Under the pieces are notes generated by a model, which was given only the letters and a program-made list of their open reading frames with translations, did not search any database and had not been told where the DNA came from. A DNA stretch of 64,000 nucleotides from assembly GCF_009931435.1 (NCBI RefSeq), contig NZ_CP043414.1; one strand, written 5' to 3'. This document shows, in pieces, positions 1 through 64,000 of this stretch. The position numbers and the translations under genes were made by a program. The stretch comes from Escherichia coli. Lineage in GTDB: Bacteria > Pseudomonadota > Gammaproteobacteria > Enterobacterales > Enterobacteriaceae. Numbering within the stretch: the stretch's first letter is position 1; every line of letters begins with the position of its first letter.

Positions 1-25703: not shown

Positions 25704-28448
25704 GTGAATTTAACCCTGACCCGAAGACTCTGGATGGGCTTTGCCCTGATGGCGCTGTTAACCCTGACCAGTACCCTGGTGGGATGGTACAACCTGCGCT
25801 TTATCAGCCAGGTGGAAAAAGACAATACTCAGGCATTGATTCCTACCATGAATATGGCGCGCCAGTTGAGCGAAGCCAGCGCCTGGGAACTTTTCGCCGC
25901 CCAGAACCTGACCAGTGCCGATAACGAAAAGATGTGGCAGGCGCAGGGGCGAATGCTCACCGCACAAAGCCTGAAGATTAACGCATTGCTGCAAGCGTTA
26001 CGGGAACAAGGGTTTGACACTACCGCTATTGAACAACAGGAGCAGGAGATCTCCCGTTCGTTACGTCAACAAGGGGAACTGGTGGGGCAGCGTTTGCAAC
26101 TGCGCCAGCAACAACAGCAACTCAGCCAGCAGATAGTCGCTGCTGCCGATGAGATCGCACGCCTGGCACAAGGTCAGGCGAATAATGCGGCAACCTCTGC
26201 CGGAGCGACCCAGGCCGGGATTTACGATTTGATCGAACAACATCAGCGTCAGGCCGCAGAAAACGCACTTGATCGGCTGATTGATATCGATCTTGAGTAC
26301 GTTAACCAGATGAATGAACTGCGCCTTAGCGCCCTGCGGGTGCAGCAAATGGTGATGAATCTGGGGCTGGAACAGATCCAGAAAAATGCGCCAACGCTGG
26401 AAAAGCAACTCAATAATGCGGTTAAAATTCTGCAACGTCGGCAAATACGCATTGAAGATCCCGGTGTTCGTGCACAGGTCGCGACAACGTTAACTACCGT
26501 TAGCCAATATAGCGATTTGCTGGCGCTGTATCAGCAGGACAGTGAAATCAGCAATCACCTGCAAACTCTCGCCCAAAATAACATCGCCCAGTTCGCGCAG
26601 TTTAGTAGCGAAGTCAGTCAACTGGTCGACACCATTGAGCTGCGTAATCAGCATGGCCTGGCGCATCTGGAAAAAGCCAGTGCACGCGGGCAATACAGCC
26701 TGTTATTGCTGGGGATAGTTTCTCTTTGCGCACTGATTCTGATCCTCTGGCGCGTGGTTTATCGCTCAGTCACGCGTCCCCTTGCCGAACAAACGCAGGC
26801 GCTGCAACGACTGCTGGACGGTGATATCAACTCCCCTTTCCCGGAAACCGCTGGCGTGCGGGAGCTGGACACCATCGGGCGGCTGATGGATGCGTTTCGC
26901 AGCAGTGTTCATGCACTGAATCGCCACCGCGAACAGCTGGCGGCGCAGGTCAAAGCGCGTACAGCTGAATTGCAGGAGCTGGTGATAGAACACCGACAGG
27001 CACGGGCGGAAGCAGAAAAAGCCAGCCAGGCAAAATCGGCGTTTCTGGCGGCGATGAGCCATGAGATCCGCACACCGCTGTACGGTATTCTCGGCACCGC
27101 GCAACTGCTGGCAGATAACCCCGCACTTAATGCCCAGCGTGATGATTTGCGGGCAATTACTGACTCTGGTGAATCGTTGCTGACCATCCTCAACGATATT
27201 CTCGATTATTCGGCTATCGAAGCAGGCGGCAAGAATGTTTCGGTCAGCGATGAGCCCTTTGAACCGCGCCCGCTGCTGGAAAGTACCCTGCAATTAATGA
27301 GCGGACGGGTGAAAGGTCGTCCGCTTCGCCTGGTAACTGAAATTGCCGACGATGTACCGACTGCGTTAATGGGCGATCCGCGGCGTATTCGTCAGGTTAT
27401 AACCAACCTGTTGAGCAACGCCCTGCGTTTCACCGACGAAGGGCACATTATCCTGCGTAGTCGCACTGATGGCGAACAATGGCTGGTCGAAGTGGAAGAC
27501 AGCGGCTGCGGTATTGATCCCTCGAAACTGGCTGAAATCTTCCAGCCATTTGTTCAGGTTAGCGGCAAACGCGGCGGCACCGGGCTGGGGCTGACTATCA
27601 GTAGCCGTCTGGCCCAGGCGATGGGCGGCGAACTCAGCGCCACCAGCACGCCGGAGGTTGGAAGCTGTTTTTGTTTACGCTTGCCGTTACGTATTGCCAC
27701 GGCACCCGTGCCAAAAACAGTCAATCAGGCGGTGCATCTGGACGGTTTACGTTTGCTGTTAATTGAAGATAACCCGCTAACCCAGCGAATTACCGTTGAG
27801 ATGCTGAACAACAGTGGTGCGCAGGTCGTTGCTGTTGGCAATGCCGCGCACGCGATAGAGACGTTGCAAAATAGCGAACCGTTTGCTGGGGCACTGGTGG
27901 ATTTTGATCTGCCGGATATCGACGGTATTACCCTTGCCCGACAACTGGTACAGCAATATCCGTCGCTGGTTTTGATTGGCTTTAGCGCCCATGTCATCGA
28001 CGAAACGTTGCGCCAGCGTACCAGTTCGCTATTTCACGGGATTATCCCTAAACCGGTGCCGCGTGAAGTACTCGGTCAGTTACTGGCGCACTATCTTCAA
28101 CTGCAAGTCAATAACGATCAACCGCTGGATGTATCGCAACTCAATGAAGATGCTCAGTTGATGGGGACGGAGAAGATCCACGAATGGCTGACATTATTTA
28201 AACAACATGCCCTGCCGCTTCTCGATGACATCGACATTGCCCGCGCCAGTCAGGATAGCGAGAAAATAAAGCGTGCTGCGCATCAGCTAAAAAGCAGTTG
28301 TTCGAGTCTGGGAATGCGTAGCGCCAGCCAGCTATGCGCACAACTGGAGCAGCAGCCATTATCTGCCCCCCTTCCACACGAAGAAATTACACGCAGTGTT
28401 GCCGCTCTGGAAGCATGGTTGAATAAGAAAGACCTGAACGCGATTTGA
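25704..28448 (+). CDS. torS: Hybrid sensor kinase TorS
   Basis: ORF 25497..28448; start inferred at GTG 25704 ([13 protein letters not shown]) giving 914 aa; HisKA H-box (MSHEIRTPL), HATPase, receiver and HPt regions. Confidence 0.9.
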
Positions 28449-28519
28449 ATCAATATCAGCCAGTTAAGAACAACTAGAATAGTGGCATTTGGTATGCAAC
28501 TTAACGGACTGGCAAAATC

Positions 28520-29593
28520 ATGGCAGAGAAAAGAAGAACCCGCTGGCAGCGGCGGCCAGGTACGACGGGCGGCAAATTACCGTGGAATGACTGGCGCAAT
28601 GCCACGACCTGGCGTAAAGCGACGCAATTATTACTGTTGGCAATTAATATTTATATTGCCATCACGTTCTGGTATTGGGTGCGCTATTACGAAACGGCAG
28701 GTAGTACGACATTTGTCGCCAGGCCAGGAGGCATCGAAGGCTGGCTACCGATTGCCGGTCTGATGAATCTGAAATATAGCCTTGCAACAGGCCAGTTACC
28801 GTCCGTCCACGCCGCCGCGATGCTGTTATTGGTCGCTTTTATCGTCATCAGTCTATTACTAAAAAAGGCCTTTTGTTCATGGTTATGCCCGATTGGTACG
28901 CTTTCTGAATTCATCGGCGATCTCGGTAACAAACTGTTTGGTCGGCAATTTGTCCTTCCCCGCTGTCTGGATATTCCTCTGCGCGGCGTGAAGTATTTGC
29001 TGTTGAGTTTTTTTCTCTATATCGCGTTATTGATGCCCGCTCAGGCTATTCACTATTTTATGTTGTCGCCCTACAGCGTGGTGATGGACGTTAAAATGCT
29101 CGATTTCTTTCGTCATATGGGGACCGCGACATTAATCAGCGTGACCGTTTTGCTGATTGTCAGTCTGTTTATTCGCCATGCCTGGTGTCGTTATCTTTGC
29201 CCATATGGCGCGCTGATGGGCGTGGTTTCGCTATTGTCGCCGTTTAAGATTCGTCGCAATGCCGAAAGTTGTATCGACTGTGGCAAATGCGCAAAAAATT
29301 GCCCATCGCGGATCCCGGTCGATAAATTAATTCAGGTACGAACCGTGGAATGTACCGGTTGTATGACTTGCGTAGAGTCATGTCCGGTAGCCTCAACATT
29401 GACCTTTTCACTGCAAAAACCTGCGGCAAATAAAAAAGCCTTTGCGTTGTCTGGCTGGTTAATGACGCTACTGGTTCTGGGGATTATGTTTGCGGTGATT
29501 GGTTACGCAATGTATGCGGGAGTATGGCAAAGCCCGGTGCCGGAGGAATTGTACCGACGCTTAATTCCGCAAGCGCCAATGATTGGTCACTAA
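28520..29593 (+). CDS. yccM: Putative 4Fe-4S membrane protein YccM (polyferredoxin-like)
   Basis: 357-aa ORF with TM segments and CxxCxxCxxxCP ferredoxin-type motifs. Confidence 0.85.
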   Translation: MAEKRRTRWQRRPGTTGGKLPWNDWRNATTWRKATQLLLLAINIYIAITFWYWVRYYETAGSTTFVARPGGIEGWLPIAGLMNLKYSLATGQLPSVHAAAMLLLVAFIVISLLLKKAFCSWLCPIGTLSEFIGDLGNKLFGRQFVLPRCLDIPLRGVKYLLLSFFLYIALLMPAQAIHYFMLSPYSVVMDVKMLDFFRHMGTATLISVTVLLIVSLFIRHAWCRYLCPYGALMGVVSLLSPFKIRRNAESCIDCGKCAKNCPSRIPVDKLIQVRTVECTGCMTCVESCPVASTLTFSLQKPAANKKAFALSGWLMTLLVLGIMFAVIGYAMYAGVWQSPVPEELYRRLIPQAPMIGH

Positions 29594-29641
29594 ATTAGCA
29601 ACAAGCGGAACATCACCTCGCACGGGGTGATGTTCACAAAA

Positions 29642-29815
29642 TCACATTATTTTGATTTTGACATCATAGCTTTCAAGCCCGGTCATTTTTTCTCGTGCGG
29701 TGAAGCGAATTTCAGAGACTTCTTTCCCTGTATTCTTGTTCAGCTCGGCGATTTTTTGCGCGATAAAGTCAGCGATTTCCGTTTCGGCTTGTTTTTTTAA
29801 CTCTTCAATATTCAC
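29642..29815 (-). CDS. gnsA: Small protein GnsA
   Basis: Not in ORF track; minus-strand reading from GTG (revcomp 29813-29815) gives a 57-aa product ending ...YDVKIKIM. Confidence 0.7.
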   Translation of the reverse strand: MNIEELKKQAETEIADFIAQKIAELNKNTGKEVSEIRFTAREKMTGLESYDVKIKIM

Positions 29816-30035
29816 TGTTAACCTCTTCTGGTCTTAAAAGACAGCAACACGCCAGTAAGGTGTTGGTTCCCGGTACCCTGGTCAGGTAAGAAATGTTATA
29901 AGCTATCTCCCCTAAAGATTCAATAATCAACAGGTTATCGCTTACTATACATACAGCGTTGAAGAAAAATAAGGCAGATATAAAAAAGGCTCCACGAGGG
30001 AGCCTGATCTTATTTTGTGAAATCCAGCGGCGCAT
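29805..30035 (-). CDS. ymcE: Small protein YmcE
   Basis: ORF 29805..30068; start at MRRWISQNK (76 aa). Confidence 0.7.
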   Translation of the reverse strand: MRRWISQNKIRLPRGAFFISALFFFNAVCIVSDNLLIIESLGEIAYNISYLTRVPGTNTLLACCCLLRPEEVNSEY

Positions 30036-30208
30036 GGTCAGTGCGTATTTGCAGCGCGACGTTATCAAAGGTGATCATCGTCGATTTACAAAAAATACAC
30101 TTTGCCCCTAAAGGATTTCGCTCCGTCACATCGAATGCCGATGTGCGGTACTGTGAACCATGACAACATGGACAGCGGAAATGGAGATGTTGAGTAATAA
30201 CGGCAACC
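30036..30208 (-). CDS. Candidate small Cys-rich protein (CPCCHG...CIFCK), possibly YmcF; start codon unclear
   Basis: Frame of ORF 30010..30270; motif-bearing part lies in the cspG-ymcE gap; no canonical start after the cspG stop. Confidence 0.3.
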
Positions 30209-30421
30209 TTAGAGCGTAACAACGTTCGCTGCCGCGGGACCACGTTGCCCCTGCTCAATAGAAAATTCAACTTTCTGATTTTCGTTCAGCGTGCGGAATT
30301 CATTGCTCTGGATGGCGGTGAAATGGACGAAAACGTCTTTGCTGCCATCATCAGGAGTGATAAAGCCAAAACCTTTATCTGCGTTAAACCATTTTACTAA
30401 ACCAGTCATTTTATTAGACAT
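30209..30421 (-). CDS. cspG: Cold-shock protein CspG
   Basis: 70-aa [24 protein letters not shown]... with RNP motifs. Confidence 0.95.
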
Positions 30422-30706
30422 ATTTTACTTCCTTCATTTTGGGCCTTTCGGCAAACAGGGCTTTAATACAGAAACTACTTAGTGTTCAGGAGAGAGACTC
30501 AAAAGAAGGGGATAATGCCTGATAATGAGAACTACTTTAGTAAACTACTTTGTATGCTGTCTGTCTTTCAAACCGACGCAGCTATTAACGCATGATAATT
30601 GAGATTAAGCAATTTTTATTTTAGCCGTCCGGCGGTCTTAAATATCGCTGGCTTTATTTTATTAACCCCGTATAGTGCAGCGCAGTATTTTCAGTAAGGA
30701 ATTTGT

Positions 30707-30919
30707 TTGTCCCGTAAAATGACAGGAATTGTCAAAACCTTTGATCGCAAAAGCGGCAAAGGATTCATTATCCCCTCCGACGGTCGTAAAGAAGTCCAGG
30801 TCCATATTTCCGCATTCACTCCCCGCGACGCAGAAGTGCTTATACCAGGATTACGCGTGGAATTTTGCCGCGTAAATGGCCTACGCGGACCAACAGCGGC
30901 AAATGTTTATCTCTCTTAA
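30707..30919 (+). CDS. cspH: Cold-shock-like protein CspH
   Basis: 70-aa [24 protein letters not shown]... Confidence 0.9.
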
Positions 30920-30925
30920 GATGAC

Positions 30926-30953
30926 GCAGCTTGTTTAAAGCTGGCTGTTTTTA
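30926..30953 (+). terminator. Intrinsic terminator after cspH
   Basis: gcagctt-gtttaa-agctgg stem followed by ctgtttttatt. Confidence 0.55.
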
Positions 30954-31360
30954 TTAAAAAAGCTCAATAGTCAACATCGCACATTATAACAAAAGTTACT
31001 TTCACCCCGGAAAACAAATCCATTTAGCCGAATATCTCTGCACCTAATAGTTATAAATGCTACTTAACAGTCAATCATAGTACCGCTTGAAACTATATCA
31101 CCAACAATAGTTAATAGCTTTCTTAACAATTTTCTTATCTTTAATTTGTATTTTTCTAAGATTTATCTTATGCTCACAAGTCGTATTTCCAGAGGGAAAT
31201 CGTTAACAATCTTATATTTCTCTCTGCGCGCCTTTCCCACTCGCGGTATATAGTACCGACGGTATGCGGAAAGGGAGATTTCACAAGGATGTTATACTCA
31301 AAGTAGACAATCCTGATCTCAAGCGTACGTATTGTCCATGCGATGAATAAAGGAAAAGTT

Positions 31361-31666
31361 ATGAAACACAAGCTTTCTGCAATCCTTATGGCCTTCATGT
31401 TGACGACGCCAGCTGCGTTTGCTGCACCAGAAGTAGCAAACGGGACCGAGGCAACGACGGGTACTACTGGCACCACAACGACCACTACTGGTGCCACTAC
31501 GACTGCTGCTACCACCGGTGGCGTAGCTGCTGGCGCTGTCGGCACGGCGACGGTTGTCGGTGTGGCAACGGCTGTTGGTGTGGCGACTTTGGCAGTAGTT
31601 GCAGCAAATGACAATGGCGATGGCGGTTCTCATAACACCTCGACCACCACGTCCACTACGCGCTAA
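31361..31666 (+). CDS. gfcA: Thr-rich small protein GfcA (group 4 capsule operon)
   Basis: ORF 31343..31666; start at ATG 31361 (MKHKLSAILMAF...) with AGGAAAAG SD; signal peptide then T/G/A-rich low-complexity region. Confidence 0.85.
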   Translation: MKHKLSAILMAFMLTTPAAFAAPEVANGTEATTGTTGTTTTTTGATTTAATTGGVAAGAVGTATVVGVATAVGVATLAVVAANDNGDGGSHNTSTTTSTTR

Positions 31667-31772
31667 TACTGCTTTAACGCGTCAAAATTAAAGTTAAATG
31701 ATACCCGGTTGCGATATTCGTACCGGGCTTTAGAGATTTGCATTTTTTTAATTAACCTTTCAAGGATTAAAG

Positions 31773-32417
31773 GTGCGCCCTCTTATTTTATCGATTTTCG
31801 CACTATTTCTTGCGGGATGTACACACAGCCAGCAAAGTATGGTCGATACATTTCGCGCCAGCCTTTTCGATAATCAGGATATCACCGTAGCGGATCAGCA
31901 GATCCAGGCGTTGCCTTATTCCACGATGTATTTACGCCTTAATGAAGGGCAACGAATCTTTGTGGTACTGGGATATATAGAACAAGAACAAAGCAAATGG
32001 TTATCCCAGGATAACGCCATGCTGGTTACCCACAATGGACGTCTTTTAAAAACCGTCAAACTTAATAATAATCTGCTGGAAGTGACAAATTCCGGGCAGG
32101 ACCCTCTGCGTAACGCGCTGGCAATAAAAGACGGCAGCCGCTGGACGCGCGATATTCTCTGGAGTGAAGACAATCATTTTCGCTCTGCGACCCTGAGTTC
32201 CACTTTTTCCTTTGCTGGATTAGAGACGCTGAATATTGCGGGTCGCGATGTGCTGTGTAATGTCTGGCAGGAAGAGGTGACTTCCACGCTGCCAGAAAAA
32301 CAGTGGCAAAACACATTCTGGGTCGATTCGGCTACTGGCCAGGTTCGTCAAAGTCGGCAAATGTTAGGCGCAGGGGTTATTCCCGTAGAAATGACGTTTC
32401 TTAAACCCGCACCATGA
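31773..32417 (+). CDS. gfcB: Lipoprotein GfcB
   Basis: 214-aa ORF with lipobox (LFLAGCTHS). Confidence 0.85.
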   Translation: MRPLILSIFALFLAGCTHSQQSMVDTFRASLFDNQDITVADQQIQALPYSTMYLRLNEGQRIFVVLGYIEQEQSKWLSQDNAMLVTHNGRLLKTVKLNNNLLEVTNSGQDPLRNALAIKDGSRWTRDILWSEDNHFRSATLSSTFSFAGLETLNIAGRDVLCNVWQEEVTSTLPEKQWQNTFWVDSATGQVRQSRQMLGAGVIPVEMTFLKPAP

Positions 32418-33160
32418 ATAAATTACAGTCGTATTTCATTGCCAGCGTACTTTACGTAATGACACCCCATGCCTTTGCGCAAGGAACGGTGACTATTTAT
32501 CTGCCTGGCGAACAACAGCCCCTTTCCGTTGGCCCCGTGGAAAATGTTGTCCAGTTGGTGACACAACCGCAACTGCGCGATCGCCTCTGGTGGCCTGGTG
32601 CCTTGCTGACCGACTCTGCGGCGAAAGCTAAAGCGCTTAAAGACTACCAACATGTCTTGGCACAGCTTGCTTCCTGGGAAGCAGAAGCTGACGACGATGT
32701 GGTGGCAACGATTAAATCCGTGCGCCAGCAGTTACTCAATCTCAATATCACTGGTCGCTTACCGGTCAAACTGGACCCTGATTTTGTACGAGTGGATGAG
32801 AACAGCAATCCCCCGCTGGTCGGGGACTATACGCTCTATACCGTACAGCGTCCGGTGACTATTACTCTGCTGGGTGCGGTTTCTGGGGCTGGGCAATTGC
32901 CCTGGCAGGCAGGCCGTAGCGTTACCGATTATCTGCAAGATCACCCCCGCCTTGCAGGCGCGGACAAGAATAACGTTATGGTGATTACGCCTGAGGGTGA
33001 GACTGTCGTCGCCCCTGTTGCCCTGTGGAATAAAAGACATGTGGAACCACCGCCTGGCAGCCAGCTTTGGTTGGGCTTTTCTGCGCATGTACTGCCCGAA
33101 AAATATGCTGATTTAAATGACCAGATTGTGTCTGTTTTAACGCAACGTGTTCCTGACTGA
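32414..33160 (+). CDS. gfcC: Periplasmic protein GfcC
   Basis: 248-aa ORF with signal peptide, overlapping-stop coupling to gfcB. Confidence 0.85.
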
Positions 33161-35256
33161 TGAAGAAGAACTCTTATCTTTTAAGCTGCCTGGCCATTGC
33201 CGTCTCCAGTGCCTGTCATGCTGAAGTATTAACCTACCCGGATCCGCTGGGGTCGTCGCAATCAGACTTTGGCGGCACAGGATTGTTGCAGATGCCAAAT
33301 GCGCGCATCGCACCGGAAGGTGAATTCAGCGTCAACTACCGGGATAACGATCAATACCGTTTCTACTCCACGTCCGTGGCGCTGTTCCCATGGCTGGAAG
33401 GCACCATTCGTTATACGGATGTGCGCACACGCAAATATAGCCAGTGGGAAGATTTCAGCGGCGATCAGTCATACAAAGACAAATCTTTCGATTTTAAACT
33501 TCGCCTGTGGGAAGAAGGTTACTGGCTACCGCAAGTGGCGTTTGGTAAACGTGATATTGCTGGTACGGGTCTGTTTGACGGTGAATATTTGGTGGCCAGC
33601 AAGCAAGCGGGGCCATTTGATTTCACCCTCGGGATGGCATGGGGCTACGCCGGTAATGCGGGCAATATTACCAACCCGTTTTGCCGGGTGAGCGATAAAT
33701 ATTGTCATCGTGCAGAGTCTCACGATGCGGGCGATATCAGCTTTAGCGATATCTTTCGTGGCCCGGCTTCCATCTTTGGCGGCATTGAGTATCAAACGCC
33801 GTGGAATCCCCTGCGTCTGAAACTCGAATACGACGGCAACAATTACCAGAATGATTTCGCTGGCAAACTGCCTCAGGCAAGCCATTTCAACGTCGGCGCA
33901 GTTTATCGCGCTGCCAGCTGGGCAGATCTCAACCTGAGTTATGAACGCGGTAACACGTTGATGTTTGGCTTCACGTTACGGACCAATTTCAACGATCTGC
34001 GCCCTGCCCTGCGCGATACGCCAAAACCGGCATATCAACCTGCGCCGGAATCTGAAGGATTGCAGTACACCACAGTAGCGAACCAACTTACCGCGCTGAA
34101 GTACAACGCAGGTTTTGAAGCACCGGAAATTCAGCTGCGCGATAAGACGCTGTATATGTCTGGTCAACAATACAAATACCGTGATTCTCGCGAAGCGGTC
34201 GATCGTGCCAACCGGATTCTGGTGAATAACCTGCCGCAAGGCGTTGAGAAGATTAGCGTGACGCAAAAGCGCGAGCATATGGCGATGGTGACGACCGAAA
34301 CCGACGTAGCCAGCCTGCGCAAACAGCTCGCCGGTACCGCGCCTGGTAAAGCAGAGCCACTGCAACAACAACGTGTTGAAGCTGAAGATCTTTCTGCCTT
34401 TGGTCGGGGCTACCGTATTCGTGAAGATCGCTTTAGCTACTCTTTCAACCCAACACTTTCACAGTCACTGGGCGGCCCGGAAGATTTCTATATGTTCCAG
34501 TTGGGGCTGATGTCCAGCGCCCGCTACTGGTTTACCGATCACCTGCTGCTTGATGGCGGTATTTTCACCAATATTTACAACAACTACGACAAGTTTAAGT
34601 CTTCGCTGTTACCCGCGGACTCTACCCTCCCCCGCGTGCGCACGCATATCCGTGACTACGTTCGCAATGACGTTTATCTCAACAACTTGCAGGCGAACTA
34701 TTTTGCCGACTTAGGCAACGGTTTCTATGGCCAGGTGTACGGCGGTTATCTGGAAACGATGTATGCCGGTGTTGGTTCCGAGCTGCTTTATCGCCCGCTC
34801 GATGCCAGCTGGGCGCTGGGGGTGGACGTTAACTACGTGAAGCAGCGTGACTGGGACAACATGATGCGCTTCACCGATTATTCCACGCCAACAGGTTTCG
34901 TGACGGCTTACTGGAACCCGCCGACGCTCAATGGCGTACTGATGAAACTTAGCGTTGGGCAATATCTGGCAAAAGATAAAGGCGCAACGATCGACGTCGC
35001 CAAACGCTTTGACAGCGGCGTGGCAGTAGGAGTATGGGCGGCAATCAGTAACGTATCTAAAGATGACTACGGCGAAGGCGGCTTTAGTAAAGGGTTTTAT
35101 ATCTCGATTCCGTTCGACTTGATGACCATTGGACCTAACCGCAACCGCGCGGTGGTTTCGTGGACACCATTGACGCGTGACGGTGGACAAATGCTGTCAC
35201 GTAAATACCAGCTCTATCCAATGACGGCAGAGCGAGAAGTACCGGTTGGACAATAA
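33160..35256 (+). CDS. gfcD: Outer-membrane beta-barrel protein GfcD
   Basis: 698-aa ORF with signal peptide and C-terminal aromatic-rich region. Confidence 0.85.
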
Positions 35257-35301
35257 CCTGACGTAATTCATAACATTACATTGACTGATAAATATAAACC
35301 A

Positions 35302-36441
35302 ATGAAAAAGAACATTTTTAAGTTTTCGGTACTGACATTGGCTGTTCTGTCTTTGACAGCATGTACCCTTGTTCCTGGTCAGAATTTATCGACCAGTAAC
35401 AAGGATGTCATTGAACTACCTGACAATCAGTATGACCTGGACAAAATGGTCAATATCTATCCCGTCACGCCAGGATTGATTGATCAGCTGCGCGCCAAAC
35501 CGATTATGTCGCAGGCTAACCCGGAGCTGGAGCAGCAAATCGCGAACTATGAGTATCGTATCGGCATTGGGGATGTGTTGATGGTGACGGTCTGGGATCA
35601 CCCGGAACTAACCACCCCCGCAGGGCAATACCGTAGCGCCAGTGATACCGGCAACTGGGTTAACGCCGATGGTGCGATTTTCTACCCTTATATTGGTCGC
35701 CTGAAAGTGGCCGGGAAAACACTTACCCAGGTACGCAACGAGATTACAGCGCGTCTGGATTCAGTCATTGAAAGCCCGCAGGTCGATGTCAGCGTCGCGG
35801 CGTTCCGCTCGCAAAAAGCGTACGTCACCGGCGAAGTCAGCAAATCTGGTCAGCAGCCGATTACCAATATTCCTCTGACCATCATGGATGCGATTAACGC
35901 CGCGGGGGGGCTGACCGCAGATGCAGACTGGCGCAACGTGGTGCTCACCCAGAATGGCGTAAAGACCAAAGTGAACCTCTATGCGCTGATGCAGCGTGGC
36001 GACTTGCGCCAGAACAAACTGCTGCACCCGGGCGATATTTTATTTATTCCGCGTAACGATGATTTGAAAGTCTTCGTGATGGGTGAAGTGGGTAAACAGA
36101 GCACGTTGAAAATGGACCGCAGCGGTATGACCCTGGCGGAAGCACTGGGTAACGCTGAGGGTATGAATCAGGATGTCGCTGATGCGACGGGGATTTTTGT
36201 TATTCGTGCAACGCAAAACAAGCAGAATGGCAAAATCGCCAATATTTATCAGCTGAATGCGAAGGACGCATCGGCAATGATACTCGGAACGGAATTCCAG
36301 CTTGAACCTTACGACATTGTTTATGTCACTACTGCGCCGCTGGCTCGTTGGAACCGTGTGATTTCTCTACTGGTACCGACGATTTCCGGGGTGCATGACC
36401 TGACAGAGACTTCACGGTGGATTCAAACATGGCCCAACTAA
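35302..36441 (+). CDS. gfcE: Wza-like polysaccharide export outer-membrane lipoprotein GfcE
   Basis: ORF 35281..36441; start at ATG 35302 ([21 protein letters not shown], lipobox). Confidence 0.9.
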
Positions 36442-36875
36442 AATTTAACTCAATCCTGGTGGTTTGTACCGGCAACATTTGCCGTTCGCCCATTGGCGAA
36501 CGCTTGCTGCGTAAACGTCTGCCAGGCGTAAAAGTCAAATCAGCAGGTGTTCATGGTCTGGTAAAACACCCTGCAGATGCGACAGCAGCAGATGTTGCTG
36601 CTAATCATGGCGTATCTCTTGAAGGACATGCCGGACGTAAGCTCACTGCTGAGATGGCACGAAATTACGATCTGATTCTGGCAATGGAGTCAGAGCATAT
36701 TGCTCAGGTTACCGCAATCGCTCCCGAGGTCCGCGGGAAGACAATGCTGTTTGGGCAATGGCTGGAACAGAAAGAGATCCCTGATCCCTATCGTAAAAGC
36801 CAGGACGCATTTGAACATGTTTACGGCATGTTGGAGCGCGCCAGTCAGGAATGGGCGAAGCGCCTTAGCCGGTAA
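36429..36875 (+). CDS. etp: Low-molecular-weight protein-tyrosine phosphatase Etp
   Basis: ORF 36417..36875; start at [21 protein letters not shown] (CX5R P-loop). Confidence 0.9.
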
Positions 36876-36894
36876 TTTGAGTTTATAAAATACG

Positions 36895-39075
36895 ATGACA
36901 ACTAAAAATATGAATACGCCACCAGGCAGCACTCAGGAAAATGAGATCGATCTGCTTCGTCTGGTCGGCGAGTTATGGGATCACCGTAAGTTTATTATCA
37001 GCGTAACCGCGTTGTTCACGCTGATCGCTGTCGCTTACTCGCTGTTAAGCACGCCAATTTATCAGGCAGATACGCTGGTCCAGGTTGAGCAGAAACAGGG
37101 CAACGCCATTCTCAGCGGCCTGAGCGATATGATCCCTAACTCATCGCCCGAGTCAGCACCGGAGATCCAACTACTGCAATCACGCATGATTCTCGGTAAA
37201 ACCATTGCTGAACTGAATCTGCGCGACATAGTTGAGCAAAAGTATTTTCCGATTGTGGGTCGCGGCTGGGCGAGATTAACCAAAGAGAAACCAGGTGAGC
37301 TGGCGATCAGCTGGATGCATATCCCACAACTGAATGGTCAGGATCAGCAACTTACACTCACAGTTGGGGAAAACGGCCACTATACGCTGGAAGGTGAAGG
37401 GTTCACCGTCAATGGTATGGTCGGCCAGCGTCTGGAAAAAGACGGCGTTGCGCTGACTATCGCGGACATTAAGGCCAAACCAGGAACGCAGTTTGTCCTG
37501 AGCCAGCGTACCGAACTGGAAGCGATTAACGCGTTGCAGGAAACCTTTACCGTTAGCGAACGCAGTAAAGAAAGCGGGATGCTGGAACTTACCATGACCG
37601 GTGATGATCCCCAGTTGATTACCCGTATTCTGAACAGCATCGCTAACAACTATTTGCAACAGAATATCGCTCGCCAGGCGGCGCAGGATTCACAAAGCCT
37701 TGAATTCTTACAGCGCCAGTTGCCAGAAGTGCGCAGCGAGCTGGACCAGGCGGAAGAAAAACTCAACGTTTATCGCCAGCAGCGCGATTCGGTTGACCTT
37801 AACCTGGAAGCCAAAGCCGTTCTTGAGCAGATTGTTAACGTTGATAATCAACTCAATGAGCTGACCTTCCGCGAGGCCGAGATCTCCCAGCTGTATAAGA
37901 AAGATCACCCAACTTATCGTGCGCTGCTGGAAAAACGCCAGACGCTGGAGCAAGAACGCAAACGCCTGAATAAGCGGGTATCGGCAATGCCTTCCACTCA
38001 ACAGGAAGTATTGCGTTTAAGCCGTGACGTAGAAGCGGGCCGTGCGGTATATCTGCAATTACTTAACCGCCAGCAGGAGTTGAGTATTTCGAAATCCAGT
38101 GCGATTGGTAACGTGCGGATTATCGACCCGGCAGTCACTCAGCCGCAGCCAGTGAAACCGAAAAAAGCGTTGAATGTGGTGCTTGGTTTTATTCTTGGCC
38201 TGTTTATTTCGGTGGGTGCCGTGCTGGCGCGTGCGATGTTGCGTCGTGGTGTAGAAGCACCGGAACAACTGGAAGAGCACGGCATCAGCGTTTATGCCAC
38301 TATCCCGATGTCCGAGTGGCTGGATAAGCGTACCCGTCTGCGTAAGAAAAATTTATTTTCTAATCAGCAGCGCCATCGTACTAAAAATATCCCCTTCCTG
38401 GCGGTGGATAACCCGGCGGATTCTGCTGTGGAAGCCGTACGTGCGCTACGAACCAGTCTGCACTTCGCTATGATGGAGACAGAGAATAACATTCTGATGA
38501 TCACCGGTGCGACGCCAGACAGTGGTAAAACGTTCGTCAGTTCAACTCTGGCGGCGGTGATCGCCCAGTCCGATCAAAAAGTGTTATTTATTGATGCCGA
38601 CTTACGTCGTGGTTATTCGCATAACCTGTTTACCGTGAGTAATGAACATGGCTTGTCGGAATATCTGGCAGGGAAAGATGAGCTCAACAAAGTGATCCAG
38701 CATTTTGGCAAAGGAGGCTTTGATGTGATTACTCGCGGTCAGGTGCCACCTAACCCGTCTGAACTGCTGATGCGCGATCGGATGCGTCAATTACTGGAAT
38801 GGGCGAACGACCATTACGATCTGGTGATTGTCGATACGCCGCCGATGCTGGCGGTGAGCGATGCTGCGGTCGTGGGGCGCTCTGTCGGCACCAGCCTGCT
38901 GGTTGCGCGTTTTGGCTTGAACACCGCCAAAGAGGTGAGCTTGTCAATGCAGCGTCTGGAACAGGCTGGCGTTAATATTAAAGGCGCAATCCTCAATGGT
39001 GTGATTAAACGCGCCAGCACCGCTTACAGTTATGGCTATAACTATTACGGTTATAGTTACTCCGAGAAAGAGTAA
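36895..39075 (+). CDS. etk: BY-kinase (Wzc-like tyrosine autokinase) Etk
   Basis: 726-aa ORF; Walker A (GATPDSGKT) and C-terminal Tyr cluster (YSYGYNYYGYSY). Confidence 0.9.
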   Translation: MTTKNMNTPPGSTQENEIDLLRLVGELWDHRKFIISVTALFTLIAVAYSLLSTPIYQADTLVQVEQKQGNAILSGLSDMIPNSSPESAPEIQLLQSRMILGKTIAELNLRDIVEQKYFPIVGRGWARLTKEKPGELAISWMHIPQLNGQDQQLTLTVGENGHYTLEGEGFTVNGMVGQRLEKDGVALTIADIKAKPGTQFVLSQRTELEAINALQETFTVSERSKESGMLELTMTGDDPQLITRILNSIANNYLQQNIARQAAQDSQSLEFLQRQLPEVRSELDQAEEKLNVYRQQRDSVDLNLEAKAVLEQIVNVDNQLNELTFREAEISQLYKKDHPTYRALLEKRQTLEQERKRLNKRVSAMPSTQQEVLRLSRDVEAGRAVYLQLLNRQQELSISKSSAIGNVRIIDPAVTQPQPVKPKKALNVVLGFILGLFISVGAVLARAMLRRGVEAPEQLEEHGISVYATIPMSEWLDKRTRLRKKNLFSNQQRHRTKNIPFLAVDNPADSAVEAVRALRTSLHFAMMETENNILMITGATPDSGKTFVSSTLAAVIAQSDQKVLFIDADLRRGYSHNLFTVSNEHGLSEYLAGKDELNKVIQHFGKGGFDVITRGQVPPNPSELLMRDRMRQLLEWANDHYDLVIVDTPPMLAVSDAAVVGRSVGTSLLVARFGLNTAKEVSLSMQRLEQAGVNIKGAILNGVIKRASTAYSYGYNYYGYSYSEKE

Positions 39076-39090
39076 AACTGAAGGTAAGGT

Positions 39091-39126
39091 GGCCGGATGC
39101 GGCGTGAACGCCTTTTCCGGCCTACG
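39091..39126. repeat. REP palindrome
   Basis: ggccggatgcggcgtgaacgccttttccggcctacg. Confidence 0.7.
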
Positions 39127-39195
39127 CATCAGACAGTTCTTCGTTTGTCATCAGCTTCAGAGCATTCAGGTAACTGAATGCTCTTTTTTTATGCA

Positions 39196-40494
39196 TTACA
39201 AACTGCACGCAGGTATGCGTGCTTCATTCACGATTTGCGTAAAACCGGCCAACGAACACATGCCCTGCACGTTTCGCTCTTCACATCCTGCCAGGGTCAG
39301 TTTCACCTCTCCGGGCGGCGTATTTAATGATAGCGGCGTTTTATCACGCATCTGCTGTAAAGTCTGGAAGACCAGCGAAACCTGAATCCAATGGCTGTTA
39401 TCACTTAGCCTACGCCAGCGTTCAAACACCAGTTCACCCCCTGGCGGTGTGTTATCCGGCTGACCGGGAAGCGTCCAGTTGAGCTCCAGTGCGCCGCCGA
39501 GATTTGCCAGATTAGTATCGTGTCCGGCGATAAACAGCACTGAAGTGGGTAATGTCACACCATACACCTGCTTTTGCTGAGGATGTGGCGTCAACGCCGT
39601 CGTGATCAAATCTAATAACGGGGTGGCGCGACTGCGGGCAACCTCTGGCGTGCGTTGTAGCAAATAAAACTGCGCGTTATGCAGGCTTAGCAAGGTGTTC
39701 CACTGGTGTGAATCGGTGATCCTTCCCCACCCCGGCTCCGGCATTCCCTGTGCTTGTTGCAGGAGAAATATCTCCGTCAGCATTGACGCCAGGCTTACCG
39801 CACCGGTTAATGAGACATTGTCGGCGCTCACCTTGAGTTCCGATGGTAATACCTGCGTTAATGAACAGCTTTCGTCCTGTTTCTCACGGTTAAGGCACAA
39901 GTTTGATTGTGGGAAATTAAGCACCTGTTCCAGTTCGCGAAACGCCGTTTGCCGATGCCCGGTAAAGTCAGCAATTGACCCTCCTGCCCTGCTGAGGATC
40001 GCGTCAGTCACGTTCGCGTTATCCAGTTGGCAAATGCCAGTTTTTAGAGGATTAAATAACGGATCGGGACTGGACGTATCTGCCTGGGTATGTACGGTTA
40101 TTGCGCAGTCAGGTGCCAGCCCGGCGGCGAAGGCTTCGCCTGTTTTACGGGTACGCTCGTCGACATCAGCAATAATCGCGACCTGACCAGGCTGCGGGCA
40201 GCCCTTTTTCGCCAGCAATCCGTCAGCCACCAGACGCTGGCGTTGGTAATGCCCGAGATAAGCGATTAGCTCACCACCGCGCGGTGTCAGCCACCCCAGT
40301 TTTACCGGCCATGTTGGCCATGCGTCTGGGGTGACATCCTGCATCAGTTGCGTGGCCTTGGTTGGGGCACGCACACCATGACGACTGACAATCACCACAC
40401 TTTCCAGCTTCAGCTCCGGCTCACTCTGAGCGAATGCAGATTGCGGGGTGAACGGAATCAGAAGAGATAAGAATGGGATCAAGATCGCTTTCAT
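39196..40494 (-). CDS. appA: Periplasmic phosphoanhydride phosphatase / phytase AppA
   Basis: ORF 39196..40524; start at MKAILIPFLSLLIPFTPQSAFA; RHGVRAP histidine acid phosphatase motif. Confidence 0.9.
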   Translation of the reverse strand: MKAILIPFLSLLIPFTPQSAFAQSEPELKLESVVIVSRHGVRAPTKATQLMQDVTPDAWPTWPVKLGWLTPRGGELIAYLGHYQRQRLVADGLLAKKGCPQPGQVAIIADVDERTRKTGEAFAAGLAPDCAITVHTQADTSSPDPLFNPLKTGICQLDNANVTDAILSRAGGSIADFTGHRQTAFRELEQVLNFPQSNLCLNREKQDESCSLTQVLPSELKVSADNVSLTGAVSLASMLTEIFLLQQAQGMPEPGWGRITDSHQWNTLLSLHNAQFYLLQRTPEVARSRATPLLDLITTALTPHPQQKQVYGVTLPTSVLFIAGHDTNLANLGGALELNWTLPGQPDNTPPGGELVFERWRRLSDNSHWIQVSLVFQTLQQMRDKTPLSLNTPPGEVKLTLAGCEERNVQGMCSLAGFTQIVNEARIPACSL

Positions 40495-40532
40495 CGATAT
40501 GTTTCCGCTTTTCATATCCGACATTATTGATT

Positions 40533-40564
40533 GCCTGATGCGACGCTAATGTGCCTCATCAGGC
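40533..40564. repeat. REP palindrome
   Basis: gcctgatgcgacgctaatgtgcctcatcaggc between appA and appX. Confidence 0.65.
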
Positions 40565-40573
40565 TTACATTCG

Positions 40574-40666
40574 TTAACTTTTCAGACGCGGGTCCAGCCA
40601 TACCAACACAAGGGTGGAGAGCGAACACATCAACAAAATGCCGACGAACCAAAGTAAATACCACAT
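40574..40666 (-). CDS. appX: Small membrane protein AppX (cytochrome bd-II accessory subunit)
   Basis: Not in ORF track; minus-strand ATG at 40664-40666 gives 30 aa MWYLLWFVGILLMCSLSTLVLVWLDPRLKS. Confidence 0.7.
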   Translation of the reverse strand: MWYLLWFVGILLMCSLSTLVLVWLDPRLKS

Positions 40667-40678
40667 TGTTCCTGCTCC

Positions 40679-41815
40679 TTAGTACAGCTCGTTTTCGTTA
40701 CGGCGGAGAGTTTCTGTCGTCATGCGCCCCCACATTTTGTAGTAGCTCCAGAAAGTGTAGAGCAACACAATGGGCAAAAATATCAGCACGATTACCAACA
40801 TAATGCTCAGCGTCAGCTGGCTGGAAGTGCTGTCCCACAACGTCAGGCTGGAGATCGGACTTACGCTCGAAGGCATGACAAAAGGGAACAGCGTGATGCC
40901 TGCCGTGAAAATCACGCCAAATTGCATCAATGATGCCATCAAAAATCCCCAACCCGGGCGACCACGATAAATCGCCATCACCGTCAGCAATGGGCAGAAG
41001 AACCCCAGCAGCGGGAAGATCCACAAAACGGGCGATTCGACGAAATTATTCATCCAGGCACCAGGTAGCACTGCCACCAGTTTCATTAACGGATTGGAAG
41101 GACCGTTAGCATCCTGGGCGAGCAGTACAAAGCCATCAATACCGACCCACAGCCAGTAACCCGCCAGCAAAAAGCACAGCATCACCAGCAGTGCGGCGCG
41201 TTTGGTCGCCAGCTGTGAACGCAGATGAATCACACCAACAGTTTTTAGTTGTAACCAGACGCCACCTTGCAAAATCACCATCCCAAGGCTGAGCAATCCG
41301 CACAATAAAGGGAATGGCGTCAGCAGTTGCCAAAAACTGCCGAGATATTCCACGCGTAATTGCGGTGTGAAGGCAAACGGCACGCCGAGCAGCAAGTTGC
41401 CGAAGGCAATACCGAAGACTACCGGCGGCACCAGACTGCCGATGACCAGTCCGGCATCCCACATTTTACGCCAGCGTGCATCGGCGATTTTTCCGCGATA
41501 ATCAAAGGCCAGCGGGCGGAAGAACAACGAGCACAGCACCAGAATCATCGCCACATAAAAGCCGGAAAACGCCGCTGCATACACTCTGGGCCAGGCGGCA
41601 AATAATGCCCCACCTGCGAGGATTAACCAGACCTGATTGCCTTCCCAGTGCGCGCCAACGCTGTTTATCACTATCCGGCGTTCATCATCATTACGCGCCA
41701 CCAGCGGCAGCAAACAGCCAATCCCCATGTCAAATCCATCGGAGATCATAAAGACCACCAGGATCACGCCAATCAGCAGCCACCAGATGAAGCGCAATGT
41801 TTCATAATCAAACAT
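40679..41815 (-). CDS. appB: Cytochrome bd-II ubiquinol oxidase subunit II
   Basis: 378-aa polytopic membrane ORF following appC. Confidence 0.9.
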
Positions 41816-41826
41816 GATTTTCTCCT

Positions 41827-43371
41827 TTACCCCTGTTGCTGCGTCGGTTGTTCACTCTGCATCGCGCTCGGCCCCAGACGGGCATATTTCTGCATCAGGT
41901 AGACTTCGGCGATTAAGAACAGGGTGTAAAGCCCTACGATCATGATCAGTGAGAAAGCCAGTTGTCCTGTGGTTAAGGCGGAGTGCGCGGAGTATGTCGG
42001 TAAGATGTCCTGTATCGCCCACGGCTGACGACCAAACTCGGTCATAAACCACCCGGCTTCAATCGCAATCCACGGCAGCGGCAAACTCCAGAGCGCCATT
42101 TTCAGTACCCAGCGATGCTGGTCGATTTTGCCACGCAGCGTCTGGAAAAGCGCAATCAGCATCACCAGTAGCAGCAGAGAACCACAGCCCACCATGATGC
42201 GGAAACTCCAGAATACCGGCGCAACCTGAGGTATCGCGCCACGCATCGCCGCCTGGTACTGTGCAGCTGTGACATGGTTCATATCCGGCGCATAGCGGGA
42301 GAGCAACATGCCGTAACCAAGGTCGCCTTCCAGCTCCCGGAATGCCTGCAACACATGCGGCTCACGATTGCCTTGCGATATTTCCTGCATTAACAGCCAG
42401 GCCATACGTCCGCGTTGCAAGCGTGGGTAGGTTTCAGCCATCAAATTCTTCAGACCCGGCACGGGTTTATCTAATGAGTGAGTGGCGAGGATCCCTAGCA
42501 GCGCAGGAATTTTGATGGCAAAGGCGTTACGCTCTTGATCCTGTTCCGGCCAGGCAACTACATGGAACGGTGCAGGTGCAGGTTCCGTTTGCCACTCCCC
42601 TTCCATTGCCGCCAGTTTTACCGGTTGTACTTGCGCGACTTCATACGCAGAACTGTCTCCGAGTTGCAGCGTACCGATAATCGCCAGAGTACCGAAGACG
42701 GAACCGATGGCAAACGAGCGTAATGCAACATCGCGCTCCCGTCCGCGCAGTAAATACCAGGCGCTGATCGCCATAATAAACATGGCCCCGGTCACGTAGC
42801 CCGCCATTACGGTGTGCACAAATTTCACCTGGCTGACCGGGTTAAAGACCAGCTCGCTGAAGCTGGTCATTTCCATACGAAGGGTGTCGATATCAAAATG
42901 CGCACCGGTCGGATATTGCATCCAACCGTTGGCATTCAATATCCACAACGCAGAGAGATTTGAACCGAACGCCACCAGCCACGTTACCAGCAGGTGCTGG
43001 TATTTATTCAGCCGTTGCCAGCCGAAGAAGAACAGCCCGACAAAGGTGGATTCGAGGAAGAAGGCCATTAATGCTTCCATCGCCAGCGGTGCGCCAAAAA
43101 TATCGCCCACATAGTTGGAATAGAATGACCAGTTAGTACCAAACTGAAACTCCATGGTCAGGCCGGTAGCCACGCCAAGAGCAAAGTTGATACCGAAGAG
43201 CTTACCCCAGAAGCGCGTCATATCGCGGTAGATTGTTTTGCCGGTGACCACGTAAATGGTTTCCATGATAGCCAGCAAAAAAATCAGCCCCAGGGTAAGG
43301 GGTACAAATAAAAAGTGATACAGCGCGGTCAGAGCAAACTGCCAGCGCGATAAATCAATGACATCCCACAT
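41827..43371 (-). CDS. appC: Cytochrome bd-II ubiquinol oxidase subunit I
   Basis: ORF 41827..43377; start at [24 protein letters not shown]. Confidence 0.9.
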
Positions 43372-43504
43372 GCGCACTCCTGTAGGCGAAGAGAGAAAAA
43401 TAACCCGTTAATGGTAGATCTCCCTCTTTATCCTGAAACTCTACGACCAGAGGTATTCGCCGATTGCGATATTCATAAGCCTGAAAGCGATACTTACCGT
43501 CTTT

Positions 43505-44362
43505 TTACGTCGATGCACCTTCCGCCAGCCACTGACATACCTCACTAAGCCGCTGCGCAGAGTCGACCAAATCTTCTGGCGCTGCCAGCACCACTTCCGG
43601 TATTGGGCAGATTTCATAACTCTCAAGTAACGGGCCTTTTAAGGTGTCCGTACAGCGTAAATGCCAGACATGCCGCAGGCCGGTCGCGTTGATATAGCTC
43701 TCGCCGTAGCCAATGGTGCGAATCTGAATATTTCCCGGCCCACAGAGACGTGAGAGAAAAAGCCGATCAGCCTCGCTGATAGGTAATTGCGTCAGATTAA
43801 TGCTGTGCGGCTGCGCGTCAGGATTACGTACATGTGCCAGTAATTCATGCGCCAACGGTAGGCCATTCATCAGGCCATCAATGGGCGGCGGTAACAGCGA
43901 ATCTGTCGGCAAGACGTTTTGCGTTGCCGCCTGCCACAATGCCAGCGGCGCGCAGCCAGCCTCCAGTTTGTCCTCCAGCAACTGTTCACCGCGACGTCTG
44001 CGAACCCGCCATAATCCGCAGAAGATCGCCTCCTGAATTTCACTTTCACTACCATCAGCCTGCTGAATGAGCACTGACACTTCCCCTTCCCCGAGAAGCG
44101 TATTGATAAAGTGACGATCGTCGGCGTTGAGATTGAACAGATCGACTGCCAGCACCTCACCCAGCGGCGGCTGGCGTTCGCTTAGTTGATGTTGTAACTC
44201 GTTTAATAGCGCAATCACCTGCGGGCTATGAGCACATTGCTCCAGGGCCGCCATACTCGGTTCATCATTCACCTGACAGGTAATCGGCAGTGGATTCATG
44301 CTAAAACTATCATCATCAGGCTGCGTTCCGGGCCCCAGTAGATGGAAAAAAGTTTCGCTCAT
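43505..44362 (-). CDS. hyaF: Hydrogenase-1 operon protein HyaF
   Basis: 285-aa ORF, last gene of the hya cluster. Confidence 0.85.
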
Positions 44363-44757
44363 GAGGCACGCTCCTGTTGCGGTTCAATAAGCCCGCGCAT
44401 CAGGTTTATCAGTTCCGCCCACGGGTGAATACCATTCAGCACGCCGCGATAGCTACCACCGGTAAAAACCAGTGTGGCGGGAAAACGAAATACGCCAAAA
44501 CGATCACCGATGGCTTCGCTTTGCTCAAGGTCGGCAATCGCTACCTGCCATGTATAATCAGGAAACTCGCGCAGTAATTCGCCAATCATTACCGGATTAT
44601 CGCTGACCTCTGGCGTGCGTTTCGGGTCACTGCTTAATAACACCACACCGTCTGGCGCTTGCGTAAGCCAGTCGTCAAGACGGGATTCACTGATCGGCGT
44701 CCAGCCGCGCGCCAGCATACGTTGCCACAACGCATCAAATGGCGTGTCGTTGCTCAT
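44359..44757 (-). CDS. hyaE: Hydrogenase-1 operon protein HyaE
   Basis: 132-aa ORF, overlapping-stop coupling. Confidence 0.85.
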
Positions 44758-45341
44758 TCCTGCTCCTCCAGCGTCATCCGGTACTGGCGCAAGCGAACGC
44801 CTTCGTAGTTTTCCATCGACAGACAGTCATAATTGAGACAGCGCGATTCATTAGCCGGTTGCGGCTCAATTCCCCACGCAGCCAGTTGCGCCAGCGCCCC
44901 CTGTTCCGCGGCGGGCAGTTGCTCCCGAGCCAGTTCGCTCAGGCTACCGCCGTAGTCGTCGAGCATCGCGGGTTGCAGGCCGACGAGGGCAATATGTGCT
45001 GGCAGATTTCCGCGGATATCTGCCAGCGCCAGTACTTCGGAGAAACTGTTCTGGTGCAGGCTCATTTTCTTCGCGCTGAGATAGGCCGGAATGCGTTCTC
45101 CGGCATACGTTCGTAGCGTTCCGGGTTCCAGCCCGTAATCAATGGCGTCGAGAATCAGCAAGTGGCTGGCGCTTTCGACATACCCCAGCAAGTTCAGTCC
45201 CTGAGTACCGCCATCGACAATTTCCACTTCCTCGGGCCAGTGGTAATGAGCATACAGGCGTTCCGCCACCCGCACGCCGAAGCCTTCATCGGCCCACAGC
45301 AGATTGCCCAGCCCCATTACCACCACGCGTTGCTCGCTCAT
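44754..45341 (-). CDS. hyaD: Hydrogenase-1 maturation endopeptidase HyaD
   Basis: 195-aa ORF. Confidence 0.85.
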
Positions 45342-46045
45342 GAACGCTCCTTGTTACTTATTTTGCCAAATTTGTGGCTACGGTAGCCGTTGACCATGGT
45401 GGAGATCACTGTGTCGTCGGACATGATGTCTTCACGCAGCGCCATGTAGACATGACCGATAACAAACGCGCCAATCAGCCACATCCCCAGCCGATGCCAG
45501 CTGTGAATGTCCATTGAGTTGCCGCCCGTCCAGTAGAAAAACTCCACCACATAACGGAACGGCGCGAAAATAGCGTACTGGCTATGTTCGCTGTACAACG
45601 CAAAACCGGTGATGATCATAAAGACGGACATCAGGAAATAGCCGAACATTGCCGCCTGAGCGATGGGGTTATGGCCTATATCGGCACTCGGACGTTTTGC
45701 CAGAAACAGATACCAGCGGATTTCATACCACACGCCCTGCCACCAGCTTTTACGCCATACCGGCACGATAAACAGCTCGCGGGAGTAGCGATTGCCGACA
45801 AAAGCCCAGTAGATCCGCATCAGCAAGACCACGGTAAAAACCATCCCGGCGCTGAAGTGAATTAACCTGATGTAGCCCATATAAAACAGATACGTCGCCT
45901 CACCGCTGACCGAAGGCAGCGGCTTGCCGATAAAGTAACCGGTGACCATCAACACCGCCATGCATAACACCGTCAGCCAGTGCCATATCCGCACGGGTGC
46001 TTCAAAGACATAGTGACTGACAACGTTGTCGCTTTTCTGTTGCAT
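45338..46045 (-). CDS. hyaC: Hydrogenase-1 b-type cytochrome subunit HyaC
   Basis: 235-aa membrane ORF. Confidence 0.9.
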
Positions 46046-46063
46046 GATGATTCTCCTTCGCTG

Positions 46064-47857
46064 TTAACGCACCTGCACGGAGATCAGCTCGCTACCGTCG
46101 TCGCCCAGCACGTGTGTTGAACAGGCGAGGCACGGGTCAAAGCTGTGCAGAGTACGAAGGATCTCCAGCGGTTGCTCGGGGATCGCCATTTTGGTGTTCA
46201 TCAGCGCGGCTTCATAAGCGCCAATTTGCCCTTTGGGGTCGCGCGGGCTGGCGTTCCAGGTGGTCGGCACCACACACTGGTAGAGATCAATCTTGCCATC
46301 GCGAATGGCAGCCCAGTGGCCTAACGCCCCGCGCGGCGCTTCGGTAAAACCGACACCACGGCACTCTGTCGGCCAGGTTGCAGGTTCCCATTTTTCAGTG
46401 GAGGCGGTGGCAAGATTGCCGTTTTTAAGGTTGGTCATCAGCTTGTCGAAGAAATACTGCAACTTACCTGCGGCCCACTGCGCTTCGTGCGCGCGACACA
46501 AAATGCGGCCTAACGTTGACTGGATGCCGGAAAGCGGCAGGTTCAACGCCGACATCATGCGATCGACCGACTCAACAGTCGCAGCATCGCCTTTGTGATA
46601 AGCGATCAATGTGCGTGCCAGCGGCCCCACTTCCATCGCGTTACCGCGCCAGCGTGGCGCTTTGATCCACGAGTAGCGTTCCTGTTCATTCAGCTGCTGA
46701 ATGTTGGTATCGCTGCCTTTGACATCGCCGGGGTTGTACCACGGGTCGGTAATACCATCGAACGGATGACGCCCGACCTGATCGTTGGGATAACGATACC
46801 AGGCGTGATCGACAAACTCCTGCACCTGCTGCGGATCAACCAAATCCACTGGCAGCACATTGTTGAAGTCGCCGTTAATCACCGCGCCGCCAGGCATCAG
46901 CAGACTTTTCTCGCCAAAGTCGTTGGCAATATCCGGGAACGCCCCGTAACTGAGGACACATTTATCAGAAAGACCAGTGCCGATTTCGCTCCACGGTTTG
47001 TTGAACTGACCGATGGCTAAAGCGTCGGGGATCATCACGTTATTAATGAAATCCGCCGTGCGGGTAATGATCGACTGCACCAGATTCAGGCGTTCCATAT
47101 TGACCGCCCCGACCGCGCCGCTTTCGTCAATGTTAATAGCGCAAGGCATTCCGCCGACAATCCAGTTTGGATGTGGGTTTTTACCGCCAAAGACCGCGTG
47201 GATTTTGACGATCTCACGCTGGAAATCGAGAGCTTCGAGATAGTGGGCAAAGCCCATCAGGTTGGCTTCTGGCGGCAGTTTGTACTGCGGGTGCCCCCAG
47301 TAACCGTTACGGAAGATCCCCAACTGGCCGCCTTCAACGAATTTCTTCAGGCGGTTTTGTACGTCGAAGAAATAGCCAGGTGATGATTTCGGCCATGAGG
47401 AGAGACTTTGCGCCAGTTCGGAGGTTTTCCGGGGATCGGCTTTCAGCGCATCTAACACATCGATCCAGTCCATCCCGGCAAGCTGATAAAAGTGCACCAG
47501 ATGGTCATGGCACCAGAGCGTCGCCAGCATAATGTTGCGGATGATATTAGCGTTGTCCGGCACTTTAATGCCGATAGCATCTTCGATGGCATAGACCGAA
47601 GCCAGAGCGTGTACGCCGGTACAGACGCCGCAGATACGTTCCACGAACGCCCACGCATCGCGCGGGTCGCGCCCTTGCAGAATGATCTCCAGCCCGCGAA
47701 ACATGGTGCCGCAGGAGACGGCATTGGTGATCACATTCTGATCGTTAATATTCACTTCACAGCGCATGTGGCCTTCAATGCGCGTAATCGGGTCGACCAC
47801 CAGGCGGCGTCCGGCATTGTTGATGGTGTATCCCTGAGTTTCGTACTGAGTGCTCAT
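46064..47857 (-). CDS. hyaB: [NiFe]-hydrogenase-1 large subunit HyaB
   Basis: 597-aa ORF; N-terminal [10 protein letters not shown] and C-terminal DPCLACSTH Ni-binding motifs. Confidence 0.95.
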
Positions 47858-48972
47858 GCCTGTTTATCCTCATTGCCTGGCTGTTGTTCGGTTTCTGTAG
47901 GTTGCTGGTTATGACGTCTGCGCTGATCAACAGCGCTGGCGACCGCATGTACACCAACAGCCGCAGCCACCACGCCAAGCGCGGTTAAACCGACGGTGTC
48001 GGCGGTGGAATGAGTACCCATTTGTGGAATATCGACTACGCGACTGTAGAATGAACCGCGATCCCAGAAACCATTTTCCGCACAACCCAGACAGCCGTGA
48101 CCAGACTGGATCGGGAAGGAAACGCCATCGTTCCAGCGTGTGGAGGAACAGGCGTTATAGGTGGTAGGCCCTTTGCAGCCCATTTTGTACAGACAGTAAC
48201 CTTTACGGGCAGCGTCATCATCCCAGCTCTGCACGAACTCTCCGGCGTCGAAGTGAGCGCGGCGATAACATTTATCGTGAATACGCTGACCATAGAACAT
48301 CAATGGACGGCCCATTCTGTCGACATCCGGCAGACGATCAAACGTCACCATGTAAGTAATGATGGCGCTCATCACATCCGGGATCGGCGGGCAGCCCGGC
48401 ACTTTAATGATCGGTTTGTCGGTGATCACTTTGTCGATTGGTGTGGCCTGCGTTGGATTGGGCCGCGCGGCCTGCACGCAGCCCCAGGACGCGCAGGTTC
48501 CCCAGGCGATAATCGCACTGGCTCCGGCAGCGGCACGTTTGAGTTTCTCAATAAACGGTCGACCGCTGCTGATACAGAACATCCCCTGCTCGCCCAGCGG
48601 CGGATTACCTTCTACTGCGAGGATATATTTGCCATTATATTGCGTGATGATGTCTTCAAAGACTTCTTCTGCCTGGGTTCCGGCGGCAGCCATCAGGGTA
48701 TCGTCGTAATCGAGGGAAATCAGGGAAAGGATGACGTCCTTCGCCAGTGGGTGAGCGGAGCGGATAAAAGATTCGGTACAGCAGGTGCATTCAAGACCGT
48801 GGATCCACACCACAGGAATGCGCGGTTTGTTCTCCAGCGCCCAGGCAATCTTCGGAGCCATTCCCGCGCCTAATCCCAGCGAGGTGGCAGCCAGACTGCA
48901 ATATTTGAGAAAGCTGCGCCGGGTAACGCCCTGACGCCGCATGGCCTGGTAAAATGTTTCCTCGTTATTCAT
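47854..48972 (-). CDS. hyaA: [NiFe]-hydrogenase-1 small subunit HyaA (Tat signal)
   Basis: ORF 47854..48999; start at [23 protein letters not shown] (twin-arginine). Confidence 0.9.
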
Positions 48973-49356
48973 ATCGCACGTCTCTTCTCCTTGCGACACC
49001 GGCAGGACACCGGGCGCTTATGGTCGGCAAGCGACGTCCCTGTAGCAAGGCAAACCATCGCTTCACGTGAGATGCTGAAAACGAAAGCTCATCCTTCTGC
49101 ACTGGCGCACGTCGCCAGATAGTATTGTTAATAAAGCGTAGTGAAACTTTTGCACAAAACAATACAAACCATGTGGTTTTATCTTTTAGCGATAAAAATG
49201 GACCTATTTTTCTTTTGCAGGGCATTGGGGACGTTTAGCCAGTTGCTAAACGAGTAAATGAGAAGGAATTCATGGTGATGAAATGATCAAACTGCTGTTA
49301 TTTCACGCTATCAATGCGGTTTTGGCTGTTTTTCAGGCAAACGAACAAATTAGGGG

Positions 49357-49385
49357 TTTACACGCCGCATCGGGATGTTTATAGT
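49357..49385 (+). promoter_or_regulatory. serT promoter (-35 TTTACA, 17-bp spacer, -10 TATAGT, GC-rich discriminator)
   Basis: tttaca at 49357-49362 and tatagt at 49380-49385 followed by gcgcgtc; tRNA 5' end 12 nt downstream. Confidence 0.65.
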
Positions 49386-49397
49386 GCGCGTCATTCC

Positions 49398-49485
49398 GGA
49401 AGTGTGGCCGAGCGGTTGAAGGCACCGGTCTTGAAAACCGGCGACCCGAAAGGGTTCCAGAGTTCGAATCTCTGCGCTTCCGCCA
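49398..49485 (+). tRNA. serT: tRNA-Ser (anticodon UGA)
   Basis: 88-nt sequence GGAAGTGTGGCCGAGCGG...TTCGAATCTCTGCGCTTCCGCCA with long variable arm and cuUGAaa anticodon loop. Confidence 0.95.
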
Positions 49486-49493
49486 AATAATCA

Positions 49494-49528
49494 AGGGGTT
49501 ACCAAATGGTAGCCCCTTTGCTTTTTGG
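49494..49528 (+). terminator. Hairpin plus T-tract immediately after serT (probable tRNA terminator)
   Basis: ggggttacc-aaa-tggtagcccc stem followed by tttgctttttgg. Confidence 0.55.
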
Positions 49529-49748
49529 GCTCTTGGTATAAACTTGGTATACCAATTGGTATATTTTCTGCCAAAAAATTCCTAAAATCCCCTCCAGCAC
49601 AAACAATCACTTGCTCATTCATACTTTATCAAGAAAATATCCTTGCAAGTTATGTTGTTTCTTTCTGCGTCCCGACAGGGTGTCATGGTTCCCCACTTCT
49701 CTCGGGATGGACACTTAACGGACGAGAAATTTTCAGGTGTCATTCAGA

Positions 49749-49787
49749 CGCGCTTCGGCCCCGGATTGGCGAAGCGCGCTTTTTTTC
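49749..49787 (+). terminator. Intrinsic terminator in the serT-prophage junction
   Basis: cgcgcttcg...cgaagcgcg stem followed by cttttttt. Confidence 0.6.
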
Positions 49788-49976
49788 TCAGATTATTTCG
49801 TTTTGCCTGAGTGTTGAATAACGCCACTACAGTTATATAAGCTGGAAATCATTCAATACTCGCACTATCGAAAGTTCACCAGCCAACCGCAGCACATTCC
49901 TGCATACGACGTGTCTGCGGCTTTTTTCATCTCTGCCTGTAATTACTGATTAACGTAAAATCCTCTTCCCCGATAT

Positions 49977-50507
49977 TTACTGCTCTGGCTTTTGTGGCCA
50001 TTCCGGGTTCGCTGAATCCACCCGGCTGAGCAGGACGCTGTAACGCTCCCATGCCGACAGCCGGGTTCGCTCTTCTTCCGTGGCCATATTCAGCCTTACT
50101 GACCGCTCCAGAAGCCGGATGATGGCATCTGCTTCACTGAGCAGCGTGGCCTTGCGTTGCTCTGTCTGTCTGTTGACTTCCTCTGGCGAATACTCACGTT
50201 TCCTCACCTGACCGTCCAGATACATCCACTGCCCCGAATCGTCTGCACGGCGGTTCGCCGTTATATCTGCCACCTCAACAACACTTAATCCCGCCGGATT
50301 AAGCGTTGAGGCATCCCGGGTGATGGCAACGATAATATTGTTATCATCGTAAGCCATCTTTATTGTGTCTTTCTGAAAGTTACTCACTTCTTCATACCAG
50401 TTTCTTCCGTCCTCTGAAAACAACCAGATAACATCAAAATTTTTTGTCAGTTGATACTGAGCAACGGTTTTGGGATTACCTGCTGTAATATTTTTTAAGT
50501 GCTGCAT
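49977..50507 (-). CDS. tfa: Tail fibre assembly protein Tfa
   Basis: 176-aa ORF immediately downstream of the tail fibre gene. Confidence 0.8.
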
Positions 50508-50510
50508 TAC

Positions 50511-53096
50511 TTATACCTGCGATACGTTAAACCATGTGCCGTTTATGTATTTTTGCACCGGCCGGTAAACCGCTGAGTTATCGCCATCAGCATCCCCGAC
50601 AAGACAAAGCCCCGTAATGACATGGCCGGACTTCTCATACGTCACGCCTTTTTGCATGCCCTGAACAACACGCGTACCCAGCCGGATATCCCTGACATAG
50701 CGGATATCAAAATTACTGTAATCGGAAGGATTAACGCGCCCGGACACATTCAGCCCTTTACTGACCTGAATGCTGCCGTTTGTAAAGCGCATTACACGTG
50801 CGTTACCGGCGTAAACATCAAGATTACCGTCGCCGTTTTGTTTCAGGCCTGTGTCGCCCCTCCCCAGCGCAAGTGAATGACCGCCCAGCGTATTCTGTGC
50901 ACCGATACCCACCGCGCCATCCAGGGTCCCGCCCGTTGTCGTGAACAGACGCTCCCAGTCCGCCTCAAAGCCATAGCCATCACGGGCGGAGCGGTAAAAT
51001 ATCCCGCCATTCCGGTAATTCACCCGAAACTGGACCGCAGGGCAGCTGCCTTCCCCTGTATTAAAATGAAGAATTAAGGATGATGCGCCACCATCCTGTG
51101 CACAATAAGCGCCACTGTCCAGGTTCCAGGCGACGGCATCTGTATCGGCGAGCGTTTCCCCGGTTTTTCCCAGCGCAAAGGCCGGTGGCTTGTTTTTCGT
51201 GTTGTAGTCACGACGCCAGCCAGGGGAATAACCATCACCATGATTAATATAGGTAAACTGCGCATTCGCCGTTCCACTTCCGCTGGATGTTGTCGGTGTG
51301 GTTATGCGGATCGTCATCGCTGACTTTATCCCCATCACCTCAATGACAGCGCCGGCGAGATGAATATTTCCGCAGCCCGTATCCGTGATGATTTTATTAT
51401 TACCGTAAGACCAGGAGCCCTTGCACATCCAGTATGGGTGGTTAAATGCGCCCTGAGACTCCAGCCACCCGATAAACTGTGCGGTCGTCCAGTCTCCTGT
51501 CGTTGTGCTTACGGCCCCACCGAAAGCACGGCAGGCACCAATATTTTTCGTAAAGGTGTCTTTGTCGGGGACATCCGCACCGTTCTTATCTTTCTGCAGT
51601 CGTTTCTCAGCATTCTCACAGGCGGCTTTTACTGCCTTTGGTGTTGCCGCCAGTGACTCGGAAGTGCTGTTGGTTGCACTGCTGAGCTGGACTATCCCCT
51701 TTTTCGTCGTGCTCGCATCCTCAAGCGCCACGGCAGACGCAATATCCTCCGCCCGTTTTGCCGCAGTCTCAGCGCGCGTTGCCGCGGATTCTGCCGTGCT
51801 TTTGCTCTGTGCTGCCGCTGTCGCACTGCCAGCTGCCTCTGTCGCCTTCGCGGATGCCGTCGTGGCACTGCCCTGCGCCTCTGACGCCAGCCTTGCCGCC
51901 TCATCTTTTGAAGCTGACGCCGATGATGCTGATGACGCCGCCGAACTGGCGGACGATACGGCTGCCGTTTTTGAGGATTCTGCGCTGGTTTCCGACGCTT
52001 TCGCGTTCGTCTCGGATGTCCTCGCAGCGGAAGCAGACCTCGCTGCTGCAGTGGCCTGTTCAGTGGCTTCGCCAGCCTTCGTTGTGGCTGCTGAAGCGGA
52101 CGATGCGGCGCTTTCTGCCGATTTTCCGGCGGCGGTGGCACTGGCTGAGGCCTCCTCCGCTTTAACTGACGCCTCACGGGACGATGATGCAGCGGCAGTT
52201 TCTGAGCCTGCTGCTGCGGAGGCACTCTGTTCCGCTGCCGTTTCAGAAGACCTGGCGTTCGTCTCAGACGTCTTTGCCGCCTTCGCGGAATTTCCTGCCG
52301 CCGTTGCCGAGGAAGCTGCGCTACCGGCGCTCGAGGCTGCGCTCGTTTCTGATGATTTTGCCGCCTCTTTTGAGGCCGCCGCATCCCTGGCTGACGTGGC
52401 AGCTTCTGACGCTTTCGTGGTCGCGGTGGATGCAGACGTGGCGGCTGATTGTTGTGACGCTGCCGCATTCGTTTCTGACGTTTTCGCGGCACCGGCACTG
52501 GTGGCCGCCGCGCTTTTTGAGGACTCTGCAGCGGCAGCACTTTTTGATGCCTCAGCGGCCTTTGCTGAGGCTGTTTCTGCGCCGGAAGACGCTTCCTGAG
52601 CCGACGTCGCAGCCTGTCCGGCGGACGTGCTGGCGGCGCGTGCTGAGTCCGCAGCATCAGTCGCATGGGTTGCCGCCTCACGGGCTGATGTACCGGCATC
52701 GCTGGCGGATTTTTTCGCGGCTGCCGTGTTCTGTGCCACTGCGGACGCGTTACGCGCCACCTCTTCCACCATCAGTTCAAAACGGCGCAGTGCCTCCGGA
52801 CGGGCATCATCCTCCGTCATGGCACCGAGAAAATCATTCAGCGTACCGGGTTGGGAATCTTCATACACGGTGATGGTCCCGGCATGTGAAGGCGGAAAAC
52901 CGTCAACCAGCAGGATGACACCGTACTGGCCGTACTCAACGTCCATACTGTAACGCCCGGCTTCATCCGGATTTTCTGAGGCCACCGTGTTCACCACCAC
53001 CGTGGTACTGTTACGTTTTGCTTTCAGCTGAATGGTGCAGTTCTGTACCGGTTTACCTGCACCGTCTTTCAGCACGCCTGAAATCTTTACTGCCAT
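50511..53096 (-). CDS. stf: Side tail fibre protein Stf with long Ala/Ser/Thr-rich repeat region
   Basis: 861-aa ORF; conserved N-terminus (MAVKISGVLKDGAGKPV...), central about 350 aa low-complexity repeats, distinct C-terminal domain. Confidence 0.85.
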   Translation of the reverse strand: MAVKISGVLKDGAGKPVQNCTIQLKAKRNSTTVVVNTVASENPDEAGRYSMDVEYGQYGVILLVDGFPPSHAGTITVYEDSQPGTLNDFLGAMTEDDARPEALRRFELMVEEVARNASAVAQNTAAAKKSASDAGTSAREAATHATDAADSARAASTSAGQAATSAQEASSGAETASAKAAEASKSAAAAESSKSAAATSAGAAKTSETNAAASQQSAATSASTATTKASEAATSARDAAASKEAAKSSETSAASSAGSAASSATAAGNSAKAAKTSETNARSSETAAEQSASAAAGSETAAASSSREASVKAEEASASATAAGKSAESAASSASAATTKAGEATEQATAAARSASAARTSETNAKASETSAESSKTAAVSSASSAASSASSASASKDEAARLASEAQGSATTASAKATEAAGSATAAAQSKSTAESAATRAETAAKRAEDIASAVALEDASTTKKGIVQLSSATNSTSESLAATPKAVKAACENAEKRLQKDKNGADVPDKDTFTKNIGACRAFGGAVSTTTGDWTTAQFIGWLESQGAFNHPYWMCKGSWSYGNNKIITDTGCGNIHLAGAVIEVMGIKSAMTIRITTPTTSSGSGTANAQFTYINHGDGYSPGWRRDYNTKNKPPAFALGKTGETLADTDAVAWNLDSGAYCAQDGGASSLILHFNTGEGSCPAVQFRVNYRNGGIFYRSARDGYGFEADWERLFTTTGGTLDGAVGIGAQNTLGGHSLALGRGDTGLKQNGDGNLDVYAGNARVMRFTNGSIQVSKGLNVSGRVNPSDYSNFDIRYVRDIRLGTRVVQGMQKGVTYEKSGHVITGLCLVGDADGDNSAVYRPVQKYINGTWFNVSQV

Positions 53097-53154
53097 ATTC
53101 GTTCCACAAATAAAAAAGGTGCCATTTCTGGCACCCGGTCTGGTTTCTGAACAT

Positions 53155-56100
53155 TCAACTGATACTGATACCGGCTGTGGATTTCTTCATCACCACAACC
53201 AGCAAATCGCTGATGCTTGCCGTGGGATACCAGTCATTCACCAGCCACGCTGATACCGAAAACTCCAGCGTCATGTGACCGCGACCCGCTGGCATATCAA
53301 TCACACCTGTATAAATCAGCGTATTATCCAGCGCGGTACGGTTATAAATTTCAGCACCGTTTTTCCGCACTATCAGACGGCATGATGAATAAATGTCATT
53401 ATGCTCTCTCTCATGTCTGGCACCGCTGAATGCCACCGCCGGAATGACAATTTGCCGGTCAAAAGGCTGATCGTCATAAACCCTGACGGTGATGGTCCCT
53501 GATGGCCACCGTTCCGGTGCACGGGAGTCCCGGGGGAAAGGTTTACCCACTGTTTTAACGAGATCGCCTTCAATCTGGTTGGCGGACAATTTTCCCAGAA
53601 CCCGACAGTTCTCGTTAATCGTGACGTTGTTGAGCGTCCCGGAGTTCGCATTCACGTTACCGCTGATATCGGCATTTTTAGCAGTCAGCTTTCCGTCCGG
53701 TGTCAGGGAAAAGGCCGGGGGATTGCCGCCGCTGGTAATGGTGGGGGCCGTCAGGCGCTTCAGGAACACGTCGTTCATGAATATCTGATCGCCCTGACCA
53801 ACAAACATCGGTTTTGTGTTGCCATTCGCAGGATTAACCATCGCAATCCTGTCCGCCGCCAGCAGCACCTGACTCTGCATGCCGTCAGGGGTGTTCTCAA
53901 TACCGGCACCAATACCCGCGATATAAAGGCGTCCGTCCTGCATCTGCTGCAGCTTCACAGCCCACATGCTGTTCAGGTTATTATTTGTATCAACCTGAAC
54001 CTTCTGTATCTGCTGAATTGCCGCACTCTGGTCTTCCAGTTTCTTATTGACGGTCTGTGTGATTTCATTGCTGACATCCGTAATGGACGTCCTGATTTCA
54101 GCCAGATCAGGCGCCAGCTGACCGTTATCAATCTGCGTCCACAGCTCCTGAGCCAGATGGGTTTTTCCTATCTCGCCTTTGAAAAAATCCAGATAGCCGG
54201 ATGCATCATCACTCGGCTGACCAACAGCCTCCACGAATGCCGATTTGCCAACGGTGTTCACACTGCGGATATAAAAGTAATAATCATGGCCCGGTTTGAT
54301 ATTGATACTGGCGGCTATCCAGTACAGCGCCGTGCCAAGATAGCGTGCTGTGGTTTCAACCTGCCTGATATCCGCAATCCGCTTTTCCGAGAACCAGAAC
54401 TCAAACTGTACCGTCGGATCATAAACCGCAAGATGCGGCGTGGCGGTTATCTGAAAATAGCCCGGCGTCAGCTCAATCCGCGACGGCGCTGCCGGTGCGG
54501 CAATCCGGAACGATACCGACGCCGGATCGCCCTGCTGCCCCCACGCATTTACTGCCCGGACTGTCAGCCTGTAGTTCCCCAGCGCCAGTTGTGTGAAGCG
54601 GTAAGTGGTTTCCGTCGTCCGGGCCGTGCTGACCAGCCACTCACTGCCGTCATCCGCTGTTACGGTCAGACGGAGCAGGAAGCTCACGCCCTTCACCACC
54701 TTCGGCGTGTCCCAGCGCGCCAGCACCTGATATTCCCCGCTGTCTGCGGTGACTTCGGCAGTCAGGTGCTGCACCGCTGGCGGCGTGACACCATTCACCG
54801 TGCCGCTCTGGTCGCCGTCAAAGTGCGCCCCGTTATCCACGATGGCTTCTTTTTCCGGTACATGCTGCACGGCGGTGATGGCATACGTGCCGTCGTCGTT
54901 CTCACGGATACTCACGCAGCGGAACAGGCGCTGGCGCAGCGTCGGCAGCTTCAGCCCCCACACGCTGTATTCAGCAACGCCGTCAGGAACACGGCTCACT
55001 TTCACCTTCACGCCGTCGGTGACGGACTGAACCTCCACGCTGACCGGATTGCCACTTCCGTCAACCAGGCTTATCAGCGTGGTACCGGAGGATGGCAGCG
55101 TGATTTCACGGTCGAGCGTCAGCGTCCGGGTCTGGCTGTTTACCGCCAGCACGCGCCCGCCGGTGCTGATACCGGCATAGTCATCATCACAGATTTCAAT
55201 GACATCGCCCGGCACATGGCGAAGCCCTTCTGCGCCCACGCTGAAGTCCACGGTCTGCGTTTCCAGCAGTTCTGTTTTAATCAGCCATAGCCCGGCGCGA
55301 TGTGCCTGCCCCCGGCTGGTACAGCCAAAGGCATCCATCTTCGTGACGTTACGACCGTAACGGGCAATGGCCTGCGTGTCCTCCACAAGCTCTGTCGCCG
55401 TCTCCCAGCCGTTATTCGGGTCAATCCAGTTCACCTCAACGGCATTATGGCGGTCCTTCAGGGCGCTGAAGCTGTAGCGGAACGGCGCGCCATCATCCGG
55501 CATCACCACATTACTGCGGTTATAGGTCCACACCTTATCTGATGGTCGGTCCTGCACGAACGTCAGCGTCTGCCCGTTCCATACCGGCATACAGCGCATC
55601 GCCGAGCAGAAATCACTGAGCACATCCCACGCCTTGCGCTGTGTTGTCAGGTAAGCGTTACAGGTGATGCGCGGCTCCGTGCCACCAAAGCCATCCGGCA
55701 CCGACTGGTCGCAATTCTGGCCGATGACATACAGCGCCCATTTGTCCACATCCGCCGCACCGAGACGCTTCCCCATGCCGTAGCGCGGATGGGTCAGCAT
55801 ATCCCACAGACACCAGGCCATGTTGTTGCTGTATGCCGGTTTAAACGTCCCGTCCCAGATACCGCTGTATTGCCGCGTCTGCGGGTTATAGTTCGACGGC
55901 ACCTGCAGAATGCGCCCGCGAAGATGATAATTACGGCTCACCTGCTGGCTGCCGAACTGCTCCGAATCCACCTGCACGCCGACCAGTGCCGTGTTCGGGT
56001 AGCACTGTTTCACATCGATGATTTCGGTGTATGACGACCAGAGCGTTTTGTTCTGCAACTGGTCTGTGGTGCTGTCCGGTGTCATCCTGCGCATCCGGAT

Positions 56101-56634
56101 ATTGAACGGGCGCGGCGGCAGGTTATCCACCACCACCGAGGCCAGATACTGCGAGGTGGTTTTGCCCTTAATGGTGATGTCTTTTTCCGTCACCCAGCCA
56201 CCGTTACGCTGTATCTGAACCAGCAGGCGGACTTCCGACGGATTCCTGTCTCCCTTTGAGGTGGTTTCCACCAGTGCCTGTACACCGAAGGTAAAGCGCA
56301 GACGGTCGATGTTTGCCGACGTGATGGTCCGGGTGATCGGCGTGTCATATTTCACTTCCGTACCCAGCACCGTCTCGGAGCCGGAGGATTCAAATCCCTC
56401 CGGTGGTGACTGCTCCTGCTCACCTGCCCGGAACACCACCGTGACGCCGGAGATGTTGGTATTCCCCTCAGTGTCCAGCACCGGCGTACTGTTCAGCAGC
56501 ACACTTTTTAATCCCTCCACCGGACCTTCAACCGGCCCTTCACTGATGGCATCGATCACACTCAGCAACTGCGTGGACTTCAGGTTGTCCTTCGCTTCGC
56601 GCGGGGTATGCCCCTTACTGCTGCCTTTACCCAT
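53155..56634 (-). CDS. J: Tail tip / host specificity protein J
   Basis: 1159-aa ORF starting [21 protein letters not shown], recognisable lambda J-like sequence. Confidence 0.9.
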
Positions 56635-56694
56635 TCCTCACGCTCCATAAATGACAAAACCGCCCGCAGGCGGTTTCACATAAAACGTTTTTCA

Positions 56695-57336
56695 TCAGCG
56701 ACCAATCACCACAACCTGACCACCATCACCTTCATCTGCTGTGCTGATCTCCTGAGAAACCACACGTGATCCCACGCGCATTTCACCGTACAGAACGGGC
56801 AGAACATTGCCCTGGGCAACCATATTATCCAGTGAAGAAAAATAGGTGTTCTGTTTGCCGTTATCCGTTGTCTGTGTGCGGGGGGTTTTGGGTTTAGGGG
56901 CCAGCATCTGTGCAACACCGCCAAGCGTCATACTGGCACCGAGAGAAAACAGCAGATTACTCGCCATAATTCCTACCCCCGGCATCCATATAGCAACCGC
57001 CATAACAGCCGCCCCCAGCACAGCCTGAAACACACCGCCACTTTTGGCTCCTGCCAGACGCGGCACGATGTGGATCACAGCACCATTTGCCAGCGGTTCA
57101 TTAAGACGGGCTGATAATTCGTTTTCACCTGTATCACGCCCGGCAATCCGTATCTGATACCAGCCATCGCTCAGTTTCTGACGAAACGCCGGGAGCTGTG
57201 TGGCCAGTGCCCGGATGGCTTCAGCCCCCGTTTTCACACGAAGGTCGATGCGGCGACCAAATCGTTGTAAATCCCCGTAAAGGCAGATGCGCGCCATGCC
57301 CGGTGACGCCAGAGGGAGTGTGTGCGTCGCTGCCAT
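56695..57336 (-). CDS. I: Tail assembly protein I
   Basis: 213-aa ORF, lambda I-like; 5' end overlaps K, exact start uncertain. Confidence 0.8.
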   Translation of the reverse strand: MAATHTLPLASPGMARICLYGDLQRFGRRIDLRVKTGAEAIRALATQLPAFRQKLSDGWYQIRIAGRDTGENELSARLNEPLANGAVIHIVPRLAGAKSGGVFQAVLGAAVMAVAIWMPGVGIMASNLLFSLGASMTLGGVAQMLAPKPKTPRTQTTDNGKQNTYFSSLDNMVAQGNVLPVLYGEMRVGSRVVSQEISTADEGDGGQVVVIGR

Positions 57337-57977
57337 TTGTCGGTGTACCTCTCTCGTTTGCTCAGTTGTTCAGGAATATGGTGCAGCAGCTCGCCGTCGC
57401 CGCAGTAAATTGCGGCGTGATTCGGCACCGATGAACCAAAACAGCACAGCAGCACATCGCCCGGCTGCGCCGCTGACAACGGCACCTGATACAGCCCCGT
57501 CGCCTCCAGATTATCCAGATAGAGATTCTGGCCGTTACGCCACCAGTCATCCTCACGATGAAAGTCCGGCATCTCAATCCCCGCCAGATGATAAGCATCC
57601 CGGAACAGTGTGTAACAGTCCGTCACACCGTGCTCAAAGCGCCGCCCGGTGAGATGCGGCACACAGCGGAACTTATGAATCGTCCCCCGGCAGACCAGCC
57701 ACCACGGCAAATCACTCTGCACCTGCAGCCGCCGGTCGGCCTCACTCAGCCAGGGCAGACCACCGGGGTGGCTGTGGACCAGCGCCACAATCTCACCCTG
57801 CATTTCTGCCTGCAGCCAGTCTTCCGGCGACATACGGAAATACGCCTCCGGCTCACCGGAGATATTCACGCAGGGGAAATATCTTTCCCCCTCCGGCGTG
57901 CTTACCACGAAGCCGCACGACTCCGCTGGCGCACATCGCCGGGCGTGCGCCAGAATCGCTGATTCTGTCTGTGTCAT
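57234..57977 (-). CDS. K: Tail tip assembly protein K (JAMM/MPN plus NlpC/P60 peptidase motifs)
   Basis: HSHPGGLPWLSEAD (HxHx7SxxD) and downstream Cys/His (DCYTLF...HAAIY) motifs. Confidence 0.8.
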   Translation of the reverse strand: MTQTESAILAHARRCAPAESCGFVVSTPEGERYFPCVNISGEPEAYFRMSPEDWLQAEMQGEIVALVHSHPGGLPWLSEADRRLQVQSDLPWWLVCRGTIHKFRCVPHLTGRRFEHGVTDCYTLFRDAYHLAGIEMPDFHREDDWWRNGQNLYLDNLEATGLYQVPLSAAQPGDVLLCCFGSSVPNHAAIYCGDGELLHHIPEQLSKRERYTDKWQRRTHSLWRHRAWRASAFTGIYNDLVAASTFV

Positions 57978-57982
57978 GGGAT

Positions 57983-58681
57983 TTACTGCGAAAGTTTGTT
58001 AATGGAAAGGAAGCCGCCAAAGTTGCCGACGTTATTGCGGAACTTACAACCGCTCAGGCATTTGCTGCATTTATCCTTCGTGATATCGGACGTTGGCTGG
58101 TCATATTCATCCGCGACAGCCGGACCGCTATAACCGCACTCGTCACCGCGATAGGTCCAGGTGCAGGTGTTGGCCAGCATGATACGTCCCGGAAAAACAG
58201 CGCCATCCGTTTCCGTCGGCGTGGACAGTACAAAGGAGGCACTCACCGCGCTCAGTTCGCTGCACTGCTCAATGCGCCAGCGGCTGATCACCTCCTGCTC
58301 CGGATCGGCATAACTGTTTCCGTTGACGAAGTTCACCGCATCCAGAAAACGGGCGTAAACCTTACGCCGGACCACCGTTCCGCCGACCAGACTCTGCATA
58401 TCTTCCGCCATCCCGGTGACCATACCGTACAGGTTAGAAACCGTCAGCGTGGGGCGCGTACTGGTGCCTTTGCCATTCAGTTCAAAACCGCTCCCCTGAA
58501 TGGGATACGGCTGATACTGTCGCCCCTGCCAGGTGACCGGCTCACCTTTTTCGTTCTGCTCATTACAGAAAAAATAACGTTCTCCACCGACCTCTGTCAG
58601 GTCGATTTCCCAGAGCACCACGCTGGCCGACTGCTCCGCACGGGTGCATTCATTCAGTGTTTCCTGCCGGATATCCTGCAT
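57983..58681 (-). CDS. L: Minor tail protein L
   Basis: 232-aa ORF, lambda L-like, C-terminal Cys cluster. Confidence 0.85.
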   Translation of the reverse strand: MQDIRQETLNECTRAEQSASVVLWEIDLTEVGGERYFFCNEQNEKGEPVTWQGRQYQPYPIQGSGFELNGKGTSTRPTLTVSNLYGMVTGMAEDMQSLVGGTVVRRKVYARFLDAVNFVNGNSYADPEQEVISRWRIEQCSELSAVSASFVLSTPTETDGAVFPGRIMLANTCTWTYRGDECGYSGPAVADEYDQPTSDITKDKCSKCLSGCKFRNNVGNFGGFLSINKLSQ

Positions 58682-59010
58682 CAGTTCACCACCTGTTCAA
58701 ACTCTGCGCTGAACTCAACACGCAGCATACTGACCCGCGACGACCATTTTGCGCAGGTCACCTTTATCTGCCGCCACTCATAAGGCGGCGTCCACAGAAA
58801 GGATTTCCAGCCCCCGTGCTCTTCCAGAAACGACTCCAGTACCGTGGCCTCCTCACGGGGGACAGAAAGCGTCACGCTGTACGTTTTCAGGTTGGCATTC
58901 AGCCCGGCAGGCGCTCGCTGGGAATAGCCATCACCAAAGCGCACCTTTCTTACAGAAGGGACCGAAGCCACATCCATACCGGGTTTCACTTTCCAGCGGA
59001 AGGTCTTCAT
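58681..59010 (-). CDS. M: Minor tail protein M
   Basis: 109-aa ORF, position and size as lambda M. Confidence 0.85.
   Translation of the reverse strand: MKTFRWKVKPGMDVASVPSVRKVRFGDGYSQRAPAGLNANLKTYSVTLSVPREEATVLESFLEEHGGWKSFLWTPPYEWRQIKVTCAKWSSRVSMLRVEFSAEFEQVVN

Positions 59011-64000: not shown

Follow-up and report, generated by a model that had tools for sequence, protein, structure and literature searches.

A rare AUU/AUC start codon, conserved across species and located a few nucleotides after an upstream stop codon, is found in infC (IF3), and ymcF, the gene considered here, resembles it in these respects. The junctions read UAA GGU AUU (thrS-infC) and UAA GGUUGCCGUU AUU (cspG-ymcF); they differ in the gap, which is 3 nt in the former and 10 nt in the latter, and the encoded proteins are unrelated. 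Reporters of thrS-infC-type junctions assign about half of the initiation events to reinitiation and about half to de novo initiation, with AUU 6–8-fold weaker as a start than AUG (PMC3592434). Initiation at AUU is disfavored by IF3, reportedly to a lesser degree at low temperature (PMC5499595). The infC gene is itself cold-inducible (PMC3592434, PMC5499595).

On the protein side, YnfQ (b4724), encoded after cspI in the Qin prophage, is a 62-residue paralogue of YmcF (~69% identity) that shares its CPCC...CIFC core, and a recent review models it as rubredoxin-like with a metal site (PMC13348028). The junctions of cspI-ynfQ (MG1655 Qin, L087:6189-6668) and of the equivalent pair in phage Tritos (L088:1278-1992) consist of TGAGG, 8 nt and ATT. 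Both display the arrangement of cspG-ymcF, with a csp stop, GG, a 10-nt gap, ATT, a terminator past the stop and gns downstream, and in Tritos, a functional lambdoid phage, the gene order is endolysin, Rz-like, cspI, ymcF-like, ynfN, gnsB. The shared junction in Qin and Tritos identifies the chromosomal cspG-ymcF-(ymcE)-gnsA block as a paralogue of the phage cassette. The difference lies in location: ynfQ and the Tritos copy are part of a prophage or phage lysis-region cassette, whereas ymcF resides at the chromosomal cspH-cspG locus. YnfU (b4776), a putative zinc-binding small protein of Qin, also has two CPxC-type knuckles and is encoded in a prophage region with csp genes (the preprint of Weaver et al. 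treats YnfU, not YmcF). However, its sequence is not evidently homologous to that of YmcF, its knuckles differ in spacing and flanks, and its gene is not beside a csp stop.

The window analysed here, a stretch of 64,000 nucleotides of Escherichia coli DNA, contains a single copy of ymcF. An earlier note on this DNA had drawn attention to a Cys-rich frame after the cspG stop; the frame exists as described, on the minus strand with a CPCC...CIFC core, and it corresponds to ymcF, a gene annotated previously in E. coli; it is real and not new. In the ORF listing it appears as ORF 30010..30270 (−), with 86 codons counted from a TTG inside cspG, and encodes ...HFRCPCCHGSQYRTSAFDVTERNPLGAKCIFCKS... 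The ymcF CDS itself covers 30010..30198 (−) and comprises 62 codons plus a TAA stop at 30012..30010. RefSeq annotates it as a 189-nt CDS, 10 nt past cspG, in a 100%-identical strain and in a second strain, and lists the protein as WP_071524879.1 under the product names “cold-shock protein” and “cold shock small protein YmcF.” The MG1655 counterpart (b4723, 1051684..1051872) has the same relative coordinates and maps to 30010..30198 (−) of the window. Nothing in the window gene differs from YmcF (b4723, YMCF_ECOLI), which is annotated with an ATT start and is a member of a curated Pfam family: PF23641 (YmcF-like) matches residues 1–62 on profile positions 1–62 (E = 3.5e-50, 168.5 bits, cut-off 27). 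The exact sequence occurs in the protein collection as YMCF_ECOLI and on at least 1000 contigs. When 29600..30700 was compared by megablast with 5,426 complete E. coli genomes, 5,416 proved to contain the region, and the features under the match are cspG, ymcF, ymcE and gnsA. As a discovery the gene is minor: MG1655 and most E. coli genomes in RefSeq carry its annotation, and it has a UniProt entry and a Pfam family of its own. Ribosome profiling under cold shock by Zhang et al. in 2018 is said to be the source of ymcF. A full-text literature search for ymcF, ynfQ and b4723 returned gene lists and transcriptome mentions alone, and retrieved no experimental report of YmcF translation, initiation site or cold induction.

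The upstream cistron, cspG (30209..30421, minus strand), is 100% identical to CspG and ends in a TAA at 30211..30209. The ATT annotated by RefSeq as the ymcF start (30196..30198, minus strand) sits 10 nt after this TAA, whose last bases form AAGG, a Shine-Dalgarno-like motif at 30207..30210 (−) that overlaps the cspG stop and lies 8 nt before the ATT. The codons that follow the cspG stop in the ymcF frame (GTT GCC GTT ATT ACT CAA CAT CTC CAT TTC CGC TGT) include no ATG, GTG or TTG before the Cys motifs, just as the earlier note had stated, and its guess that the frame might be ymcF with an unusual start agrees with the ATT of the RefSeq annotation.

The start was compared across 80 ymcF loci, for which one genome per species was scanned; with HFRCP as the anchor motif, the homologous start position was read in each locus together with the sequence upstream. 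At this position, thirty-six loci have ATT (33) or ATC (3) with an intact csp stop 9–10 nt upstream, always within T[AG]AGG, a motif invariant across the csp-coupled loci. The same junction with ATT is seen in three more loci, where it lies at a contig end (L007) or behind a damaged csp (L021, L031). ATG occupies the position in 33 loci without an intact adjacent csp, and is found within two codons of it in another four. ATT is present without csp in three loci of the Pseudescherichia clade (L047, L074, L080), and an ATT-ATG tandem follows a csp remnant in one Atlantibacter locus (L065). Every csp-adjacent locus has a stop-to-start gap of 9–10 nt, as do the copies in the Qin prophage and in phage Tritos. 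The codon preceding the start is free to vary (GTT, ATT, GAT, AAT, TTT, GAA, AGA and others), but the position of the start is not. In the ATG-type loci of Klebsiella/Raoultella, Enterobacter/Leclercia and Atlantibacter the upstream bases look like a decayed csp 3′ end at the same spacing, which indicates that the switch to ATG accompanied csp loss more than once; in Enterobacter, the Shine-Dalgarno motif has in addition changed to AGGAG. The association between start codon and csp is nevertheless partly phylogenetic, with few independent transitions.

At the sequence level, then, ymcF has what is expected of an AUU-initiated gene, a non-canonical start conserved in orthologues, and cspG-ymcF has what is expected of a coupled pair, a start few nucleotides after the stop at a conserved spacing. 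The comparison of start positions argues that the ATT position is the initiation site of ymcF, retained almost only beside a csp stop. Coupling to cspG had been proposed beforehand and fits the distribution of ATT/ATC where a csp stop lies 9–10 nt upstream and ATG where csp is gone. We hold it to be highly probable that ymcF is the second cistron of a cspG-ymcF cold-shock unit, with its own, probably coupled, AUU initiation.

The most serious alternative accepts ymcF as a real gene and has the AUU initiated de novo through its own Shine-Dalgarno sequence, the closeness of the csp stop reflecting nothing more than compact operon packing. Three loci of one clade keep ATT with AAAGGA and have no csp upstream, and reporters place the de novo share of initiation at junctions of this type at about half (PMC3592434). 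No conserved RNA structure occluding the start was found: across 23 coupled loci, RNAalifold returned 0 consensus pairs linking the 3′ end of csp with the ribosome-binding site of ymcF, and the idea of a conserved hairpin hiding this site was dropped. In the E. coli junction alone, the 3′ codons of cspG can pair with the spacer (z = −1.8). Against purely de novo initiation, each lineage without an adjacent csp, bar that one clade, has switched from ATT to ATG, and some have strengthened the Shine-Dalgarno sequence to AGGAG; moreover, packing alone sits poorly with a stop-to-start spacing that is fixed over genera, prophage and phage copies. This alternative is possible, though clearly the less favored one.

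The exceptional loci of the Pseudescherichia clade (L047, L074 and L080, ~2470-2510) combine an ATT-started ymcF with upstream in-frame stops and AAAGGA, with no adjacent csp. They are a counter-example to strict csp coupling, and indicate that AUU can serve without it. An 8-codon ATG mini-ORF overlaps the ymcF start in L047 and L080, while the related L074 is without its ATG. Owing to this missing ATG, the leader mini-ORF was rejected as a general explanation in which it would substitute for csp as the coupling partner.

A very different proposal makes YmcF a C-terminal extension of CspG, produced by +1 frameshifting, which the earlier note had also considered, or by stop-codon readthrough. 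In Escherichia the ymcF frame is indeed open upstream into cspG, up to the TTG at 30270, and at one Citrobacter sedlakii locus csp and ymcF are fused in one frame. However, the frame of ymcF relative to csp varies, being +1 with a 10-nt gap in Escherichia and 0, with the stop in frame and a 9-nt gap, in Kosakonia. In the latter only GGA TTT AGA stands between the csp TAA and the ATT, and with the csp stop in frame with ymcF a conserved frameshift fusion is excluded. In-frame stops are found 4–9 codons before the ATT in several Citrobacter and Kosakonia loci (nine codons upstream of the start in several of the Citrobacter loci), and no canonical start lies between these stops and the conserved core. 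Stand-alone, ATG-started ymcF genes of equal length exist in about 37 species, and in many genera they come with a strong Shine-Dalgarno motif; at the C. sedlakii locus the csp part looks decayed and ymcF has an ATG of its own. Given the varying frame relation and the independent starts, both the frameshift and the readthrough fusion were rejected as very improbable; on the start-position comparison, YmcF would begin at the ATT and would not be an extension of Csp.

The C. sedlakii locus deserves a separate description. In strain NBRC 105722 (L013:2200-2700), the csp ORF lacks a few codons at its end and continues in the ymcF frame, so that the two form a single ORF. Its csp part has VFVPS for VFVHF and KEFN for KWFN, and the ymcF start position is ATG. 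A pseudogene, a natural fusion or an error of assembly might each account for this arrangement.

The coding character of the frame was assessed on codons 2–47 of 79 orthologous sequences. Pairwise differences average 0.17, 0.09 and 0.50 at codon positions 1, 2 and 3, and dN/dS (NG86) is ~0.09; the other two frames over the same bases are interrupted by stops or have a dN/dS of ~1.8. The conservation and synonymous-substitution analysis suggested in the earlier note thus places strong purifying selection in the ymcF frame, and by these measures ymcF is far beyond a chance ORF. Where ymcF and ymcE overlap, most substitutions within Escherichia are silent for ymcF but change a residue in ymcE. 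That the frame is untranslated, its conservation stemming from a cspG 3′ UTR, a terminator or a 3′-derived small RNA comparable to Salmonella STnc220, is scarcely credible: the Rfam STnc220 model does match the last 43 nt of Salmonella ymcF together with the terminator, and the Rfam cspA model does reach 54 nt beyond the cspG stop, but codon periodicity and the low dN/dS are specific to the ymcF frame, the Cys and Gly/Pro positions are invariant in 46 diverse sequences, stand-alone loci with ATG and AGGAG have retained the length of the ORF, and a 3′-derived sRNA could in any case coexist with the ymcF gene.

YmcF belongs to a small and narrow family. A homology search yielded 137 homologues, essentially all from Enterobacteriaceae. 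Most have 62 residues; some are annotated with 70–72 residues from an upstream start, and in these the residue aligned to Met1 is Ile. The narrowness of the family is apparent from a profile search run exhaustively against 1.84 billion cluster representatives: only 41 matched, and with the exception of a single repeat protein, itself a very weak match, all were YmcF-like small proteins. The search connected YmcF to no characterised family. The sole connection to another CxxC family is a weak NCBIfam match to ECs_2282_CxxC (E = 0.003, below the cut-off). A Pfam scan with E up to 10 matched only YmcF-like, Zn_Ribbon_TF and DUF7836, with no match to the cold-shock domain (CSD, PF00313). YmcF was therefore rejected as a CSD protein, and the name “cold-shock protein” reflects context or expression, not homology.

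The protein has a 45-residue conserved core, organized around four cysteines (CPxC...CxxC), while its tail varies. The first knuckle, C9-P10-C11-C12, is encoded at 30163..30174 (−), and the second, C34-I35-F36-C37, at 30088..30099 (−), followed by the conserved K38. The two Cys pairs, described previously as about 24 residues apart, are separated by 25 residues from first Cys to first Cys. In an alignment of 46 sequences the invariant positions are C9, C12, Q16, N28, G31, A32, I35, F36, C37, K38 and M41, and P10, G14, Y17, R18, S20, D23, P29 and C34 are nearly so, C34 being conserved in at least 90% of members. All four Cys of the family core, CPxC...CxxCK, are present in the window protein. 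Since C11 is variable, the putative ligand set is C9/C12/C34/C37.

Zinc ribbons of the TFIIE-alpha/TFIIB type contain two CxxC knuckles with a β-hairpin between them, and bind one Zn through four Cys. The zinc-ribbon-like knuckle proposed in the earlier note fits the invariant Cys pattern, while metal binding itself is a reading of the sequence. AlphaFold gave a poor model with a 33-sequence alignment (pLDDT 55) and a better one with 46 sequences (pLDDT 73, reaching 84–89 over residues 11–40), in which the chain forms short strands and a short helix at residues 44–50. A profile search of PDB sequences gave no match below E 0.07. YmcF is likely a zinc ribbon, judging by its Cys pattern. Because the review model of YnfQ is rubredoxin-like, we commit only to a putative four-Cys metal-binding mini-domain of the zinc-ribbon or rubredoxin-knuckle type, co-expressed with Csp proteins. 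The conserved basic and aromatic surface predicted from R8, Y17, R18, K33 and K38 is compatible with nucleic-acid or protein binding.

The 10-nt gap between cspG and ymcF is too small for a promoter or terminator, so that the simplest transcription unit is a bicistronic mRNA. At its 5′ side, a cspA-type thermoregulator (Rfam RF01766; 156.9 bits vs. a gathering score of 78) matches 30155..30577 (−), from the 5′ UTR of cspG through its coding sequence and 44 nt into ymcF. At its 3′ side, an intrinsic-terminator-like hairpin with a T run occupies 29978..30005 (−); the hairpin AGGCTCCCTCGTGGAGCCT (30005..29987) begins 4 nt past the ymcF stop. A hairpin and T run within 70 nt of the ymcF stop, with a score of −8 kcal/mol or lower, is found in 44 of 81 loci, mostly in csp-coupled genera and Raoultella, and the GC-rich stems differ in sequence. 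Transcript levels of ymcF change together with those of cspG (PMC10920338, PMC11728337). In the Qin cassette, SPA-tagged YnfR, which is encoded right after ynfQ, is reported to be strongly cold-induced (PMC6001520).

Several neighbouring features were also recorded. In Salmonella enterica subsp. diarizonae, the Rfam STnc220 match (102 bits, L015:2647-2726) covers the last 43 nt of the ymcF orthologue and its terminator. This sRNA candidate may represent nothing more than the 3′ terminus of a csp-ymcF message, or it may be a 3′-derived sRNA. In the window, Rfam gives no STnc220 match at the gathering score. Downstream, the annotated ymcE (29805..30035, minus strand) overlaps the last 26 nt of ymcF at 30010..30035, an overlap given correctly in the earlier note, and crosses the terminator. 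In other Escherichia its ATG is changed to AGG (E. albertii and two other lineages), three loci have frameshifts or indels in the frame, and two have premature stops. The coding status of ymcE appears doubtful on this comparison. The 21-codon ynfR, which starts 2 nt past the ynfQ stop, spans the ynfQ terminator hairpin as ymcE spans that of ymcF. From the ymcF terminator to gnsA (29820..29975, minus strand) the nucleotides are highly conserved across Escherichia although the ymcE frame is broken, a pattern that points to a promoter or 5′ UTR element of gnsA and away from coding sequence. On the other side of cspG, the divergent cspH (30707..30919, plus strand) is a 213-nt CDS whose first codon is TTG, with AAGGA 7 nt upstream and an in-frame ATG four codons downstream, at 30719.

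For the cspG-ymcF unit with a separate and probably coupled AUU start, the following sequence of events may be proposed. The cspG cold-shock promoter and 5′ UTR would drive a two-gene transcript, which would end at the hairpin terminator just past the ymcF stop. YmcF would arise from separate initiation at the AUU (30198..30196), and not through frameshifting or readthrough, and most of this initiation would be carried out by ribosomes that have just terminated on cspG or have been recruited beside it. Such coupling would tie the amount of YmcF to the translation of CspG, and the weak start codon would keep it low, in the manner described for thrS-infC. Weaker discrimination of AUU by IF3 in the cold could, hypothetically, favor YmcF synthesis. 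The product would be a small zinc-ribbon-type protein acting in cold shock, which probably binds nucleic acid or a larger protein.

A bolder and more tentative extension, which we regard as possible but doubtful, is that the AUU/AUC 9–10 nt past a csp stop constitutes a regulatory device, through which YmcF and YnfQ would require both csp-terminating ribosomes and the temperature-sensitive discrimination exerted by IF3. If true, YmcF would be made essentially only during cold shock, and ymcF and ynfQ would stand alongside infC and pcnB among the natural E. coli genes regulated through an AUU start. The starts of ymcF and ynfQ are in any event among the very few conserved AUU starts in this organism. 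The retention of AUU with csp and the appearance of AUG after csp loss, with the exception of one clade, provide a natural experiment on coupling-dependent non-canonical initiation, and YmcF and YnfQ represent conserved four-Cys proteins whose genes, be they chromosomal, prophage or phage, are firmly tied to cold-shock csp genes.

Follow-up and report, generated by a model that had tools for sequence, protein, structure and literature searches.

The 441-bp spacer that separates cspH from gfcA in the 64,000-nucleotide stretch of Escherichia coli DNA analysed here (the window) is best explained as the regulatory region of gfcABCDE-etp-etk, the group 4 capsule operon, in its ancestral wild-type form, a reading to which we attach a probability of about 0.9. 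An uninterrupted gfc spacer is already known and is ordinary, and the IS1 element carried at this point by K-12 is recognised as an oddity of the laboratory lineage. The spacer and its immediate surroundings comprise the following features.

30707–30919, plus strand: cspH, encoding a 70-residue cold-shock-like protein of the CspA family, 100% identical to K-12 CspH (Pfam CSD, 3.5e-23)
30920–31360, strandless: the cspH-gfcA spacer, 441 bp, uninterrupted
30927–30953, plus strand: terminator-like stem-loop and T-run just past the cspH stop codon, a pattern match from a consensus scan
31328–31336, strandless: empty IS1D target site CGTATTGTC, a single unbroken copy 25–33 bp upstream of the gfcA ATG

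The first-pass annotation had described an AT-rich spacer of 441 bp with neither a transposase reading frame nor IS inverted repeats, and both its coordinates and the absence of these elements were borne out. The G+C content of the spacer is 35.8%, compared with 52.9% for the window as a whole. A BLASTN comparison of K-12 IS1D with the entire 64-kb window returned chance matches only (12–26 bp), TBLASTN of InsA and InsB against the spacer gave a single chance match of 16 residues, and a repeat search detected no inverted repeat pairs in 30880–31400. The only two open reading frames of at least 40 residues that touch the spacer lie on the minus strand and run antisense through the low-complexity gfcA sequence, and an Rfam scan of the spacer yielded no matches at E ≤ 1. 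The stem-loop beyond cspH has a stem of 6 bp, a loop of 5 nt and the tail GCTGTTTTTA. Chance is not at issue in accounting for the missing element, because the locus is IS-free by default.

Alignment with MG1655 upheld the claim that K-12 carries an IS1 between cspH and gfcA. The element is IS1D, 768 bp in length, annotated at 1,049,778–1,050,545 between gfcA and cspH and bordered by a 9-bp target duplication, CGTATTGTC. When IS1D and one copy of the 9-mer are removed, the K-12 spacer is 441 bp long and aligns to the window without gaps. The window holds no IS1 DNA and has CGTATTGTC once, so its allele is not the interrupted K-12 type. PMC2516531 likewise places IS1 at gfc in K-12 and not in pathogenic strains.

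The distribution of the unbroken site was surveyed with a 100-bp probe centred on the insertion point and compared with 5,426 complete E. coli genomes. The site was present in 3,610 of these and unbroken in 3,194 of the 3,610 (88%). A probe for the K-12 flank-IS1 junction was covered in at least 401 genomes and, among the matches listed, nearly all were K-12 or B laboratory derivatives, with a few natural isolates. In about one-third of genomes, including ST131 and ABU 83972, the operon is wholly missing and cspH adjoins appA. Beyond the species, a scan of representative-genome contigs with the GfcB protein identified five loci, and both E. albertii and Escherichia sp. MOD1-EC7003 display the identical unbroken arrangement with the 9-mer CGTATTGTC present once. 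An exact 22-nt leader pattern found no matches in the representative-genome contigs, presumably because the GTDB representative of E. coli is a B2 strain lacking the operon. Judged from these genome comparisons, the unbroken spacer is the ancestral state and the species norm; the uninterrupted state does not distinguish this strain, since it is the norm in 88% of the genomes that bear the site.

Independent IS1 insertions were also observed near gfcA in the natural isolates STEC346, RM9513 and 789, at positions equivalent to about 31380–31750 of the window. They lie in the gfcA 5′ end, the gfcA 3′ end and the gfcA-gfcB spacer, and in all three the transposase gene is opposite to the gfc strand. 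Counting the K-12/B leader insertion, four or more IS1 sites are found within gfcA or beside it. Such repeated insertion could reflect an AT-rich hotspot or selection against the capsule.

Downstream of the spacer the seven genes of the operon follow in the order gfcA-B-C-D-E-etp-etk, all on the plus strand (31361–39075), with overlaps or with gaps of no more than 106 bp. The operon sits between cspH and appA (39199–40494, minus strand) and is colinear with that of K-12. Its components are listed below.

31350–31354, plus strand: Shine-Dalgarno sequence AAGGA, read from the sequence, 6 nt before the gfcA ATG
31361–31666, plus strand: gfcA, 101 residues, threonine-rich, with a signal peptide; 96.0% identical to K-12 GfcA
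31773–32417, plus strand: gfcB, lipoprotein; 99.1% identical to K-12 (Pfam YjbF PF11102, 4e-69)
32414–33160, plus strand: gfcC; 98.8% identical to K-12 (Pfam GfcC N- and C-terminal domains PF20616 and PF06251)
33160–35256, plus strand: gfcD, outer-membrane protein; 99.4% identical to K-12 (Pfam YjbH PF06082, 2.9e-270)
35302–36441, plus strand: gfcE, Wza-like outer-membrane polysaccharide exporter; 100% identical to K-12 (Poly_export, SLBB and Wza_C)
36429–36875, plus strand: etp, low-molecular-weight phosphotyrosine phosphatase; 100% identical to K-12 (Pfam LMWPc)
36895–39075, plus strand: etk, BY-type tyrosine kinase and Wzc paralogue; 99.9% identical to K-12

Consistent with the first-pass description of an intact gfcABCDE-etp-etk operon, all seven proteins align end to end and gap-free with their K-12 counterparts at 96.0–100% identity. 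The gfcA gene differs from that of K-12 by 4 amino-acid changes and 13 synonymous codon changes. Its product, described at first pass as having a low-complexity core rich in Thr, Gly and Ala, does contain 27.7% Thr, with Thr, Gly, Ala and Val together making up 71% of its residues; this threonine richness has already been reported (PMC8592465). GfcA matched no model at cut-off in Pfam and NCBIfam. GfcB to Etk match their expected Pfam families far above the curated cut-offs, those of Etk being the Wzz, WZC_N, GNVR and P-loop domains. A G7 homopolymer is present inside gfcE (35904–35910), whereas the corresponding tract of the RefSeq genome of strain 2020CK-00188, with an otherwise identical gfcE, is G8 and the gene is annotated there as frameshifted. 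Either the difference is an assembly error, or the tract is prone to slippage and could switch the exporter off.

The spacer falls into two parts, 30920–31120 diverging fast and 31121–31360 being conserved. The 200 bp proximal to cspH show 84–85% identity to EPEC, O157 and K-12 and 60% to E. albertii, and the promoter and leader (31121–31360) retain 90–97% identity even to E. albertii. Within the latter part the last 93 nt are 99–100% identical in EPEC and O157, and the K-12 sequence is identical up to the IS1D junction. Overall, the spacer is 89.3% identical to that of K-12 minus IS1D, with 47 of 441 positions differing and no indels, compared with 98–99% identity in the flanks. The 1.1-kb cspH-gfcA segment was matched at 99% or more by only 11 of 5,410 genomes. 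Both the low identity to K-12 and the small number of close genomes are explained by the concentration of differences in the cspH-proximal part.

The following elements were located in the conserved part of the spacer.

31146–31174, plus strand: candidate core promoter (–35 TTGTAT, 17-bp spacer, –10 TATGCT)
31183–31360, plus strand: gfc 5′ leader, 178 nt, from the mapped K-12 transcription start site (TSS)
31231–31274, plus strand: imperfect hairpin with outer arms CCTTTCC/GGAAAGG, conserved, a predicted fold
31245–31250, minus strand: –10 box of an antisense promoter, TATACT in K-12 and TATACC here
31290–31298, plus strand: extended –10-like element TGTTATACT inside the leader, the best single –10 in the spacer (9.1 bits)

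The start of transcription was taken from SMRT-Cappable-seq of MG1655 (PMC6131387, Supplementary Data 2; coordinates of NC_000913.3) and transferred to the window through the gap-free alignment. That study lists an operon b0987|b0986 (gfcA|gfcB) whose TSS is the reverse-strand position 1,050,699; this corresponds to the G at 31183 of the window and lies in an identical sequence context. Upstream of this base, the TTGTAT-17-TATGCT pair was the top two-hexamer candidate in a position-weight-matrix scan, albeit a weak one (8 of 12 positions); its score of 7.8 is no better than shuffled spacers, the best pairs of which averaged 9.6, and a separate consensus scan called no plus-strand promoter in the spacer. 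The distance of 8 nt from the –10 box to the TSS is longish. In E. albertii the –35 hexamer is kept and the –10 hexamer differs at one base (TATCCT). The –35 and –10 hexamers are identical in EPEC and the window, the two promoters differing at one base between the hexamers and one further upstream.

Because the K-12 TSS maps to 31183, the leader is 178 nt long and IS1D falls at +146 to +154. By this TSS, IS1D in K-12 splits the conserved leader and not the core promoter; a recent IS1 study describes it as lying within the gfcA promoter region (PMC12428005). The same K-12 data bear on the claim that IS1 silences the K-12 operon, in which the presence of the element stands and the silencing is overstated. 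Full-length K-12 reads that begin at the native start run through IS1D and extend over gfcA and gfcB (PMC6131387), and PMC2516531 concludes that etk is expressed in K-12 despite the IS1. The word ‘silences’ is consequently too strong, given a TSS upstream of IS1D with read-through and an expressed etk.

The leader is 91.6% identical to that of E. albertii. Together with the first 20 nt of gfcA it has a predicted folding energy of –51.9 kcal/mol (z = –2.47) and folds better than shuffled sequences, and the segment 31215–31290, which contains the hairpin, folds at –21.8 kcal/mol (z = –1.64). Across 10 sequences the outer arms of the hairpin are invariant, one inner pair occurs as AU, UA or GC, and most other changes are G-U compatible; covariation is nevertheless uninformative here, because the leader barely varies. 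The allele states of the hairpin in the window are held in common with E. albertii and Escherichia sp. MOD1-EC7003, and not with K-12, EPEC or O157.

An antisense start lies within this structure. The available part of the K-12 Cappable-seq listing, which holds plus-strand sites, places a TSS at 1,049,867 (U00096.2), and this position corresponds to 31238 on the minus strand of the window, in the hairpin loop and exactly 6 nt downstream of TATACT. The –10 box reads TATACT in K-12 and EPEC, TATACC in the window and TATACA in O157, and the TATACC allele would be expected to weaken the antisense promoter. A second K-12 antisense TSS corresponds to 31142. We consider it quite unlikely that the leader is an undescribed cis-element that tunes capsule expression after initiation or by sense-antisense interference. 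The idea arises because the leader is near-invariant in E. coli and retains 92% identity in E. albertii, has a predicted structure and contains an internal antisense promoter with a –10 box that varies by allele. Were it so, hairpin alleles could underlie differences between strains, such as those between EPEC and EHEC. At similarly low odds, the repeated IS1 insertions might owe something to selection for a capsule-off state, for example escape from phages that depend on the capsule, in addition to an AT-rich hotspot.

In the model that we favour, the ancestral wild-type regulatory region, cspH transcription would end at the terminator-like hairpin at 30927–30953, and the weak sigma-70-type promoter at 31146–31174 would fire at 31183. 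The conserved and probably structured 178-nt leader would then run to the Shine-Dalgarno sequence at 31350–31354, the seven genes would be co-transcribed, and their products would export O-antigen as a capsule if the strain makes O-antigen. In K-12, with IS1D splitting the leader 25–33 nt before the start codon, polarity probably lowers downstream expression and does not abolish transcription. In the window no insertion comes between promoter and genes, and expression would accordingly be governed by nothing more than the usual regulation of a weak, AT-rich promoter.

It had also been proposed that the operon may be expressible in this strain; the intact structure agrees with the proposal, but an uninterrupted spacer does not serve as evidence of expression, EHEC being the counterexample. 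In EHEC O157, which has an unbroken spacer, the gfcA transcript is about 30-fold below that of EPEC and no capsule is visible in N-minimal medium, whereas in EPEC gfcA is highly transcribed and the capsule is seen. This makes it a real possibility, although at less than even odds, that the operon of the window strain is structurally intact and phenotypically silent, either because its promoter is repressed or an activator is missing or because the strain makes no O-antigen, any of which would be compatible with an ancestral regulatory region. Such silence would also be in keeping with the differences in capsule gene expression between EPEC subpopulations and the response of these genes to high salt, with the failure of two scans to find a strong promoter in a spacer of such low G+C content, and with the position of the O-antigen genes, which supply the capsule polymer and lie outside the window. 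Set against this, all seven genes are intact, the –35 and –10 boxes are identical to those of the high expresser EPEC, and clear purifying selection acts on the promoter and leader, which argues for use. In O157:H7, disruption of gfc-etk abolishes infection by 11 phages, and the operon clearly works there under other conditions.

The position of the promoter can itself be disputed. The extended –10 element TGTTATACT at 31290–31298 does not vary in any of the aligned sequences, E. albertii included, and would, if it were the working promoter, perhaps with sigma-S, give a leader of about 55 nt and make 31183 a minor start. PMC5493296 reports an in vitro SELEX peak for the sigma-S holoenzyme in the K-12 insB-cspH spacer (U00096.2 1,049,830, intensity 167.2), which maps to about 31275 of the window and is the highest of the first 98 of 218 listed peaks. 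As an account of that peak the antisense promoter does at least as well, the peak lying about 37 bp upstream of the antisense TSS; no TSS is reported downstream of 31298, and 15% of shuffled spacers hold an element that scores as high as TGTTATACT. The peak and TGTTATACT had been considered as an orphaned gfc promoter, which was dropped as the main reading because of the antisense TSS 6 nt past TATACT near the peak and the sense TSS at 31183, and TGTTATACT is now regarded as an unlikely working promoter. More improbable by far is a secondary origin of the unbroken spacer by precise excision of IS1 from a K-12-like ancestor, which has nothing positive in its favour and was considered only since IS1 is recurrent at the locus. 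The 9-bp target occurs once and without a footprint, every lineage sampled, as well as E. albertii, has the unbroken arrangement, the K-12-type junction is mostly confined, among the genomes listed, to K-12 and B laboratory strains, and the spacer allele differs from that of K-12 at more than forty positions.

Several further features of the window were recorded. Its last 14.5 kb (49526–64000) consist of a lambda-like prophage tail-gene module, encoding the major tail protein, tape measure, minor tail proteins, J, side tail fibre and fibre assembly protein, and this module is 95–97% identical to phages mEp332, PhiR42_1 and Chlobot. It starts about 40 bp downstream of serT (tRNA-Ser, 49398–49485), and neither K-12 nor the closest RefSeq genome, NZ_ABACVG020000001.1, has it. 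In that RefSeq genome torT is not annotated and only 32 bp lie between torR and torS, about 1 kb less than in K-12; torT is intact here (24593–25621, 342 residues), which points to a related strain and not to that record as the origin of the window. Strain 2020CK-00188, which matches at 100% over 1.1 kb, has neither torT nor the prophage beside serT and carries G8 in gfcE, and it is likewise not the source. On the minus strand at 22–861, efeU is an intact 279-residue reading frame with a full-length FTR1 iron-permease match; the K-12 efeU is an annotated pseudogene, a second K-12-specific lesion missing from the window. The putP-efeU intergenic region (981–1067) measures about 87 bp, compared with about 410 bp in K-12 (1,080,817–1,081,228); apart from IS1D and the prophage, colinearity with K-12 is interrupted nowhere else. 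Rfam scans identified a cspA-type thermoregulator 5′ UTR upstream of cspG (30155–30577, minus strand, 156.9 bits) and the ES036 (CssrF) sRNA (13468–13510, plus strand), the latter at 38.5 bits against a gathering score of 37.6.

Overall, the window strain carries the standard operon for group 4 capsule export, which is potentially functional. In strains producing O-antigen, this operon bears on phage adsorption, defensin resistance and colonisation. The analysis has little significance beyond correct annotation, for which K-12 is better worded as attenuated than as strictly silenced, with IS1D assigned to the 5′ leader instead of the core promoter.

Three known systems provide points of comparison. 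The gfc locus of K-12 MG1655 (b0981–b0989) lies in about 50 kb that are colinear with the window, K-12 coordinates 1,031,582–1,082,206 being in reverse orientation, and differs by the presence there of IS1D and its 9-bp duplication, both of which are absent from the window. The yjbEFGH exopolysaccharide operon of E. coli is a paralogue of gfcABCD, the YjbF, YjbG and YjbH Pfam families being common to GfcB, GfcC and GfcD (PMC8592465); it is, however, a separate locus with a different upstream region and without genes of the Wza, Wzb or Wzc type. The third is gfcABCDE-etp-etk (ymcDCBA-yccZ-etp-etk) of EPEC O127:H6 E2348/69 and EHEC O157:H7, which have the same seven genes in the same order and in the same position between cspH and appA, together with the same unbroken 441-bp spacer; identity is 96.8% in the promoter zone and 98.9–100% over the final 93 nt of the leader. 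These two pathogens differ from the window strain in the cspH-proximal 200 bp, where identity falls to 84–85%, and in carrying another allele in the inner part of the leader hairpin.

Follow-up and report, generated by a model that had tools for sequence, protein, structure and literature searches.

A probable attL junction of a lambda-like prophage within the tRNA gene serT of Escherichia coli

In islands that occupy tRNA genes (tDNA islands) the gene is split on integration, the copy carried by the element restores the gene, and the opposite end of the island is marked by the displaced fragment (Hudson et al., 2015, PMC4383910). Crossover centered on the anticodon defines the commonest class in the Islander survey of these elements (PMC4383910). 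The serT gene is a published site of prophage integration: it is occupied in STEC O121:H19, tandem prophages reside at serT in STEC CC119 (serT_1-3), and an Stx2f prophage is located at serT in E. albertii. The junction described here lies in a stretch of 64,000 nucleotides of E. coli DNA, referred to as the window, and is of a known kind at a known site. The value that is added is an exact definition of the att sequences and a correction of the prophage boundary.

The host side of the junction comprises the hyaC, hyaB and hyaA genes, which extend on the minus strand up to position 48999, followed by serT. The tRNA gene (49398-49485, plus strand) was identified as tRNA-Ser(UGA) by ARAGORN and matched the Rfam tRNA family RF00005 with a score of 57.5 bits. 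Its sequence is identical to K-12 serT at all 88 positions. A promoter-like site for serT on the plus strand (TTTACA-17-TATAGT, 49357-49385), which is host DNA, was located in a consensus scan with 10 of 12 matches, and identity with K-12 across the promoter region begins at 49380. The scan of 49000-50100 detected no second promoter-like site, and none inside the junction interval. On the phage side, tfa (49977-50507, minus strand) encodes a tail fibre assembly protein of 176 aa that matched Pfam family PF02413 (Caudo_TAP) with E = 5e-30. The gene is the final one of the prophage late operon and is annotated in relatives as specifying a tail fiber assembly protein. From 49977 to the end of the window the DNA is an unbroken lambdoid tail region on the minus strand, and the tail open reading frames are uninterrupted over at least 14 kb (tfa, 176 aa; fibre, 861 aa; J, 1159 aa; tape measure, 853 aa). 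The 861-aa tail-fibre reading frame (50511-53096, minus strand) has a long low-complexity middle section rich in Ala, Ser and Thr which generates long spurious reading frames elsewhere, for example at 51505-52599 on the plus strand and 51692-52699 on the minus strand. The counterpart of this gene is annotated as a truncated pseudogene in N18-04097 and MS 119-7.

The empty site in K-12 W3110 has the order hyaA-serT-yccA-tusE. Searches with tblastn and blastn revealed that yccA and other K-12 DNA found downstream of serT are absent throughout the 64-kb window. An earlier note on this DNA had proposed a prophage junction at serT with the 3′ end of tfa nearby and with yccA missing from the window. 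Each of these proposals was upheld: the junction is confirmed by the att comparison described below, tfa ends at 49977, and yccA is absent, having been displaced. The same note regarded serT, its promoter and the adjacent hairpin as intact. All three indeed are present, but the hairpin is phage DNA and not part of the host locus.

The att core was delimited in a four-way comparison of the empty K-12 site (attB), attP of the free phage Evi, attL in the window, and attR of a close relative. The table of exact matches contained K-12 attB, Evi attP, both attL and attR of N18-04097, O157:H7 attL, and the window. An identity block of 65 bp, denoted block O (CGGTCTTGAAAACCGG...CCGCCAAATAA, 49426-49490), is common to attB, attP, attL and attR, and is present exactly in O157:H7 attL also. 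The block begins in the anticodon stem, takes in the rest of the tRNA and the sequence AATAA, and terminates 5 bp beyond the CCA end. When aligned to the empty serT-yccA site, as the earlier note had suggested, the window is identical to K-12 through 49490, just past the tRNA, and departs from it at 49491. Identity to Evi attP extends from 49426 to ~49567. At the far prophage end in N18-04097 a displaced 3′ fragment of serT commences at the same base and is followed by the native K-12 terminator. The table yields the textbook set BOB′, POP′, BOP′ and POB′ in which O corresponds to 49426-49490. On the basis of the limits of identity with K-12, Evi attP and attR of the relative, the att core takes in the last 60 nt of serT, and the hairpin at 49493-49526 belongs to the phage. 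The gene therefore is a hybrid in which the 5′ 28 nt are host-only and the 3′ 60 nt are within the identity block, and, judged by these limits, all DNA from 49491 onward is that of the phage. With a probability of roughly 0.9, a lambda-like temperate phage entered serT itself through recombination by a tyrosine integrase, and the interval represents its attL junction (B-O-P′). The proposal in the earlier note that the att site is within 49529-49976 and outside the tRNA was not borne out; an att core over the 3′ end of the tRNA, which that note had named as contrary to its view, is what the comparison found. The direct repeat at the other prophage end that it had recommended as a search target was recovered in the relative N18-04097 as the 65-bp block, but not within 49529-49976.

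The window terminates at 64000, before the other prophage end, and attR, int and yccA were deduced from relatives that are 96-99% identical. The best matches in the collection of E. coli genomes, none of them at 100%, are 99.3-99.4% identical. The window is collinear with N18-04097, its closest complete genome, over 30000-64000, and the prophage in that genome is ~45 kb in length. At its int end the order is exonuclease, DUF4224 protein, tyrosine integrase, int-proximal arm, the 65-bp block, the native K-12 hairpin, and intact yccA. The genome of BCE049, which was read at the level of gene order, possesses the same int-proximal arm and the order xis-int-yccA. Both the regenerated serT and the displaced fragment were read in N18-04097, and the window shows the end with the regenerated gene. 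The tRNA was thought previously to be at the tail-fibre end with the integrase far away, which agrees with the two closest complete genomes where the integrase is ~45 kb distant beside intact yccA.

The phage genes alternatively might be a remnant, with yccA and its neighbors deleted or rearranged, such that the junction no longer is a functional attL of an excisable prophage. The far prophage end lies beyond the window, and the distal arm occurs in five times as many genomes as the int-proximal arm (747 versus 135), which implies that many serT prophages have an int end that has diverged, been replaced or been lost. Moreover, in K_EC180 (L008), where 49568-49845 is matched at 100% identity, the tfa, tail and J genes immediately after this segment are truncated pseudogenes. 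As the K_EC180 prophage is degraded, the same junction does exist as a decayed remnant, and the prophage in the window need not be complete. Nevertheless, the tail reading frames that are uninterrupted over at least 14 kb in the window, and the collinearity of the tail genes with the ~45-kb prophage of N18-04097, make a remnant unlikely. The position of attL would be unaffected either way.

If a lambda-like phage integrated into serT as outlined above, attP would carry a 65-bp copy of serT that begins in the anticodon stem and continues for 5 bp beyond the gene, equivalent to 49426-49490 in the window. Integration would cut serT and the phage copy would regenerate an identical, functional gene. 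The phage additionally would supply a new terminator for serT, T1 (49493-49526), whereas the original 3′ serT fragment, its native terminator and yccA would be shifted to the other prophage end beside xis-int. By analogy with the relatives, this far end is expected ~45 kb away and would consist of xis-int, an arm of ~140 bp with CTTGGTATA, the 65-bp block, GATAAGGGGTTAGCTAAATGCTAACCCC, and yccA. Strand exchange most likely occurs within the anticodon loop CTTGAAA, a putative 7-bp exchange region (49430-49436), with the halves of the anticodon stem acting as core-type inverted repeats. These halves (49425-49429 and 49437-49441) form an inverted repeat that flanks the loop. The proposed site of exchange derives from the start of block O in the anticodon stem, at the second base of the latter (49426; stem 49425-49429), which is the signature of the anticodon-centered Islander class. 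The block runs from the 5′ half of the anticodon stem to, and past, the tRNA 3′ end as do those of class A, and the block is the same in every copy. The integrase of the relatives and of Evi is a protein of 339 aa with a PF00589 domain that is encoded next to attP and is outside the window. The integrase of the relatives is homologous to residues 1-318 of lambda Int, including the arm-binding N-terminal region (PDB 1z1b, E = 2e-17). An 83-aa DUF4224 protein that is encoded upstream of int, also outside the window, falls in an excisionase PHROG.

Beyond the core is the int-distal attP arm (49491-49567), phage DNA that is common to all serT-integrating phages of this type. A scan of viral contigs for the junction between the proximal arm and the core recovered eight contigs, three of which (L014, L018 and L020, from IMG/VR) display P-O-P′. 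In these three contigs and in Evi the distal arm is contiguous with the int-proximal arm and int. The order in Evi is the int stop codon, an arm of 141 bp, the 65-bp block, a hairpin of the type in the window, and three copies of TTGGTATA. Homology of the arm stops right after GGTATATTTT, where L014, L018/L020 (equivalent to Evi and O157:H7) and the window all differ, and O157:H7 matches the window as far as 49567. Because homology to the window stops right after GGTATATTTT in every phage compared, the functional end of the arm was placed near 49567. An exact-match scan of the viral contigs produced no match to the junction between the arm and the adjoining segment, module B, in the window.

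Three direct repeats of TTGGTATA on the plus strand, which are candidate arm-type Int sites, commence at 49533, 49544 and 49556 with spacings of 11 and 12 bp in a cluster at 49533-49563, and an inverted copy is located at 49548-49555. The cluster accounts for four of the five occurrences of TTGGTATA in the 64 kb, where ~1.0 is expected. The int-proximal arm contains one exact copy (L003:25049) and a TTGGT partial copy, and the repeats are retained in every attP examined (Evi, L014, L018 and L020) and in O157:H7. The TTGGTATA motif is not known to be related to the lambda arm-site consensus. The cluster includes a perfect 16-mer palindrome, tataccaattggtata (49548-49563), within ggtataccaattggtata (49546-49563). 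The palindrome that had been noted previously at about 49537-49558 is thus real, although those coordinates are a few bases astray and it actually occupies 49546-49563. The TTGGTATA repeats, including this palindrome, are probable candidates for arm-type sites recognized by the N-terminal domain of a lambda-type integrase, an assignment made from the sequence of the arms. A 15-mer, TTTTCTG(C/G)CAAAAA(A/G), abuts a TTGGTATA copy in both att arms on opposite sides (49564-49578 and L003:25028-25042). Evi and O157:H7, in which homology ceases at 49567, lack the distal copy of the 15-mer. The 15-mer may be a site for an accessory factor, or may be there by chance.

Three predicted intrinsic terminators on the plus strand separate serT from the tail-fibre operon, each composed of a hairpin followed by a T-run. 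The first, T1 (49493-49526), is phage-borne and comprises a hairpin with an 11-bp stem (49493-49518) and a T-rich tail to 49526, with a folding energy of -20.1 kcal/mol (z = -3.5). The T1 hairpin, AAGGGGTTACCAAATGGTAGCCCCTT, is similar to the native K-12 serT hairpin, AAGGGGTTAGCTAAATGCTAACCCCTT, but is clearly distinct in sequence. The native hairpin is found at attR behind the displaced tRNA fragment. In the circular phage T1 is positioned downstream of int, across the core. A third variant of the hairpin, GATAAGGGGTTACCAAATGGTAACCCCTT, follows the 65-bp block in contig L015 (IMGVR_UViG_2778261065_000020) and precedes a single copy of GGTATATTTT. It is intermediate between the native K-12 and phage terminators, which hints that the phage arm may have been derived from the region downstream of serT in another host or phage lineage.

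The second terminator, T2 (49746-49786), is directed towards the tail genes and consists of a hairpin (49746-49780) and a run of seven T residues (49780-49786). It had been recognized previously at 49749-49787, a position confirmed here with minor adjustment. The fold has an energy of -18.9 kcal/mol, and two pairs of the stem show compensatory changes among seven homologues. The third, T3, has a hairpin at 49887-49920 and a T-run at 49921-49928, is weaker (-13.5 kcal/mol, z = -1.9), and was absent from the earlier note. Both T2 and T3 are found again in other lambdoid phages, likewise at the tail-fibre end. In the free phage ev099 the T2 block has int on one side and tfa on the other and is oriented like int, which places T1-T3 facing transcription from the int/attP side in the circular phage. 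There, the three terminators would halt int-side (lambda 'leftward') transcription before its antisense entry into the tail-fibre operon, and in the lysogen they would halt read-through from serT before this operon. Insulation of the tail-fibre operon is most likely the function of T1-T3, as suggested by their positions and orientations.

The segment from 49568 to 49976, between the arm and tfa, is mosaic, non-coding phage DNA of the 'b-region' type. Module B (49568-49840), which is located between the attP arm and the tfa flank, contains no gene annotated in four relatives and yielded no match to Pfam or Rfam. At least 80% of the module is covered in 76 genomes. It is 100% identical in K_EC180 (49568-49845) and also in TK3896, and a copy that is 92.5% identical is found where the tail end of a prophage adjoins truncated ompW in SLK172. 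In the latter (L007:2706-3267) the module is between truncated ompW and a tfa fragment. The effector genes espK and espO follow. This non-coding module thus has been recombined beside another chromosomal junction. Module C (49841-49933, plus strand) is a conserved lambdoid intergenic element which includes T3. Its identity is 93.8% with lambda 24160-24240, a segment flanked by ea31 and ea47, and 92.5% with HK97.

Part of module B is distributed much more widely than the whole, as the segment 49730-49840 is responsible for the majority of matches among the 943 genomes that have one to the module. In the loci that were inspected it always is at the tail-fibre end in constant orientation relative to the tail genes. 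These loci include prophages beside zinT, and APEC O1 where a serU-like tRNA sequence is adjacent. A block of 21 nt, TTTTCAGGTGTCATTCAGACG (49730-49750, plus strand), is just upstream of, and overlaps, the stem of T2. Twenty of its 21 positions are identical in seven prophage ends with differing flanks at three kinds of chromosomal site, and the sole change is T for A at the sixth base in APEC O1. The block (in the window, L006, L007 and L010-L013) outlasts the variable hairpin stem and the flanks, a degree of conservation beyond the need of a plain terminator. The neighborhood of 49730-49786, which encompasses the 21 nt, the hairpin and the U-run, occupies lambdoid prophages at serT, beside zinT/serU, and next to truncated ompW among the loci inspected. 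It is improbable, on present comparisons, that this element is an undescribed phage regulatory RNA, either a retroregulator of int resembling sib, which integration would uncouple, or the 3′ module of a small RNA.

A related possibility, that 49568-49840 is a cargo region ('moron') which encodes a protein of 98 or 55 aa, or a small RNA that ends at T2 with the 21 nt as its functional region, was judged to be quite improbable. Prophages of O157:H7 and Evi do carry effector cargo (an espV fragment and tccP2) at this exact position. The 21 nt, hairpin and U-run resemble the 3′ module of Hfq-type small RNAs, and prophage small RNAs are common in pathogenic E. coli (PMC4104026). However, no gene has been called here in any of four annotated relatives, and neither reading frame, 49525-49821 nor 49643-49810, has a Pfam match. 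The former, a frame of 98 aa with a TTG start that the earlier note listed as being of poor quality, is present but was rejected as a gene: it starts in the attP arm, crosses the recombination boundary between the arm and module B, reads through T2, is broken by a one-base indel in SLK172, and is unannotated in relatives. Both frames were discarded on the grounds that the frame is broken in the homologue and a terminator is within. Against a small RNA, the interval has neither a sigma-70-like promoter nor an Rfam match. In a scan of 49100-50200 with Rfam 15 (E <= 1) the tRNA alone scored, other hits with E of 0.6-0.8 being far below gathering thresholds. Ahead of the 21 nt, the serT/ompW group and the zinT-side (serU-adjacent) group share no conserved sequence, and known anti-sRNAs are sited at the PR′ moron site (PMC4104026). 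The anti-sRNAs AgvB/AsxR and the Pas small RNAs were rejected as identities for module B as their position is wrong: the papers place them at the PR′ moron site or near the lysis/Q genes.

The scheme of the earlier note, in which the host DNA of serT and its terminator is unaltered and the phage resides in the serT-yccA intergenic region with att within 49529-49976, is very hard to sustain: although the tRNA is intact with a good terminator behind it, and some papers loosely describe such prophages as 'downstream of serT', the hairpin differs from that native to serT, is inside attP of the free phage Evi and the IMG/VR contigs in continuity with the int-proximal arm, the displaced serT 3′ fragment and native hairpin are at the int end of a relative, and there is no K-12 intergenic sequence past 49490. 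Integration into yccA itself was eliminated as yccA is intact beside int in relatives.

The serT/arm junction (49476-49567) was detected in 747 of 5426 complete E. coli genomes at up to three places per genome. The best match was in the band of 90-95% identity for 4637 of 5443 matching records; among the matches listed in this band, all end at query position 226 (window 49525) and have the K-12-type hairpin. For annotation, the prophage boundary should be set at 49426-49490 inside serT and not behind the terminator, with the phage as the source of the terminator and of the 3′ 49-60 nt of serT. No other tRNA-Ser(UGA) gene is known in E. coli. If serT is the sole one, the lysogen relies on phage DNA for expression of serT. 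Through the comparison, attB, attP, attL and attR are cleanly defined for a family of phages that is present at serT in ~14% of complete E. coli genomes, including the effector prophage of O157:H7, and this definition is of use in prophage typing and the design of excision PCR. The serT junction opens no new biological question.

The arrangement corresponds closely to that of class 'A' tDNA islands (Williams, 2002; Hudson et al., 2015, PMC4383910), in which one end likewise has the tRNA gene that was regenerated and the other the 3′ fragment that was displaced, and an identity block begins in the anticodon stem and reaches the 3′ end of the gene. Nothing substantive differs, the crossover here being deduced from the start of the block. 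Among prophages at serT, the tccP2/espV prophage of O157:H7 E32511 and Evi (LR597642.1) have an identical 65-bp core, hairpin and three TTGGTATA repeats up to 49567, in the same orientation with the tail-fibre end beside serT. Beyond 49567 they diverge: O157:H7, which has the espV fragment and tccP2 where the window has module B, and Evi bear effector cargo and another tail-fibre set, whereas the phage in the window has modules B and C and tfa.

Comparison with lambda reveals further parallels. As with tI and sib of lambda, T1 and T2 are beyond attP and downstream of int in the same orientation in the circular phage, and are separated from it by integration. There is no sequence similarity between the two sets. 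Retroregulation by sib relies on an extended hairpin, sensitive to RNase III and present solely in int transcripts that read through, which reduces Int synthesis; the likeness of T1 and T2 is one of geometry alone, a functional analogy. T1 doubles as a tRNA terminator, unlike tI and sib. Both phages have a lambda-type tyrosine integrase, an xis-like gene upstream, and int transcribed towards attP, with attP between int and the tail or b region. Clustered short repeats are present in both arms of each, ~75-135 bp from the crossover in the serT phage. The triple arm site of lambda overlaps the end of int according to the lambda annotation, whereas the three-copy cluster of the serT phage is on the int-distal arm. 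Finally, the lambda core is 15 bp between gal and bio, whereas the target of the serT phage is a tRNA gene with an identity block of 65 bp.

Follow-up and report, generated by a model that had tools for sequence, protein, structure and literature searches.

The Ala/Ser/Thr-rich stretch at positions 51700-52770 (minus strand) of the 64,000-nucleotide piece of Escherichia coli DNA analysed here (the window), which encodes Stf residues about 110-466, is, on the full explanation that we regard as best, very likely the proximal rod in a side tail fibre of the lambda type. In this analysis the assignment is based on heptad periodicity, on the conservation of heptad positions 1, 4 and 5, and on homology to lambda Stf. 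Alpha-helicity, trimeric state and rod geometry would carry over from the literature on homologues. The original prediction of an Ala/Ser/Thr-rich repetitive region in Stf is hereby confirmed, and its interpretation holds in part: the identity of the fibre, the spurious nature of the ORFs in other frames and the modular organisation stand, whereas the repeat unit and the proposed slippage do not. The region is real but ordinary; its biology has already been described, and nothing in it is new.

A heptad array in the side tail fibre

Between aa 106 and 470, Stf is composed of 36.7% Ala, 21.1% Ser, 10.7% Thr, 8.8% Glu and 6.0% Lys. Windows of 30 residues within aa 121-390 contain at most two of the residues I, L, V, M, F, W and Y, and no proline. 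The GC content of the rod DNA amounts to 0.62-0.64 versus 0.43-0.55 in the flanks, in line with the GC-rich repeat DNA that had been predicted. Residue autocorrelation reaches 0.36-0.42 at lags 7, 14 and so on up to 56, compared to 0.215 in 1000 shuffles (z 7.0-10.5), and among the rod residues it is not raised at lags other than multiples of 7. Furthermore, the rod DNA carries a matching 21-nt period (z=6.5 versus codon shuffles). Because of the residue lags at multiples of 7 and this DNA period, the true unit is seven residues. The strong autocorrelation bears out the repetitiveness claimed at the protein level, and all three motifs quoted for it are indeed present (AAKTSETNA at aa 203 and 273, SETSAASSAGSAASSATAAG at 249 and EASASATAAGKSAESAASSASAAT at 315); as repeat units, however, they do not hold, these strings of 9-24 aa being runs of heptads.

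A single phase is kept through all 49 heptads (Table 1), with Ala at position 1 in 47 of the 49, Ser at position 4 in 35 and Ala at position 5 in 34. Amino acid changes among 33 relatives number 4 at position 1, 72 at position 5 and 102 at position 4, versus 166-252 at each of the others. No higher-order repeat was found, identity being flat at ~0.4 for every heptad lag up to 39 heptads.

Gene context and domain layout

The 861-aa gene product is supported as a lambda-type side tail fibre by the phage_tail_N/StfN collar domain at its N-terminus, and by the order J - stf - tfa as found in the lambdoid tail module, with all three genes on the minus strand, J upstream of stf and tfa downstream. 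Pfam phage_tail_N (PF08400) matches Stf aa 1-134 (E=3.8e-73), and in a PDB sequence search aa 1-94 match the solved Ur-lambda StfN chain 9e7m/9mgh (E=6e-52). Moreover, PHROG tail fibre families match Stf with E-values down to 1e-134, and E. coli UTAK-5 carries a full-length stf copy that is 99.2% identical. The PF08400 domain, the solved StfN match and the J and tfa neighbours all agree with the side tail fibre call made originally. The stretch downstream of tfa as far as hyaA showed only a tRNA-Ser; the near-identical locus annotates a DinI-like gene.

Table 1. Features of the side tail fibre locus, with positions in the window
Feature	Position	Strand	Stf residues	Basis or remark
J, central tail fibre / tip attachment protein	53155..56634	-		six GpJ-specific Pfam domains, E 1e-31 to 2e-43
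stf, side tail fibre gene	50511..53096	-	861 aa + stop	sole long ORF with family support
tfa, tail fibre assembly chaperone	49977..50507	-		Pfam Caudo_TAP E=5.3e-30
N-terminal collar domain, tail attachment	52824..53096	-	aa 1-91	solved StfN match; AF2 beta strands 3-77
Flexible linker	52794..52823	-	aa 92-101	homology to lambda Stf 92-101
Heptad array, 49 unbroken A-x-x-S-A-x-x heptads	51732..52760	-	aa 113-455	autocorrelation, heptad layout
Junction motif TTKKGIVQLSSATNSTSESLAATPKAVKAACEN	51612..51710	-	aa 463-495	common to Mu S and P2 H fibres
Distal fibre / receptor-binding part, Mu S'/P2 H type	50514..51611	-	aa 496-861	PDB and tblastn matches
Antisense ORF, spurious, 364 aa	51505..52599	+		stop depletion
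Spurious ORF, 335 aa	51692-52699	-		other frame
Spurious ORF, 229 aa	52184-52873	+		
Spurious ORF, 135 aa	51758-52165	+		

The limits of the collar domain in Table 1 are borrowed from Yu et al. 2025 (PMC12617516). AF2 pLDDT is below 50 across aa 92-103, and the rod helix probably spans aa 102 to ~460 (positions 51717-52793). At its distal end, the Mu S structure 5yvq matches Stf aa 443-526 (E=1.8e-32), and the junction motif TTKKGIVQLSSATNSTSESLAATPKAVKAACEN, where recombination usually joins the modules, was found in 65 relatives. The distal part is matched by the Mu S/S' structure 8ju3 over aa 495-733 (E=2e-133) and, in tblastn, by Peduovirus P2 (62% identity over aa 459-861) and by a gene labelled H in phage fiAA91-ss (60.9% identity). 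This C-terminal homology, together with the adjoining Caudo_TAP gene, is that of the Mu S/S' - P2 H class. A distinct C-terminal domain had been anticipated, and the homologies support the reading that the C-terminal part of Stf is a separate module. By analogy with Mu and P2, its putative receptor would be the LPS core.

Rod length among relatives

A search for homologues of the N-domain gave only truncated proteins of at most 235 aa, useless for rod measurement; rods were measured instead in IMG/VR loci and in a library of cluster representatives. Rod length ranges from about 13 to 51 heptads among these relatives, with rods of 33-50 heptads in the IMG/VR loci and down to 13 heptads in the cluster representatives. 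The same anchor-to-anchor spacing of 51 heptads occurs in 48 of the 65 relatives that have both anchors, and this length is combined with C-terminal parts from at least 12 different clusters. Rod length does differ among relatives, but most close relatives are identical in spacing and exchange the C-terminal module instead. Anchor-to-anchor distances are congruent modulo 7 in 62 of the 65 proteins; the exceptions are the cluster representatives P0175, P0184 and P0188, which show a one-residue phase shift and one common architecture.

Indels within the array measure 7, 14, 21 or 105 aa. Two 105-aa (15-heptad) blocks, aa 208-312 and aa 304-408, are mutually non-homologous and are each missing from different relatives, which results in two 36-heptad rods of different composition, next to the 51-heptad rod that holds both blocks. 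Internal duplication was considered as the source of the 105-aa indels and rejected, the lag-105 identity of 0.36-0.38 being like that at any heptad lag. That rod length is a selected, quantised trait rather than the outcome of neutral drift appears unlikely to us. If it is true that 15 heptads form a structural quantum, the 105-aa blocks would serve as length cassettes, and candidate meanings of such a quantum would be near-whole supercoil turns, or a reach fitted to tail geometry or to the thickness of surface polysaccharide.

Discussion

Two published systems provide the structural frame for this rod. Yu et al. 2025 (PMC12617516) describe residues 102-393 of lambda Stf as a trimeric proximal coiled coil, on the basis of cryo-EM (including the linkers), cryo-ET and AlphaFold3, and place the trimeric fibres of Ur-lambda Stf on a dodecameric collar at the gpV/gpM junction. 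For E. coli prophage fibres, Ghosh et al. 2012 (PMC3368898) found that the corresponding PfN-PCoil part has an alpha-helical CD spectrum, is trimeric by SEC-MALLS (EPclA), melts reversibly at about 49-52 C and appears as a rod in rotary-shadowing EM, with PCoil length differences that are multiples of seven. That such rods are trimeric coiled coils differing in length by multiples of seven had, in other words, already been published, in 2012 and 2025.

Carried over to the present fibre, these data suggest that the small residues at positions 1 (Ala), 4 (Ser) and 5 (Ala) would form a buried stripe, and that three chains would leave three collar domains via short flexible linkers and zip into a rod. 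The rod would keep the Mu S'/P2 H-type receptor-binding end distant from the tail, so that the fibre would contact the cell surface ahead of J. The heptad register is ambiguous, positions 1/4/5 fitting a/d/e as well as d/g/a, and a coiled-coil core of Ala and Ser alone is atypical for stability. The AF2 monomer contains helices at aa 99-239, 268-386 and 397-457 (321 rod residues), with artificial helix breaks at 240-267 and 387-396. Its mean pLDDT over the full protein is 42.6; it is unusable for a fold search and offers weak support for helicity.

How does this fibre compare to known systems? Lambda Stf is 88% identical over aa 1-303 and has the collar domain (E=6e-52 over aa 1-94), the heptad phase and the conserved GIVQLSSATNSTSE motif after the rod in common with it. 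The block of aa 304-408, however, is missing from lambda, so that the rod here exceeds that of lambda by 15 heptads (105 aa, about 15.5 nm). Furthermore, the distal part is Mu S'/P2 H-like, whereas that of lambda is a T4 gp37-like OmpC binder, and, unlike in lambda, J is followed by stf without an intervening lom gene. The PCoil of EPclA/EPclB, collagen-like tail fibre proteins of EHEC prophage, which experiments showed to be an alpha-helical trimer (PMC3368898), likewise follows a PfN (phage_tail_N) domain, is Ala/Ser-rich and almost without Leu and Ile, and varies in length by sevens; here too, an Ala/Ser-rich period of seven residues starts straight after the N-domain, and homologues differ in length by multiples of seven residues. 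In EPclA/EPclB, however, the PCoil measures 109-116 aa, with a collagen triple helix and a PfC domain behind it, whereas the rod described here is about 350 aa long and leads into a Mu S'/P2 H-type domain, collagen repeats being absent.

The PDB sequence search yielded no solved structure covering such a rod, its lone match to the heptad array being residues 172-264 of T7 gp17, which is non-significant (E=0.056). The proximal rod of T7 gp17 (PDB 7boz and others) resembles the array in having Ala/Ser-rich heptads (SAGNSAS-AAHQSEV-NAENSAT) after a tail-attachment domain, but the stretch is shorter, at about 90 aa. Outside phages, alanine-rich heptad coiled coils with other functions occur in honeybee silk and in Plasmodium MSP3. 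This is a matter of analogy and not of homology, and oligomeric states differ, honeybee silk being described as a heterotetramer.

The extreme low complexity of the rod, the absence of Pfam families over aa 135-460 and an AF2 pLDDT mostly between 40 and 65 in the rod would all be compatible with a disordered Ala/Ser/Thr linker, serving as a flexible tether. Yet a disordered linker would not hold one heptad phase across 49 repeats, keep position 1 near-invariant or confine indels to multiples of 7. In homologues, CD and SEC-MALLS identify this region as a helical trimer, and EM and cryo-ET show it as a rod. All this makes a tether extremely improbable. A slippage-prone tandem DNA repeat, that is, a contingency-type locus that frequently alters fibre length, would account for rods that vary among relatives always in repeat units and for the detectable 21-nt periodicity. 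However, TRF reported no tandem arrays on 50400-53200 at a minimum score of 30, and the longest exact repeat of 12 nt is no longer than expected from codon shuffles (mean 12.6). Direct-repeat families in the rod DNA are only 65-76% identical over 15-34 nt, and third-codon-position identity between heptads is 0.23-0.36, near the random level of 0.25. By TRF, exact repeats and third positions, the rod DNA has no head-to-tail copies alike enough to misalign. Nor was frequent copy-number change with repeat homology at the junctions observed: direct-repeat microhomology at indel junctions is 0-5 nt only, anchor spacing is equal in 48/65 relatives, and both 105-aa differences drop non-homologous blocks, which fits mosaic exchange. 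With no tandem repeat in the DNA, and with third positions of codons that are random from heptad to heptad, expansion by slippage is unsupported, and we consider it very unlikely. The proneness to expansion and contraction that was originally proposed therefore fails, as the DNA offers no slippage substrate and the rod is not hypervariable. Instead, length variation very probably has its origin in in-phase indels, which are rare, and in mosaic recombination among stf alleles that have diverged. In E. coli genomes, most matches to stf stop at aa about 490-512; the conserved N-domain and rod mostly act as the homology arm of recombination, and the joint lies beyond that point. Of the recombination envisaged for the repeat shaft, the exchange of modules stands, but the joint mostly lies after aa about 490-512 and not inside the rod.

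The coding content of the rod DNA raises a separate matter. ORFs of 364, 335 and 229 aa are present in other frames, and the lambda reference annotates antisense orf206b inside orf-401, the equivalent of the 364-aa ORF, both of which would speak for a long ORF (e.g. 51505-52599 on the plus strand, like orf206b) being a real overlapping gene. Three alternative frames across the 1029-nt array contain 0, 1 and 1 stops, compared to about 8 per frame in mononucleotide shuffles, but this scarcity follows from composition: the frames are open because the coding sequence is GCN/TCN/ACN-rich and Leu-free. Whereas a second coding frame would be expected to constrain position 3 of the stf codons, 65% of the nucleotide differences among the 33 relatives fall there, and the differing codons comprise 1900 synonymous versus 1041 nonsynonymous cases. 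By this pattern of substitutions, selection acts on the stf frame alone. In addition, the near-identical locus has no overlapping or antisense gene in its RefSeq annotation. A real gene in one of these frames has next to no likelihood, and the spurious ORFs recognised at the outset are indeed artefacts of composition, both by stop counts and by substitution pattern.

In practical terms, the rod accounts for three nuisances. N-domain and rod DNA is present in 4923 of the 5426 complete E. coli genomes, in up to 14 places per genome (15,821 copies overall), and such dispersed multi-copy DNA probably breaks short-read assemblies. This DNA also provides a homology arm for the exchange of receptor-binding modules between prophages. 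For annotation, the rod yields long false ORFs in three frames, one of which has entered the lambda reference. Moreover, tblastn covers at most 47% of the query, and 36% for the closest lambda-type Stf matches, because BLAST low-complexity masking conceals the rod. For fibre engineering, rod length is to be altered in whole heptads, and the natural swap joint for receptor-binding ends is the conserved motif right after the rod.

Results

The repeat in the Ala/Ser/Thr-rich region of the side tail fibre Stf is a structural heptad, very probably that of a trimeric coiled-coil rod, a structure that is already known. The interval 51700-52770, in which the original prediction had placed these repeats, codes for Stf residues 110-466, and the identification of the gene as stf proved correct: residues 1-134 match Pfam phage_tail_N (E=3.8e-73), residues 1-94 match the N-terminal collar domain whose structure was solved for Ur-lambda Stf (9e7m/9mgh, E=6e-52), and the gene has a lambda J homologue upstream and a Caudo_TAP gene downstream. 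The gap between J and stf is just 58 nt (53097-53154), whereas in lambda it is occupied by lom. About 490 nt separate tfa from tRNA-Ser(UGA), which is followed by hyaA according to the RefSeq annotation of matching genomes; stf-tfa is therefore the outermost part of the prophage, beside a tRNA gene that is a likely integration site. In E. coli UTAK-5, a 99.2% identical stf adjoins btsS/btsR, and both stf and tfa are annotated there as pseudogenes.

Features of the stf region, including the two 105-aa blocks of the rod
Feature	Window coordinates	Strand	Stf residues	Remarks
tRNA-Ser(UGA)	49398-49485	+		
tfa, tail fibre assembly gene	49977-50507			Pfam Caudo_TAP; downstream of stf
stf	50511-53096	-	861-aa ORF	only ORF of the interval that is credible as a gene
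lambda J homologue	53155-56634			six GpJ-specific Pfam domains; upstream of stf
Block without counterpart in lambda and locus L018	51873-52187		304-408	15 heptads
Block without counterpart in loci L049 and L017	52161-52475		208-312	15 heptads

Residues 106-470 consist of 36.7% Ala, 21.1% Ser, 10.7% Thr, 8.8% Glu and 6.0% Lys, and every 30-aa window within residues 121-390 holds at most two large hydrophobic residues and no proline; the GC content is 0.62-0.64 in the repeat region versus 0.43-0.55 in its flanks. The repetition is real and statistically strong. Residue autocorrelation reaches 0.36-0.42 at all multiples of 7 up to lag 56, compared to 0.215 in shuffles (n=1000; z=7.0-10.5), and no rise was seen at other lags. 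When laid out in rows of seven, the sequence keeps to the pattern A-x-x-S-A-x-x without any change of phase between V113 and about A455, giving 49 heptads without a stutter, with Ala at position 1 in 47, Ser at position 4 in 35 and Ala at position 5 in 34 of them. No unit larger than the heptad was found, identity staying level near 0.4 from one heptad lag to the next, as far as 39 heptads; therefore the units of 9-24 residues proposed originally are mere runs of heptads, and the true unit has 7 residues. All three motifs quoted for those units are present in Stf. The DNA carries a 21-nt period (z=6.5 versus codon shuffles), and its weak direct-repeat families are mostly spaced by multiples of 21 nt.

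The query was compared with 33 distinct relatives of identical architecture, comparisons that are not phylogenetically independent. In the stf frame, 65% of the nucleotide differences fall on third codon positions, and the differing codons are synonymous in 1900 and nonsynonymous in 1041 cases. Heptad positions 1, 5 and 4 show 4, 72 and 102 amino-acid changes, respectively, and each of the other four shows 166-252, the pattern to be expected of a buried 1/4/5 coiled-coil stripe; judged from sequence, this stripe could be either a/d/e or d/g/a. Three of the five other frames contain only 0-1 stops over the 1029-nt array, where about 8 are expected, leaving ORFs of 364, 335, 229 and 135 aa. Selection is visible in the stf frame only, in line with the original remark that such ORFs are spurious. 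Lambda orf206b, a 'hypothetical protein' annotated antisense within orf-401 (L001:5148-5768; NC_001416 20147-20767), lies in the equivalent coiled-coil-coding region and is probably a composition artefact as well, because the counterpart of that region here has stop-free alternative frames.

Discussion

The low-complexity region that follows PfN in side tail fibres of E. coli prophages was named PCoil by Ghosh et al. (2012, PMC3368898), who used CD, SEC-MALLS and rotary-shadowing EM to show PfN-PCoil to be an alpha-helical trimer whose tail is rod-like and which melts reversibly at ~49-52 C. The same authors noted that PCoil domains vary in length in steps of seven residues. More recently, Ur-lambda was studied by cryo-EM, cryo-ET and AlphaFold3, revealing a dodecameric collar that anchors four trimeric fibres, in which the collar domain of gpStf (1-91) is followed by a flexible linker (92-101) and then by a proximal trimeric coiled coil (102-393), with a hinge and a distal part beyond it (Yu et al. 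2025, PMC12617516). Lambda Stf is 88% identical to the query over residues 1-303 and has the same heptad phase. The AF2 monomer of the query, a weak test at a mean pLDDT of 42.6, places helices at 99-239, 268-386 and 397-457, and the breaks between them look like a modelled monomer folding back on itself. No solved structure covering such a rod turned up in a PDB sequence search with the array alone, which gave only T7 gp17 172-264 (E=0.056). A coiled coil rises 0.148 nm per residue, so that the 343-359 residues of the rod would span about 51-53 nm; by the same estimate the lambda rod is ~15.5 nm shorter.

How, then, do these rods come to differ in length? The original prediction held the repeats to be prone to expansion and contraction, and the DNA of the array offers nothing for slippage: TRF reports no tandem array at score 30, the best direct-repeat families reach 65-76% identity over 15-34 nt, exact repeats do not exceed 12 nt (mean maximum in codon shuffles 12.6), and third codon positions match between heptads at 0.23-0.36, with a random level of 0.25. 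Length variation as such does exist. Among 77 Stf ORFs from 80 IMG/VR loci plus lambda, with N-domain identity of at least 95% throughout, the array measures ~33, 35-37, 48 or 50 heptads at constant phase, with indels of 7, 14, 21 or 105 aa relative to the query and microhomology of just 0-5 nt at their junctions. The distance from the N-terminal anchor to GIVQLSSAT is 359, 345, 254, 247 or 135 residues, all congruent modulo 7, in 62/65 proteins. The only exceptions are P0175, P0184 and P0188, representatives of clusters with 13-heptad rods, in each of which the phase shifts once, by one residue, at the junction of the N-terminal heptads with the ...ASSASSAASSASSASASKDE... segment (residues ~120-147 of P0188). 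However, the rod is not hypervariable: 48 of the 65 proteins have exactly the anchor spacing of the query, and rods of this one length are joined to C-terminal parts from no fewer than 12 clusters. The claimed instability is thus unsupported.

The larger differences point to exchange instead. There are two 36-heptad rods of different composition, and a 51-heptad rod contains both 105-aa blocks, which are not homologous. The identity of these blocks to each other is 0.36, no higher than for any in-phase stretches, and that between the two 36-heptad forms falls to 0.4 in their centres; this is characteristic of mosaic exchange among alleles that diverged long ago, with selection retaining only products whose heptad register is intact. 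The identical 15-heptad size of the blocks is accounted for neither by an internal duplication nor by homology at the junctions.

Matches to the stf DNA occur in 4923 of 5426 complete E. coli genomes, at a median of 2 and a maximum of 14 places per genome, and only 32 of them hold at least 80% of the gene. When followed from the 5' end in 25 evenly sampled hits, homology stops at residues ~490-512, directly past the conserved junction motif (463-495), in 13, at residue 639 in 3, within the rod (281) in 2 and at residue 117 in 4. The N-domain and rod therefore chiefly provide a conserved homology arm through which the distal module is exchanged. The modular C-terminus proposed earlier is borne out, as the distal module is related to Mu S/S' (8ju3, E=2e-133) and 62% identical to the phage P2 fibre. 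Rods 81-84% identical to that of the query also occur in two retrieved proteins of other architecture, P0126 and P0127, in which the N-terminus is different or missing and T4 Gp34_trimer domains are present, together with a Peptidase_S74 intramolecular chaperone in P0126; the rod itself is thus exchanged as a module.

The assembly of the repeat region looks sound, given a 99.2% identical full-length copy in a complete genome and an IMG/VR contig with a 98% identical 861-aa protein. Of the database hits to the Stf N-domain, the 120 listed (P0001-P0120) are without exception at most 235 aa long, and many carry the label 'partial', probably because contigs break where the sequence is multi-copy; a few bear a wrong name, 'short-chain fatty acid transporter' or 'peptidase S74', which is annotation noise.

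Heptads of the form A-x-x-S-A/E-x-x are also found in giant proteins of 2000-6226 aa (P0148, P0183, P0191, P0157 and P0159). P0148 (L082:8001-21311), with 4436 aa and no Pfam hits, contains 13 or more arrays of 7-22 heptads, set apart by spacers of ~90-340 aa, some of them mutually similar. Its position in a phage structural module, beside SU10-type genes for portal, capsid and adaptor, suggests a giant fibre of beaded build.

Follow-up and report, generated by a model that had tools for sequence, protein, structure and literature searches.

The C-terminal 'specificity region' of the lambda tip attachment protein J (lambda aa 960–1132) is an independently exchanged module, as an analysis of 1207 natural homologues established in 2018 (PMC6646904). 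Lambda sites 1012, 1048/49, 1077/78 and 1107 are either critical for host range or lineage-defining indel sites, and four substitutions suffice to add a new porin, OmpF (Maddamsetti et al., 2018; PMC6646904). Structures of lambda J with LamB are available (PDB entries 8xcj and 8xck), and the α-helical shaft and upper fibre of lambda J flip and partly refold as the tail opens (Ge & Wang, 2024; PMC11101478).

Two natural prophage gpJ C-termini, A8 and 1A2, have been fused to lambda J at aa 964, and both chimeras use OmpC, as established in a lamB/ompC-deleted strain carrying plasmid-borne OmpC variants (Brödel et al., 2024; PMC11338833). The gpJ-1A2 chimera delivers DNA to lamB/ompC-deleted MG1655 only when a suitable OmpC is supplied. 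In the source data its delivery at the highest MOI is at least 76% for 20 of 23 OmpC variants, with G1, G2 and G40 failing; EDL933 OmpC works and MG1655 (K-12) OmpC does not (PMC11338833). Wild-type MG1655, which has LamB, is reached in about 5% of cells at an MOI of 50 (source data, PMC11338833). A8, unlike 1A2, accepts K-12 OmpC (PMC11338833). A later preprint again reports that 1A2 recognises EDL933 OmpC rather than LamB, and gpJ-1A2 is a component of EB003, the anti-STEC vector of Eligo. Phage phi330 requires OmpC, as found by Keio knockout and complementation (PMC12502783). In phi330 the hairpin E953–S962 is predicted to point into the OmpC barrel and A1015–P1020 to contact the OmpC rim (PMC12502783); the same paper also states that 434 uses OmpC. 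An OmpC complex of A8, a sister of the tip type described here, was released by the PDB in January 2026, and the title of entry 9wcb reads 'Open state of A8 gpJ 713 central tail fiber with OmpC G17 from E. coli EDL933'.

The J gene analysed here lies in a stretch of 64,000 nucleotides of Escherichia coli DNA (contig NZ_CP043414.1), referred to as the window. It belongs to a lambda-like prophage beside tRNA-Ser and hyaA; it is a three-part mosaic and, in our assessment, its tip most likely binds OmpC. The tip is a catalogued and very common variant that is already known, as are its module exchange and the OmpC-using tip type. No receptor data were found in the literature for phages carrying this J type: the PhiR-phage paper concerns ManYZ and SNIPE rather than outer-membrane receptors, a review of STEC phages names only BamA, FadL and LamB, as receptors of short-tailed phages, and a 2026 preprint on receptor prediction covers GpJ of Drexlerviridae and not lambda-type tips.

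Gene J and its surroundings

Gene J is followed by a side tail fibre gene (stf) and a tail fibre assembly gene (tfa), all three being intact ORFs.

53155–56634, minus strand: gene J (tip attachment/central tail fibre protein), intact ORF, 1159 aa
50511–53096, minus strand: side tail fibre gene directly downstream of J, 861 aa, Pfam phage_tail_N at aa 1–134
49977–50507, minus strand: tail fibre assembly protein, 176 aa, Pfam Caudo_TAP (E = 5e-30)

The window J sequence has an exact match in NCBI (WP_161524867.1/QHQ00180.1), and the 90%-identity cluster containing it has 6699 members. The protein exceeds the curated cut-offs of six Pfam models (Phage-tail_3, FNIII-A_GpJ, Ig_J, Ig_J_second, Phage_Tail_Tip and Ig_GpJ_C); their order is that expected of lambda J and the full J domain set is present. 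By this domain set, and by its place at the end of the H-M-L-K-I-J tail cluster ahead of the side-fibre genes, the protein is a lambda-type J. The ORFs of the window follow the same order as in the syntenic region of E. coli SOI121, which is annotated as tape measure, M, L, K-like peptidase, I, J, stf and tfa. From the 95–100% identity to lambda over aa 1–805 and the solved lambda structures we infer that the window J would form a trimeric tail tip that opens upon receptor binding.

The gene lom is absent between J and stf. [quoted passage not shown] The window takes in just the tail end of the prophage, with the usual lambda tail genes present upstream of J. The prophage end adjoins tRNA-Ser(UGA) at 49398–49485, beside hyaABCDEF/appCB, and the locus is therefore part of an ordinary E. 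coli chromosome. The J–stf–tfa block was found in complete genomes at up to 98.2% identity, and in SOI121 it occupies the same position in the chromosome. The stf beside J carries a pseudogene annotation in the closest complete genome.

The three modules of J

The window J was compared with lambda J (NC_001416, 15505–18903). Overall identity is 84% (BLASTP) and is unevenly spread. Over nt 1–2400 of the gene, 54–60 of every 60 bases are identical to lambda. Between nt 2400 and 2820 the identity collapses, with about 84 gap positions; it returns over nt 2821–3000 (166 of 180 identical), a stretch that roughly equals the conserved joint listed below, and from about nt 3000 to the end of the gene just 27–37 positions match lambda per window of 53–60 nt. 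A drop in nucleotide identity from about 96% to about 55% inside one gene cannot be attributed to chance. At the protein level, in 40-aa windows, aa 1–805 are 95–100% identical to the J proteins of lambda and 434, and aa 1001–1150 are 30–52% identical to lambda. The window J is a natural three-part mosaic, with the following segments.

54220–56634, minus strand: aa 1–805, hub and two FNIII/Ig domains, of lambda/434 type by identity
53800–54219, minus strand: aa 806–945, first divergent module, 12–75% identical to lambda and 42–72% to the Stx-phage versions
53626–53799, minus strand: aa 946–1003, conserved joint (lower fibre) of 58 aa that contains NVTINENC, with aa 961–1000 97% identical to lambda
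53158–53625, minus strand: aa 1004–1159, exchanged Ig-like receptor-binding domain of 156 aa, of the 1A2/Stx2a-long-tail/PPompW type

The first-pass annotation had described the last 170 or so residues of J as unlike lambda, and this is borne out: aa 1004–1159 are only about 40% identical, and the high identity to lambda J over the C-terminal 200 aa that would have contradicted the claim is clearly absent. The interval that it gave, 53155–53670 (aa 989–1159), covers the divergent tip well because the latter begins at about aa 1004 (window position 53625), and the C-terminal sequence that it quoted is exact. Its further suggestion of a mosaic J with a swapped receptor-binding domain is supported by the identity step in the lambda alignment. 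Its description of the N-terminal 1000 or so residues as lambda-like holds for aa 1–805 and for the joint, but fails for the divergent aa 806–945.

This first divergent module sits between the Pfam domains Ig_J_second (to aa 818) and Phage_Tail_Tip (from aa 872). It contains a net insertion of 28 aa at aa 836–866 (window positions 54037–54129), where gaps are visible in the BLASTP alignment, and its least conserved windows are 12–55% identical to lambda. In the domain nomenclature of Ge & Wang (2024; PMC11101478), it corresponds to the α-helical shaft and upper β-prism fibre of lambda. If helical, the 28 extra residues would add about 4 nm to the shaft. The long version of aa 806–945 is common to many lambda-like phages (1H12, Lambda_ev087 and Chlobot; 95–97% nucleotide identity), and those phage-database matches that share it diverge from the window J only past nt 3030–3104, which is the receptor-binding domain. 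The conserved joint at aa 946–1003 is likely to be the site of recombination between modules.

The receptor-binding tip and its probable receptor

The window tip is homologous to the receptor-binding domain of lambda and is not an unrelated or foreign sequence. Pfam Ig_GpJ_C matches aa 1030–1159 with 128 bits. A phmmer search with the tip retrieved the lambda J PDB chains (E = 1.5e-58) and 'A8 gpJ 713' (9wca/9wcb; E = 4e-80). An AlphaFold2 model of the tip, built on 48 sequences, has a mean pLDDT of 82.6, and its top Foldseek matches are 9wcb, 9wca, 8xck and 8xcj.

Tip identities were calculated against J proteins of related phages. The window tip is 40% identical to lambda, 41% to 434, 61–62% to A8/phi330 and 63% to BP-4795; it is 95% identical to Stx2a_1447 and 94% to gpJ-1A2, both without indels. 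Among tips of J proteins with characterised receptors, a comparison that the first-pass annotation had proposed, gpJ-1A2 is the nearest, at 94% identity over the receptor-binding domain. The published 1A2 gene text is OCR-damaged, with frameshifts, and was aligned using a frameshift-tolerant protein-to-DNA program, so that about nine positions in this comparison are uncertain; blastn of the same damaged text found no similarity between the 1A2 tip DNA and the window DNA. The 1A2 tip is 97% identical to that of Stx2a_1447 and is essentially that of PPompW_132418. The A8 tip shares 98% of its residues with that of phi330 and 61% with the window tip.

When 50,697 phage records were surveyed by tblastn, natural J tips formed discrete types relative to the window tip. 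At 89–96.5% identity are the long-tailed Stx2a phages, WGPS2, JLK-2012, the PPompW prophages, 2G7b, PhiR55_1, PhiR5_1 and PhiR40_1; at 61–64% are 1H12, BP-4795 and Stx1a phages; at about 60% are phi330, YYZ-2008 and WGPS8; lambda follows at 44.7%, and 434, mEp460 and Stx2c phages at 40–44%. The window tip belongs to the 1A2/Stx2a-long-tail/PPompW type by its near-identity to 1A2 without indels (94%, a value limited by the OCR text). It falls outside the A8/phi330 type, being 61–62% identical where at least about 75% identity to A8 is needed, and that type has a short L1 and a long L2 hairpin (ENFNSNNQQS). It also falls outside the LamB-binding tip type of lambda (lambda J aa 976–1132), with 40% identity and proline in place of S1012, while D1107 is kept as D1134.

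In a megablast search with the 486-nt tip (at least 80% coverage), this tip type was present in 3364 of 5426 complete E. coli genomes (about 62%), with a median of two copies per genome and 2588 records at 90% identity or above. Lambda's own tip DNA was found in 98 of the 5426 genomes, always at 99% identity or higher, and the five such genomes among the matches listed are laboratory strains (K-12, B and DE3 derivatives). No other J tip is as widespread in E. coli prophages as the window tip type, and the LamB-binding tip of laboratory lambda is a rare form among sequenced E. coli.

OmpC, not LamB, is probably the receptor of the window J, because the 94%-identical gpJ-1A2 tip has been genetically shown to use OmpC. 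Isolated phages with the same tip type were grown on E. coli C or ECOR13 instead of MG1655, which is consistent with the recognition of EDL933 OmpC, and not LamB, by 1A2.

The contact surface was approximated from the AlphaFold2 secondary structure of the tip, which has nine strands. Strand alternation, rather than coordinates, places four loops at the putative receptor-facing end.

53500–53541, minus strand: predicted distal loop L1, aa 1032–1045, an inter-strand loop in the AlphaFold2 model; entropy 0.39 bits
53395–53412, minus strand: predicted distal hairpin L2, aa 1075–1080 (EREHND); mean entropy 1.52 bits, the most variable segment of the type
53323–53331, minus strand: predicted distal loop L3, aa 1102–1104, from the AlphaFold2 secondary structure; entropy 0.47 bits
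53206–53241, minus strand: predicted distal loop L4, aa 1132–1143, containing D1134

Lambda S1012 maps to P1040 in L1 and lambda 1107 to D1134 in L4; the lambda indel sites 1048/49 and 1077/78 map to 1076/77 in L2 and to 1105/06 beside L3. L2 also aligns with the phi330 hairpin E953–S962 (the overlap with that predicted hairpin being window aa 1075–1079) and L4 with phi330 A1015–P1020 (window aa 1132–1137). Within-type entropies were calculated from 22 unique sequences of the same type, taken from a search of 5.8 billion proteins that returned mainly short J fragments; three rows with suspected frameshifts (more than eight mismatches in aa 1047–1069) were left out of the test. Variability is higher in the four predicted distal loops than elsewhere in the tip (mean entropy 0.58 versus 0.28 bits; permutation P = 0.0014), and site 1134 is polymorphic (D/G/N/K). 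In loop length the window tip is lambda-like, with one 1-aa gap; in A8/phi330, by comparison, L1 is shorter and L2 longer. Loop length was considered as a guide to the receptor and rejected: the lengths in the window tip are lambda-like, yet its twin 1A2 binds OmpC, so the receptor cannot be predicted from loop architecture alone.

Eight of about 168 residues separate the window tip from 1A2 (P1032A, R1073K, R1076K, N1079T, R1118H, D1134N, S1152A and S1157T). Three of them (R1073, R1076 and N1079) are in or beside the highly variable L2 hairpin, R1073 adjoining it, and D1134 corresponds to residue 1107, which is critical for the host range of lambda. Four of the eight lie inside the predicted contact loops, a set of segments that covers 22% of the domain; the spectrum of accepted OmpC variants could therefore differ from that of 1A2. 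It is conceivable, though rather unlikely, that the eight substitutions retune the tip to other OmpC variants (e.g. K-12-type) or give it another or an additional porin such as OmpF. The predicted distal loops are the most polymorphic sites of the type, A8 and 1A2 already differ in the OmpC variants that they accept, and lambda gains OmpF by four changes. Most of the substitutions are conservative, however (R/K, N/T, D/N, S/A and S/T), and these residues are also found in other natural members of the type: the SOI121 tip departs from the window tip at aa 1032 only, and D1134 is present in PhiR55_1 too.

Much less probable is that the prophage is defective and J a remnant that now plays no part in adsorption. 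The window contains only the tail end of the prophage, lom is missing and the neighbouring stf is a pseudogene in the closest complete genome, but J, stf and tfa are intact in the window, upstream tail genes are present and isolated, plaque-forming phages carry J genes that are 96% identical. The identity of the domain would be unchanged even if the gene were a relic. That the tip has diverged in sequence and still binds LamB as lambda does is the least credible reading: the fold and the loop lengths are those of the lambda domain (one 1-aa gap, and D1134 is lambda D1107), but the tip is just 40% identical to lambda's, and the 94%-identical 1A2 works in a lamB-deleted strain, depends on the OmpC variant supplied and reached so few wild-type MG1655 cells in spite of their LamB.

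For an OmpC-binding tip, a mechanism was carried over by homology from the solved lambda–LamB complex; as far as their entry titles go, the A8–OmpC structures include the same pair of states, closed and open. The tip of the mosaic is of the type carried by long-tailed Stx2a phages and by O157 prophages integrated at ompW. The side tail fibre encoded downstream, with its P2 H-like tip, would give a first, reversible adsorption. The J trimer would then present three Ig-like domains, the distal loops of which would enter a trimeric porin at its extracellular mouth. This porin is most likely OmpC, in the common variants other than that of K-12, rather than LamB. Binding of the porin would spread the Ig-like domains, twist the fibre and flip the helical shaft, and the FNIII domains would be released and the tail tip opened for DNA ejection.

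Particles of the window prophage are expected to need OmpC and not LamB, and would therefore be unlikely to plate on K-12. Natural loop variants such as the window tip could serve as parts with which to adjust the range of OmpC variants accepted by lambda-derived vectors. If the eight substitutions do retune the tip, natural alleles would offer a ready supply of tips for redirecting lambda-based delivery vectors.

Comparison with known J proteins

Compared with lambda J (8xcj and 8xck), the window J is 95–100% identical over aa 1–805 and the joint, has the same domain order and tip fold, and has almost the same loop lengths. It differs in that the tip is 40% identical, the lambda shaft module is 28 aa shorter and the receptor of lambda is LamB.

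The J proteins of A8 and phi330 (9wca and 9wcb; PMC12502783) share with the window J the fold of the tip (Foldseek E = 2.8e-19), the last 21 residues, which are identical, and the use of OmpC, which for the window J is the probable reading. They differ in the tip, which is 61–62% identical, with L1 six residues shorter and the L2 hairpin six residues longer than in the window J.

The J proteins of Stx2a_1447/WGPS2, JLK-2012 and the PPompW prophages resemble the window J in the tip (94–96.5% identical) and in length (1157–1159 aa). The N-terminal 800 aa of these Stx2a/O157 proteins are just 45–92% identical to the window J, however, and the shaft module 42–72%; their phages have lom downstream of J, whereas the window prophage does not.

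The J genes of vB_EcoS-640R1, PhiR55_1 and PhiR46_1 are 94.5–96.3% identical to the window gene at the nucleotide level over their full length and have the same combination of three modules. Their tips differ from the window tip in a handful of loop residues. These phages differ from the window prophage in having lom between J and stf and in carrying other Stf C-termini.

The gpJ-1A2 chimera has the same conserved joint stretch (lambda aa 964 is window aa 992), and the N-terminal parts of both proteins are lambda-type. The chimera is engineered and lacks the long shaft module because it is lambda up to aa 964, whereas the window J is natural and has aa 806–945 in the form with 28 additional residues.

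Rarity of the lambda receptor-binding tip

Among the 5426 complete E. coli genomes compared, just 98 carry the DNA that encodes the LamB-binding tip of lambda J (positions 4419–4904 of the lambda sequence L001), and their copies are all at least 99% identical to it. Among the matches listed, the carriers are laboratory strains (K-12, B and DE3 derivatives). Wild E. coli isolates thus seem to be nearly devoid of the textbook receptor-binding domain.

Variable residues and the shaft module of the prophage J protein

In the exchanged tip of the window J protein, residue 1032 (window 53539–53541) is a proline, in the motif GKPFPR, which is rare at this position: the corresponding residue is alanine in 21 of the 24 sequences with a tip of the same type (1A2/Stx2a-long-tail/PPompW) and in every phage compared, and proline was found in one further database sequence only. 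Residues 1118 (Arg, His, Ser or Tyr) and 1120 (His, Val, Asp or Gly), encoded within window 53280–53288, are strongly polymorphic among tips of this type. From the strand alternation, both should lie at the opposite end of the domain from the receptor, where they may face the fibre or an interface between subunits.

The module of shaft and upper fibre (residues 806–945, window 53800–54219) is an exchangeable unit of its own, with a net insertion of 28 residues relative to lambda and 434. The version of this module in Stx phages is just 42–72% identical to that of the window J; in many lambda-like phages of the phage database it is 95–97% identical at the nucleotide level.

Chromosomal site and side tail fibre

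The following features lie at or beside the prophage end.

39196–48999: hyaABCDEF and appCBA operons, beside tRNA-Ser
49398–49485, + strand: tRNA-Ser (anticodon UGA), bordering the prophage end
49977–50507, − strand: Caudo_TAP chaperone (176 residues), following the side tail fibre gene
50511–53096, − strand: side tail fibre gene, stf (861 residues), with Pfam phage_tail_N at the N-terminus

E. coli SOI121 carries a prophage at the same site, with a closely similar J–stf–tfa block (98.2% nucleotide identity). J and stf are separated by only 58 bp (window 53097–53154), with no lom between them; lambda, 434, phi330, BP-4795, Stx2a_1447, PhiR55_1 and 640R1 all have lom at this position.

The side tail fibre is also a mosaic, in which a lambda Stf-type N-terminus is followed by an extended stretch of Ala/Ser-rich repeats and a P2 gpH-like C-terminus. 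The C-terminal ∼330 residues are 57.6% identical to P2 and 76% identical to the P2-like phage vB_EcoM-12474. In this fibre, the lambda–P2 STF chimera engineered by Brödel et al. (PMC11338833) has a counterpart that occurs naturally.

Follow-up and report, generated by a model that had tools for sequence, protein, structure and literature searches.

The K and I tail genes of a lambda-type prophage in Escherichia coli: start codons, a 103-nt overlap and predicted processing of I by K

The closest described counterparts of the gene pair discussed here are genes K and I of bacteriophage lambda. Both the K/I arrangement and a K protein with two protease domains are already described (Iyer 2006; lambda annotation). 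Iyer 2006 (PMC1779556) described the JAB and NlpC/P60 domains of lambda K and predicted cleavage by the JAB domain at the C-terminal glycine of a ubiquitin fold. The lambda reference annotation (NC_001416) places K at 14276-14875 and I at 14773-15444. Lambda virions do not contain gpK, and gpI is resolved in them only from residue 101 or from residue 134/135; cryo-EM shows gpI residues 135-223 as a plug in the tail lumen beneath the C-terminus of gpH (gpI structures are available as PDB 8iyk, 8iyl, 8k35, 8xcg and 9e7m).

The corresponding pair was analysed in a stretch of 64,000 nucleotides of an E. coli contig (NZ_CP043414.1, assembly GCF_009931435.1), called the window below, where two minus-strand ORFs with ATG starts overlap.

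57234..57977, minus strand: gene K, tail tip assembly protein, 247 aa (ORF, Pfam JAB and NlpC/P60), stop codon TGA at 57234-57236
56695..57336, minus strand: gene I, tail tip assembly/plug protein, 213 aa from its first ATG, ATG1 (ORF, match to PDB 8iyk chain I)
57234..57336, minus strand: K/I overlap, 103 nt, I in the -1 frame relative to K (ORF coordinates); equals lambda 14773-14875

The two starts lie 641 nt apart (641 mod 3 = 2), which places I in the -1 frame relative to K. An earlier note on this DNA had reported that the 3′ end of K runs over the 5′ end of I by about 100 nt in different frames, and the ORF coordinates put this at 103 nt (57234-57336), as in the lambda annotation. Because both products carry Pfam domains, K and I are real genes and their overlap is no artefact of a chance ORF. 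The gene order H-M-L-K-I-J, the overlap length and the frame relation are those of lambda, and the DNA of the K/I junction is identical to lambda throughout the aligned stretch; all the marks of the lambda-type overlap are present, namely 103 nt, I in the -1 frame and a Shine-Dalgarno (SD) sequence for I inside K. We consider it very likely that an E. coli prophage carries here the standard K-I pair of lambda-type tails, with K starting at 57977 and I at 57336, with a predicted processing of I by K and with the overlap serving as packing. About 80% of complete E. coli genomes (4392 of 5426) carry the K-I module.

Differences from lambda are few. I is almost the same as lambda gpI over its first 102 and its last ~90 residues, and it is 213 rather than 223 aa long because its hydrophobic middle region is shorter and divergent; J has 1159 aa in the window and 1132 in lambda, and K has 247 aa against 199 in RefSeq lambda, a 1-nt difference. 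The architecture agrees without difference with that described by Iyer 2006: K carries JAB and NlpC/P60, I carries a ThiS/MoaD-like fold with a terminal glycine, a Gly-rich linker and a C-terminal domain, and the two genes are adjacent beside J.

Profile matches and conserved residues in the sequence support K as a two-peptidase protein, JAB/JAMM and NlpC/P60.

57666..57971, minus strand: JAB/MPN+ domain of K, aa 3-104 (PF14464 Prok-JAB, E 6e-14, 52.3 bits, profile positions 3-112 of 114)
57921-57923, minus strand: E19 of K, upstream catalytic residue of the JAMM motif (homologue alignment)
57735..57776, minus strand: JAMM zinc-site motif H68-S-H70-x7-S78-x2-D81, K residues 68-81, HSHPGGLPWLSEAD (motif match)
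57306..57647, minus strand: NlpC/P60 (C40) papain-like peptidase domain of K, aa 111-224 (PF00877, E 6e-13, 49.2 bits, full profile 1-105)
57615-57617, 57417-57419 and 57381-57383, minus strand: NlpC/P60 residues C121, H187 and H199 of K (alignment)

Both scores exceed their cut-offs (a curated 25 bits for Prok-JAB PF14464; 23 bits for NLPC_P60 PF00877), and PDB 2kks aligns to K residues 7-105. On the JAB side, K combines a full-domain profile match with the complete motif EXnHS/THX7SXXD in the definition given by PMC300881. Residues E19, H68, S69, H70, S78 and D81 are invariant across six homologues of 29-86% identity, and D120-C121, N186-H187 and H199-H200 do not vary among homologues in the same identity range, so that the second domain shows both the profile match and the conserved Cys and His of the NlpC/P60 family (MEROPS C40). 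The conserved Cys and His residues would belong to the catalytic triad of this family. The AF2 model of K has a mean pLDDT of 83.5, with residues 1-48 folded as part of the JAB domain. The reading of the 247-aa K as a carrier of JAMM as well as NlpC/P60 residues, proposed earlier, is thus borne out by Pfam domains above cut-off and by invariant residues. A literature search found no report of enzymatic activity for gpK.

The starts of K and I had been called uncertain, and public annotations are indeed inconsistent, with K ranging from 199 to 247 aa (199, 211, 233 or 247 in different records) and I from 182 to 223 aa. For K, this uncertainty is mostly resolved in favor of ATG 57977 and a protein of 247 aa.

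57975..57985, minus strand: L stop codon TAA (57983-57985), 5-nt spacer ATCCC and K start ATG (57975-57977); junction conserved in the K-region alignment
57843, minus strand: G missing in lambda RefSeq NC_001416, after its position 14266 (alignment and ORF check)

From the upstream stop to residue 24, ATG 57977 stands alone among ATG, GTG and TTG codons in the K frame, and it is the sole start codon that yields the entire JAB domain. No SD sequence lies ahead of it; given this and the 5-nt spacing from the L stop, translation of K is presumed to be coupled to that of L. An unbroken 247-codon frame is present in lambda DE3, HK630, KT232076, PhiR30_1, mEp460 and VT1-Sakai, and five independent lambda-group records keep it, whereas RefSeq lambda has one G fewer; K is annotated there as 199 aa because this one absent G breaks the frame. 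Among IMG/VR contigs, the 25-mer without the G occurs in none and the 26-mer containing it in 57. A literature search turned up no correction to lambda at position 14266. The notes accompanying commercial lambda DNA presumably list an inserted G there.

The alternative that K has 199 aa from M49 (57833), being an NlpC/P60 peptidase only with the upstream JAB-like part outside K, draws on a strong SD upstream of M49 (GGAGG at 57845-57849, -9.5 kcal/mol) and on the annotation in NC_001416, DE3 and HK630. However, the last two records annotate 199 aa despite an intact 247-codon frame in their own DNA, and the G missing from the reference is missing nowhere else. The K frame is open and conserved from 57977, upstream of M49, and residues 1-48 fold into the JAB domain (AF2, pLDDT ~90). 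The JAB Pfam match spans residues 3-104, and the catalytic E19 lies upstream of M49, so that an internal start there would leave the JAB domain catalytically incomplete; M49 itself is not conserved, being Ile (ATT) in VT1-Sakai. This start was rejected and is, in our judgement, very improbable. Because the RefSeq record is one base short, its 199-aa K is a misleading alignment reference. Comparison with lambda, which had been suggested as a check, returns the same 103-nt overlap.

Gene I would encode a 213-aa precursor. Its leader would be followed by a ubiquitin fold of the MoaD/SAMP type, then by a Gly-rich linker and a pair of hydrophobic helices, and finally by a C-terminal plug, which would sit in the tail-tip lumen below the C-terminus of the tape-measure protein.

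57046..57297, minus strand: ubiquitin-like beta-grasp domain of I, aa 14-97 (PF06805 Lambda_tail_I, E 4e-24, 85.4 bits)
57031..57060, minus strand: Gly-rich linker of I, R93-LAG96AKSG100G101-V102, predicted cut site of the ubiquitin-like domain (conservation; Iyer 2006)
56902..57039, minus strand: two hydrophobic helices of I, aa 100-145 (AF2 helices 100-117 and 123-145)
56698..56967, minus strand: plug region at the C-terminus of I, aa 124-213, with hardly a difference from the resolved part of lambda gpI (PDB 9e7m and 8iyk alignments)

The profile score lies above the Lambda_tail_I PF06805 cut-off of 23.8 bits, and the beta-grasp (residues ~13-97) is modeled with an AF2 pLDDT of 91-97. The best Foldseek matches of the I model, with TM values normalized by target length, are SAMP1 (2l52, E 9e-4, TM 0.68) and MoaD (1fm0_D, TM 0.74, rmsd 2.1), and ubiquitin and SUMO rank after them. 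The homologue alignment has an invariant P92, a G96 conserved in at least 90% of sequences, the consensus GAKxxG and, in the C-terminal part, invariant N171, G176, G184 and G189. I therefore shows the profile, the beta-grasp fold and the succession of terminal Gly, Gly-rich linker and C-terminal domain that characterize TAPI (PF06805). The two helices correspond to H1/H2 of PMC11101478, where they are putative membrane-inserting elements. PDB 8iyk chain I (lambda gpI) matches the window protein over residues 1-213 with E 8e-109.

The comparison of I sequences and their upstream regions indicates that I most probably starts at ATG1 (57336). Public records give I 223/213 aa (ATG1), 200 aa (ATG14) or 190/182 aa (GTG34).

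57348..57355, minus strand: Shine-Dalgarno sequence for I, GAGAGAGG, within K codons R-E-R (CGA GAG AGG), 11-nt gap to ATG1
57298..57336, minus strand: 13-aa leader of I, MAATHTLPLASPG, clade-specific and weakly constrained
57295..57297, minus strand: alternative I start ATG14 (200-aa model, 64-nt overlap), the choice of PGAP
57235..57237, minus strand: alternative I start GTG34 (GTGA over the K stop; 180-aa model here, 190/182 aa elsewhere), the choice of other records

Inspection of ribosome-binding sites, also proposed earlier as a check, finds the only good SD of I before ATG1 and none before the K start at 57977. The predicted duplex of the I SD with the 16S rRNA 3′ end has -9.4 kcal/mol, next to -9.8 for J, -10.2 for L and -10.3 for H, and compares with -1.5 kcal/mol for ATG14 and -2.7 kcal/mol for GTG34. 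ATG1 is invariant in all 161 loci of the lambda-type and Sakai-type clades, and GAGAGG of the SD, including the AGG Arg codon of K, is kept in the 161 loci of the two clades. Part of the ATG1 invariance is forced, since ATG1 spans the K codons AAA-TGG (Lys-Trp), where only the choice of AAA or AAG is free. The I frame is open from 57369 in the window and opens just one codon ahead of ATG1 in VT1-Sakai; a run of 13 codons without a stop has roughly an even chance of arising, so that the open frame ahead of the domain carries no weight of its own, and it is the comparison of related loci that supports the long start.

A start at ATG14 (57297) would give 200 aa and a 64-nt overlap, the 13 upstream codons being K coding sequence left open by chance. 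The first Met aligns with M14 in 24 of 33 diverse homologues, most of which lack the leader, and the Pfam model of I starts at residue 14. No secondary structure is predicted for residues 1-12 of the leader (residues 1-10, mean AF2 pLDDT 62), and six of the nine differences between lambda and Sakai types in I codons 1-13 fall at K wobble positions; as the substitutions between clades track K wobble positions, the leader sequence is not selected as protein. PGAP also annotates a 200-aa I in near-identical E. coli genomes (the P0007 cluster, 1198 members). However, ATG14 has no SD (-1.5 kcal/mol), the AGG codon inside the SD of ATG1 is retained by both clades, and codon 14 is ATG in only 80 of the 161 loci, with CTG in 80, all of which have ATG1 and its SD, and GTG in one; CTG is found even in one lambda-type locus, L023. 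We therefore regard ATG14 as an unlikely sole start of I, and initiation there, alone or besides ATG1, as possible in lambda-type phages that have this codon, including the one in the window. The 56 distinct lambda-type junction sequences contain four polymorphic sites, two of them common and I-synonymous and two of them singletons and K-synonymous, too small a set for judging the 13-codon leader; setting lambda types against Sakai types is more informative.

Four-nucleotide overlaps of stop and start codons are common in phage operons. A start at GTG34 (57237) would create one (GTGA), with termination-reinitiation coupling and an I of 180 aa, and this is the start annotated in KT232076, mEp460 and PhiR30_1 and used by Goulet 2020. 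It would nonetheless remove residues 1-33, and with them strand 13-19, helix 21-26 and most of strand 29-34 (model pLDDT >90) as well as the invariant G21 and the nearly invariant G27; GTG34 also has no SD, and distant I homologues without a K overlap still start at the equivalent of M14. We hold this reading to be highly unlikely and retain ATG1. No gpI N-terminal sequence or peptide-level mass-spectrometry data were found in the literature; a published virion mass-spectrometry table has one gpI peptide of unspecified sequence.

All candidate starts of I overlap K by at least 4 nt, so that a layout with K and I apart is not found here. The 103-nt overlap would be compact operon packing with no recoding role, and its DNA would be used twice: the I ribosome-binding site would lie in K, and the last 22 residues of K would share their DNA with the first strand of the I ubiquitin fold.

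57237..57302, minus strand: C-terminal tail of K, aa 226-247, RAWRASAFTGIYNDLVAASTFV, coded entirely within the K/I overlap (predicted helix 230-244, AF2 pLDDT 58-77)

The K stop lies 61 nt beyond the first base of I codon 14 in 155 of the 161 lambda-type and Sakai-type loci. The suggestion in the earlier note that such an overlap is typical of lambdoid phages holds for lambda and for the Stx-phage/VT1-Sakai type, to which an overlap of ~100 nt is common, but not more widely: an extra gene and a terminator separate K from I in HK75 and a Mannheimia phage, and the overlap is 0-20 nt in Serratia Rovert, Pectobacterium Koroua and T1-like aaroes. The K tail motif F-x-G-I-x-N-D is also present in K of the Mannheimia phage, where K and I do not overlap. 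An ancestral overlap resolved by duplication was considered for that phage; the -1 frame of its K tail, checked for a decayed I-like reading, is full of stops, has no likeness to I and gives no sign of such an origin.

Programmed -1 frameshifting in the overlap, comparable to that of the upstream G/GT, could in principle produce a K-I fusion of JAB, NlpC/P60, ubiquitin fold and plug. I is in the -1 frame of K and open from 57369, natural K-I fusions have been reported (Iyer 2006, PMC1779556), and fused NlpC/P60-I ORFs occur in three E. coli genomes (P0003, P0004 and P0057). These fused ORFs, however, are singletons without the JAB domain and look like the outcome of small-indel frame changes a short way ahead of ATG1, and I has a strong SD and an ATG of its own. 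No X_XXY_YYZ heptamer in the K frame was found across the open region in scans of the window and VT1-Sakai. The only homopolymer run of at least four in the window overlap is GGGG, within the codons of the conserved YGD of I. We give frameshifting almost no credence. A further idea is that phages with both ATG1 and ATG14 make two gpI isoforms, or that indels or slippage near the (GA)3 tract of the SD yield an occasional K-I fusion whose JAB domain would act in cis on the ubiquitin fold. Its basis is no more than the way the two frames lie, the few fused ORFs and the ATG14 kept by half the clade, and we think it quite improbable. If it were true, the overlap would set the K:I ratio or serve as an assembly checkpoint, beyond mere packing.

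The locus is a routine prophage tail module, and the main value of its analysis is annotation hygiene, as shortened K and I gene models are widespread and hide biology. The 199-aa model of K loses half of the JAB domain, the catalytic Glu included, and the 190/182-aa model of I cuts away the first strands of the ubiquitin fold. Working from shortened models, the Goulet 2020 structural survey recognized in gpK no more than "a peptidase domain" and left an alpha-beta motif of gpI unassigned. Any test of the twenty-year-old prediction of JAB cleavage calls for correct models, with K at 247 aa and I beginning at ATG1 or no later than ATG14.

Taken with the domain analysis above, this prediction leads us to propose that K probably processes the ubiquitin-like tail-plug protein I. 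K would act as a 247-aa assembly factor absent from the virion, with JAB/JAMM at its N-terminus and NlpC/P60 at its C-terminus. During tip assembly, its JAB domain would cut I at the conserved glycines G96 to G101, after which the C-terminal part of I would stay in the tail and K would leave the structure. Since the ubiquitin-like domain is the N-terminal part of I itself, such a cut would hit a peptide bond and not an isopeptide bond.

Two known systems invite comparison. Eukaryotic and archaeal JAMM deubiquitinases of ubiquitin-like proteins (Rpn11, CSN5 and AfJAMM) have the EXnH(S/T)HX7SXXD motif in common with K, and the SAMP/MoaD partners of JAMM enzymes have the same beta-grasp ending in glycine as the presumed substrate domain of K; unlike these systems, the K/I pair of the window involves no E1- or E2-like genes. 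The F-pyocin is described in a preprint (bioRxiv 10.64898/2026.02.24.707460), and its plug protein PA0640 (PDB 25vf chain 9) matches I of the window with E 8e-24. As in lambda, the mature particle retains no more of the plug protein than its C-terminal part; stalled precursors still contain the N-terminal domain of PA0640, which is removed on maturation, and PA0639, the gpK homologue, is needed for tip assembly and absent from particles. When PA0640 is expressed alone in E. coli, host proteases trim its N-terminal region. The F-pyocin differs from the prophage of the window in being a tailocin and not a phage, and its authors did not identify the responsible protease; because such a cleavage has now been shown, with its protease left unassigned, the question of cleavage by the JAB domain of K is timely again.

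K and I belong to a minus-strand series of lambda-type tail genes, in which M, L, K and I match their expected families in Pfam.

Tail genes of the prophage around the K/I overlap
61568-59007, minus strand: H, 853 aa
59010-58681, minus strand: M, 109 aa
58681-57983, minus strand: L, 232 aa
57977-57234, minus strand: K, 247 aa
57336-56695, minus strand: I, 213 aa
56634-53155, minus strand: J, 1159 aa

The 3′ end of K and the 5′ end of I have 103 nt in common (57234-57336), with I in the -1 frame relative to K, which bears out the earlier note's overlap of about 100 nt in different frames. The observation is correct, and the arrangement is known and ubiquitous. Of 5426 complete E. coli genomes, 4392 carry the 1.4-kb K-I region (median two copies per carrier genome), and the 2.1-kb L-K-I region is present in 242 phage records. 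Long ORFs also run antisense to L (57971-58783, plus strand, 270 aa; open in lambda too, L004 328-1140) and to J (54157-55290, plus strand, 377 aa), most likely as a non-coding side effect of the GC-rich genes opposite. The sole tRNA gene in the window, a tRNA-Ser (anticodon TGA) at 49398-49485 on the plus strand, lies ~1 kb past 50511-53096, the last of the large minus-strand ORFs downstream of J, and may mark a prophage boundary or attachment site.

K had further been described as carrying both JAMM and NlpC/P60 peptidases, and this holds: Pfam places Prok-JAB at residues 3-104 (E 6e-14) and NLPC_P60 at residues 111-224 (E 6e-13), both above the curated cut-off. All elements of the JAMM motif are present (E19, H68-S-H70, 7 residues, S78, 2 residues, D81), in agreement with the definition EXnHS/THX7SXXD (PMC300881). 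Its residues are unchanged across six K homologues (29-86% identity), as are D120-C121, N186-H187 and H199-H200 of the cysteine peptidase domain. In an AlphaFold model of K built from a shallow alignment of six sequences (mean pLDDT 83.5), residues 1-48 fold into the JAB domain (pLDDT ~90) and the tail encoded in the overlap (residues 226-247) forms a helix predicted with moderate confidence. Since this tail shares F-x-G-I-x-N-D with the non-overlapping K of a Mannheimia phage, it is probably authentic K sequence.

The ATG at 57977 is the only start codon of K that yields the entire JAB domain. It lies 5 nt past the stop codon of L and lacks a Shine-Dalgarno sequence, features that suggest translational coupling of K to L. 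The lambda RefSeq record NC_001416 annotates K at 199 aa, starting at M49, because one missing G closes the frame upstream (GGAGGC-TATTT, L004 1255-1280; after lambda position 14266, corresponding to 57843 in the window). Lambda DE3, HK630, KT232076, PhiR30_1, mEp460 and VT1-Sakai possess this G, and their 247-codon frame is unbroken; in IMG/VR, 57 contigs contain the 26-mer with the G and none the 25-mer without it. The catalytic Glu would be missing from a K of 199 aa, M49 is not conserved (the codon is ATT in VT1-Sakai), and the frame break is a single-base discrepancy in RefSeq lambda; the shorter K was thus rejected. Even DE3 and HK630 are annotated with 199 aa although their own DNA encodes 247. 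Alignment to lambda K, proposed earlier for fixing the start, is therefore misleading, and users of the RefSeq K should be warned that it is cut short. Separately, in mEp332 (L002) and in the record L045 a G run inside K is one base shorter (GGAGGGGG to GGAGGGG, equivalent to ~57885-57893), so that the in-frame ORF is 233 aa, as mEp332 annotates; the cause may be either a sequencing error in the homopolymer or a true frameshift.

The I frame is open from 57369 and offers three candidate starts, numbered by codon.

Candidate starts of I
57336, minus strand: ATG1, GAGAGAGG with an 11-nt gap (-9.4 kcal/mol); K overlap 103 nt; 213 aa
57297, minus strand: ATG14, no ribosome-binding site (-1.5 kcal/mol); K overlap 64 nt; 200 aa
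57237, minus strand: GTG34, no ribosome-binding site, its GTGA overlapping the K stop; K overlap 4 nt; 180 aa

Whichever is used, the two genes overlap. The start of I was rightly called uncertain, as public records are split: ATG1 is used for lambda, mEp332 and VT1-Sakai, ATG14 in PGAP E. coli genomes (200-aa clusters) and GTG34 in KT232076, mEp460 and PhiR30_1. Inspection of ribosome-binding sites favored ATG1, whose -9.4 kcal/mol compares with -9.8 to -14.0 for neighboring genes. GTG34 was set aside; it would remove residues 1-33 including the invariant G21, and distant homologues without a K overlap still start at the M14 equivalent.

Between ATG1 and ATG14 the call is closer, and ATG14 is a possible additional or alternative start. 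The first Met falls at the M14 position in most full-length relatives of 34-47% identity (1.8 billion cluster representatives searched) and aligns with M14 in 24 of 33 diverse homologues, and the 13-residue leader is modeled as unstructured. Against this, 161 lambda-type and Sakai-type loci without exception retain ATG1 and, in its Shine-Dalgarno sequence, the core GAGAGG, whereas their codon 14 varies (80 ATG, 80 CTG and one GTG). Most of ATG1 is constrained by K, since it lies on the K codons AAA-TGG. The AGG Arg codon of K within the Shine-Dalgarno sequence, a rare codon in E. coli, is kept in both clades while nearby K wobble positions differ, and the I frame of VT1-Sakai opens just a single codon ahead of ATG1. 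Within the 13-codon leader, six of nine differences between clades are at K wobble positions; the leader changes from MAATHTLPLASPG to MATTNAFCLASPP while K reads KWQRRTHS(L/V)WRHR. We consider ATG1 quite probably the functional start in the window. Our reading is that M14 is the ancestral N-terminus of the family and that the lambda and Stx clade gained an upstream start, ATG1, which functions throughout this clade and adds a leader free to vary. The analysis also yields gene models, K 57977-57234 and I 57336-56695, with ATG14 as fallback.

Recoding to a K-I fusion by frameshifting was also rejected: no slippery heptamer was found in the overlap, and fused database ORFs are few, singletons and without JAB. 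Three such ORFs from E. coli genomes (P0003, P0004 and P0057; 335-337 aa) link the NlpC/P60 portion of K to a complete I through differing peptides (KRERYRQM, KREVHRQM, KREVYRQM; equivalent to window ~57340-57356), a pattern compatible with separate small indels within GAGAGAGG/ACAC, immediately before ATG1. Since all three lack JAB, they probably represent decaying prophages. On the minus strand, GGGAAAG occurs at ~62001, 433 nt before the start of H, where the programmed -1 frameshift site of lambda G/GT is expected; another copy within K, at 57889, is in the wrong phase for slippage.

A structure model of I from 34 diverse homologues shows no secondary structure at residues 1-12, a confident beta-grasp at 13-97 (pLDDT 91-97), nearest to SAMP1 and MoaD (Foldseek TM 0.68-0.74) and then to ubiquitin and SUMO, and helices at 100-117 and 123-145. 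The fold ends with an invariant P92 and a nearly invariant G96 in LAG96AKSG100G101. Iyer et al. (2006; PMC1779556) predicted that the JAB domain of K frees the ubiquitin-like domain through a cut at the C-terminal glycine of this fold. All sequence features of the window agree with that model but contribute no new evidence for it. In the lambda literature virions lack gpK, and gpI is resolved solely from residue 101 (PMC11101478) or, in other structures, from 134/135; the C-terminal ~90 residues of I are nearly identical to the part of lambda gpI resolved by cryo-EM as a plug in the tail-tip lumen. In the F-pyocin, the gpK homologue is needed for tip assembly (bioRxiv 10.64898/2026.02.24.707460).

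The view that the overlap is typical of lambdoid phages stands for lambda- and Stx-type tail modules but not for K/I pairs in general. In HK75 (L092 667-988) and Mannheimia phage 1152AP2 (L087 733-1000), K and I are kept apart by a small additional gene together with an annotated terminator, and no overlap remnant is visible in the Mannheimia phage K/I region. Additional genes seem to become inserted at the K/I junction. Rovert has a 1-nt gap, and the overlap is 10 nt in Koroua and 20 nt in the T1-like aaroes. Lambda itself (NC_001416; K 14276-14875, I 14773-15444) has the same overlap as the window, and the junction DNA is identical along the aligned stretch.
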